Below, piece by piece: positions 1-37,665 of a stretch of DNA of 37,665 nucleotides. Source of the DNA: Bacteroidota bacterium (GTDB taxonomy: Bacteria > Bacteroidota > Bacteroidia > AKYH767-A > OLB10); the NCBI GenBank assembly GCA_046049215.1, contig JBJOER010000006.1:1-37665 (forward strand), given 5' to 3'. How positions within the stretch are numbered: position 1 is the first letter of the stretch; the number at the start of each line of letters is the position of its first letter. Position numbers and translations under genes: made by a program. Below the pieces are notes generated by a model. It had not been told where the DNA came from. It saw nothing but the letters and a program-made list of their open reading frames with translations, and ran no database searches.

Positions 1-96
1 AACAGGCTGCAGGTGGGACAAAGCCTGCCCCGTGGCATCTACTTCATCCTGCTTCAAAACCAGGAGAAGTCGGTCAACCGCAAATTCTTCTATTAA
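1..96 (+). CDS. 3' end of a T9SS type A sorting domain-containing protein (partial)
   Basis: Frame 1 from base 1 reads NRLQVGQSLPRGIYFILLQNQEKSVNRKFFY*. The LPxGIYF...K-hydrophobic tail is typical of T9SS C-terminal domains. Not in the supplied ORF track. Confidence 0.75.
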   Translation, partial: NRLQVGQSLPRGIYFILLQNQEKSVNRKFFY

Positions 97-119
97 GTCT
101 GACATCAACCTCGACGCTT

Positions 120-154
120 CAAGCCCTGCGCCACCGCGCGGGGCTTGTTGTTTT
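120..154 (+). terminator. Rho-independent terminator
   Basis: CAAGCCCTGCGC-CACC-GCGCGGGGCTTG stem (12 bp, one G:U) followed by TTGTTTT, about 25 nt after the stop at 96. Confidence 0.8.
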
Positions 155-297
155 ATGCCTCCTGTGTTTGAGTATCCTCCTTTGTTATTCGCAGGGATTA
201 GCATACTGATCCGTTATAAACGGATACAAACGTGTATATGAAAGGCTAAGCGCTGCGCATTGACGAACATTGCCCTCAAAAGATACGTTGAGCGCTT

Positions 298-1914
298 ATG
301 CAATCGAACACAACCCATGCCGTACCCGTCGAGTCCAACGATGAAGCGTATGTGGTGGAGGCGGTATTGCCTTCACGTCTGGTCAAAACCTACTCCGCCA
401 CCATCATCGGTGTGGATGCTACGACTGTAGCCATCGAGGTGCACGCCGCGCAAGGGCAACCCAAAACCTTTTGGTCCGGCCTTCCCGATAACGTAGTACG
501 CGAAAGTCAGTCGCGCATCGAGGCCGCCCTGAAGGTCAACGGTTACCGTTGGCCCGGTATGCGGATGGTCATCAATCTGGCTCCGGCGGACATTCGCAAG
601 GAAGGCTCATCCTACGATCTGCCCATTGCCCTTTCCATCCTGGCGGCTTCGGGACAAATTCCTTCCGGCCGGTTCGGCGATTTCATGATGATGGGCGAAT
701 TGTCGCTCGACGGGAAACTGCTGCCTGTGCGCGGCCTCCTGCCTGTCGCCATCCAGGCCCGTGACGAGGGCTTCCGGGGCATTGTTGTTCCGAAAGCCAA
801 CGAGTCGGAAGCGGCCGTGGTGGAAGGTCTGGAGGTGTTTGGGATGCAGACACTCAAAGACGTGGTCGCTTTCCTGCTGGGACATTTGCGATGTGAAGCG
901 GTTCGTTTCGAAGAGAGCGATTCCGTGGAGACCCAACAGGAGGCGGAACTCGATTTCGCGGATGTGAAAGGCCAGGCCAATGTGAAGCGCGCCCTGGAGG
1001 TGGCGGCAGCCGGCGGACACAATGTGATTTTGATAGGCCCGCCCGGAGCCGGTAAGACTATGCTGGCCAGGCGGATGCCTTCTATCCTGCCCGAGCTTAC
1101 CGCCGAAGAGGCTTTGGAAACCACTAAGATCCATTCCGTTGCCGGCAAGTTGCCACGCGGCAGCGGATTAATCCGCAGTAGGCCGTTCCGGAGTCCCCAT
1201 CATACCATTTCCGATGTGGCGCTCTGCGGTGGAGGAGGCTTCCCCAAGCCTGGCGAAATTTCATTGGCGCACAACGGCGTGCTTTTTCTCGACGAACTGC
1301 CGGAGTTCAAACGCACTGTATTGGAAGTGATGCGTCAGCCGTTGGAAGACAGGAAGGTGACCATATCACGGGCACGTATAGCCGTAGAGTACCCTTCGAG
1401 TTTCATGCTGCTGGCGAGTATGAATCCCTGTCCCTGCGGATACCTGAACCATCCCGAGCGCGATTGCACTTGTGCCCACGGCGTAGTGGACCGCTACCTA
1501 CAGCGTATCTCAGGGCCTTTGCTCGACAGGATCGACCTGCACATCGAGGTCGTTCCTGTTCCCTTCCGCGAGCTCAATACACAGTCGGAATCGGAAAGAA
1601 GTACGGAGGTGCGTCGCCGTGTGGTGATGGCCAGACGCATCCAGGCCGATCGTTTCCGTGATCTGTCCGGCCTGCACTGCAATGCCATGATGAGCAGCCG
1701 GCTCATCCGTCAGCATTGCCGACTCGATTCAGCAGGTCAACAGTTGCTCAAGCAGGTGATGGAGCGCCTCGACCTCAGTGCCCGAGCCTACGACCGTATC
1801 CTGAAAGTCAGCCGCACCATTGCCGACCTTGAAGGCAGTGAACGTGTCCAAAACGCCCACCTCTCTGAAGCCATCAATTACCGCAGTATGGACCGATCTA
1901 ATTGGGGGAAATGA
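298..1914 (+). CDS. comM: YifB/ComM family Mg-chelatase-like AAA+ ATPase
   Basis: GLPDNVVRES, INLAPADIRKEGSSYDLPIA, Walker A GPPGAGKT, RPFRSPHHT, GEISLAHNGVLFLDE, NPCPCG..CTC, SGPLLDRID, LSARAYDRILKVSRTIADL. Start codon uncertain. Confidence 0.95.
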   Translation: MQSNTTHAVPVESNDEAYVVEAVLPSRLVKTYSATIIGVDATTVAIEVHAAQGQPKTFWSGLPDNVVRESQSRIEAALKVNGYRWPGMRMVINLAPADIRKEGSSYDLPIALSILAASGQIPSGRFGDFMMMGELSLDGKLLPVRGLLPVAIQARDEGFRGIVVPKANESEAAVVEGLEVFGMQTLKDVVAFLLGHLRCEAVRFEESDSVETQQEAELDFADVKGQANVKRALEVAAAGGHNVILIGPPGAGKTMLARRMPSILPELTAEEALETTKIHSVAGKLPRGSGLIRSRPFRSPHHTISDVALCGGGGFPKPGEISLAHNGVLFLDELPEFKRTVLEVMRQPLEDRKVTISRARIAVEYPSSFMLLASMNPCPCGYLNHPERDCTCAHGVVDRYLQRISGPLLDRIDLHIEVVPVPFRELNTQSESERSTEVRRRVVMARRIQADRFRDLSGLHCNAMMSSRLIRQHCRLDSAGQQLLKQVMERLDLSARAYDRILKVSRTIADLEGSERVQNAHLSEAINYRSMDRSNWGK

Positions 1915-1935
1915 CTTCAATGGAAGATCTTATAA

Positions 1936-1969
1936 TCCATTTGGAGGACGCAATTTGCGTCCTCCAAAT
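1936..1969. repeat. Palindromic repeat, copy 1
   Basis: ATTTGGAGGACGCAA-T-TTGCGTCCTCCAAAT (1939-1969), a perfect 15-bp inverted repeat around one central base. 1936-1968 is identical to 2159-2191. Confidence 0.95.
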
Positions 1970-2158
1970 CATAAGTAATAGAAAATCATATTGTTATGGA
2001 TCATCGAAAGGACGCAATCGACAGTTGGAGTGGGTCAGCATTACCAGGTTTGTCAATCACAAAGCACTCGCTCTCCCGTGCCCTCCTACGAATAGTTCAA
2101 CTGTAGGATCGTGTTCCGGTTCAGGCCGTACAACCTCTTGCGGAATTGCTTATCTAAT

Positions 2159-2191
2159 TCCATTTGGAGGACGCAATTTGCGTCCTCCAAA
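2159..2191. repeat. Palindromic repeat, copy 2
   Basis: TCCATTTGGAGGACGCAATTTGCGTCCTCCAAA, 33/33 identical to 1936-1968. Ends 27 nt before the ORF6N ATG. Confidence 0.95.
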
Positions 2192-2218
2192 CTATAAACC
2201 CCACAAAAACAATCGATT

Positions 2219-2785
2219 ATGAATGACTTGATTGCAGTATCCGATGAATGGATCGCCCAACGCATTTATGTGATTCGGAATAAGAAAGTGATGCTTGACC
2301 GGGACCTGGCCGACCTTTACGGCGTTGAAACCAAACGATTGAAAGAAGCAGTTCGACGCAATGCTTCGCGCTTTCCGGAGGATTTCATGTTCGAAATGGA
2401 GGGCCGGGAACTCGAGCAGTGGAGAAGGGGGAATGTCGATTCACCCGAGGACAAGAAAGGCCTGAGGCATCCACCATTTTGTTTTACCGAGCAGGGGGTG
2501 ACCATGTTGTCCTGTATCCTGAACAGCGAAAGGGCGATTCAAGTGAACATCCTGATCATCCGCGTTTTCGTGCGTTTTCGCGAGTTGTTATCCGGTAACC
2601 AGGAGATCCTCCTCATGGTGGAGCGTATAGAAAAAAAGCTCAGTCGACACGATACCGAAATTAACGCGATCATGGAAGCCCTGAAGATGCTGTTGATGCC
2701 TCCCGCTTCTCCTCGGGTGAGAATCGGGTTCTCCAAAGAAAAAGAGCGGACGTCGGGCAAGGCTGACACGCAGTTGTCCCGTTGA
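2219..2785 (+). CDS. ORF6N domain (KilA-N-like) putative DNA-binding protein
   Basis: RIYVIRNKKVMLDRDLADLYGVETKRLKEAVRRNASRFPEDFMF ... FCFTEQGVTMLSCILNSERAIQVNILIIRVF, a C-terminal coiled coil and a RIGF tail. Confidence 0.92.
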   Translation: MNDLIAVSDEWIAQRIYVIRNKKVMLDRDLADLYGVETKRLKEAVRRNASRFPEDFMFEMEGRELEQWRRGNVDSPEDKKGLRHPPFCFTEQGVTMLSCILNSERAIQVNILIIRVFVRFRELLSGNQEILLMVERIEKKLSRHDTEINAIMEALKMLLMPPASPRVRIGFSKEKERTSGKADTQLSR

Positions 2786-2793
2786 ATGTTCGG

Positions 2794-2825
2794 TATATCC
2801 GGCAGCACTAGATCTGCCGGTTGTA
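2794..2825. terminator. Hairpin between the convergent ORF6N and secA genes (possible terminator)
   Basis: CCGGCAG (2799-2805) / CTGCCGG (2814-2820) with an 8-nt loop and an imperfect extension. No strong U-tract. Confidence 0.45.
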
Positions 2826-5800
2826 TCAGCTCTCTACCATGGTGCCATGGCAACTCTTGAACTTCTTGCCTGAACCGCATGGACATGGGTCGTTACGGCC
2901 CACCTTCATCTCGTTACGTACAGGCTCGTGTTTCACGGGTGGGGGAGGACCCTGCGGTGGCTGATTGCCGGAAGGGGTAGGTCCAGCCGTGGTACTGACA
3001 TTCTGGTTGTATTCGTCGTGCGTAGCCTTGAGCTTGCTCATGTCGCTGCGGGGCTGTTGAGCCTGACGCACTTGCTGCGGTTGTTCAACAGCGATCTGTC
3101 CTTTGAACAGGAACGACATCGTGTCGCGGTTAACTTCTTCCAGCATTTTCTTGAACAATTCGAACGATTCGAATTTGTAGATCAGCAGCGGATCTTTCTG
3201 TTCGTACACCGCATTCTGAACGCTCTGCTTCAAATCGTCCATCTCGCGGAGATGCTCCTTCCACGCATCGTCGATCAATGCAAGGGTGATGTTCCGCTCG
3301 AAGGCACGGATCAGTTCAAGGCCCTGGCTTTCGTATGATTTCCGCAAGTGTGCGATCACCTGCACACCGCGAATCCCATCACTGAACGGTACGACGATGT
3401 TTTCGTACTGTTGACCTTGCTGTTCGAAAACCTGACGAACAATCGGGAATGCCTGCTCGCCGATATGCTTTGCTTTGTTGCGGTAATGCTCATCGAGAGC
3501 TTCGTAAACGCGAGTGGTGAGTGTGTCCGGTTTCTCTTTGAGGAACTCCTGTTCGGATACCGGGCTCTCCACCGCGAAGAGGCGGATCAGATCCAGGTTG
3601 AAGTTCTCGAAATCGCGCGATTCCTGATGGCTGTTCACCAGGTTTTCGGCCAGGTCGAAGAGCATGTTCTGTAGGTCGAGCGACAGACGTTCGCCGTACA
3701 GGGCGTGCTTACGTTTTTTGTAAATGACTTCGCGCTGGGCGTTCATCACGTCGTCGTATTCCAACAGGCGCTTACGCGTGCCGAAGTGGTTCTCTTCCAC
3801 TTTGCGCTGTGCGCGCTCGATGCTGCGGGTGATGAGGCTGTGCTGGATCACTTCGCCTTCTTTCAGACCCATGCGGTCCATCATGCCGGCGATGCGGTCG
3901 GAACCGAACAGACGCATCAGGTTATCTTCAAGTGAAACAAAGAACTGAGAAGAGCCCGGGTCGCCCTGACGTCCGGAGCGTCCGCGAAGCTGTCGGTCAA
4001 CACGACGCGATTCGTGGCGCTCTGTGCCGATGATGGCCAATCCGCCTGCTTCTTTCACACCGGGTCCGAGTTTGATGTCGGTACCACGGCCGGCCATGTT
4101 GGTGGCGATGGTGACCGTACCGGCTTGTCCGGCCTGAGCCACGATCTCCGCCTCACGCTGGTGCTGTTTCGCATTCAGGACGTTATGGCGGATGTTTCTT
4201 TGCTTCAGCATACGGCTGAGCAATTCAGAGATCTCGACTGAGGTCGTACCTACGAGTACCGGGCGCTGCGCCTCGGTGAGTTTAACGATCTCATCGATCA
4301 CTGCGTTGAATTTCTCGCGAGTGGTTTTGTAAACCAGGTCCTCTTCGTCCTTCCGCACGATTTTGCGGTGTGTAGGGATAACCACGACATCCAGTTTGTA
4401 GATCTCCCAGAATTCGCCCGCTTCGGTTTCGGCCGTACCGGTCATTCCGGCCAGCTTATGGTACATGCGGAAATAATTCTGCAGTGTGATCGTCGCATAG
4501 GTTTGCGTGGCAGCTTCGACCTTCACGTTCTCCTTGGCTTCGATGGCCTGGTGAAGTCCGTCGCTGTAACGACGACCATCCAGCACACGGCCGGTTTGTT
4601 CGTCTACTATTTTTACCTTGCTATCCTGGATGATGTATTCCACATCCTTTTCGTAAAGGGTGTAGGCACGCAACAGCTGATTGATGGTGTGGATGCGTTC
4701 CCCTTTGATGGCGAAGTCGCGCAGGAGGGTGTCCTTTCGGCTGGCCTTCTCCTCGGCGGTGCCGGTTGACTTTTCGATATCCGCCATGACAGAACCCACG
4801 TCAGGCAATTCGAAGAAATGCGGATCGGAAGTGTTGTGGCTGATCAGGTCGATGCCTTTCTCGGTCATCTCGATGCTGTGGTTCTTTTCATCGATGATGA
4901 AAAACAACTCGGGATCCACTTTTTCGCGCATCAGCTTCCCTTGTTCCGCCATGTACTGGTTCTCGGTCTTCTGAAGCAAGGTCTTCACACCGGGCTCACT
5001 CAGGAATTTGATCAGGGCGCGGTGCTTTGGCATTCCCCGATAGGCACGAAGTAGCGCCATGCCTACCTCTTCCTGCTTGTCCTTGGTATCGAAATTCTTC
5101 TTCGCGTCGGCGATCAGGGTGTTGACGTAGTTACGCTGTGCGTTGACAAGCAGTTCCACTTTCGGTTTAAGGGCGTGGAATTCCTGGTCCTGTCCTTTGG
5201 GTGTTGGTCCCGAAATGATCAGCGGAGTACGGGCATCGTCGATCAACACGGAGTCGACCTCATCCACGATGGCATAGTGATGCTCGCGTTGAACGATATC
5301 CTCCGGGCTGCGGGCCATGTTGTCGCGCAGGTAGTCGAACCCGAATTCATTGTTGGTGCCGTAGGTGATATCGGCCATGTAGGCCTTGCGGCGTTCATTG
5401 GAATTCGGCTGGTGCTTGTCGATGCAATCCACGGTGAGTCCCAGGAATTCAAACAAGGGGCCGTTCCATTCGGAATCGCGCTTGGCCAGGTAATCGTTCA
5501 CGGTCACGACGTGTACACCCCTTCCGGCTAGGGCATTGAGATAGATCGGCAAGGTAGCTACGAGCGTCTTTCCTTCGCCGGTAGCCATCTCTGCGATTTT
5601 TCCCTGATGAAGTACCGAGCCTCCGATCAGCTGCGCATCGTAGTGTACCATGTCCCAGCTCACCTCGTTACCGGCGGCTATCCATGTCCGTTTATAGGTT
5701 GCCTGGTCGCCCTGGATGATCACGTGGTTTTTCCTGGCCGCAAGTTCCCGGTCGTGATCGCGGGCGGTTAAGGTAAGGTCGCCCACTTCTTTAAAACGGC

Positions 5801-6164
5801 GGGCAGCTTCTTTCACTACGGCAAAGGCTTCCGGATGTATTTCCTGAAGCACCTCCTCGATTCGCTTGTTCCGTTCTTTCTTCAGTTCATCGATCCGTGC
5901 GAAGAGTCGCTCTTTCTCGTCCATAGACTGATCTCCCTCGGTCTCGGCCGAGAGTGAAGTCAGTTCCTGCTCGATTTCCTCCAGGTGCTGGCGGATCTGC
6001 TCCCGAAATTGAAGTGTTCGGTCGCGCAGCTCATCGTTGGTGAGAGAAGACAAGGTATCGAACCGGGCGTTGATCTGACCGACAAAAGGGTTGAGCTCCT
6101 TCAGGTCGCGGTCGGCTTTGCTGCCTACGATGGACTTGATGAAGCGATTGACGAAATCCAACAT
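2826..6164 (-). CDS. secA: Preprotein translocase subunit SecA
   Basis: IAEMATGEGKT, VTVNDYLAKRD, DEVDSVLIDDARTPLIISG, ATNMAGRGTDI, QLRGRSGRQGDPG, C-terminal SEC-C GRNDPCPCGSGKKFKSCHG. Start moved to ATG 6164 (MLDFVNRF), downstream of a -7-like box. Confidence 0.98.
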   Translation of the reverse strand: MLDFVNRFIKSIVGSKADRDLKELNPFVGQINARFDTLSSLTNDELRDRTLQFREQIRQHLEEIEQELTSLSAETEGDQSMDEKERLFARIDELKKERNKRIEEVLQEIHPEAFAVVKEAARRFKEVGDLTLTARDHDRELAARKNHVIIQGDQATYKRTWIAAGNEVSWDMVHYDAQLIGGSVLHQGKIAEMATGEGKTLVATLPIYLNALAGRGVHVVTVNDYLAKRDSEWNGPLFEFLGLTVDCIDKHQPNSNERRKAYMADITYGTNNEFGFDYLRDNMARSPEDIVQREHHYAIVDEVDSVLIDDARTPLIISGPTPKGQDQEFHALKPKVELLVNAQRNYVNTLIADAKKNFDTKDKQEEVGMALLRAYRGMPKHRALIKFLSEPGVKTLLQKTENQYMAEQGKLMREKVDPELFFIIDEKNHSIEMTEKGIDLISHNTSDPHFFELPDVGSVMADIEKSTGTAEEKASRKDTLLRDFAIKGERIHTINQLLRAYTLYEKDVEYIIQDSKVKIVDEQTGRVLDGRRYSDGLHQAIEAKENVKVEAATQTYATITLQNYFRMYHKLAGMTGTAETEAGEFWEIYKLDVVVIPTHRKIVRKDEEDLVYKTTREKFNAVIDEIVKLTEAQRPVLVGTTSVEISELLSRMLKQRNIRHNVLNAKQHQREAEIVAQAGQAGTVTIATNMAGRGTDIKLGPGVKEAGGLAIIGTERHESRRVDRQLRGRSGRQGDPGSSQFFVSLEDNLMRLFGSDRIAGMMDRMGLKEGEVIQHSLITRSIERAQRKVEENHFGTRKRLLEYDDVMNAQREVIYKKRKHALYGERLSLDLQNMLFDLAENLVNSHQESRDFENFNLDLIRLFAVESPVSEQEFLKEKPDTLTTRVYEALDEHYRNKAKHIGEQAFPIVRQVFEQQGQQYENIVVPFSDGIRGVQVIAHLRKSYESQGLELIRAFERNITLALIDDAWKEHLREMDDLKQSVQNAVYEQKDPLLIYKFESFELFKKMLEEVNRDTMSFLFKGQIAVEQPQQVRQAQQPRSDMSKLKATHDEYNQNVSTTAGPTPSGNQPPQGPPPPVKHEPVRNEMKVGRNDPCPCGSGKKFKSCHGTMVES

Positions 6165-6191
6165 GGTTTCGGGGTGTGGTTTTTGGGAGCG

Positions 6192-6199
6192 TAAAGGTA
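6192..6199 (-). promoter_or_regulatory. Putative Bacteroidota -7 box for secA
   Basis: TACCTTTA on the minus strand (7/8 to TAnnTTTG), 27 nt upstream of the ATG. Confidence 0.55.
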
Positions 6200-6363
6200 C
6201 GCTTTCCCATTCAGAAACCGTCCGGTTCTGGCCGCCAAGGGAAACTGGCAAGTCGATGAATATCCTGCTGACGGTCAAATTGAGCTTTTCGTCCTGTCGA
6301 GTATGACCGGAAAGCGACTTTCGATTGGATTTCAACAGGTTTTCCCTGATTGCGTTGATTTTA

Positions 6364-6395
6364 CTTGACTGGCATGAACTGGGCACTTACCTTTG
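6364..6395 (+). promoter_or_regulatory. Bacteroidota housekeeping promoter (-33/-7)
   Basis: CTTG (6364-6367), a 20-nt spacer, then an exact TACCTTTG (6388-6395). Confidence 0.65.
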
Positions 6396-6423
6396 AAACA
6401 GGCGATTTATTTTGCTGCGATGT

Positions 6424-6903
6424 ATGTATTGGAACGATGAAGACCTTTTCGAGGCCGCTTTCAACGACGAGCGAATCAGGGAAGAAGCCCTGAGGGATAT
6501 CGAGCTTGAACGCGGGCGAATCGCTGCCATGCCCATCATGCTGAAAGCCCGGCAGATCGGAAGGCTCGTCTCGTACATCTGTGAAACGCTTCCTACCGAG
6601 GATCTCGCGCACCATTACCGGGAGATCATGCAGGGCGATGCCGGCGTGATCATTGGAAAAGTAGCCGCAGCCGAAGGCTGTTCGGTTTACTCCCTGAAGA
6701 TGGAAAATGCGGTATTGATCAAGCTGGCAGCCAAGAATTTGTTGTCTCAGATGTCCGGACTCCGCATGCTTGGCTATTCCGATTCCCGCTACATCCGTCT
6801 GCTGTGCGACGAGATCGAGGAATTCAGGGCGTTATTCGTCGTCTGGATTGCCACCTTCGACCGGCGCTGTGATATGCGCGACGGCTGGGGAATCTTTCAT
6901 TGA
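6424..6903 (+). CDS. Hypothetical all-helical protein, possibly four-helix-bundle/Avd-like
   Basis: Fills the secA-MFS gap and has its own promoter. Amphipathic helices (KMENAVLIKLAA, DEIEEFRALFVVWIATFD). ATG 6424 preferred over TTG 6412. The fold is inferred. Confidence 0.7.
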   Translation: MYWNDEDLFEAAFNDERIREEALRDIELERGRIAAMPIMLKARQIGRLVSYICETLPTEDLAHHYREIMQGDAGVIIGKVAAAEGCSVYSLKMENAVLIKLAAKNLLSQMSGLRMLGYSDSRYIRLLCDEIEEFRALFVVWIATFDRRCDMRDGWGIFH

Positions 6904-6926
6904 GTACCCTTTGCGTTTTCCCGATC

Positions 6927-8150
6927 TTACAGATTCAACTTGCGCAATCCCGGAGCCAGCTTTGCGGTAAGGCCTACGGATAGTAACGTCAAACTGCCTC
7001 CGAAAATCACCGATGGTACTAGACCGAGCAGCCGGGCGGCAAGTCCCGATTCGAAGGCACCGATCTCGTTGCTCGATCCCACGAAGAGGCTGTTGACCGC
7101 TGCCACTCTTCCACGCATTCCGTCGGGGGTGTGCGTCTGTAGTATCGTACTGCGGATCACTACGCTCACATTGTCGAGCATTCCACTGAGCACCAGGAGC
7201 CCAAGGGAGATCCAGAAAACATCCGATAGGGCGAAGGCGATCATACAAACTCCGAAACCGGCTACGCACCAAAGCATCAGTTTGCCGGCGCCTTTTCCGG
7301 GGGGACGAAATGCCAGCCAGGTGGCCATGATGACCGCACCGATCGCAGGGGCTGCACGCAGCCACCCCAATCCCTCCGGCCCGCAATGCAGGATTTTGTC
7401 GGCGAATGCCGGTAAGAGAGCCACAGCACCACCGAAAAGAACTGCGAACAGATCCAGTGTCACAGCAGGAAGCAATACTTTGTTACTGAAGAAAAAGCGC
7501 AGTCCGTCCCGTAGGGCAGTGTTGATGCTTTCTCCATGAACATGCTTGGGATCGGCCTGTCTGTGCATGACCAGGTAGCATATGACGGTGACGGCGATCA
7601 GCACGCAAACGATGATCAATGTGCTGGAGGCCCCAAGCCAGGCATAGCACAATCCACCTGCAGCCGGGCCGGCTACCGCGCCGATTTGCCAGAGGCTGCT
7701 GTTCCACACCGATCCGTTCACGTATTTTTCAGGTGGCAGCAACTGGCCCCACAAGGCTGCCTGGGCCGGCGTATATATCCCGCGTGCGAGGCCGATTACA
7801 AATAATATGGAGAACGCAGGCCAAAGGCTGCTTGTTCTTGTCTCATCCATTACTACCAGCACAAACAATGCCGAGGCCACCAGCATCATCGTGGTGGAAA
7901 TGGTGGCCAGTGTTTTTCTATTGAAGCGGTCGGCCAGGTACCCACCCGGCAGTGCAAGCGATAACGCAGGGATGGCTTCAGTCAGACCGATCAGTCCAAG
8001 TGAGAAAGGATCTTTGGTCTTCTGGTAGATGATCCAGCTGGCGACCAGTGCCTGCATCTGCAGAGCGACGGTCAGCAGGAACTTACCGCTCAGAAAAAGC
8101 CTGAAATCACGGTGCCGCAGGGAGGCATACGGGTCGTGCGTGGCGGACAT
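6927..8150 (-). CDS. MFS transporter (EntS-like / MFS_3 type)
   Basis: About 12 hydrophobic segments, motif A GGYLADRFNRK, LDLFAVLFGGAVALLP, TPDGMRGRV, SSNEIGAFESG. Confidence 0.92.
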   Translation of the reverse strand: MSATHDPYASLRHRDFRLFLSGKFLLTVALQMQALVASWIIYQKTKDPFSLGLIGLTEAIPALSLALPGGYLADRFNRKTLATISTTMMLVASALFVLVVMDETRTSSLWPAFSILFVIGLARGIYTPAQAALWGQLLPPEKYVNGSVWNSSLWQIGAVAGPAAGGLCYAWLGASSTLIIVCVLIAVTVICYLVMHRQADPKHVHGESINTALRDGLRFFFSNKVLLPAVTLDLFAVLFGGAVALLPAFADKILHCGPEGLGWLRAAPAIGAVIMATWLAFRPPGKGAGKLMLWCVAGFGVCMIAFALSDVFWISLGLLVLSGMLDNVSVVIRSTILQTHTPDGMRGRVAAVNSLFVGSSNEIGAFESGLAARLLGLVPSVIFGGSLTLLSVGLTAKLAPGLRKLNL

Positions 8151-8154
8151 GGAA

Positions 8155-8162
8155 CAAAGCTA
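8155..8162 (-). promoter_or_regulatory. -7 box, probably leaderless MFS transcript
   Basis: Exact TAGCTTTG, 4 nt before the ATG at 8150. Confidence 0.65.
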
Positions 8163-8241
8163 ATCCAAATCGGTGTGCAACGGAGTCTGTATGGTCTGTC
8201 GTGAACCGGGAAGTTCAGGTGGCGATTCCTCCTGGCGTGCG

Positions 8242-8249
8242 TATCTTTG
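8242..8249 (+). promoter_or_regulatory. -7 box, probably leaderless regulator transcript
   Basis: Exact TATCTTTG, 5 nt before the ATG at 8255. Confidence 0.65.
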
Positions 8250-8254
8250 GAATC

Positions 8255-9628
8255 ATGTCGCAGGGCAATCAGCACAGTCCGGAACGCAGGCTCCTGGTCT
8301 ATATCGTGGAAGACGACCCGTGGTATGGTGAACGCCTGCTTCATCACTTGAGTCTCAACCCGGACAACGAAGTGGTCAAGTTCGACAATTCAAAAGATTT
8401 TCTTTCGGCTATCCACGACCGTCAGCCCGATGTTGTCACATTGGATTACAAACTTCCCGATCTGTCCGGAGATTTGCTGTTAAAGCGGATCCGTTCGACA
8501 TATCCCGACGCCGCCATCATCGTCATATCCGCTCAGGAAGACCTTGCCACGGCACTTGATATGCTCCGTGAAGGAGCTTACGACTATTTCGTCAAGAACG
8601 ACGAAACCCGCGACCGGCTATGGAATGCCATCAACAACATCCGAAAGAATGTCGAGCTGAGAAAGGAAGTGCAGGTGCTACGCAATTATGTGGAGAAACA
8701 ATACGATTTCAAGCACCTGATCATCGGCAATTGTGAATCCATGAAAAAGGTCTATGGATTGGTTGTGAAAGCCGCTTCAACCCAGATCAACGTTTCAATC
8801 TCCGGTGAAACCGGTACCGGAAAGGAACTTGTTGCCAAAGCGATCCATTTTAATTCCGAGCGTGCCCGAAATCCTTTTGTTGCCGTGAACCTGGCTTCCG
8901 TTCCGCGCGACCTTCTTGAGAGCGAACTGTTCGGGCACGAGAAAGGTGCTTTTACGGGTGCGATAGCTATGCGGATCGGACGATTTGAAGAAGCGCATGG
9001 TGGTACTCTTTTCCTGGATGAAATCGGCGATCTCGATATTACGCTACAGGCTAAATTGCTACGTGTCATCCAGGAGCGTGAAATCACGCGTGTGGGAGGT
9101 AACAAGGTTATTCCTGTCGATGTTCGCATCATCACGGCAACGCACATGAATCTGATGGAAGAGGTGAGGAAAGGACGTTTCCGGGAGGACTTTTTTTATC
9201 GTCTGCTGGGCTTGCCTGTCAGCCTGCCCCCTCTGCGTGAAAGGGGGAATGACAAACTACTGCTGGCCAAGCATTTCCTGGATGCATTCTGTGCCGCAAA
9301 TAAAATCGGCAAGAGGCAATTTTCCCAGGAAGCAAAGGACAAGATCATGGCCTACCGTTATCCGGGCAATGTACGTGAACTGAAAGCCGTAATTGAACTT
9401 GCCGCTGTGATGACTGACGGAGATCACATCGACACGGAAGATATTTCGTTCACTGCAGCCCGTACACCCTCGGACATGCTGGATCAAGATCTGACCCTGG
9501 ATGAATATAACCGCCTGATCATACGCCATTATCTCGACCGCTTCGATGGGAATGTGATTGAAGCTGCTCATCGGCTGGGTATTGGCAAGTCTACGATTTA
9601 CCGTCTCATCAAGGAAGGTAAAATCTAA
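8255..9628 (+). CDS. Sigma-54-dependent NtrC-family response regulator (REC-AAA+-HTH)
   Basis: REC (VEDD, TLDYKLPD), GETGTGKE, ESELFGHEKGAFTGA, TLFLDEIGD, YPGNVREL, Fis-type HTH AAHRLGIGKSTIYR. Start moved to ATG 8255. Confidence 0.95.
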   Translation: MSQGNQHSPERRLLVYIVEDDPWYGERLLHHLSLNPDNEVVKFDNSKDFLSAIHDRQPDVVTLDYKLPDLSGDLLLKRIRSTYPDAAIIVISAQEDLATALDMLREGAYDYFVKNDETRDRLWNAINNIRKNVELRKEVQVLRNYVEKQYDFKHLIIGNCESMKKVYGLVVKAASTQINVSISGETGTGKELVAKAIHFNSERARNPFVAVNLASVPRDLLESELFGHEKGAFTGAIAMRIGRFEEAHGGTLFLDEIGDLDITLQAKLLRVIQEREITRVGGNKVIPVDVRIITATHMNLMEEVRKGRFREDFFYRLLGLPVSLPPLRERGNDKLLLAKHFLDAFCAANKIGKRQFSQEAKDKIMAYRYPGNVRELKAVIELAAVMTDGDHIDTEDISFTAARTPSDMLDQDLTLDEYNRLIIRHYLDRFDGNVIEAAHRLGIGKSTIYRLIKEGKI

Positions 9629-9645
9629 ATCAAACCTCCAATTCC

Positions 9646-12600
9646 ATGTCTTCAAACGAGCGTCTGCTTTTCTTCGAACAGGTCATGGACCAGCTCAGAG
9701 GCGATATCGCGGTCTTCGACCTGCAGCACAGGTATGTCTATGTCAACCAGTATGCGATCCGTGATCCGGAGATGAGGCAATGGATCATTGGAAAGAATGA
9801 TGTAGAGTATTGTGCTTTTCGGGGAATCAACCGGGAACTTGCGGTTCAACGCCGCCATCATTTTGCCGAAGCGTTAAGGACCGGAGTGCTTCAGGAATGG
9901 GAAGAGTATGTATTGGATAAAGCCGGCAACCCCAGAGCTTTTATCCGTCGAATCTTCGTGGTCAACGATGCTTCAGGTGCCCCTGAATTTCTGGTAGGTC
10001 ATGGGATTGAGATTACGGAACGATGGATCGCCGACAAGGAATTGCGTACCAGCAGCGACCTCCTCACAAGCGTATTGCAGGCTGTGCCGGGACCTGTTGC
10101 TGTAAAAGACAATCAAGGCCGGTTTCTCCTTGCTAACAATGCAATGCTCGCTTTGTACAAGGTAAGTCATGAGGAACTGATCGGTAAATCACAGTCAGAG
10201 TTTCATCAGAATGGCAGTGAAGCGGAGCGCTTCGTTGAACTGGAGTCGAAATTGATTTGTTCCGGTGATCGCGACAGGCGTGAAGAGCAGTTTACGGATG
10301 CCATGGGTGTCGTCCGTTGGTTCGAAACCACACGTATACCCTTTCAAAATTCGCTCGGCGATACCCAGGTGTTGCTCTTCTCCACCGATATCACCGAAAG
10401 GCGGGAGAAGGAGTTTCTGCTCATCGACAGTGAACGCAAACTCAATGAAGCCCAGGAACTCTCCAAGACCGGTAGCTACGAACTCGTATTTCCGAACGGA
10501 AACATCAAGTGGTCGAAAGGCATGTATTTAATCTGGGAGTTGGACTCTTCTGTACATCCAACACTGGATTTGTTCTATTCCCGGATGCATCCGGATGACA
10601 TTGAGCGTGTGGTCAAACGCCAGGGTGAAATGCATGTGGGTGAGGTGCCATTCAGCATCGTTTACAGGATCATCGTACCATCCGGAAAGATCAAATACAT
10701 TGAGGCTTCCTCCAAGATTGAGCCTGCCGATCATCCAGGTGGAATGAAGGTCATTGGAACCTGCCAGGATGTAACAGAGCGCATCTTGCTGGAGAATGAA
10801 TTAAGGGCCAGCGAGCGGCGACTCATCGAAGCGCAGGAGATTGCACGGTCCGGAAGTTGGGAGATTCGGTTTTCTCCCCAATTGGAAATCATTTGGTCGC
10901 CGGGTCTTTTTAAAATCTGCGAACGCGAATTTCATGAAGGTCAGCCTACACCCGAATTATTCTATGCACAGGTTCATGAACAGGATCGTCCGCGTTTGGA
11001 AAAAGTGATCAATGACCTCGTCGACAATGGAATACCCGGCGAAGTGAAGTATGGATTCAGTACTTGGGCCGGAAATGACCGGGTGTTTATTTCAAGGGGG
11101 CTGGTCAACCGGGACGCTGATGGTAATCCGGTATCGGTTTATGGTACAACCACCGATATTACCTTCGAATACCTTACCGAGCAACGGCTTCGTTCCAGCG
11201 AGAATCAGTTGCTGATGGCACAGGAGATTGCACGTGTCGGTTCTTTCGTTTTCAATATGGATGATATGACGGTGGAGTGGTCCCCGGGCATGTTTCGTAT
11301 TTGGGAGCTGAATCCCGATCATGGCACGCCCGATTTCGATACTATATCTACCTACTATCATCCGGATGATCTTCCCGAAGTGATGAATCAATTCAAGAGC
11401 CGAAGTCCCGGGATCGACGAGAGATCAATCGATATACGGATTGTCATGCCAGATCAGCGTATCAAATACCTGGAGGTGCGCTACCGTTGGATAATTCATG
11501 ATGGTTTGGTTCAGAATAAAGTCTTCGGTACAGCCATGGATGTATCTGAGAAGAAGCAGTTTGAAACAGAGCTGCTCCGTGCCCGAAAGCAGGCGGAGGA
11601 TTCTGTCAAGGCAAAGGAGAATTTCCTTGCCAACATCAGTCACGAGTTGCGTACGCCTCTGAATGGTATCCTGGGCATGCTTCGGTTGCTTCAGAAAACA
11701 AATCTTAGCAGCGTCCAGCGGGAGTATCTCGATGTACTCAGCCACACTTCGGGCAATCTGCTCACCATCATCAACGATATCCTGGATTTCGCCAAATTGG
11801 AATCGGGCGGATATCTGCTTGAGGAAACCGTTTTTGATCCTGCGATGATAGCGGATACAGCCTTCCAGCTTCAGTTGGTCAAAGCGGAAGAAAAAGGCTT
11901 GGTCATGCGTCACCTGCATGAGCATTCTGACCCGATTCCCAGGGTTTGGGGTGATCCGAACCGGTTGAGCCAGATCCTATTGAACCTCCTGAACAATGCT
12001 GTTAAATTCACCAACAGAGGGGAGGTGTTGTTGACTCATCGGGTGAGCTCCACAGAGGGTGACTCTGTGGTGTTGTCGTTTTCGGTAAGGGATACTGGTA
12101 TAGGGATCCCAGCTGAAATGCTTGAGCGGATTTTCGAAAGCTTTACCCAAGTGAACGCGTCCGGATTCGGCGGTGGGGGAGTAGGGCTGGGACTTACGAT
12201 CACCAAAGGCCTTGTTGAGCGTCTTGGAGGATCCATCCGTGTCGATAGCACTCCGGATGTCGGTAGTAGTTTCACTGTAGAGATACCCTACCGGAAGGCT
12301 TCACGTGATAACCTGACTACTGAATCCGGTCCGATCCCTGCCGGTCTCGGTGAACTTAGGGTGCTTGTAGTGGAAGACAACAAAGTGAACTTGTACATCA
12401 CCGAATCCATGCTACAGGCCTGGGGATTACAGGTTGAGGTCGCATTAAACGGTGAAGACGCTGTTCGAATGGCCGATGAAAATAATTATGATCTGATCCT
12501 AATGGATGTCCAGATGCCCGTCATGGATGGTCTGGAAGCGACCAGGTTGATCCGTAAGTTCAGGAACAGGGCTAGGGCCTCTGTGCCCGTTGTTGCCGTC

Positions 12601-13140
12601 ACAGCCAATACCTCCAGGCTGGCGCATAAAAACCTGATCAGGGAAGGGATGAACGACTGCCTCGTGAAGCCTTTCCGCGAAGAGCAGCTTTTCCGGAAGA
12701 TCCTTTCTAATATCAATAAAGATAACCTGCCTTCAGGAACTTTGCCTAAACGTAAGTTCCCGCAGCGAAAAACTCCCGGCATGAAGGGGAAATCCCTTTA
12801 CGACCTCTCCCTGTTGATGCGTGATGATCCGGGTAATGATGCTTTTCTTAGGCGGATGCTCTCTATTTTTATCGAAACGATTCCCGCCTCTGTGGCATCA
12901 ATGGAGGAATTTTATGAAAATGGGGATTGGGATATGGTCAGTTCACTGGCTCATAAGATCAAACCGACCCTCGATGGAACCGGAATCACCTCGGTGCGTG
13001 AAATTATTCGGAACATCGAATCTTTTAGCGAGAAAAAGCGGAGTCCAGTCCAACTTGGAGAGGATATTTCGACGCTGAGGAAGATCATCGATGAAGTTGT
13101 TCGTTCCTTTGAAAAGGAGATTGAACGGATTCAGGCCTGA
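9646..13140 (+). CDS. Cytoplasmic multi-PAS hybrid histidine kinase (PAS x5, HisKA, HATPase, REC, Hpt)
   Basis: Repeated PAS/PAC units (HPDD, DITE/DVTE), H-box FLANISHELRTPLNG, N-box NLLNNAVKFT, G-boxes DTGIGI and GVGLGL, REC LMDVQMPVMDG, Hpt-like LAHKIKP. No transmembrane segment seen. Confidence 0.93.
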   Translation: MSSNERLLFFEQVMDQLRGDIAVFDLQHRYVYVNQYAIRDPEMRQWIIGKNDVEYCAFRGINRELAVQRRHHFAEALRTGVLQEWEEYVLDKAGNPRAFIRRIFVVNDASGAPEFLVGHGIEITERWIADKELRTSSDLLTSVLQAVPGPVAVKDNQGRFLLANNAMLALYKVSHEELIGKSQSEFHQNGSEAERFVELESKLICSGDRDRREEQFTDAMGVVRWFETTRIPFQNSLGDTQVLLFSTDITERREKEFLLIDSERKLNEAQELSKTGSYELVFPNGNIKWSKGMYLIWELDSSVHPTLDLFYSRMHPDDIERVVKRQGEMHVGEVPFSIVYRIIVPSGKIKYIEASSKIEPADHPGGMKVIGTCQDVTERILLENELRASERRLIEAQEIARSGSWEIRFSPQLEIIWSPGLFKICEREFHEGQPTPELFYAQVHEQDRPRLEKVINDLVDNGIPGEVKYGFSTWAGNDRVFISRGLVNRDADGNPVSVYGTTTDITFEYLTEQRLRSSENQLLMAQEIARVGSFVFNMDDMTVEWSPGMFRIWELNPDHGTPDFDTISTYYHPDDLPEVMNQFKSRSPGIDERSIDIRIVMPDQRIKYLEVRYRWIIHDGLVQNKVFGTAMDVSEKKQFETELLRARKQAEDSVKAKENFLANISHELRTPLNGILGMLRLLQKTNLSSVQREYLDVLSHTSGNLLTIINDILDFAKLESGGYLLEETVFDPAMIADTAFQLQLVKAEEKGLVMRHLHEHSDPIPRVWGDPNRLSQILLNLLNNAVKFTNRGEVLLTHRVSSTEGDSVVLSFSVRDTGIGIPAEMLERIFESFTQVNASGFGGGGVGLGLTITKGLVERLGGSIRVDSTPDVGSSFTVEIPYRKASRDNLTTESGPIPAGLGELRVLVVEDNKVNLYITESMLQAWGLQVEVALNGEDAVRMADENNYDLILMDVQMPVMDGLEATRLIRKFRNRARASVPVVAVTANTSRLAHKNLIREGMNDCLVKPFREEQLFRKILSNINKDNLPSGTLPKRKFPQRKTPGMKGKSLYDLSLLMRDDPGNDAFLRRMLSIFIETIPASVASMEEFYENGDWDMVSSLAHKIKPTLDGTGITSVREIIRNIESFSEKKRSPVQLGEDISTLRKIIDEVVRSFEKEIERIQA

Positions 13141-14321
13141 GTGGTCAGGAGCTTCTCAATTTTCCTGGTGACCAATGCAGCTCCATGCTCCCAGGAGAAT
13201 TGCCTGTTGACAAACAAGGAAGCATGACGGACGATCGATTCGCGCATGGCATCGTCGGTGCACAAACGGACAATGTGTGCCGCATATTCTTCCGGTTCAT
13301 CCGCTACAAGTACCTCTTTTCCTGGCGTGGCTCCAATGGCATTGTTGGCAAGCGTAGAGATCACACAAGGCACTCCCATGGCCATGGCCTGCAGGATCTT
13401 GTTCTGCAACCCGATGCTGATAAGCATAGGGGCGACCATCACACTTGATTCTGCGAATGCTGTGCGGATATCGTCCATCCATCCGCTTACGTGAATGGAT
13501 GAACTCTCCAGATTTCGGATTTGTCTTACCGGCTCAGCACCTGCGATCAGCAGATTGGCTTCGGGCATCGATCTCCGGAGGATAGGCATGATCATTTTTG
13601 CGGTGAAAATTGCGCTTGCGATGTTGGGAGGATACGCCATGTGTCCGTTGAACATAACCGTGTATTTCCGTGTCGATCGTATCGGATGGAAATACGATAA
13701 ATCAACACCGTTAGGTACGATGTCGATCCTGTCTTTCTCAACTAAAGGCATGCATTCTCTGTCCTGTCCGGAAATGATGAAATGGGCACGGAAGTCGTGG
13801 AATACCTTTTGCTCATAGTCCGCCACCGCCGCCGCTTCGCGGCGCACAAAAGGCTTCAGCCACAGAGACGCCGTAGCATGCATTCGTTCCATACCCTTCG
13901 AAAACGCGTCCATGTAATCAATGACCCTGACCTTTGCAGGTATGCGGCGGGCATACTCTGCCATGCGGATCAAGTGACAAAAAACAATTTCCGGAGTTGT
14001 CTCCTGAACAACCTTTTCGAGGTCTCTGAAGCTTTTTGCCGACTGGAAATAGGCGACCTGATAGGGTAGTTTGCGCAACACCAAGAGGTTTATGGCGGAT
14101 TGCAACTTGGGGATGACTGAACAGTGGATCGAATGGCAATAGGGAGAAAGGGCGTTGCGCTGGGCTGCTGTGATTTGCTCAGGAGAGATGGCGAAAAGTA
14201 CGACTTCGAAGCGCTGACTTAATTCCCGGATGAGATGGTAAGCCCGCAGCTTATCGCCTTTTTCAAGTGGAAAAGGAAAGCGTGATGTCAGGAAGAGCAG
14301 GCGCTTCTTGGGAGGAGTCAT
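13131..14321 (-). CDS. GT-B glycosyltransferase, family 4-like
   Basis: SRFPFPLEKGDKLR N-terminus, IVPNGVD, GLQNKILQAMAMGVPCV, QFSW. Confidence 0.88.
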   Translation of the reverse strand: MTPPKKRLLFLTSRFPFPLEKGDKLRAYHLIRELSQRFEVVLFAISPEQITAAQRNALSPYCHSIHCSVIPKLQSAINLLVLRKLPYQVAYFQSAKSFRDLEKVVQETTPEIVFCHLIRMAEYARRIPAKVRVIDYMDAFSKGMERMHATASLWLKPFVRREAAAVADYEQKVFHDFRAHFIISGQDRECMPLVEKDRIDIVPNGVDLSYFHPIRSTRKYTVMFNGHMAYPPNIASAIFTAKMIMPILRRSMPEANLLIAGAEPVRQIRNLESSSIHVSGWMDDIRTAFAESSVMVAPMLISIGLQNKILQAMAMGVPCVISTLANNAIGATPGKEVLVADEPEEYAAHIVRLCTDDAMRESIVRHASLFVNRQFSWEHGAALVTRKIEKLLTTQA

Positions 14322-14375
14322 TCGGAAATGTAAAAATAGTCACATCCTTCGATCTTCCTTTGTGTGTGCGGTTTA

Positions 14376-14398
14376 AGCCCCGGGTTCAACCCAGGGCT
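14376..14398. repeat. GC-rich inverted repeat (REP-like) between divergent genes
   Basis: AGCCC-C-GGGTT-C-AACCC-A-GGGCT, followed by GTTTTT. Confidence 0.5.
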
Positions 14399-14411
14399 GT
14401 TTTTAAATGCC

Positions 14412-14419
14412 TAAGTTTG
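14412..14419 (+). promoter_or_regulatory. -7 box, probably leaderless thioesterase transcript
   Basis: Exact TAAGTTTG, 4 nt before the ATG at 14424. Confidence 0.65.
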
Positions 14420-14423
14420 GATC

Positions 14424-14870
14424 ATGCACGAGATGTTACATCATTTCCGTCACAAGGTGAAAATACAGGTGCGCTTCAAGGATCTCGACTCCATGGGGCA
14501 TGTAAACAACGCTAATCATCTCACCTATTTCGAGCTTGCTCGGGTGTCCTATTTCCATGAAGTGGTGAAAGAGGAGGTGGACTGGCATCGCCAGGGTATC
14601 ATTCTTGCCCGTATGGAGATCGATTATAAAAGCCCCATTTTACTCGACGACGATTTATGGGTCTATGTACGAGTCTCTGCATTCGGTCGAACCAGCTTTA
14701 CGATGGAGTATTTCATCGTATCGAACCGACCTGGAGGTTCTGTGCTCAGAGCTACGGGCAAATCCATACAGGTCTGCTATGATTATTCCAGTAATCTCCC
14801 CGTTGAAGTCCCTTCAACCTGGAGGTCAAGGGTGATTGCCTTTGAGCCCGATGCCTCAGCCCTTTCTTAA
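14424..14870 (+). CDS. Acyl-CoA thioesterase (4HBT/YbgC hot-dog family)
   Basis: VRFKDLDSMGHVNNANHLTYFELAR, IDYKSPI. Confidence 0.93.
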   Translation: MHEMLHHFRHKVKIQVRFKDLDSMGHVNNANHLTYFELARVSYFHEVVKEEVDWHRQGIILARMEIDYKSPILLDDDLWVYVRVSAFGRTSFTMEYFIVSNRPGGSVLRATGKSIQVCYDYSSNLPVEVPSTWRSRVIAFEPDASALS

Positions 14871-16277
14871 GTAAGGCCAGGGAGTGGCGAGCCGTTTTGT
14901 AAAATCACCTTGGAATCGCAAGTCGTTGTAACGGTCCTGCCCTTCAAGAAAATAGATCGTGTACCCTTTTTTTCTCCAGTCAGTCAATTCCTCCTCGCTG
15001 CAATAATGGCGAATGATCACATCCGAAGGTCCTCGTTCCTTCTCGCGCTGCAGGACCAACAGATGTGCCTGCCACCAGCCGGTGATCAATACTGCAGGTT
15101 GTCTCACATCGTCGATTGAGTTCATCACCCTTTCTGCATATCGTATTCGTTGTATTCTTTTGCTCCTGTCGGCAATGACTAGGCCAGATAAAGGATCCAT
15201 TGCGATTTGCTGTCCGCCGGCTTCGAAAGTCCACGCAAACTTGCTTACGGTTGAACCACGATCCTCTTCCGCCAGGTTGATGCCGAAAGTGAAACACGAC
15301 AGGATCAAACTGACAGTAAGCGCAAACAAAGATTTTCTGGATAAACGAATCGCCAGCCAGGCCAGCAGGAAAGGTGCCACTGGAATCATGAAGGCGGATT
15401 TCAGTGGCAGCCTGACGAATGCGATGGCATAAAGCGCACAGGTAATGATGCTGACCACCGCCAGGGTGTTTTGGCAGTCACTAGTTGATCCTGCTGCAAC
15501 CGAGTTCCGTTGTGGACGAACAATGGCAACCAACAATGCGATGCATACTGCAAGGAACCCGGGAAGTCCCCAGACACCGATCGTTCCCTTGTAGGTGTTT
15601 TTCAACCATCCCGGAATCGGGAAGTGTTCGTAAAAGGTGAAGAATCCGGTTCCATAGTTCAGCAGTACGGGTAGGAATGAAAGTGCTGAAAAGAGTAGGG
15701 TGCTCAAGGAGAATCTCACGACAGCCATCCATCTCTTGCCCTCGTCGGCATGTGCGTAGCTTAGGATGGACAACGGAATGATCATCGCACCGGAAGTGAT
15801 TCTGCAGCCACAGGCTATTCCCAGCATTAAACCCGCCATGATGACTTTTTTGCCGGACGCATGAAGCGCGGCGATAAGTACAAACGAGACCGCCCACATG
15901 TAGTCCATCGAATCGGTACTGTGAATGAATACGATAGGTGTGAAGGCCAGGGCTACTCCTGCAGGCAAGGCATGCGCCACCCCGTGTCGTCGTAGCAGCA
16001 GCATGAATGCGTGAATGCCCGCGGTGCTGATCAAAGCGGTCAGCAAATTATAGATCCAGGCGCCTGAATCCCAGATGGCGCTGTAAACCAGTTCTTGTAG
16101 CGGATGACCGGGTAGACGGGAAACTTCGTACAGGCCGGTCGTCGCAATCCGTTCGGCCACCAGGCGAAGGGCCCAGGCGTCTTCTTCGGCTCCATACCCC
16201 TCGAAGAGAAAGGGTAGTCGGGAAATGAAAATCAACAGCGAACAGATCCAGAGCGATTTCCTGCTATCCGCTTTCAT
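14856..16277 (-). CDS. Polytopic membrane protein, possible GT-C-type glycosyltransferase
   Basis: Many hydrophobic helices, acidic EED in the first loop followed by SRLPGHP, soluble C-terminal part. ATGA overlap with the S41 gene stop. Function inferred. Confidence 0.6.
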   Translation of the reverse strand: MKADSRKSLWICSLLIFISRLPFLFEGYGAEEDAWALRLVAERIATTGLYEVSRLPGHPLQELVYSAIWDSGAWIYNLLTALISTAGIHAFMLLLRRHGVAHALPAGVALAFTPIVFIHSTDSMDYMWAVSFVLIAALHASGKKVIMAGLMLGIACGCRITSGAMIIPLSILSYAHADEGKRWMAVVRFSLSTLLFSALSFLPVLLNYGTGFFTFYEHFPIPGWLKNTYKGTIGVWGLPGFLAVCIALLVAIVRPQRNSVAAGSTSDCQNTLAVVSIITCALYAIAFVRLPLKSAFMIPVAPFLLAWLAIRLSRKSLFALTVSLILSCFTFGINLAEEDRGSTVSKFAWTFEAGGQQIAMDPLSGLVIADRSKRIQRIRYAERVMNSIDDVRQPAVLITGWWQAHLLVLQREKERGPSDVIIRHYCSEEELTDWRKKGYTIYFLEGQDRYNDLRFQGDFTKRLATPWPYLRKG

Positions 16278-17860
16278 GACTCCTTGTGGATGATTCGAAG
16301 GGCCTCGCGGACAGCATTGTCCTGTTCAAGGAGGATGGGGTACAATCCTTTGCTTTGCCAAAGCAAACGTGCAATGTAGGCCCGCAGTTGGTTGCGTAGG
16401 AACACCTCCGATTTTTGAAGGCCGCCGGGGTCCTTACTAACCCCGTTTTTATCGGCAAATGCCACAAATTGGTTGAGGAGGGGCCCGTCAACCTGGAATT
16501 TTTTGCGGAAATCCTCCGGGCCGGAGTAGGCCTGCAGTTGCTCACGATTCGCATCTACGTAATCGTAAGCGAAGCGGTTGATGAGGCCTTCGCCGTAGAT
16601 CTTGTCGAGATATGTGCTGTTATAGGAAGTGTCAAGAGGCACGAAGATGTCCGGCATGATGCCTCCTCCTCCGTAAACGGTTCTTCCGGACGAAGTCTTG
16701 AACTTTAGGCTGTCTGCCTGCTTGATGCTGTCGGCGGAAATCATTTCACCGTGTCTGAAACGGTTGTACAATTCGCCATCATAGTCCTGCCCGCCTTTGT
16801 CGTAAGGCTTCTGAATGCTTCGGCCGCTGGGTGTATAGTATCGTGCTATGGTCAGGCGTAAAGCGGATCCATCAGGCAGTTCGGATTGTTCCTGCACCAG
16901 TCCTTTGCCGAATGACCGCCTGCCGATGATGGTTCCCCGGTCCCAGTCCTGGATCGCTCCTGCGAGGATCTCTGAGGCGGACGCGGAACCTTCGTCGATA
17001 AGAACGATAAGCTCGCCCTTCTCGAACAGGCCTTCTTTTCGTGCCTTGTAATCGGATCGGGGTCTCGATTTACCGCTGGTGTAGACAATCAGCTTGTTTC
17101 CATCCAGGAATTCATCTGTAAGTTTGGTTGCTGCATCGAGGAAGCCTCCGGGATTTCCGCGGAGATCCATGATTAGGGATTTCATGCCTTCTGACTTCAG
17201 TTGTTCCAGTGCAGTACGGCACTCCTCATAGGTGGTTGCACTGAATCGGCTCAACTTGATGAAGCCCGTTTGTTCATCGAGCATATAAGCCGTTTCCAGG
17301 CTGTTCAAGGGTATCTTTCCTCGGATGATTTTGAAATCGATTAGGGTTTCCTTGTTTCGTCGATAGATACTAACGGTGACCTCGCTACCTCCTTCACCAC
17401 GAAGATATTTTTGTACCTGTTCGTTGTTGATCCCGATCCCGGCTACATTTTTACGGTCGACCTTCACAATGCGGTCACCGGCCATCAATCCCACCTTTTC
17501 GCTTGGACCACCGGGAATAGCGGATACCACCATGATTGTGTCCTGCTGAATATGGAATTCAATGCCGATCCCTTCAAAATTGCCCTCTAACGACTCATTG
17601 ACGGCTTGGAGGTCCTTTGCCGGGATGTAGGCTGAGTGAGGGTCAAGTTGAAGCAGCATGGCTTCGATGGTCGTTTCCACGAGGGAGTCGGTCGATATGG
17701 GATCGACGTACTCCTGCTCGATATAATCCAAAACGGTTTTCAACTTGCTTCGTTCATCACCGGAAGAACCAGGTCTCAAGCTATGACCAAGGTAGATGCC
17801 CAGCGCAAGTGAAAGTCCGAGGAATATGGGCAGGAAGACAATTGAGCGTGCGGGCCTCAT
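16274..17860 (-). CDS. S41A family carboxy-terminal processing protease (PDZ + peptidase)
   Basis: LDPHSAY, GIGI PDZ, DLRGNPGG, SASASEI (catalytic Ser), SFGKGLVQ (Lys), ARYYTPSGRSIQ. Confidence 0.95.
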   Translation of the reverse strand: MRPARSIVFLPIFLGLSLALGIYLGHSLRPGSSGDERSKLKTVLDYIEQEYVDPISTDSLVETTIEAMLLQLDPHSAYIPAKDLQAVNESLEGNFEGIGIEFHIQQDTIMVVSAIPGGPSEKVGLMAGDRIVKVDRKNVAGIGINNEQVQKYLRGEGGSEVTVSIYRRNKETLIDFKIIRGKIPLNSLETAYMLDEQTGFIKLSRFSATTYEECRTALEQLKSEGMKSLIMDLRGNPGGFLDAATKLTDEFLDGNKLIVYTSGKSRPRSDYKARKEGLFEKGELIVLIDEGSASASEILAGAIQDWDRGTIIGRRSFGKGLVQEQSELPDGSALRLTIARYYTPSGRSIQKPYDKGGQDYDGELYNRFRHGEMISADSIKQADSLKFKTSSGRTVYGGGGIMPDIFVPLDTSYNSTYLDKIYGEGLINRFAYDYVDANREQLQAYSGPEDFRKKFQVDGPLLNQFVAFADKNGVSKDPGGLQKSEVFLRNQLRAYIARLLWQSKGLYPILLEQDNAVREALRIIHKES

Positions 17861-18333
17861 GGTGTTTTTTGTTCACCGGATGAAACGAATCGGGAGACTT
17901 CAACGCCGAAACGTTGTAGAAAGTCCACACCCTCTTCCACATCAATCCCTTTGTAGGCGGCATACGAGTCTCGAAAGATCACCTTTCGGATGCCGGTCGT
18001 ATATATGATCCGGGCACACGGCAGACAAGGGGCAAGGGTGACGTATAAGGTGGCGTCCTCCAGAGTCAACTGGTTCTTTGCCGCATAGAGAATGGCATTC
18101 GCTTCTGCATGTAGTGCCAGGGAGCAACCGCCTTTCCTGTCCCTCGGGCAACCGGTTTCCGGCCATTCTTCATCACAGTTGTGTGTCCCCGCAGGTGGCC
18201 CGTTGTAGCCCAGAGAAACGATACGGGTGTCTTTGGCGATGACTGCGCCAACTTTTGTCTTCACGCAGTGGGACTTTTGAGCCAGATTTCCGGCCAGGTC
18301 CATGTACAATTGATCGAAACTGATTTTTGACAT
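17857..18333 (-). CDS. dCMP deaminase family protein
   Basis: GYNG, HAE and PCxxC zinc motifs. Confidence 0.93.
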   Translation of the reverse strand: MSKISFDQLYMDLAGNLAQKSHCVKTKVGAVIAKDTRIVSLGYNGPPAGTHNCDEEWPETGCPRDRKGGCSLALHAEANAILYAAKNQLTLEDATLYVTLAPCLPCARIIYTTGIRKVIFRDSYAAYKGIDVEEGVDFLQRFGVEVSRFVSSGEQKTP

Positions 18334-18340
18334 CGAAGGT

Positions 18341-18348
18341 CAAAGATA
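18341..18348 (-). promoter_or_regulatory. -7 box for the deaminase-S41-membrane protein operon
   Basis: Exact TATCTTTG, 7 nt before the ATG at 18333. Confidence 0.65.
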
Positions 18349-18374
18349 AGTGTTGATGACTTGAAGCAGGGATC

Positions 18375-19043
18375 TCAATCTTTTTCCCGTTTTATGGAGC
18401 GGTAGATTTCACCCGGAAACAACCTGAACCCCAATGATAAAACAGGCGAGTCGAGTTGGGCATCGATACTGGGGTTGTTGATGAGCATGAGCCGGTATCC
18501 TATCCCTGCACTAACTCCCAACCATTTCAATACCTTGTACTGCACGTTGCATCCGGGTTGCAAGGCCACCACACCTTTGCGGAAGAGCGGCTGCGGTTCG
18601 TTGTTCTTGTCGAAATATTCAAAGTAAGAGGTTCCGTATCCCAACAATACGGGGATACCAACCTGCCAAGGGTCTCTCCGGTAAGCTACGTACTCAGCAC
18701 TGAGAGGGTAGAATCGAAAGAAAAGTTGAGCCTTTGTCGAGTCTTTCCCGGCCAGTTCGCGGTCTTCGCCCTCGAGGGTTTTCCATTCGATGATATCTGA
18801 ACTTACTTTGTTGTAACCCGCGCCGAAACGCCATTTCCCTTTCCACTCCACCCCTGCGCGGAATCCCCATACGTCGGCTCCTTTTCGGCCGATGAATGAC
18901 CTGTATGTGTCCAGAGTCAGAAAAGGAGTGAATGCAGGCTCATTCGGGGATAAACCTTGACCGTGTGCGTGATTGACGGTAGACGGCAGGAGCAACCCTA
19001 TGAACAGAAGAATCCGCAGTTGAGCGATGAAACGGGTTTTCAT
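18375..19043 (-). CDS. Hypothetical exported protein, likely small outer-membrane beta-barrel
   Basis: Signal peptide (..NHAHG/Q) and alternating aromatic/Gly strands (WGFRAGVEW, WLGVSAGIGYR, LSLGFRLF). Confidence 0.65.
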   Translation of the reverse strand: MKTRFIAQLRILLFIGLLLPSTVNHAHGQGLSPNEPAFTPFLTLDTYRSFIGRKGADVWGFRAGVEWKGKWRFGAGYNKVSSDIIEWKTLEGEDRELAGKDSTKAQLFFRFYPLSAEYVAYRRDPWQVGIPVLLGYGTSYFEYFDKNNEPQPLFRKGVVALQPGCNVQYKVLKWLGVSAGIGYRLMLINNPSIDAQLDSPVLSLGFRLFPGEIYRSIKREKD

Positions 19044-19048
19044 TCAAT

Positions 19049-19858
19049 TCAAAGGGTAAGGCGTATCAGAAGGAACAACAATGCATGCAGGAACAATTGG
19101 AAATCGACAGTCCAAAAGTAAGTTATCGGTTTGCTCCTTTCATGCAATGACAGAACGCCAAGTGCCGTGATAATCGTATGTGCCGGAATAATCAGTGGTA
19201 GCCACCAAGAGTCATCAGGCATGGAAAGTGTCGTCCCCGCCAGTACTGCTGCCAGAAGTAGAATGGAGGAAGACGCCATTGCACAGTTGCGACTTCCTAT
19301 CATCAGTGCGAGTGTCATTGTATTTTGTTTTGAATCGGACTGACGGTCGCGGATATCGATGGCGATACTTAGGGCAAGGATGAAAAGCGTACGGAAAATC
19401 AACAGGTAGAGGGTTTCTGTTCGTTCAGCGGTGAAAGGGGTTGTTGCCAGGCTCCATGCCAATGCCAATACGACATTTTTCATCATCGGAATTTCCCTTA
19501 AGCCATTGATGAAAGAGAGTCCGTAATTCATAGGGCGGTAATAGGCAACCGTGAGAATTGCCGACACCGACAATTGCGGAATGGACTTTAGTAGGAAGGC
19601 AGGGTGATCAAAGGGATAGATGGCTGCTATCGCGAAAGGGGCAATCAAAAAAGCAGACTCGATCTTCTTTCCGTTTTTTTGTTGACGATTGAATATTGCA
19701 ATTCTGCTACCAAGTTGATAAATGACGAATGTGAAAAAACCGATTAAAATCGATAAAACGGCGGTTTCAGCAAGGCTGCATTCCTGATTTGAAGTCGATG
19801 AAAAATAAAGTGCAGAGGCGGTTAAGCCTAATATACCGGGGAGTATCCGGGAGAGCAT
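19049..19858 (-). CDS. Divergent UbiA-prenyltransferase-like membrane protein
   Basis: Polytopic, with LREIPMMKNVVLALAW and Asp-rich DIRDRQSD...TL. The first Asp-rich motif is not recognisable. Start is ATG 19858 or TTG 19885. Confidence 0.6.
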   Translation of the reverse strand: MLSRILPGILGLTASALYFSSTSNQECSLAETAVLSILIGFFTFVIYQLGSRIAIFNRQQKNGKKIESAFLIAPFAIAAIYPFDHPAFLLKSIPQLSVSAILTVAYYRPMNYGLSFINGLREIPMMKNVVLALAWSLATTPFTAERTETLYLLIFRTLFILALSIAIDIRDRQSDSKQNTMTLALMIGSRNCAMASSSILLLAAVLAGTTLSMPDDSWWLPLIIPAHTIITALGVLSLHERSKPITYFWTVDFQLFLHALLFLLIRLTL

Positions 19859-19908
19859 GCCTATAGAAATAGTCGACGGGTGCAATCCTTTATACCGGAA
19901 GCCTCAAT

Positions 19909-20595
19909 TCAATGTGCAAAGATAATCAGCAGGGTAGCCAAGCTTGTTCCCAAACCGATGTATCCCCATTTCAAACTGTGTTGTATTTTTATATTACGGG
20001 CAGCTTTGTCGTAACCCATTCTGAATTCGGGGTTTTTCGAAAGCGCCGGATCGTATGAATCTGGCAATCTCATTTTGCGAAGAATCCGGCTTTCCTTTTT
20101 CATCGATTGATTATCAGTCATTTCTTTGGGACGCCCGGTGGTTTGCAAAGGACTAAACCTGCCGCTTATAACGCTATATAACATTGGTACCGGTAGACCG
20201 TAAAATTGTAAAAGTCCTGACCCGGCTCCAATTACTGCAGAGGAAACGCTAGCTCCATGTGCTTTGAAATAAGCATACGCCGCCTGCTCACCCAAAATGA
20301 AACGCTTCGCTTCGTCGATACTGAAATCAAGAGAGTCCACCGGGGCATACACCACGTCTTCACTCCCGCTTGAATTGGTTACAGAAAACACATCGTATCT
20401 ATCTATGGAACGTGTTCGTCTGCCGTTGTCGCCCGGCTTCTTGTAAGTGATAAAGTCGGGACCGATCTGGTAGGTCTCGATTGGAATGGTTTTACCGTTC
20501 AAGAGCTGTATCTGCTGGATTTGTCCATGAGCCGGAGCTTGAAACACTGCGGCAAGGGAACAAGCCAAAATGAAGCGTTGTAGCGTTTTCTTCAT
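19909..20595 (-). CDS. Hypothetical exported/membrane protein
   Basis: MKKTLQRFILACSLAAVFQAPAHG signal peptide and hydrophobic C-terminus. TATCTTTA at 20635-20642 abuts the upstream ATG (20634), favouring ATG 20595. Confidence 0.7.
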   Translation of the reverse strand: MKKTLQRFILACSLAAVFQAPAHGQIQQIQLLNGKTIPIETYQIGPDFITYKKPGDNGRRTRSIDRYDVFSVTNSSGSEDVVYAPVDSLDFSIDEAKRFILGEQAAYAYFKAHGASVSSAVIGAGSGLLQFYGLPVPMLYSVISGRFSPLQTTGRPKEMTDNQSMKKESRILRKMRLPDSYDPALSKNPEFRMGYDKAARNIKIQHSLKWGYIGLGTSLATLLIIFAH

Positions 20596-20719
20596 CGTTT
20601 TAAACCCGATCGGCGTATGGCCGACAAGTTGCATTAAAGATAGCCGAAGTTCAAACCAAAACGACTGTTAAAATTCAAGCGGGCCTCCTTGTTTTCAACA
20701 TTCATTTATTATATACCCA

Positions 20720-20740
20720 ATATATTGATTATCAATTTAT
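20720..20740. promoter_or_regulatory. AT-rich palindrome in the divergent region upstream of gcvP
   Basis: ATAT-ATTGAT-T-ATCAAT-TTAT, 9 of 10 positions paired. Confidence 0.4.
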
Positions 20741-20806
20741 AATACTCATTGTCGATCAGCTGTTCAGATGCCTGTGTTTCGTAATTTCGCCAGTGAAATC
20801 CAACCC

Positions 20807-23695
20807 ATGTCTATCCTGTCTTTCACCGACCGCCACATCGGACCCGATCCGAACGAGACCAACGAAATGCTGTCCTCCATGGGAGAACAGTCTGTCCGTA
20901 CCCTAATCGAAAAAACAATTCCATCGGATATCCGGATCACTTCATCCCTGAACATTCCGGATGCAGTTTCTGAACCGGATTACCTTGCAGAGCTGCGTTC
21001 TGTAGCCTCCAAAAACAAGGTTTTTCGCACTTATATCGGCCTGGGTTACTATGATACCCATACTCCCGGTGTCATTTTACGCAACATATTCGAGAATCCG
21101 GGCTGGTACACGGCTTACACTCCCTACCAGGCCGAAATCGCACAAGGGCGACTGGAAGCCTTGCTCAATTTCCAGACCATGGTTCGTGATTTGACGGGCA
21201 TGGAGATGGCGAATGCTTCCCTGCTGGATGAATCCACAGCCGCGGCAGAGGCCATGAGCATGCTTTTCCATACCCGTTCGAAGGAGCAGGAGAAAGGAGG
21301 TTGCGTGAATTTCTTTGTGGCATCCGACGTGTTTCCTCAAACTTTGGATGTCCTTCGTACCCGCGCAACTCCTTTGGGCATCCATCTGGTAGAAGGTGAT
21401 CCTACCACGTTCAGTCATGATTCATCTTTCTTCGGCGCTCTCCTTCAATATCCCGGTTCGCAGGGTCTGGTGACCGACTACCGGGCATTCGTTCAGTCGT
21501 GTCAAAGCGCATCGATCCGTGTGGTGGTTGCCGCCGACATCTTGTCTTTGGTGCTGTTGACCCCTCCCGGAGAATGGGGAGCGGACGTCGTTGTTGGTTC
21601 TACCCAGCGTTTCGGAGTGCCGATGGGTTACGGTGGTCCCCATGCCGCTTATTTCGCCACGAAAGAAAGCTACAAGAGAGATATTCCCGGTCGTATCATC
21701 GGATTGAGCATCGACTCTGCCGGCAAGCCTGCTCTTCGTATGGCGTTGCAGACCCGCGAGCAGCATATCAAGCGCGATAAGGCGACTTCAAATATTTGTA
21801 CCGCACAGGTGCTCCTCGCGGTGATGGCCTCCATGTACACGGTGTACCATGGTCCCGATGGTCTGCGCTCCATCGCCAGAACCGTGCACTTGCGCGCGGC
21901 AACCCTTGCCGCCGGTCTGCGCAAGTTGGGCTACAATGTACTTCACGATCATTATTTCGATGCCGTGGCGTTTTCTGCAGGGGAGAAGCAGTCCTCGCTT
22001 CGGAAGATGGCTGAACAAGCTTCCATGAACTTCCGATATGAAACCGATGGAACAGTGGTGGTCAATGTCGATGAGACAACTCGTCACCAAGACGTGACTG
22101 ATATTCTTTCCGTCTGTGCCAAAGCCGCAGGCTCCGATTACAAGCAGAACGGAATCGATCCCGGACTCAAAACACCCATCACCGACGAGTTGCCACTTGC
22201 CCGTACCTCCGCTTTTCTCACTCACCCTGTTTTCAATTCATGCAGGAGCGAGACCGATATGCTGCGATACATCCACCGCCTCGAAAGCCGCGATTTGTCG
22301 TTGAATTACTCCATGATCGCCCTCGGTTCCTGCACGATGAAACTCAATGCCACTTCGGAGATGATGCCCTTGAGCTGGCCGGAGTGGAACAAACTCCATC
22401 CTTTCGCACCTGTGGAGCAAACGCAGGGCTATGCGCAGATCATCCGTGAGCTGGAAGAGTACCTCTGCGCCGTAACCGGTTTTGATGCGGTCTCCCTGCA
22501 GCCAAATTCCGGTGCGCAGGGTGAATACGCCGGACTGATGGCCATCCGAGGCTATCTTGAAGCGAAAGGGGAAGGACACCGCAACATCTGCCTTATCCCT
22601 CAAAGTGCCCATGGTACGAACCCTGCGAGCGCCGTCATGGCCGGCTGGCAGGTGGTTGTCGTAAAATGCGACGACCAAGGCAACGTCGACCTCGCCGATC
22701 TGCGTGCAAAGGCTGAGCAACACAAGAACAATCTGGCTGCTGTGATGGTGACCTACCCCAGTACGCATGGCGTATTCGAAGAGGGCATCCGTGAACTCAC
22801 ACGTATCATTCATGAATGTGGCGGTCAGGTGTACATGGACGGTGCCAATATGAATGCACAGGTTGGTCTGACGAGCCCGGGAATGATCGGTGCCGACGTG
22901 TGTCACCTCAACCTGCACAAGACTTTCGCCATCCCGCATGGCGGCGGCGGCCCCGGTATGGGTCCCATCGGAGTGGCAGCACACCTCGCTCCGTACCTTT
23001 CGAATCACCCCATAATAAATGTCAATTCAGAGCGTAAAGGCACAGCCGTAAGTGCGGCTCCATGGGGAAGTGCACTGATCCTGCTCATCAGCTACGCCTA
23101 TATCCGCATGCTGGGCAAGGACGGCGTACGCCGTTCCACCGAGATCGCCATTCTCAACGCGAATTACATGAAGGCTCGTCTGGAGTCGCATTACCCCATC
23201 TTGTATCAGGGTAAAGGCGGTACCGTTGCCCATGAGATGATTCTCGATTGCAGGGCGTTCAAGCAGACTGCAGGTATCGAAGCGATCGATATCGCCAAGC
23301 GTCTGATGGATTACGGATTCCATGCCCCCACGGTGGCTTTCCCTGTGGCAGGAACCTTGATGGTGGAGCCTACCGAAAGCGAGTCGAAACCGGAACTCGA
23401 TCGCTTCTGTGAGGCGATGATCTCCATTCGCGAAGAGATCCGTGCCATCGAGGAAGGTCGTGCTGACCGCAGCAATAACGTGCTTGTCAACTCCCCCCAT
23501 ACCGCCGAAGAACTCACCGCCGACGAGTGGAACTATCCCTACAGCCGTAAACAGGCCGCCTGGCCTGCATCCTGGTTGTCCGGCAATAAGTTCTGGCCAT
23601 CGGTGAAGCGGGTCGACAATGCTTATGGCGATCGCAACCTGGTTTGCGCGTGCCCCGATATCAGCACCTACGAGAACGCCGAGGCGGTACATTGA
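20807..23695 (+). CDS. gcvP: Glycine dehydrogenase (decarboxylating), single-chain P protein
   Basis: [45 protein letters not shown]-lysine motif HLNLHKTF. Start moved to ATG 20807, downstream of TAATTTCG (20782-20789). Confidence 0.98.
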
Positions 23696-23730
23696 TCGTT
23701 GTTGTTTCGTATAGGCGGTATGGATAGCCG

Positions 23731-24330
23731 ATGAACTACCTTGCCCACGCTTACCTTTCCGGTACGGATGGGGATCTGCTGATCGGGAATTTCATCGCCG
23801 ATCATGTCAAGGGCACTGCCATCCATCGGTTTCCGGAGAAAGTACGTCAGGGGATCCTGCTGCATCGCATGATTGATTCTTTCACGGATTCACATCCCGT
23901 GGTGGAGGAGTGTAAAGCTGCTTTGCGTCCCCGTTTCCGGAAATATGCACCGGTCATCACCGACATCTATTTCGATCATTTTCTCGCCCGTGATTGGGAA
24001 CGGTATCACCATGAAGAGCTCCCCGTTTATGCACGAGGGTGCTATACCCATCTTCGACTGAATGAGCAGTTGCTGCCGGAAAGGACGGTGTTCATGCTGG
24101 GATATATGGAGAAGCAGGACTGGTTGACAGGGTACTCAACAACTCGGGGAATCGGTTTGGCTTTAAAGGGAATGGCCAGGCGGGCCCGTTTCGAATCGGG
24201 GATGGAATACGCACAGGAATTTTTAGAGGAGAATTATAAGCTTTTCGACTCGGGATTCGAGCGTTACTTTCCCGACCTGCAAAGGCATGTCGAGAGTCAA
24301 ATCATCAAAGCTGCTCAGCGGTTTTCATGA
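23731..24330 (+). CDS. acpH: Acyl carrier protein phosphodiesterase
   Basis: MNYLAHAYLS, GNFIADHVKG, HRMIDSFTDSHP, DIYFDHFLARDW. Confidence 0.93.
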   Translation: MNYLAHAYLSGTDGDLLIGNFIADHVKGTAIHRFPEKVRQGILLHRMIDSFTDSHPVVEECKAALRPRFRKYAPVITDIYFDHFLARDWERYHHEELPVYARGCYTHLRLNEQLLPERTVFMLGYMEKQDWLTGYSTTRGIGLALKGMARRARFESGMEYAQEFLEENYKLFDSGFERYFPDLQRHVESQIIKAAQRFS

Positions 24331-24844
24331 TCTTGATGATTTTCCTTTCACCTTGATAAACGGCTTCTACAAGGTAAACCCCTTGATTCCATCCACTGAC
24401 GTCGATGGAAATGGTATTGTACTGGCCAAGTGACGGACCCGGAAAGTAATTCTGGGCCATAGGAAAAACGCCTTGAAACTGAATCAGGCCATAGGAATTG
24501 AAAATGTTGATGCTCATGAATCCCGAACTGTTCATGTAAGCCTTGATCTTGATGATATTTTCAATCGGATTGATCAGGCTTGGATTCAGGTCTATGTCGA
24601 AACTTCCACAAATTCCACTATAGTACCCACAAATGAAATAGCCGTATTTATTGATTGCAAAGCAGTCGTTCCTCAGGGTTTGTCCGTCGCAGGTGCAAAC
24701 CGGATTGTAGTCCTGGTAGCAAGTGAAGAAAATATTCTCCTGTTTGGTGGAATCCTTGCAGGGGTAGCAGAAGTTGCCCTGAGCCTTCACTTTCCCGATG
24801 CCGGAAATAAAAAGTGCTGCAAACAGTAAAAGTGGTCGGATCAT
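24305..24844 (-). CDS. Small secreted protein: Kazal-like domain plus T9SS C-terminal sorting domain
   Basis: Signal peptide (VKA/Q), CYQDYNPVCTCDGQTLRNDC...GIC, CTD-like INIFNSYG...IDVSGWNQGVYLV...KIIKIMK. TAACTTCG upstream (24868-24875). Confidence 0.8.
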   Translation of the reverse strand: MIRPLLLFAALFISGIGKVKAQGNFCYPCKDSTKQENIFFTCYQDYNPVCTCDGQTLRNDCFAINKYGYFICGYYSGICGSFDIDLNPSLINPIENIIKIKAYMNSSGFMSINIFNSYGLIQFQGVFPMAQNYFPGPSLGQYNTISIDVSGWNQGVYLVEAVYQGERKIIKIMKTAEQL

Positions 24845-24931
24845 GAAGGATCAGTCTGCTTCGAATACGAAGTTACGAATGAACTGTAGCGATTTCTTCA
24901 TTTGAACGAAAAAGGTTTTTATGGCGGCCAT

Positions 24932-24961
24932 AACGAAGAACGGCCGCCGAAGCGACCGTTC
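24932..24961 (-). terminator. Probable terminator of sdhCAB
   Basis: Minus strand GAACGGTCGC-TTCG-GCGGCCGTTC (C-UUCG-G tetraloop, 10-bp stem) followed by TTCGTT. Confidence 0.65.
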
Positions 24962-24982
24962 CGAAAAGAGGTTTGGTCTTAA

Positions 24983-25741
24983 TCATTCCCCACTGAAAGC
25001 CGCTGAAGCGAATTCGCGGTTCAGTCGTGCGATGTTGCTTACGGAAATGCTCTTGGGACACTCCGCTTCGCAGGCTTCCGTGTTCGTACAGGATCCGAAA
25101 CCGGCCTCGTCGTGAGCCTTTAGCATGTTAGCCACGCGGCGCTTGGCTTCGGCACGGCCCTGTGGAAGCAGAGCGTACTGCGACACCTTGGCTGAAAGGA
25201 AGAGCATGGCCGAACTGTTGGTGCAGGCCGCCACACATGCACCGCATCCGATGCAGGCCGCGGCGTTGAAGGCCTCATCGGCATTCGCCTTGGGTACAGG
25301 GATGCTGTTTGCGTCGGGTGCTGCTCCGGTATTCACGGATACAAATCCTCCGGCTTGCTGGATCTTGTCAAACGCCCTGCGGTCAACCACCAGGTCACGG
25401 ATCACCGGAAATGCAGCCGAACGCCAGGGTTCGATGATGATGGTATCTCCGTTGGTGAAACTGCGCATGTGCAACTGGCAGGTGGTGACACCCTTCACCG
25501 GTCCGTGTGCACGGCCGTTGATGTACATGCTGCACATTCCGCATATGCCTTCACGGCAATCGTGGTCGAATGCAATCGGCTCCTTACCCGATTTGATCAG
25601 GTCTTCATTCACCACGTCCAGCATCTCCAGGAAGGACATGTCAGGACTGATGTTTTTGGCGGCATACGTATCAAAGCGTCCGCTTTCCTTCGCGTTTTTC
25701 TGACGCCATACCTTCAGGGTCAGGTTCATTGTTCCGCTCAT
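24983..25741 (-). CDS. sdhB: Succinate dehydrogenase/fumarate reductase iron-sulfur subunit
   Basis: [35 protein letters not shown]. Confidence 0.97.
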
Positions 25742-25788
25742 GGCTTTTATTTCGATGTGGAAGGGAATTCCTTCCGGTGTGGTTATGC

Positions 25789-27702
25789 TTATTTGTAAGA
25801 ACGTTGGGTGAGTTTCACGTTTTCGTATTCCAATGCTTCCTTGTGCAACTCGTGGGCCTGGCCCTCGCCTTTGAATTCCCAGGCAGCGACGTAGGCGTAA
25901 TTTTCGTCATCACGCAAGGCTTCGTTCTCGGGAGTCTGGTACTCTTCGCGGAAGTGGCCTCCGCAGCTTTCGTTGCGTTGCAGGGCGTCGACCATCATAA
26001 GTTCTCCCAGTTCGATCAGGTCGGCTACGCGTCCGGCTTTCTCCAGGTTCTGATTGAGTTCGGTATCGCTTCCGGGAACCATCAGGTTGCTCCAGAAATC
26101 AGCTTTCAGTTGTTTGATTTTGTCGATGCCTTCTTTCAGACCGGCTTCGTTCCTTGCCATACCGCAGTGGTTCCACATGATGAGACCCAGTTCCCGGTGG
26201 TAGTCGTGAACGGTTTTCGATCCCTTGATGGCCAGGAGTTTTGAAATACGCTCCTTCACGGATTTTTCGGCTTCGATGAATTCCGGGGTGTCATTCGGGA
26301 TGGGTTTGCGCTCCACGCCTGCCAGATAATCACCTATCGTGTAGGGCAGTACGAAATAACCGTCGGCAAGTCCCTGCATGAGTGCGGATGCGCCCAAACG
26401 GTTTGCTCCGTGGTCGCTGAAGTTGGCCTCTCCGCAAGCATACAATCCGGGAACAGAGGTCATCAGGTTGTAATCCACCCAAAGTCCTCCCATGGTGTAG
26501 TGCACTGCCGGGTAGATCATCATCGGGGTCGTGTAGGGGTCGTCACCGGTGATCTGTTTGTACATGTCGAAAAGGTTGCCGTATTTCGATTCGACGGTCT
26601 TGGCACCCATCCGGTTGATGGCATCGCTGAAGTCGAGGTAAACGGCCAGTCCTGTTTTGCCCACACCGTAGCCTCTGTCGCACATGTCCTTGGCGGCACG
26701 CGATGCGATATCGCGGGGGACGAGGTTTCCGAATGAAGGATAGCGGCGCTCCAGGTAGTAGTCGCGCTCGTCCTCGGGAATGTCTTGCGGTTTGCGTGTA
26801 TCGCCCTTGGCCTTGGGTACCCAGATGCGTCCGTCGTTACGCAGCGACTCCGACATAAGGGTCAGCTTCGACTGGTGGTCGCCGGAAACGGGAATGCAGG
26901 TGGGGTGGATCTGTGTGAAGCAGGGGTTGCCGAAATAGGCTCCCTTCTTGTGAGCACGCCAGATGGCCGTGGTGTTGCTGCCGCGCGCGTAGGTCGTGAG
27001 GTAGAACACATTTCCGTAACCGCCAGTGGCCAGTACGACGGCATGTGCGCTGTGGCGCTCGATTTCACCGGTGACGAGGTCGCGTGCAATGATACCACGG
27101 GCCTGCCCGTCAACCACCACCAGCTCCAGCATTTCGTGGCGTGTGTTCGACTGGATCTTGCCTTCACCGATCATGCGGTTCATCGCAGAATAAGCGCCGA
27201 GAAGTAACTGCTGTCCGGTTTGTCCTTTGGCGTAGAACGTACGGGAAACCTGGGCTCCGCCGAATGAGCGATTGTCCAACAAGCCACCGTATTCCCTGGC
27301 GAACGGTACTCCCTGCGCAACGCATTGGTCGATGATGTTCACACTGACCTGGGCCAGGCGGTAAACGTTGGCTTCACGGGCACGGTAGTCGCCGCCTTTG
27401 ACGGTATCGTAGAAAAGCCGGTAGACACTGTCTCCGTCGTTACGGTAGTTCTTGGCGGCATTGATCCCTCCCTGAGCAGCAATACTGTGTGCACGGCGGG
27501 GGGAGTCCTGAAAGCAGAAGGTCTTGACGTTATAACCGAGTTCGGCGAGAGAGGCGGCCGCGGAGGCTCCTGCGAGTCCCGTTCCTACAACGATGATATC
27601 GTATTTGCGTTTGTTGGCCGGGTTGACCAGCTTGCAGTTGAACTTATGACGGTCCCACTTTTCGGCAAGGGGGCCTGCGGGTATTTTGGAGTCGAGCTTC
27701 AT
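25789..27702 (-). CDS. sdhA: Succinate dehydrogenase/fumarate reductase flavoprotein subunit
   Basis: [17 protein letters not shown] (FAD-linked His), QIHPT, HYTMGG, HGANRLG. Start at ATG 27702, overlapping the sdhC stop (ATGA). Confidence 0.97.
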
Positions 27703-28493
27703 GACGTTTTTACCAGGTAGAAGTAAATGGGCATGGCGGCGAACAGTGCCGGTATGATCACACCGAACACCACGATTCCGGTGTTGCGTATGAGGGATTC
27801 GTATTTCTTTCTGCGAATGCCGAAAGTCTGGAATGCACTTTGGAAGCCGTGCAGCAGGTGGTAGCTCAAAGCAGCCATGCTGAGGATATAAAAAATGGAA
27901 AGCGCCGGTGATTTGAACGATTCTTCCACTACAGCGTAAAGATCCTTGCAAATGATGATCCTGTTGCCCATGTATTCGATTGTGCAGGCCTGCAGATTCT
28001 GGGCGGCTGCATCTGCGGCAGTCATACTCTCCTGGTTGATCAATTTTCCGGTGGTCGCCTCAACGATGTAGGTCTTCCAGCCGATCTCGCCGAACTTGTA
28101 CTGGTACCAGAAATTAGACATATGGGTCACAATGAAAATGAGCAGGATCGTACCGAGTATGCCCATATTGCGGGAAGCCCAGCTGGAGGAACGTGTGTCC
28201 TTGCGGCTTTCGTAGGCCACGGGCCGGGCTTTGCGGTTGCGGAAAACCAAATAGAAGCCGTTGATGGCATGTAAAAGGATGGTGGCGTATAAAAGGTAGG
28301 AAACGACCTTGATCGGAGTGAATGTCGTCATGAACACAGAATACTGGTTGAAGGCCATCCCGCCGTCGTCTTTGAAGAGCTGAAGGTTGCCCGATACGTG
28401 GACCACAAGGAAGAGGCAGAGGAACAGGCCGGTCAGAGCCATCAGCCATTTACGGCCGACCGAGGAATTCAGGTACTCGAAGAAGGAGTTCAT
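27699..28493 (-). CDS. sdhC: Succinate dehydrogenase cytochrome b subunit
   Basis: [25 protein letters not shown], five TM helices, conserved His residues, [12 protein letters not shown]. Confidence 0.95.
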
Positions 28494-28560
28494 GGTACAG
28501 TTTGGGATAGATCGTCATTGGACAGGAACCGGATAGTTAGTCCCATCGGCTTGCAAGCGG

Positions 28561-28568
28561 CAAATTTA
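28561..28568 (-). promoter_or_regulatory. -7 box for sdhCAB
   Basis: Exact TAAATTTG followed by CCGC on the minus strand, 67 nt upstream of sdhC. Confidence 0.65.
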
Positions 28569-28765
28569 ATCGGAACAGGCATACCCGGAATGGTTCGCTT
28601 ATTTAAACAACAGGCTGTTTTTCAATTTGTTTTGTCCGGGATGGTTTCCGGGTTTGTTTTGCTTGAGATTTTTATCGGATAGATGCCGGATGGGGAATCC
28701 ACCTGATGTCCGTTTCAGTAATTTCGTAGGGGAGGGAACTCCTCCATTAACAAAGAATCACCGCT

Positions 28766-30079
28766 ATGAAATACCAACCCATCGACTCCAGCCTTTTCAT
28801 CGACAACCGTGCGAAGTTCACCGCTTCGATGAAACCCTCCTCCATTGCGTTTTTTCATTCGAATGACGAAATGCCCCGTAACGGAGATGCCAATTTTCTG
28901 TTCCGGCAGAACTCAGACATCTTCTACCTGACGGGTATCGACCAGGAGAAGACAGTTCTTGTGCTTTTTCCCGATGCGCCCTTGCCCAGATACCGTGAGA
29001 TCCTGTTCGTGCGGAAGACCAATGAGCACATCGCTGTGTGGGAGGGTCATAAATACACGAAAGAAGAGGCGCGTGCCGCTTCGGGTATCCGCACCGTCCT
29101 GTGGCTGGATGATTACAACAGTGTAGTCCCCATGCTGCTGAATCACTGTGAAAATATCTACGTGAATATCAACGAAAATGATCGATTTGTATCGGACGTG
29201 CCTTACCGTGACCTCCGGTTCGCCCGTGAACTGCAGTCCGCATATCCCGGTCATCGTTTCGATCGTTCAGGTCCCATACTGGCTCGCCTGCGTGCGGTGA
29301 AGCACGATCTCGAGATCAAGCTGATGCAGCGTGCGGTCGATATTACGGAGAAGGCGTTTCGCCGGGTGCTCCGGTTCGTGAGACCCGGCGTGATGGAATA
29401 CGAGATTGAAGCGGAGATCACCCACGAGTTCATCCGCAAGCGGGCTAACGGTCACGCATATACACCAATCATTGCCAGCGGTCCAAGCGCCTGCATACTA
29501 CACTACAACGATAATAACCGTGAGTGCAAAGCCGGTGATGTGATCCTGCTTGATTTCGGAGCCGAATACGCCAATTATGCCGCCGACCTGACCCGCTGCG
29601 TTCCGGTGTCCGGTGAGTTCACCGAGCGGCAGCGCGATGTGTATAATGCGGTCCTTCGGGTGATGAAAGCTGCGACAGCCATGCTCCGCCCCGGAAACAC
29701 CATCGAGGCGTATCATGTGGAGGTCGGCAAGGTGATGGAGGAGCAACTGATCGGATTGGGCTTGTTGTCGTTGGACGATGTGAAGAAACAAAATCCGGAG
29801 GCTCCGCTTTACAAAAAGTACTTCATGCACGGCACCTCGCATTTCTTGGGTCTCGATGTGCACGATATCGGCGACCGTTATCAGCCCATGCAGGCCGGTA
29901 TGGTGTTCACCTGCGAACCGGGCATCTATATTCCGGAGGAAGGTCTCGGTATTCGTCTCGAGAACGATATTCTCGTGACGTCGAAAGATCCGGTAGATCT
30001 GATGGCATCCATTCCCCTGGAGATTGAGGATGTGGAGGAGATCATGCGCGAGGCTGCCGCCACCAGGCAACATGCCTAA
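28766..30079 (+). CDS. pepP: Xaa-Pro aminopeptidase (M24B)
   Basis: FRQNSDIFYLTG, LHY, LLDFGAEYANYAADLTR, HGTSHFLGLDVHD, TCEPGIY, GIRLENDI. TAATTTCG upstream (28719-28726). Confidence 0.93.
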   Translation: MKYQPIDSSLFIDNRAKFTASMKPSSIAFFHSNDEMPRNGDANFLFRQNSDIFYLTGIDQEKTVLVLFPDAPLPRYREILFVRKTNEHIAVWEGHKYTKEEARAASGIRTVLWLDDYNSVVPMLLNHCENIYVNINENDRFVSDVPYRDLRFARELQSAYPGHRFDRSGPILARLRAVKHDLEIKLMQRAVDITEKAFRRVLRFVRPGVMEYEIEAEITHEFIRKRANGHAYTPIIASGPSACILHYNDNNRECKAGDVILLDFGAEYANYAADLTRCVPVSGEFTERQRDVYNAVLRVMKAATAMLRPGNTIEAYHVEVGKVMEEQLIGLGLLSLDDVKKQNPEAPLYKKYFMHGTSHFLGLDVHDIGDRYQPMQAGMVFTCEPGIYIPEEGLGIRLENDILVTSKDPVDLMASIPLEIEDVEEIMREAAATRQHA

Positions 30080-30091
30080 AGGTGTGTCTCT

Positions 30092-30114
30092 TCAACACAC
30101 TTCACCGGTGTTGA
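30092..30114. terminator. Hairpin between the convergent pepP and radical SAM genes
   Basis: TCAACAC-N9-GTGTTGA with no clear U-tract. Confidence 0.3.
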
Positions 30115-30152
30115 GTCTGCCGGATATCGTGTAGATAAGGATGTCTGATGAA

Positions 30153-31175
30153 TCAACCCCAAACCCGGGTGCCTTCCGTGCAGTTCCTGCACATCTCTAC
30201 TTCACTGCGCGATCGTAATACGGTTCGCCTGAATCCGTTATAGGCCGGACTTCTCCAGACCTCTTCAAAGTCGTGTTCCTTTAAACTGCCCATGGGGTGC
30301 TCGGCGTCTTTGTCGAAACAACAGGGTACGACCGTTCCATCCCAGGTGATGACACAACTGTGCCACAACTTCCAGCAATGGTTCAGTAATTTGTTTTTGA
30401 TCTGCCATTTGCCGTCAGCCCCCTTTCGGTACCTGCTGTATCGGTCGTGATCCGGTATTAAATCACTCCCGTTTTCATAATCATAAATCTGAGCTGTTTT
30501 GAAAGCGACCTCGTCCACTCCGGTTTCTTTCATCAATCGTTTCACTTCTTCCATCTGGTGCTCATTCGGCTTCACCACCAGGAACTGGAAAATGACATGC
30601 GGTGTTGGGGAGTTCAGCTCGCGTTTCCAGCGGACGATGTTTTTCGCTCCTTCCAGAACTTTTTCCAGTTTGCCACCGATACGGTATTGCTCGTAAACCT
30701 CCTGAGTGGTCCCGTCTATGGAAATGATCAGACGATCGAGACCGGATTCCACTGTTTTCCGAGCCTGTTCATCTGAAAGGTAATGGGCGTTGGTGGAGGT
30801 GGCGGTATAAATTCCTTTTGAAGAAGCGTAACGGACCAGTTCAGTGAACGAGGGGTGCAGATACGGTTCACCTTGGAAATAAAAGATCAGGTACCACAGT
30901 TTTTCCGATAATTCGTCAATCCATTTGCGGTAGGAATGGTCTTGAAGCATACCGATCGGTCGGGTGAATGACCTTAGTCCACTCGGGCATTCCGGACAAC
31001 GCAGGTTGCAGGACGTGGTTGGTTCGATGGAAACCGCAATGGGTTGGCCCCAATGAATCATCCGTCCGCTCATTCGGGAGAGCTGGTAGCTGGAAAACAC
31101 CGAAATTGCATTCCAGATCCGCCCGGGCGTGGCTTTAGAAAGCATATTCAGTATGTCGGCCGGTTTCCGATTCAT
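30153..31175 (-). CDS. Radical SAM protein with SPASM/Twitch domain
   Basis: CNLRCPEC, QGEP, ISIDG, C-terminal CWKLW..ITWDGTVVPCCFD..CRNC. TACTTTTA lies 5 nt upstream of the ATG. Confidence 0.92.
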   Translation of the reverse strand: MNRKPADILNMLSKATPGRIWNAISVFSSYQLSRMSGRMIHWGQPIAVSIEPTTSCNLRCPECPSGLRSFTRPIGMLQDHSYRKWIDELSEKLWYLIFYFQGEPYLHPSFTELVRYASSKGIYTATSTNAHYLSDEQARKTVESGLDRLIISIDGTTQEVYEQYRIGGKLEKVLEGAKNIVRWKRELNSPTPHVIFQFLVVKPNEHQMEEVKRLMKETGVDEVAFKTAQIYDYENGSDLIPDHDRYSRYRKGADGKWQIKNKLLNHCWKLWHSCVITWDGTVVPCCFDKDAEHPMGSLKEHDFEEVWRSPAYNGFRRTVLRSRSEVEMCRNCTEGTRVWG

Positions 31176-31310
31176 TGTCGTAAAAGTAAATCAAACCAAC
31201 CATCGATTTTCATTGCCGTTTGCAGATTGAGGCTAGTCGCTTTTGATTAATTTTACCTACCCGATATTTCTGCATGGTGTTCCATGCCCGGAATTTCAAT
31301 CGAAACGACA

Positions 31311-32180
31311 ATGAGAGGGATTATTCTTGCCGGTGGATCCGGCACCCGTTTACACCCGCTGACTATTGCGGTGAGCAAACAACTTATGCCGGTGTACGAT
31401 AAGCCGATGATTTATTATCCCCTGAGCGTGCTGATGATGGCAGGGATACGGGAAATCCTGATCATCACCACGCCACATGACCAGGAGGTGTTTCAACGTC
31501 TGCTCGGCGACGGGAAATCAATCGGTTGCTCATTCAGCTATGCAGTGCAGGAAGTGCCTAACGGTCTCGCACAGGCGTTTGTGATCGGGAAATCGTTCAT
31601 CGGTAGCGATAAGGTCGCTTTGATACTTGGTGACAATATTTTTTACGGTACAGGTCTGCAGCAACTGATGCAGGACAATAGCGATCCCGATGGGGGAGTG
31701 GTTTTTGCCTACCACGTATCCGACCCCGAGCGCTATGGTGTGGTCGAATTCGACAAAAAAAACAATGCCATCAGCATCGAGGAAAAGCCGGAGCGGCCCA
31801 AATCGAACTATGCCGTTCCCGGATTGTATTTTTATGACAACGATGTCGTCCGGATTGCCGAAAGCCTGCTTCCCAGCCCTCGCGGTGAATACGAGATCAC
31901 GGATGTGAACAAGGCTTATCTTTCCTCCGGCCGACTGAAAGTAGGTATCCTCGATAAAGGAACCGCCTGGCTGGATACCGGCACCTTTGCCTCTTTGATG
32001 CAGGCTGCTCAATTTGTTCAGGTGATCGAGGAGCGGCAGGGTTTGAAAATCGGCTGCATCGAAGAGGTCGCCTACCGAATGGGTTTCATCACTTCCTCTG
32101 AGCTTCGGCGTTTGGCGGATCCACTTATAAAGAGCGGATATGGCAAATATTTGTTATCCGTTGCAGCCGAAGCCGAGTGA
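31311..32180 (+). CDS. rfbA: Glucose-1-phosphate thymidylyltransferase
   Basis: [58 protein letters not shown]. Start moved to ATG 31311. Confidence 0.97.
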
Positions 32181-32258
32181 TTCTACCGGTGTTTTCAATC
32201 TTGTTTTTCTTGCCACTGTAGACGGAGAAATGCAGCAATCCCCAATAGGGTTCACTTA

Positions 32259-32290
32259 CTTGTGGTTCTGAGGGATTTGGACTAATTTTG
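32259..32290 (+). promoter_or_regulatory. Promoter (-33/-7) for the epimerase-polyprenyl synthase pair
   Basis: CTTG (32259-32262), 20 nt, then an exact TAATTTTG (32283-32290). Confidence 0.55.
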
Positions 32291-32354
32291 TTAGAATTCA
32301 CCCCGTGGTGCGGCTAGTTTGATGCTTCTGCTACGGTATCGAGAAAAGATGAGG

Positions 32355-33296
32355 ATGCAGAAAAAAATTCTTGTAACAGGCGGTGCCGGTTTCATTGCCA
32401 GCAATCTTGCGGGGCAATTGGCGGAAAACCCTGAAAATGAAGTTGTCATCGTTGATAATCTTCAGACAGGCGATTTCTCGAAGATTCCGGTATCTATGCA
32501 TGACAACGTCCGGTTCATCAAATCCGACGTCAATAATTTCAATGATATTTCCACCATTTTCTGTTCTTTTTCTTTCGATTATGTCTTCCACTATGCCGCG
32601 ACGGTAGGAGTGAAGCGGACCCTTGCCAATCCGATCATGGTGCTCAACGACTTGAACGGAATCAAGAACGTGCTTGATTTGTCAAAGAATACAGGTGTGA
32701 AGAGGGTGTTTTTCTCTTCGAGTTCCGAAGTATACGGTGAGCCTGTTGAATTCCCTCAGAACGAATACACTACTCCGCTCAATTCCAGATTGCCATATGC
32801 CATCGTCAAGAATGTCGGAGAGGCTTACTTGAGAGCATATTATCAGGAATTTGGTCTGGAATACACGATTTTCAGGTTCTTCAATACCTACGGGCCCAAG
32901 CAGAGCACCGACTTTGTGATGTCGAAATTTCTTCAGGCTGCACTCCATGGAAAGGATATCACGATCTACGGAGATGGCAGTCAGACCAGGACTTTCTGTT
33001 ATATCGACGACAACATCGATGCCACACTGAATGCTTTTTACAACAACCAGGCGGTAAATGATGTGGCGAACATCGGAAGTGATTTCGAAATATCCATCCT
33101 CGACCTCGCTCATAAGATCATCGAGATCTCCGGTTCGCCCTCGAAAATTGTTTTTCTTCCGGCATTGAAGGAGGGGGATATGACCCGTCGTTGCCCCGAT
33201 ATCAACGTGATGAAAAGTCTGCTTCAACGTGAAATGACGCCGCTTGAGCAAGGTATACGTAATCTCATTGCCAATCGGCAATCAATTGCAGTTTGA
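32355..33296 (+). CDS. NAD-dependent nucleotide-sugar epimerase/dehydratase (extended SDR)
   Basis: ILVTGGAGFIAS, SSSEVYG, YxxxK (YAIVK), RFFNTYGP, GDGSQTRTFCYIDD. Start is ATG 32349 or 32355. Confidence 0.92.
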   Translation: MQKKILVTGGAGFIASNLAGQLAENPENEVVIVDNLQTGDFSKIPVSMHDNVRFIKSDVNNFNDISTIFCSFSFDYVFHYAATVGVKRTLANPIMVLNDLNGIKNVLDLSKNTGVKRVFFSSSSEVYGEPVEFPQNEYTTPLNSRLPYAIVKNVGEAYLRAYYQEFGLEYTIFRFFNTYGPKQSTDFVMSKFLQAALHGKDITIYGDGSQTRTFCYIDDNIDATLNAFYNNQAVNDVANIGSDFEISILDLAHKIIEISGSPSKIVFLPALKEGDMTRRCPDINVMKSLLQREMTPLEQGIRNLIANRQSIAV

Positions 33297-34285
33297 TGAC
33301 TAGTTCCGTCGAGCAGATCCTTCACTTAGTCGAAGAGGCGATTCATCGTCTGGAATTCCCGAATCAGCCCGCTAATCTCTACGAGCCTATTCGCTATACG
33401 CTGGGTTTGGGAGGAAAACGGATGAGACCTGTACTCGTTGTATTGGGCCATGAAATGTTCGGAGGCAATTCGGCGGATGCGATGCCGGCGGCAATGGCAG
33501 TTGAAGTGTTTCACAATTTCACGCTTTTGCACGATGACCTGATGGACAAGGCTCCTCTTCGCCGCGGGAAATCAACTGTTCATCACAAATGGAGTCCGGA
33601 GATCGCCATCCTTTCGGGAGATGCCATGTTCGTCAAATCCTGTCAGCTGATTTCTCAATGTCGGTCTGCTTATAAGGAGTCAGCTTTGCAAACCTTCCTT
33701 TCAACCGCCATGGAAGTGTGCGAGGGGCAGCAATACGACATGGATTTCGAACAGATGGATACGGTCACTGTTCCTCAATACCTGGATATGATCCGGCTCA
33801 AGACGGCTGTTCTTCTGGGTGCAAGCCTCTCCATCGGTGCAACACTTGCTGGGGCCGACGAAAGGGACGTCCAAAATCTCTATGACTTCGGTGTGAATCT
33901 CGGCACCGCTTTCCAGTTGCAGGACGATATTCTTGACGTGTTCGGTGATGAAGAGAAATTCGGGAAGCAGGTTGGCGGAGACATCCTGGCCAACAAGAAG
34001 ACGTTTTTACTGCTCAGGGCTTTCGAAAAAGCGAAAGATGAAGACCTGGAGAGTTTGCATTTCTGGATCCGTGGCAATACCTGGTCGGAGAAGCATACGG
34101 CTCAGGAAAAAGTCGCCGCTGTGAAATTGATTTACACCAACCTGGGAATCCGGCAAGAGGCGGAGCACAAGATGGACGAGTTGTATAGCATTGCCGAAGA
34201 CAAGCTTAATCAATTGCATTTGTCAGTCGGACAGACGACGGTTTTACGACAGTTGGCGAATCAACTGATGGAAAGGCAGCATTGA
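33296..34285 (+). CDS. Polyprenyl diphosphate synthase (IspA/GGPP synthase-like)
   Basis: GGKRMRP, FARM HDDLMD..LRRG, GQQYD, KT, SARM FQLQDDILD. TGATG overlap with the epimerase stop. Confidence 0.95.
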   Translation: MTSSVEQILHLVEEAIHRLEFPNQPANLYEPIRYTLGLGGKRMRPVLVVLGHEMFGGNSADAMPAAMAVEVFHNFTLLHDDLMDKAPLRRGKSTVHHKWSPEIAILSGDAMFVKSCQLISQCRSAYKESALQTFLSTAMEVCEGQQYDMDFEQMDTVTVPQYLDMIRLKTAVLLGASLSIGATLAGADERDVQNLYDFGVNLGTAFQLQDDILDVFGDEEKFGKQVGGDILANKKTFLLLRAFEKAKDEDLESLHFWIRGNTWSEKHTAQEKVAAVKLIYTNLGIRQEAEHKMDELYSIAEDKLNQLHLSVGQTTVLRQLANQLMERQH

Positions 34286-34306
34286 TTCGTGCTTCAAGCC
34301 CCTTGA

Positions 34307-35386
34307 TCAGGAAAGTTGTGCGCTACGCCCCAAATTCCGGAGGTGACGAACATGGGCGGCAATGGCATCCATCACAGTGGGATACTCGATGTAGCGAATG
34401 TTGAATTCAGCGCATGTTTCTCGTACCAATTTACTGATGGCAGGGTAATGGATATGGCTGATCCTGGGGAAAAGATGATGTTCCACCTGGAAATTCAACC
34501 CCCCCATGAACCAACTGACGATTTTGTTATGGGTGGCGAAATTAGCAGTGGTCTGAACCTGATGTAGCGCCCATTCCTGCTCGATTTTGTTGCTGCTACT
34601 GTCCGGTGTTGGGAATTCCGTGTCCTCTACTACGTGGGCAAGTTGGAATACGACCGCAATGACTAGTCCGGTGACGAAGAGGATAGTGGCATAACCGATG
34701 ACAGTGGCGATCACACCCTTGAAAAATATCGGGAGAATCAGAAACAGGGACAGATAGAGAAGTTTGGTCGCCCAGAATCCGATATGCTCGCTGAATTTCA
34801 TTTTGCGAATTGGTGTCGGACCGATCCGATGAGTGAAATACTTCTGGAAATCCATCCAGAAGATCCACATGAAGTAAGTTGCTCCATAAAGCAATACCCA
34901 GTACACATGCTGAAAGCGGTGGAACCAATAGTGCTTTTGGTGGGTATTGACACGCATGAACGGTTGGATATCGATGTCATCATCGATCCCGTCGATGTTG
35001 GTGAAGGAGTGATGGACATGATTGTGCTTCACCTTCCACATGAAGCTGGAGCCTCCCATCAGGTTGAGCGACCAGGACATGAGGGTGTTGACCGTCTTGT
35101 TCTGGGAATAGGAACCGTGGGCTCCGTCGTGCATGATGTTGAACCCGATGCTTGCGAAGTTCAAACCCATCAGAACACACAATACGATTGATAACCAAAT
35201 CGGTATCTGTACGAAAACCAGGAAGGTATAAAGGATGATGATGGATGCCAGCAGAATTCCTGACTTCAGGTAAAGTCGGATATTGCCTGTCGGCTTGATG
35301 TTGTGTTCCTTGAAGTAAGCCTCTGTGCGGGCTTTCAATGCATCGAAAAAAGGACTCGTTCTGTTGTTGAAGGTGACTTTAGCCAT
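34307..35386 (-). CDS. Membrane fatty acid (acyl-CoA/acyl-lipid) desaturase
   Basis: His boxes HDGAH, HNHVHH and QVEHHLFP. Start moved to ATG 35386, downstream of TACATTTG (35399-35406). Confidence 0.93.
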   Translation of the reverse strand: MAKVTFNNRTSPFFDALKARTEAYFKEHNIKPTGNIRLYLKSGILLASIIILYTFLVFVQIPIWLSIVLCVLMGLNFASIGFNIMHDGAHGSYSQNKTVNTLMSWSLNLMGGSSFMWKVKHNHVHHSFTNIDGIDDDIDIQPFMRVNTHQKHYWFHRFQHVYWVLLYGATYFMWIFWMDFQKYFTHRIGPTPIRKMKFSEHIGFWATKLLYLSLFLILPIFFKGVIATVIGYATILFVTGLVIAVVFQLAHVVEDTEFPTPDSSSNKIEQEWALHQVQTTANFATHNKIVSWFMGGLNFQVEHHLFPRISHIHYPAISKLVRETCAEFNIRYIEYPTVMDAIAAHVRHLRNLGRSAQLS

Positions 35387-35519
35387 ACTGAATTTGTACA
35401 AATGTAATCAGAACGGGTAAAAACCCGATTCCCATAGGAGATCAAATTGACATATTGTTCTGGTTGTCAGCAATTAGCATCTGACCCGATTCTCTCTGAT
35501 TTACCGGCATCTAGGGGAG

Positions 35520-37019
35520 TTAAAGACTGATTTTGACCAGAAAGAGCTTTTTTTTGTGCTGAGCCGGCCCTAAAAATAGGTTTTCGTCTACCTGTTTCCC
35601 GAACCGGGGCATGAGGGCGAATTGCTCACCTGATCCGGCAGAACGGATGTCCTGCATGGTGCCCTCCGGTCGGATTGATTTGAGAAAAAGTTCGCTGTAT
35701 CGTCCCGGATTTCTGCCGTAAACCAGTACCAGCTCGTCCGGTAGCAATAAGGTGTTAAAGGAGGAGAACAAGCCCTCGTCATCGAGCGACCGCTGCTCTT
35801 TTTCGATCACTTGGCTCCAGTCGGTCGTGCCATCCGGGTTGATGGAAAGGATGACAATGTTGTCGAAGTGGTATTCGATACGCCGGTTGTAGGTCTGGGT
35901 GAAATAATCATAGAACGCGGTTTCACTGATCGATATGGCTTCTGCGATCAGTAACAAACCACCGTCACTTCTAGCCCATAACCTTCGAATCGGGTATTCA
36001 TCTAAACCGATGCTCCCTCCGGAATTCCGTCGCCCAATGAGTTTCTTTTGCTCGTCAAGACTGATAAGCCCCCGAATAGTTTGAAGCTCTTTCAGTGTGT
36101 CAAGTGAAAGCTGTCCGCAAAGCAGACTTACTCCGGAATAGGAGGTGTTATCGCTGATGAATCCTGCAAGCAGAAGCCGGCTGTTTTTGCGGTCATGGAC
36201 AACCGCAGCCTCCTGCATGGATTGATTTTCCGTGTTGAATGAGAATGAGGAAATCGCATTTTTGGAAAGGTCAAAGACGTGTAAACTGAATGCGGAGGAT
36301 TCTTCACGTTTTCGTCCCGGAATACTAACCGGTCTGCTGGCCAGGCAATAAAACCGGGCCTCGTCAAGCAATCCCCAATCACCGATGGACGAGAATTCGC
36401 TGCTTCCCGATAGCGACCAATTCCTTTGCCAGATCGGGCGGAAGGTACTATCTGATGCACAGGCGTGGATCTGTATTCCCGATTCATCACGCTCTGCAAA
36501 GGCAATAACGAAGAGGTCATTCTCTGGTGATATGAGTGATTTGACACCGCCGAATGAACTGCCTTTCTTGTAGGGCTGGGAATAGGTGAGTTGTTCTCGC
36601 ACCGTTTGCTCACCGTTTGCATTGAACACCTGCATGAAAAATTGCATTTCTCCGGTTCCCTTGCTGCTTACACGGGTGATGCAGGCTACTTTGCCTTGAA
36701 ATACGAAACAGGCATCAACATCCCCACTTGCAGGAATCGGATTCTGGGGTTTCTTCCATTTGAGGCGCAGATCGGTTCCAAAGAAGCAAATTTCATTTTT
36801 ACGCAGGCGCAATCCTGTCCTTGTTCGTTCGTTGTCGATGGGAAGGTTGCTGAGAAGAACATAGTAGCCATCATCTCCATTCCCCAGCACCTTTGCGAAC
36901 TCCATGCCGTCTTTGTCCAGATTCTCGGGAGATAATAGAAATCCCTGGCCATTTGCAGTCGTCACAAACAGTGCGAGGAGTGCCGAGAAAACGTGGGCGA
37001 CAAATGAGGTTCTAAGCAT
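35520..37019 (-). CDS. Hypothetical exported beta-rich protein
   Basis: Signal peptide (TTANG/Q), 499 aa, overlapping the MBL gene stop by 8 nt. No catalytic motif recognised. Confidence 0.75.
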   Translation of the reverse strand: MLRTSFVAHVFSALLALFVTTANGQGFLLSPENLDKDGMEFAKVLGNGDDGYYVLLSNLPIDNERTRTGLRLRKNEICFFGTDLRLKWKKPQNPIPASGDVDACFVFQGKVACITRVSSKGTGEMQFFMQVFNANGEQTVREQLTYSQPYKKGSSFGGVKSLISPENDLFVIAFAERDESGIQIHACASDSTFRPIWQRNWSLSGSSEFSSIGDWGLLDEARFYCLASRPVSIPGRKREESSAFSLHVFDLSKNAISSFSFNTENQSMQEAAVVHDRKNSRLLLAGFISDNTSYSGVSLLCGQLSLDTLKELQTIRGLISLDEQKKLIGRRNSGGSIGLDEYPIRRLWARSDGGLLLIAEAISISETAFYDYFTQTYNRRIEYHFDNIVILSINPDGTTDWSQVIEKEQRSLDDEGLFSSFNTLLLPDELVLVYGRNPGRYSELFLKSIRPEGTMQDIRSAGSGEQFALMPRFGKQVDENLFLGPAQHKKKLFLVKISL

Positions 37020-37665
37020 GCGGTTCGTTCAGACCGACAAACGGGTTGTGTTTCTTTTCATGGCCGATGGTCGTATGGTCGCCATGGCCGGGGTGGACAA
37101 CTGTTGCATCCGGCAGTTTGAAAAGTCCATCGCGGATGCTCGCGATCAGTGTGTCGAAATCTCCTCCGGGGAGGTCGGTTCTACCGATACTGTGTCTGAA
37201 GATGACATCTCCACCGATGAGCAATTCGCTTCCGGCATGGTAGAAACAGACGCTTCCCGGGCTATGTCCCGGAGCGAAAAGAATTTCGAGCGTGGTTTCA
37301 CCGAAGGAGAGCGGGTGACCGGGTGTAAGGAACGCAATGGCTTCGGGTGAAGGCTCGACCTGTATACCGAAAGCTACTCCCACCTGTGGAGCGGAAGAAA
37401 GGATCGCCGACTCCAAATGATGGATCTCGGGGTTCAATGCATAGGTTCGCGCAACAAATGCGTTCCCCAGGACGTGGTCGATGTGGCAATGGGTGTTGAG
37501 CAGACGTACAGGCTCAAGTTTGTTTTCGGCGATGTAGTGTTTTAGCTGGTGCTGTTCAGCCGAGGTGTGGCAACCGGGATCGATGATTACGCAGGCACCG
37601 GAATCGTCTGAAAGGACATAGGTGTTCTCCTGAAAGGGATTGAATGTGAATCGGTGTAGGCGCAT
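37012..37665 (-). CDS. MBL-fold metallo-hydrolase (glyoxalase II-like)
   Basis: THCHIDH, PGHSPG, GDVIF..SIGRTD, PGHG. The ATG lies exactly at the window edge. Confidence 0.93.
   Translation of the reverse strand: MRLHRFTFNPFQENTYVLSDDSGACVIIDPGCHTSAEQHQLKHYIAENKLEPVRLLNTHCHIDHVLGNAFVARTYALNPEIHHLESAILSSAPQVGVAFGIQVEPSPEAIAFLTPGHPLSFGETTLEILFAPGHSPGSVCFYHAGSELLIGGDVIFRHSIGRTDLPGGDFDTLIASIRDGLFKLPDATVVHPGHGDHTTIGHEKKHNPFVGLNEPHA

Follow-up and report, generated by a model that had tools for sequence, protein, structure and literature searches.

The stretch of DNA analysed here, referred to as the window, comprises 37,665 nucleotides of a Bacteroidota genome and contains two identical 33-nt repeats between a pair of convergent genes. 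A complete comM gene, encoding a Mg-chelatase-like AAA+ helicase, is located upstream on the plus strand at 298-1914 (538-aa ORF; Pfam Mg_chelatase, 2.3e-94, with ChlI and Mg_chelatase_C), and a secA gene (1186-aa ORF) is located downstream on the minus strand at 2826-6386; both neighbours lie outside the palindrome module. The repeats occupy 1936-1968 and 2159-2191, with starts 223 bp apart, and each contains a perfect palindrome. The palindrome of copy 1 extends over 1939-1969 (15-nt arms, centre T at 1954), begins 25 nt past the comM stop codon, and has the half-site TTTGGAGGACGCAA; its hairpin, folded as DNA, scored -16 kcal/mol (z -8.4). The palindrome of copy 2 extends over 2163-2191 (14-nt arms, centre T at 2177); it starts 56 nt, and ends 27 nt, ahead of the start codon of a plus-strand gene (2219-2785) that encodes a 188-aa protein with an ORF6N domain. 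An earlier note on this DNA had described the repeats and their palindromes at these positions, between an intact comM and the ORF6N gene with a convergent secA beyond, and the letters, the ORFs and the Pfam matches confirmed this description. The same note had reported no transposase or integrase nearby, which agrees with the 24 further large ORFs of the window: all are housekeeping genes, and no transposase, integrase or ParA was found among them.

The direct repeat continues at a lower identity (77% across 66 nt) until an ATG is reached in each copy; beyond this, the two 223-nt units show no significant similarity (score 43 vs a null of 32 +/- 8). The 190-nt spacer between the copies (1969-2158, plus strand) is unique sequence and holds a 36-codon ORF (1996-2106); the distance from copy 1 to the start of this ORF equals that from copy 2 to the ORF6N start codon. 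The 36-aa product had no match in Pfam and the spacer none in Rfam. When the spacer was compared by blastn and tblastx with every locus and with the genome, the sole match was in G007 (95.8% identity), another genome of this genus, which is 97% identical and has the same twin arrangement. Of the two copies, it is copy 2 that has counterparts in 12 other genomes of the genus, and the twin appears, on these comparisons, to be a local duplication common only to the window and this one relative. Using tblastn with secA, this gene was found to adjoin the locus in relatives as well. Coverage in RNA run X23 was confined to 2746-3200, at the secA end, and is uninformative about ORF6N expression and transcript ends.

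The 29-mer was searched for in the whole 2,498,403-base assembly, which is rated 92% complete, and was found only at the two window sites with up to 6 mismatches allowed; the 14-nt half-site, with up to 1 mismatch, matched only the four arms of the twin palindromes. None of 100 shuffles of the window gave a match to the twin. Within the window, the twin palindromes are the only hairpins with perfect arms of at least 14 nt, and they account for two of the 28 perfect hairpins with arms of at least 12 nt in the genome. Their stems are followed by TCATAAG and CTATAAA, with no T-tract; the other long perfect hairpins of the genome combine an A-tract, a GC-rich stem, a loop of ~4 nt and a T-tract, and look like classical terminators, which strengthens the argument against terminators made in the earlier note. 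An assembly artefact was ruled out as the source of the twin by the arrangement in G007 and by Logan contigs from 3 DNA runs of 3 studies, each of which has the spacer bounded by both palindromes; these contigs break at the palindromes, and thus confirm the pieces and do not cover the order and orientation of the spacer.

The protein encoded downstream is a member, by profile score, of ORF6N (PF10543), a KilA-N-related 'anti-repressor' family. The match scored 105.3 bits (E 2e-30), above the gathering cut-off of 27.8 bits, and aligns residues 15-99 with positions 2-85 of the 86 in the profile, giving a layout of an N-terminal ORF6N domain followed by a C-terminal helical part. ORF6N is the sole Pfam domain in the protein, which has no ParB-type domain and no match to Pfam KilA-N at an E-value of 0.01 or better. 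PHROG anti-repressor families also match (phrog_4792, 1.5e-26), as do the PADLOC profiles of the defence candidate PDC-S05, namely PDLC04856 (1.2e-54, residues 1-159), PDLC04869 (5.7e-51) and PDLC04849 (7.4e-36), from a profile library that carries no curated cut-off; two homologues of the protein likewise match PDC-S05. An AF2 model (pLDDT 79) places helices at residues 27-34 and 38-47, of which the latter (TKRLKEAVRR; window 2330-2359, plus strand) is the predicted recognition helix. Fold matches obtained with VIA-align were the N-domain of baculovirus Orf22 (4ye7_B, Z 6.4), the Dachshund domain (Z 5.5) and the APSES domain of Mbp1 (1bm8, Z 4.7), all with Z-scores below the level that the tool calls telling. 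Foldseek with the model against the PDB returned nothing at an E-value of 1e-3 or better, and a search of solved structures by sequence returned nothing relevant to the protein. The homodimer prediction scored 0.15 against a mark of 0.42, which counts neither for nor against dimerisation.

ORF6N proteins are numerous, with 30,366 cluster representatives at an E-value of 1e-3 or better and 12,494 at 1e-10 or better. The subfamily represented in the window is chromosomal rather than viral: it was matched in 5 of 50,697 phage records and 25 of 72,556 plasmid records, and the three of these five phage records that were fetched contained no perfect palindrome with arms of at least 9 nt. The window genome also carries a second, divergent ORF6N gene on contig C21, which lacks a palindrome (no more than 8 of 12 positions paired). 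Most neighbours of ORF6N loci are unrelated housekeeping genes. Those that recur among the homologues are type I restriction-modification (R-M) genes (hsdM/hsdR, 6 loci), other DNA methylases (3), comM (3, the window included), dprA (2) and RadC/JAB (2), and on a B. ovatus plasmid the order is integrase-ORF6N-JAB-ArdA.

For comparison across the family, a set of 116 ORF6N genes was used, consisting of the window gene and 115 homologues from more than ten phyla. In 101 of the 116, a palindrome of the same family (half-site TTKGAGGTCRCAA) lies within the ORF itself, ~200 nt downstream of its start; the upstream position seen in the window is the exception in the family. At the homologous site, 12 of 12 positions are paired in 59 genes, 11 in 27 and 10 in 15, and none of 1,481 control windows from the same genes rose above 9 paired positions. 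Permutation of synonymous codons gave a mean best arm of 5.4 nt vs 11.3 nt observed, and in 55 of 87 genes the observed arm was reached in 0 of 200 permutations. In a second sample, a perfect internal palindrome with arms of at least 11 nt was present in 16 of 33 ORF6N ORFs. The core pattern was also searched for in 5 other whole genomes, where it occurred at nine sites in 3 genomes, all nine inside an ORF6N-like ORF or at most 240 nt from one; a reversed-pattern control gave 0-1 matches. In the genomes searched, the palindrome family is confined to ORF6N genes or their vicinity, and the linkage envisaged in the earlier note was borne out both here and by the 29-mer search of the source genome.

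The way in which the site is accommodated within the genes is informative about the level at which it is constrained. In a clade of four genes the same core, GGTCACAA-W-TTGTGACC, is read in another frame and encodes ELVT(N/I)CD, not RSQ(I/F)(V/A)TS. The encoded amino acids covary, Ser TCG occurring with Ala GCG in 39 cases and Ser TCA with Val GTG in 37, with 1 crossed case, and the synonymous third base of the Ser codon predicts the Ala or Val three codons on in 76 of 77. Changes on both sides of the dyad were counted in 275 cells vs 22 with wobble-type, one-sided changes, and the mismatches (G:T 15, A:C 24, other 31) show no excess of G:T. Because of the frame change, the coupling of Ser to Ala/Val, the two-sided changes and the lack of a G:T excess, the constraint on the palindrome appears to act on the DNA and not on the protein or the RNA.

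Bases of the half-site co-vary with residues of the predicted recognition helix, which is encoded ~90 nt from the palindrome. All 45 genes with G at base 4 have Glu43 and Arg40, 40 of the 45 with A have Gln43 and 9 of the 11 with C have Arg43; of the 77 with G at base 7, 73 have Lys39. Base 4 and residue 43 share 1.14 bits of mutual information (z 59), on a par with the residue that the palindrome itself encodes, and the other non-encoded columns have z below 6. The same rule holds in 10 of 10 non-coding upstream copies, that of the window included. On a tree built without the co-varying columns, 29 of 34 base changes fell on the same branch as a residue change, and 0 of 10,000 random placements reached 29 shared branches; the tree was made by a quick method and is weakly resolved, which inflates the number of independent events. 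Residues 39, 40, 43 and 44 are predicted to lie on one face of helix 38-47. Gln-A and Arg-G pairings are the usual read-out preferences.

In the window gene, the site homologous to the internal palindrome (2417-2449, plus strand) is degenerate, with 6 of 12 positions paired, which is the background level; it encodes QWRRGNVDSPE and falls in the AF2 model at the end of helix 62-72 and in a low-confidence loop. A family-type perfect palindrome is present 56-82 nt upstream in 10 of the 11 genes that lack the internal site, and an upstream palindrome in 4 of the 105 that have it; L018 has neither the internal site nor an upstream copy. The upstream variant matches the one found internally in L016 and L017, the nearest relatives, and the window lineage seems to have lost the internal copy and to carry the upstream palindrome instead. 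Within the genus (13 genomes), the palindrome either stays unchanged or changes symmetrically, while its flanks diverge.

Each of the twin palindromes is probably a cognate site for the ORF6N protein whose gene lies downstream, and would be a portable self-operator. That ORF6N domains as a class bind DNA is likewise a prediction. Members of this subfamily (~170-190 aa, domain plus helical tail) would bind a dyad of two half-sites, presumably as dimers, with the second helix of a helix-turn-helix-like pair entering the major groove; in the window protein, residue 43, aided by residue 40, would read base pair 4, and residue 39 would read base pairs 7-8. In most members the site would be embedded in the gene's own coding sequence, at a permissive loop of the domain, and the gene would thereby bring its own control site wherever it lands. 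In the window lineage, the internal copy would have decayed, with the same variant (GGACGCAA) now 56 nt before the start codon, and the second copy, 223 bp upstream, would stem from a local duplication in the window species and the relative closest to it. The function would most likely be negative autoregulation: an intragenic site would be a roadblock to elongating RNA polymerase, one placed ahead of the gene would serve as an operator, and two copies might cooperate. As in an operator, a dyad-symmetric site lies in cis to the gene of its putative regulator, and the putative specificity residues co-vary with its bases (base 4 with residues 40 and 43, base 7 with residue 39).

The earlier note had proposed that palindrome and protein form one module in which the protein acts on its own palindrome. 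This part is strongly supported by the sequence comparison, because of the exclusive linkage, the conservation across phyla and the base-residue co-variation; the internal site (101 of 116 genes) had been missed. Of the three mechanisms offered in that note, an autoregulatory operator pair appears to fit best and a DNA loop between the twin palindromes is possible, whereas a REP-like unit mobilised in trans was rejected because there are two local copies only and no cognate transposase was found in the genome beyond a 66-residue fragment.

Observations that count against a self-operator were also made. Perfect arms reach 21 nt, more than is usual for an operator half-site, and the outer parts of the arms vary from lineage to lineage, a pattern closer to selection for pairing. 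Palindromes persist beside dead genes; the extra copies at L019, L131 and L084 differ in variant from the gene's internal copy, and L018 is siteless. The Bacteroidota-type promoter motif is TTTG, then TAnnTTTG, and in a genus alignment inspected by eye no consistent placement of such a promoter was found around the upstream copies.

The same linkage and co-variation would also arise if the ORF6N protein binds the palindrome as a loading, marking or sensing site and not as an operator, an alternative that we consider improbable. The palindrome could then be a parS-like nucleation point, or a cruciform- or junction-like waiting site in a single-gene defence that is released or activated by infection or incoming DNA. 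Such a role is consistent with the arrays of 3-5 palindromes, 40-70 nt apart, at L124, L131 and L096, with the long perfect arms and AT-rich centre, with the match of the protein to PDC-S05, and with the recurrent neighbours that handle incoming DNA (R-M, methylases, comM, dprA, RadC/JAB). However, most loci have a single palindrome site, there is no ParA/ParB-type partner or domain, the neighbours are mostly unrelated housekeeping genes, and nothing shows cruciform extrusion.

Alternatively, the palindrome might work by structure alone, as a cruciform or as single-stranded DNA hairpins on either strand, and serve as a recombination, deletion or replication element without specific reading by the protein. 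Perfect arms of variable length with lineage-specific outer parts and no wobble pairs would be expected of such an element, and several rearrangements are found at the site: at the site without ORF6N in G013, exactly one arm is kept, which means that a deletion stopped at the centre of the palindrome; in G009 and G012, chimeric genes have their junction beside a palindrome; and L054, L083, L085 and L124 carry local tandem duplications of the unit. We regard this explanation as quite improbable, since the core sequence, beyond mere pairing, is kept across phyla, in both frames and in non-coding copies, and since the co-variation with residues 39, 40 and 43 is left without explanation.

Functionless self-perpetuation is very improbable. 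Template switching is an established mutational route by which quasi-palindromes are corrected, and a chance quasi-palindrome kept perfect by intrastrand switching would show symmetric changes, no wobble and abrupt arm ends, with the non-coding copies as fossils of decayed ORF6N genes. Perfect palindromes do survive beside broken or nearly deleted ORF6N genes (G007, G010, G009/G012 and G018), and the flanks of two non-coding copies, at L017 and L019, keep faint ORF6N similarity (domain E-values 0.09-0.13). Nevertheless, this process does not explain the fixed upstream position in 10 of the 11 genes without an internal copy, the same core kept in non-coding copies over the divergence of the genus, or the coupling to helix residues ~90 nt away, and the bimodal distribution of pairing (101 genes with at least 10 paired positions, 11 at background) points to purifying selection.

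A role of the palindrome as an RNA hairpin of the ORF6N transcript, affecting mRNA stability, processing or translation, is highly improbable. Both the internal (+200) and the upstream (-56) copies could be transcribed, and a strong RNA fold was computed for 1915-2225 (-101 kcal/mol, z -6.6). On the other side stand the near absence of G:U-type variation in the counts of one-sided and two-sided changes, sense-strand mismatches without G:T bias, copies that sit downstream of stop codons or far upstream, and the unexplained helix co-variation; Rfam gave two sub-threshold chance matches in 1800-2900 and nothing at gathering score in the window, which also contains no tRNA.

That copy 1 is a comM terminator and copy 2 an attenuator, or that both are REP-like repeats spread by a trans-acting transposase, is extremely improbable: copy 1 lies just past comM, and an IS200-like Y1 transposase gene adjoins the locus in six relatives, but the hairpins lack the T-tract of the other long hairpins of the genome, the homologous element is inside the ORF in 105 of the 116 genes, the genome has two copies only, and the Y1 gene is flanked in the relatives by a repeat of the comM end and not by the palindrome, its counterpart in the window genome being a 66-residue fragment (47% identical, contig C131).

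Known systems resemble the ORF6N palindrome in part. Intragenic operators and centromere-like sites include lac O2 in lacZ, gal OI in galE and parS in spo0J/parB; these share a dyad-symmetric binding site within a coding sequence, which for parS is the binder's own gene. The ORF6N site differs in that it is found at one fixed codon position throughout the family, in more than ten phyla, survives a change of frame and dictates the local amino acids, and the system differs from ParB-parS in lacking a ParB-type domain in the protein and a ParA partner in the window. REP/BIME-RAYT systems are likewise built on short intergenic palindromes, and the Y1 gene near the locus in relatives adds to the likeness; however, REP elements number tens to hundreds in a genome, compared with two copies here, the Y1 gene is not palindrome-flanked, and most ORF6N palindromes are inside ORFs. 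Rickettsia palindromic elements are in-frame gene insertions, dispersed as mobile repeats in many unrelated genes. Here too, palindromic DNA is translated as part of a protein, but the ORF6N palindrome is restricted to a single gene family, at one homologous position, and passes on together with the gene; genes that lack it keep the homologous residues, and the site is therefore not a presence/absence insertion.

PDC candidates were chosen for their embedding in R-M type I, BREX or DISARM loci (bioRxiv 10.1101/2024.01.29.577857). Six homologue loci, as noted above, lie beside hsdM or hsdR, in keeping with this, whereas the window gene, with comM and secA as neighbours, is not embedded in or beside a known defence system. 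One PDC-S05 member, described with a RhuM domain, was reported to be protective, with ~1,000-fold lower plating of T7 and T5 (10.1101/2024.09.26.614923); it may be a longer relative. A palindrome is unmentioned in the passages covered.

With the self-operator as the preferred reading, a further suggestion is tentative and rather unlikely to hold, namely that ORF6N/PDC-S05 genes are portable self-clamping units from which infection or incoming DNA releases a protein harmful at high dose. The protein's own palindrome, as a high-affinity site within or just ahead of the ORF, would let each copy limit its own expression whatever the local promoter, release would come about by competition for the protein or by changed DNA topology, and the rule at base pair 4 (Gln-A, Arg/Glu-G:C, Arg-C:G) would give co-resident paralogues separate addresses.

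A search of the literature on the ORF6N target site, KilA-N palindromes and intragenic perfect palindromes, with a scope that excluded subscription journals, returned nothing on this element, and a DNA site for the family is not described in the literature covered. The palindrome, which the protein itself appears to read, points to a self-targeting control element of ORF6N genes that is undescribed. ORF6N is a large family without a known DNA target or mechanism that was recently listed as an anti-phage candidate, and the analysis supplies it with a candidate 27-29-bp palindromic target, a predicted recognition helix and a three-state residue-base rule. The site is an unusually clear case of a DNA-level signal that overrides protein coding at one codon position across phyla. 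The Pfam motif RSQ(I/F)(V/A)TS is largely the shadow of a DNA site, which calls for caution in annotation and in analyses of evolutionary rate. If the self-operator reading holds, a promoter-less accessory gene would carry its own regulation with it through horizontal transfer.

The two repeats between comM and the ORF6N gene were checked against the sequence, and the identical 33-mers described in the earlier note (1936-1968 and 2159-2191) were found as reported. The palindromes proper are perfect around a single central T, with 15-nt arms in copy 1 (1939-1969) and 14-nt arms in copy 2 (2163-2191). They are preceded by a complete comM (298-1914) and followed by the ORF6N gene (2219-2785), which encodes a 188-aa protein with ORF6N as its sole Pfam domain (105 bits) and on which secA (2826-6386) converges. 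Shuffles of the window gave no match to the repeat. In the whole source assembly (2,498,403 bases in 298 contigs, rated 92% complete), the 29-mer occurred at these two places only, even at six mismatches, and the 14-nt half-site with at most one mismatch was confined to the four arms of both copies. The two copies were the only perfect hairpins in the window with arms of at least 14 nt, and were among 28 in the genome with arms of at least 12 nt; the other long hairpins were mostly terminator-like (A-tract, GC-rich stem, loop of about four bases, T-tract), unlike the two copies. As single-stranded DNA, each copy folds at approximately -16 kcal/mol. All 24 further large ORFs of the window were ordinary housekeeping genes and none was a transposase or integrase, in keeping with the earlier statement that none lies nearby, and neither a tRNA nor an Rfam family was found in the window.

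The 223-nt units are identical over 33 nt, about 55% identical over the next 33 nt up to an ATG, and without significant similarity beyond. Among the loci and genome searched, the 190-nt spacer had relatives only in G007, a second genome of the same genus. A 36-codon ORF at 1996-2106 starts 27 nt behind copy 1, the distance at which the ORF6N gene starts behind copy 2; it was conserved in G007 only and matched no family. Each copy being its own reverse complement, the pair also forms inverted repeats around the spacer (1939-2191), which may be an invertible segment, short-read contigs being blind to its orientation. An assembly artefact, the concern raised with the original proposal, is countered by G007, which is 97% identical here and has both palindromes and the same spacer. 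Logan contigs from three DNA runs of three studies each included the spacer with a palindrome at both ends, a contig running from comM into copy 1, and one running from copy 2 into the ORF6N gene. These contigs stop in the palindromes, as expected of a repeat of k-mer length, so the pieces are confirmed, and their order and the spacer orientation rest on the two genome assemblies.

Nineteen other genomes of the genus were searched, and 14 of them yielded 15 loci that could be read at the comM end. In four (G005, G002, G014, and G004), comM is accompanied by a single palindrome and the ORF6N gene. Six additionally have, between comM and the palindrome, about 930 bp of inserted DNA that includes an IS200-like Y1 transposase gene (L005 of G003, L009, L106, L107, L108, and L004; NF033573 match 1.6e-20). 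In G003, the 3' end of comM recurs as a perfect direct repeat of 69 nt on either side of the insert (353-421 and 1351-1419), which is unusual because IS200/IS605 elements are not known to generate target duplications. Damage to the ORF6N gene was frequent: a 381-nt in-frame deletion in G007 (L109/L002), a frameshift in G018 (L107), only 27 codons left in G010 (L106), a C-terminal remnant with the palindrome absent in G019 (L105), and fusion of two different ORF6N genes into a chimera in G009 and G012 (L010/L008). Wherever the 5' end of a decaying gene was kept, the upstream palindrome was still perfect. G013 (L104) is without the gene and has a 180-nt comM-secA spacer holding one exact family-type arm (TTGTGACCTCCAAAT) beside unrelated sequence; the deletion therefore ended at the palindrome centre. 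In a 151-nt alignment of 13 genomes at the upstream palindrome, GAGG(A/T)CGCAA-W-TTGCG(T/A)CCTC was invariant or symmetrically changed, and conservation of the flanks was much lower. Split N- and C-terminal pieces or stop codons were also seen in many Bacteroidota ORF6N matches (e.g., G103:C29, G129:C62, G066:C29, and G101:C8), and the family seems rich in pseudogenes.

Homologues were scanned with one genome per species, giving 80 loci whose proteins were 45-69% identical to that of the window. By record title they belonged to Bacteroidota, Omnitrophota, Nitrospirota, Acidobacteriota, Planctomycetota, Elusimicrobiota, Desantisbacteria, Patescibacteria, several proteobacterial lineages, and one archaeal bin. 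In most, a perfect family-type palindrome with arms of 12-19 nt lies within the gene rather than before it, at about 196-240 nt from the start codon. Permutation of synonymous codons within genes gave a mean best arm of 5.4 nt versus 11.3 observed, and none of 200 permutations reached the observed arm in 55 of 87 genes. For a second, independent sample, 201 genomes from the phylum were used, of which 62 had Pfam ORF6N matches, and 30 loci were fetched; the pattern was the same, with a perfect internal palindrome with arms of at least 11 nt in 16 of 33 ORFs. An unbiased count scored positions 2-13 from the centre at the homologous site of 116 genes: all 12 positions paired in 59 genes, 11 in 27, 10 in 15, 9 in three, 8 in one, and 5-6 in 11, and no more than 9 paired in any of 1,481 control windows taken from these genes.

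Among the 105 aligned internal sites, 88% of cells were paired, versus 70.5% once shuffled and 27-45% with slid partners; both sides had changed in 275 cells versus 84 expected, and one-sided wobble-type changes numbered only 22. The half-site consensus is TTKGAGGTCRCAA, translated in most genes as (W/L)RSQ(I/F)(V/A)TS. In L073, L089, L132, and L139 (clade support 97) the same core lies one base out of frame and reads ELVT(N/I)CD or ELVTNWH. In the main frame, 39 genes combine Ser TCG with Ala GCG, 37 combine Ser TCA with Val GTG, and one is crossed, so that a synonymous base foretells an amino-acid difference three codons away; for the Arg codons, AGG occurred with Thr ACC in 62 genes and with Ile ATC in none, and AGA with Ile ATC in six. 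Mismatches in imperfect sites were G:T in 15 cases, A:C in 24, and other in 31, and this lack of a G:T excess argues against a putative sense-strand RNA hairpin. Frame change, codon ties, and mismatch types show that the constraint on the palindrome acts on DNA. In the AF2 model of the window protein (pLDDT 79), the residues homologous to the internal site are those that close helix 62-72, together with a loop of low confidence, and this region of the alignment contains indels and tandem motif duplications.

Internal pairing was at background level in 11 genes (the window, seven genus orthologues, L018, L021, and L023), and in 10 of these a perfect family-type palindrome precedes the start codon by 56-82 nt; among the 105 genes that have an internal site, such a palindrome lies within 150 nt upstream in only 4. 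On a quick tree, a single well-supported group contains all 11 genes, which fall into two clades with support of 83 and 90; therefore one to two relocations suffice, and the upstream position may have a single origin. The window variant (GGACGCAA) is the internal variant of the nearest relatives outside the genus, L016 and L017. Further copies also lie directly 3' of stop codons, and some loci have arrays: L124 (1318-2167) has one internal, one upstream, and three downstream copies at about 40-nt spacing, and L131 (1176-1606) and L096 (1496-1922) each have one internal and two downstream. Four of the five L124 copies have locus-specific outer arms (TCTAAGRTCACA) in common. In-frame tandem palindromes occur at +196 and +239 in L054/L083, and arrays and tandem duplications are spaced by about 40-55 nt. 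Convincing ORF6N coding remnants were found around none of 21 non-coding copies examined.

Besides palindrome-encoded residues, those sharing mutual information with palindrome positions were residues 40, 43, and 44 of the window protein, encoded about 30 codons upstream, with residue 39 prominent for positions 7-8. These four residues share one face of predicted helix 38-47 (TKRLKEAVRR), which is the second of a helix-turn-helix-like pair in the AF2 model. At base 4 of the half-site, G went with Glu43 and Arg40 (45/45), A with Gln43 (40/45), and C with Arg43 (9/11); at base 7, G went with Lys39 (73/77) and A with Arg39 (15/24). Gln-adenine and Arg-guanine are the usual read-out pairs. Base 4 and residue 43 were coupled by 1.14 bits (z 59), versus 1.18 bits for the palindrome-encoded residue; other columns that are not palindrome-encoded had z below 6, and therefore neither simple linkage nor a common ancestry of the N-terminal half accounts for the coupling. 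The rule was kept in all 10 non-coding upstream palindromes, with G and Arg40/Glu43 in the window and its seven genus orthologues and A and Val40/Gln43 in L021 and L023. Inferred base changes coincided with a residue change in 29 of 34 cases, a number reached by none of 10,000 random placements, on a FastTree phylogeny built without helix and palindrome-encoded columns that is weak, so that independent events are overstated. From this co-variation, the ORF6N protein appears to read the palindrome.

The association of the palindrome with ORF6N genes, as first proposed, held in other genomes. A 17-letter core pattern, with one mismatch allowed, was searched in five whole genomes known to hold such loci; nine sites were found in three of them, versus 0-1 with a reversed control, and all nine lie within an ORF6N-like ORF or at most 240 nt away. 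The remaining two genomes have variants outside the coverage of the pattern. The second, distant ORF6N gene of the window's genome has no palindrome at all.

The palindrome is most likely the binding site of the ORF6N protein itself. On either side of the centre, a recognition helix would read base pairs 4-8, the two helices presumably belonging to a dimer. The simplest function would be negative autoregulation, with the site acting as a roadblock when internal and as an operator when upstream of the gene. The co-variation between palindrome and helix is observed; binding, the dimer, repression, and cooperation of the sites are inferred. Against the protein's own site are perfect arms that exceed the usual half-site length and have lineage-specific outer parts, perfect copies that persist beside dead genes, extra copies of another variant at some loci, and L018, which is without any copy. 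A binding site with a non-regulatory role in marking, loading, or sensing is improbable, though the least so of the rivals. A purely structural cruciform or hairpin element is distinctly unlikely, and a functionless palindrome kept perfect by template switching more doubtful still, since both leave the helix co-variation unexplained. An RNA hairpin has slightly less in its favour, failing on the same co-variation and on the mismatch counts, and a terminator or REP-like repeat is the least credible, as it too leaves the co-variation unexplained and the two copies do not resemble the terminator-type hairpins of the genome.

Beyond Pfam ORF6N, the window protein matches PHROG 'anti-repressor' families and, strongly, the PADLOC candidate PDC-S05. 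PDC candidates are described as selected by their embedding in R-M type I, BREX, or DISARM loci (10.1101/2024.01.29.577857), and one PDC-S05 member, for which a RhuM domain is described, is reported to lower T7 and T5 plating about 1,000-fold in E. coli B (10.1101/2024.09.26.614923). The ORF6N family is large, with 30,366 cluster representatives at an E-value of 1e-3 or below; the window's subfamily is rare in phage (5 of 50,697) and plasmid (25 of 72,556) records. Most neighbours are housekeeping genes, unrelated and in the same orientation. Recurrent ones are type I R-M genes (six loci), other DNA methylases (three), tandem ORF6N genes (about 10), comM (three: the window, L033, and L078), dprA downstream (two: L074 and L089), and RadC/JAB (two: L032 and L054). 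In L033 and L078, from two unrelated phyla, comM also lies upstream, 6 and 44 nt before the ORF6N start. ORF6N genes thus adjoin natural-transformation or DNA-entry genes in several phyla, by informal judgement too often for chance if neighbours are random. All six copies embedded in type I R-M loci (L038, L050, L077, L083, L088, and L092) have an imperfect primary site (10-11/12) and 59 of 99 copies elsewhere a perfect one, a contrast that may be meaningless given small numbers and related genes. In Chitinophagaceae (L030, L031, L036, L040, L052, L056, and L087) the B12-dependent methionine synthase gene (metH) is split, and the ORF6N gene sits between its homocysteine-S-methyltransferase part and its other domains. 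A B. ovatus plasmid copy (L144; order integrase-integrase-ORF6N-JAB-ArdA) has an internal site of 12/12, and B. uniformis and Sulfuricurvum kujiense plasmid copies have 11/12; these are cultured carriers of the ORF6N gene.

The literature searched, outside subscription journals, contained no account of a DNA site of ORF6N proteins or of this intragenic palindrome. A dyad operator with its binding protein is a known kind of system, and the palindrome and ORF6N protein would be a pair of the same kind. What seems new is that the site is embedded in the gene of its own protein, at one fixed codon position across phyla, that it has survived a change of frame, and that residue and base follow a simple rule. 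In the window lineage the site shifted to a place in front of the gene, and in G000, the window's genome, and G007 duplication gave two identical sites 223 bp apart, possibly acting together. With the site embedded in its coding sequence, a small and often promoter-less accessory gene would carry its own regulation.
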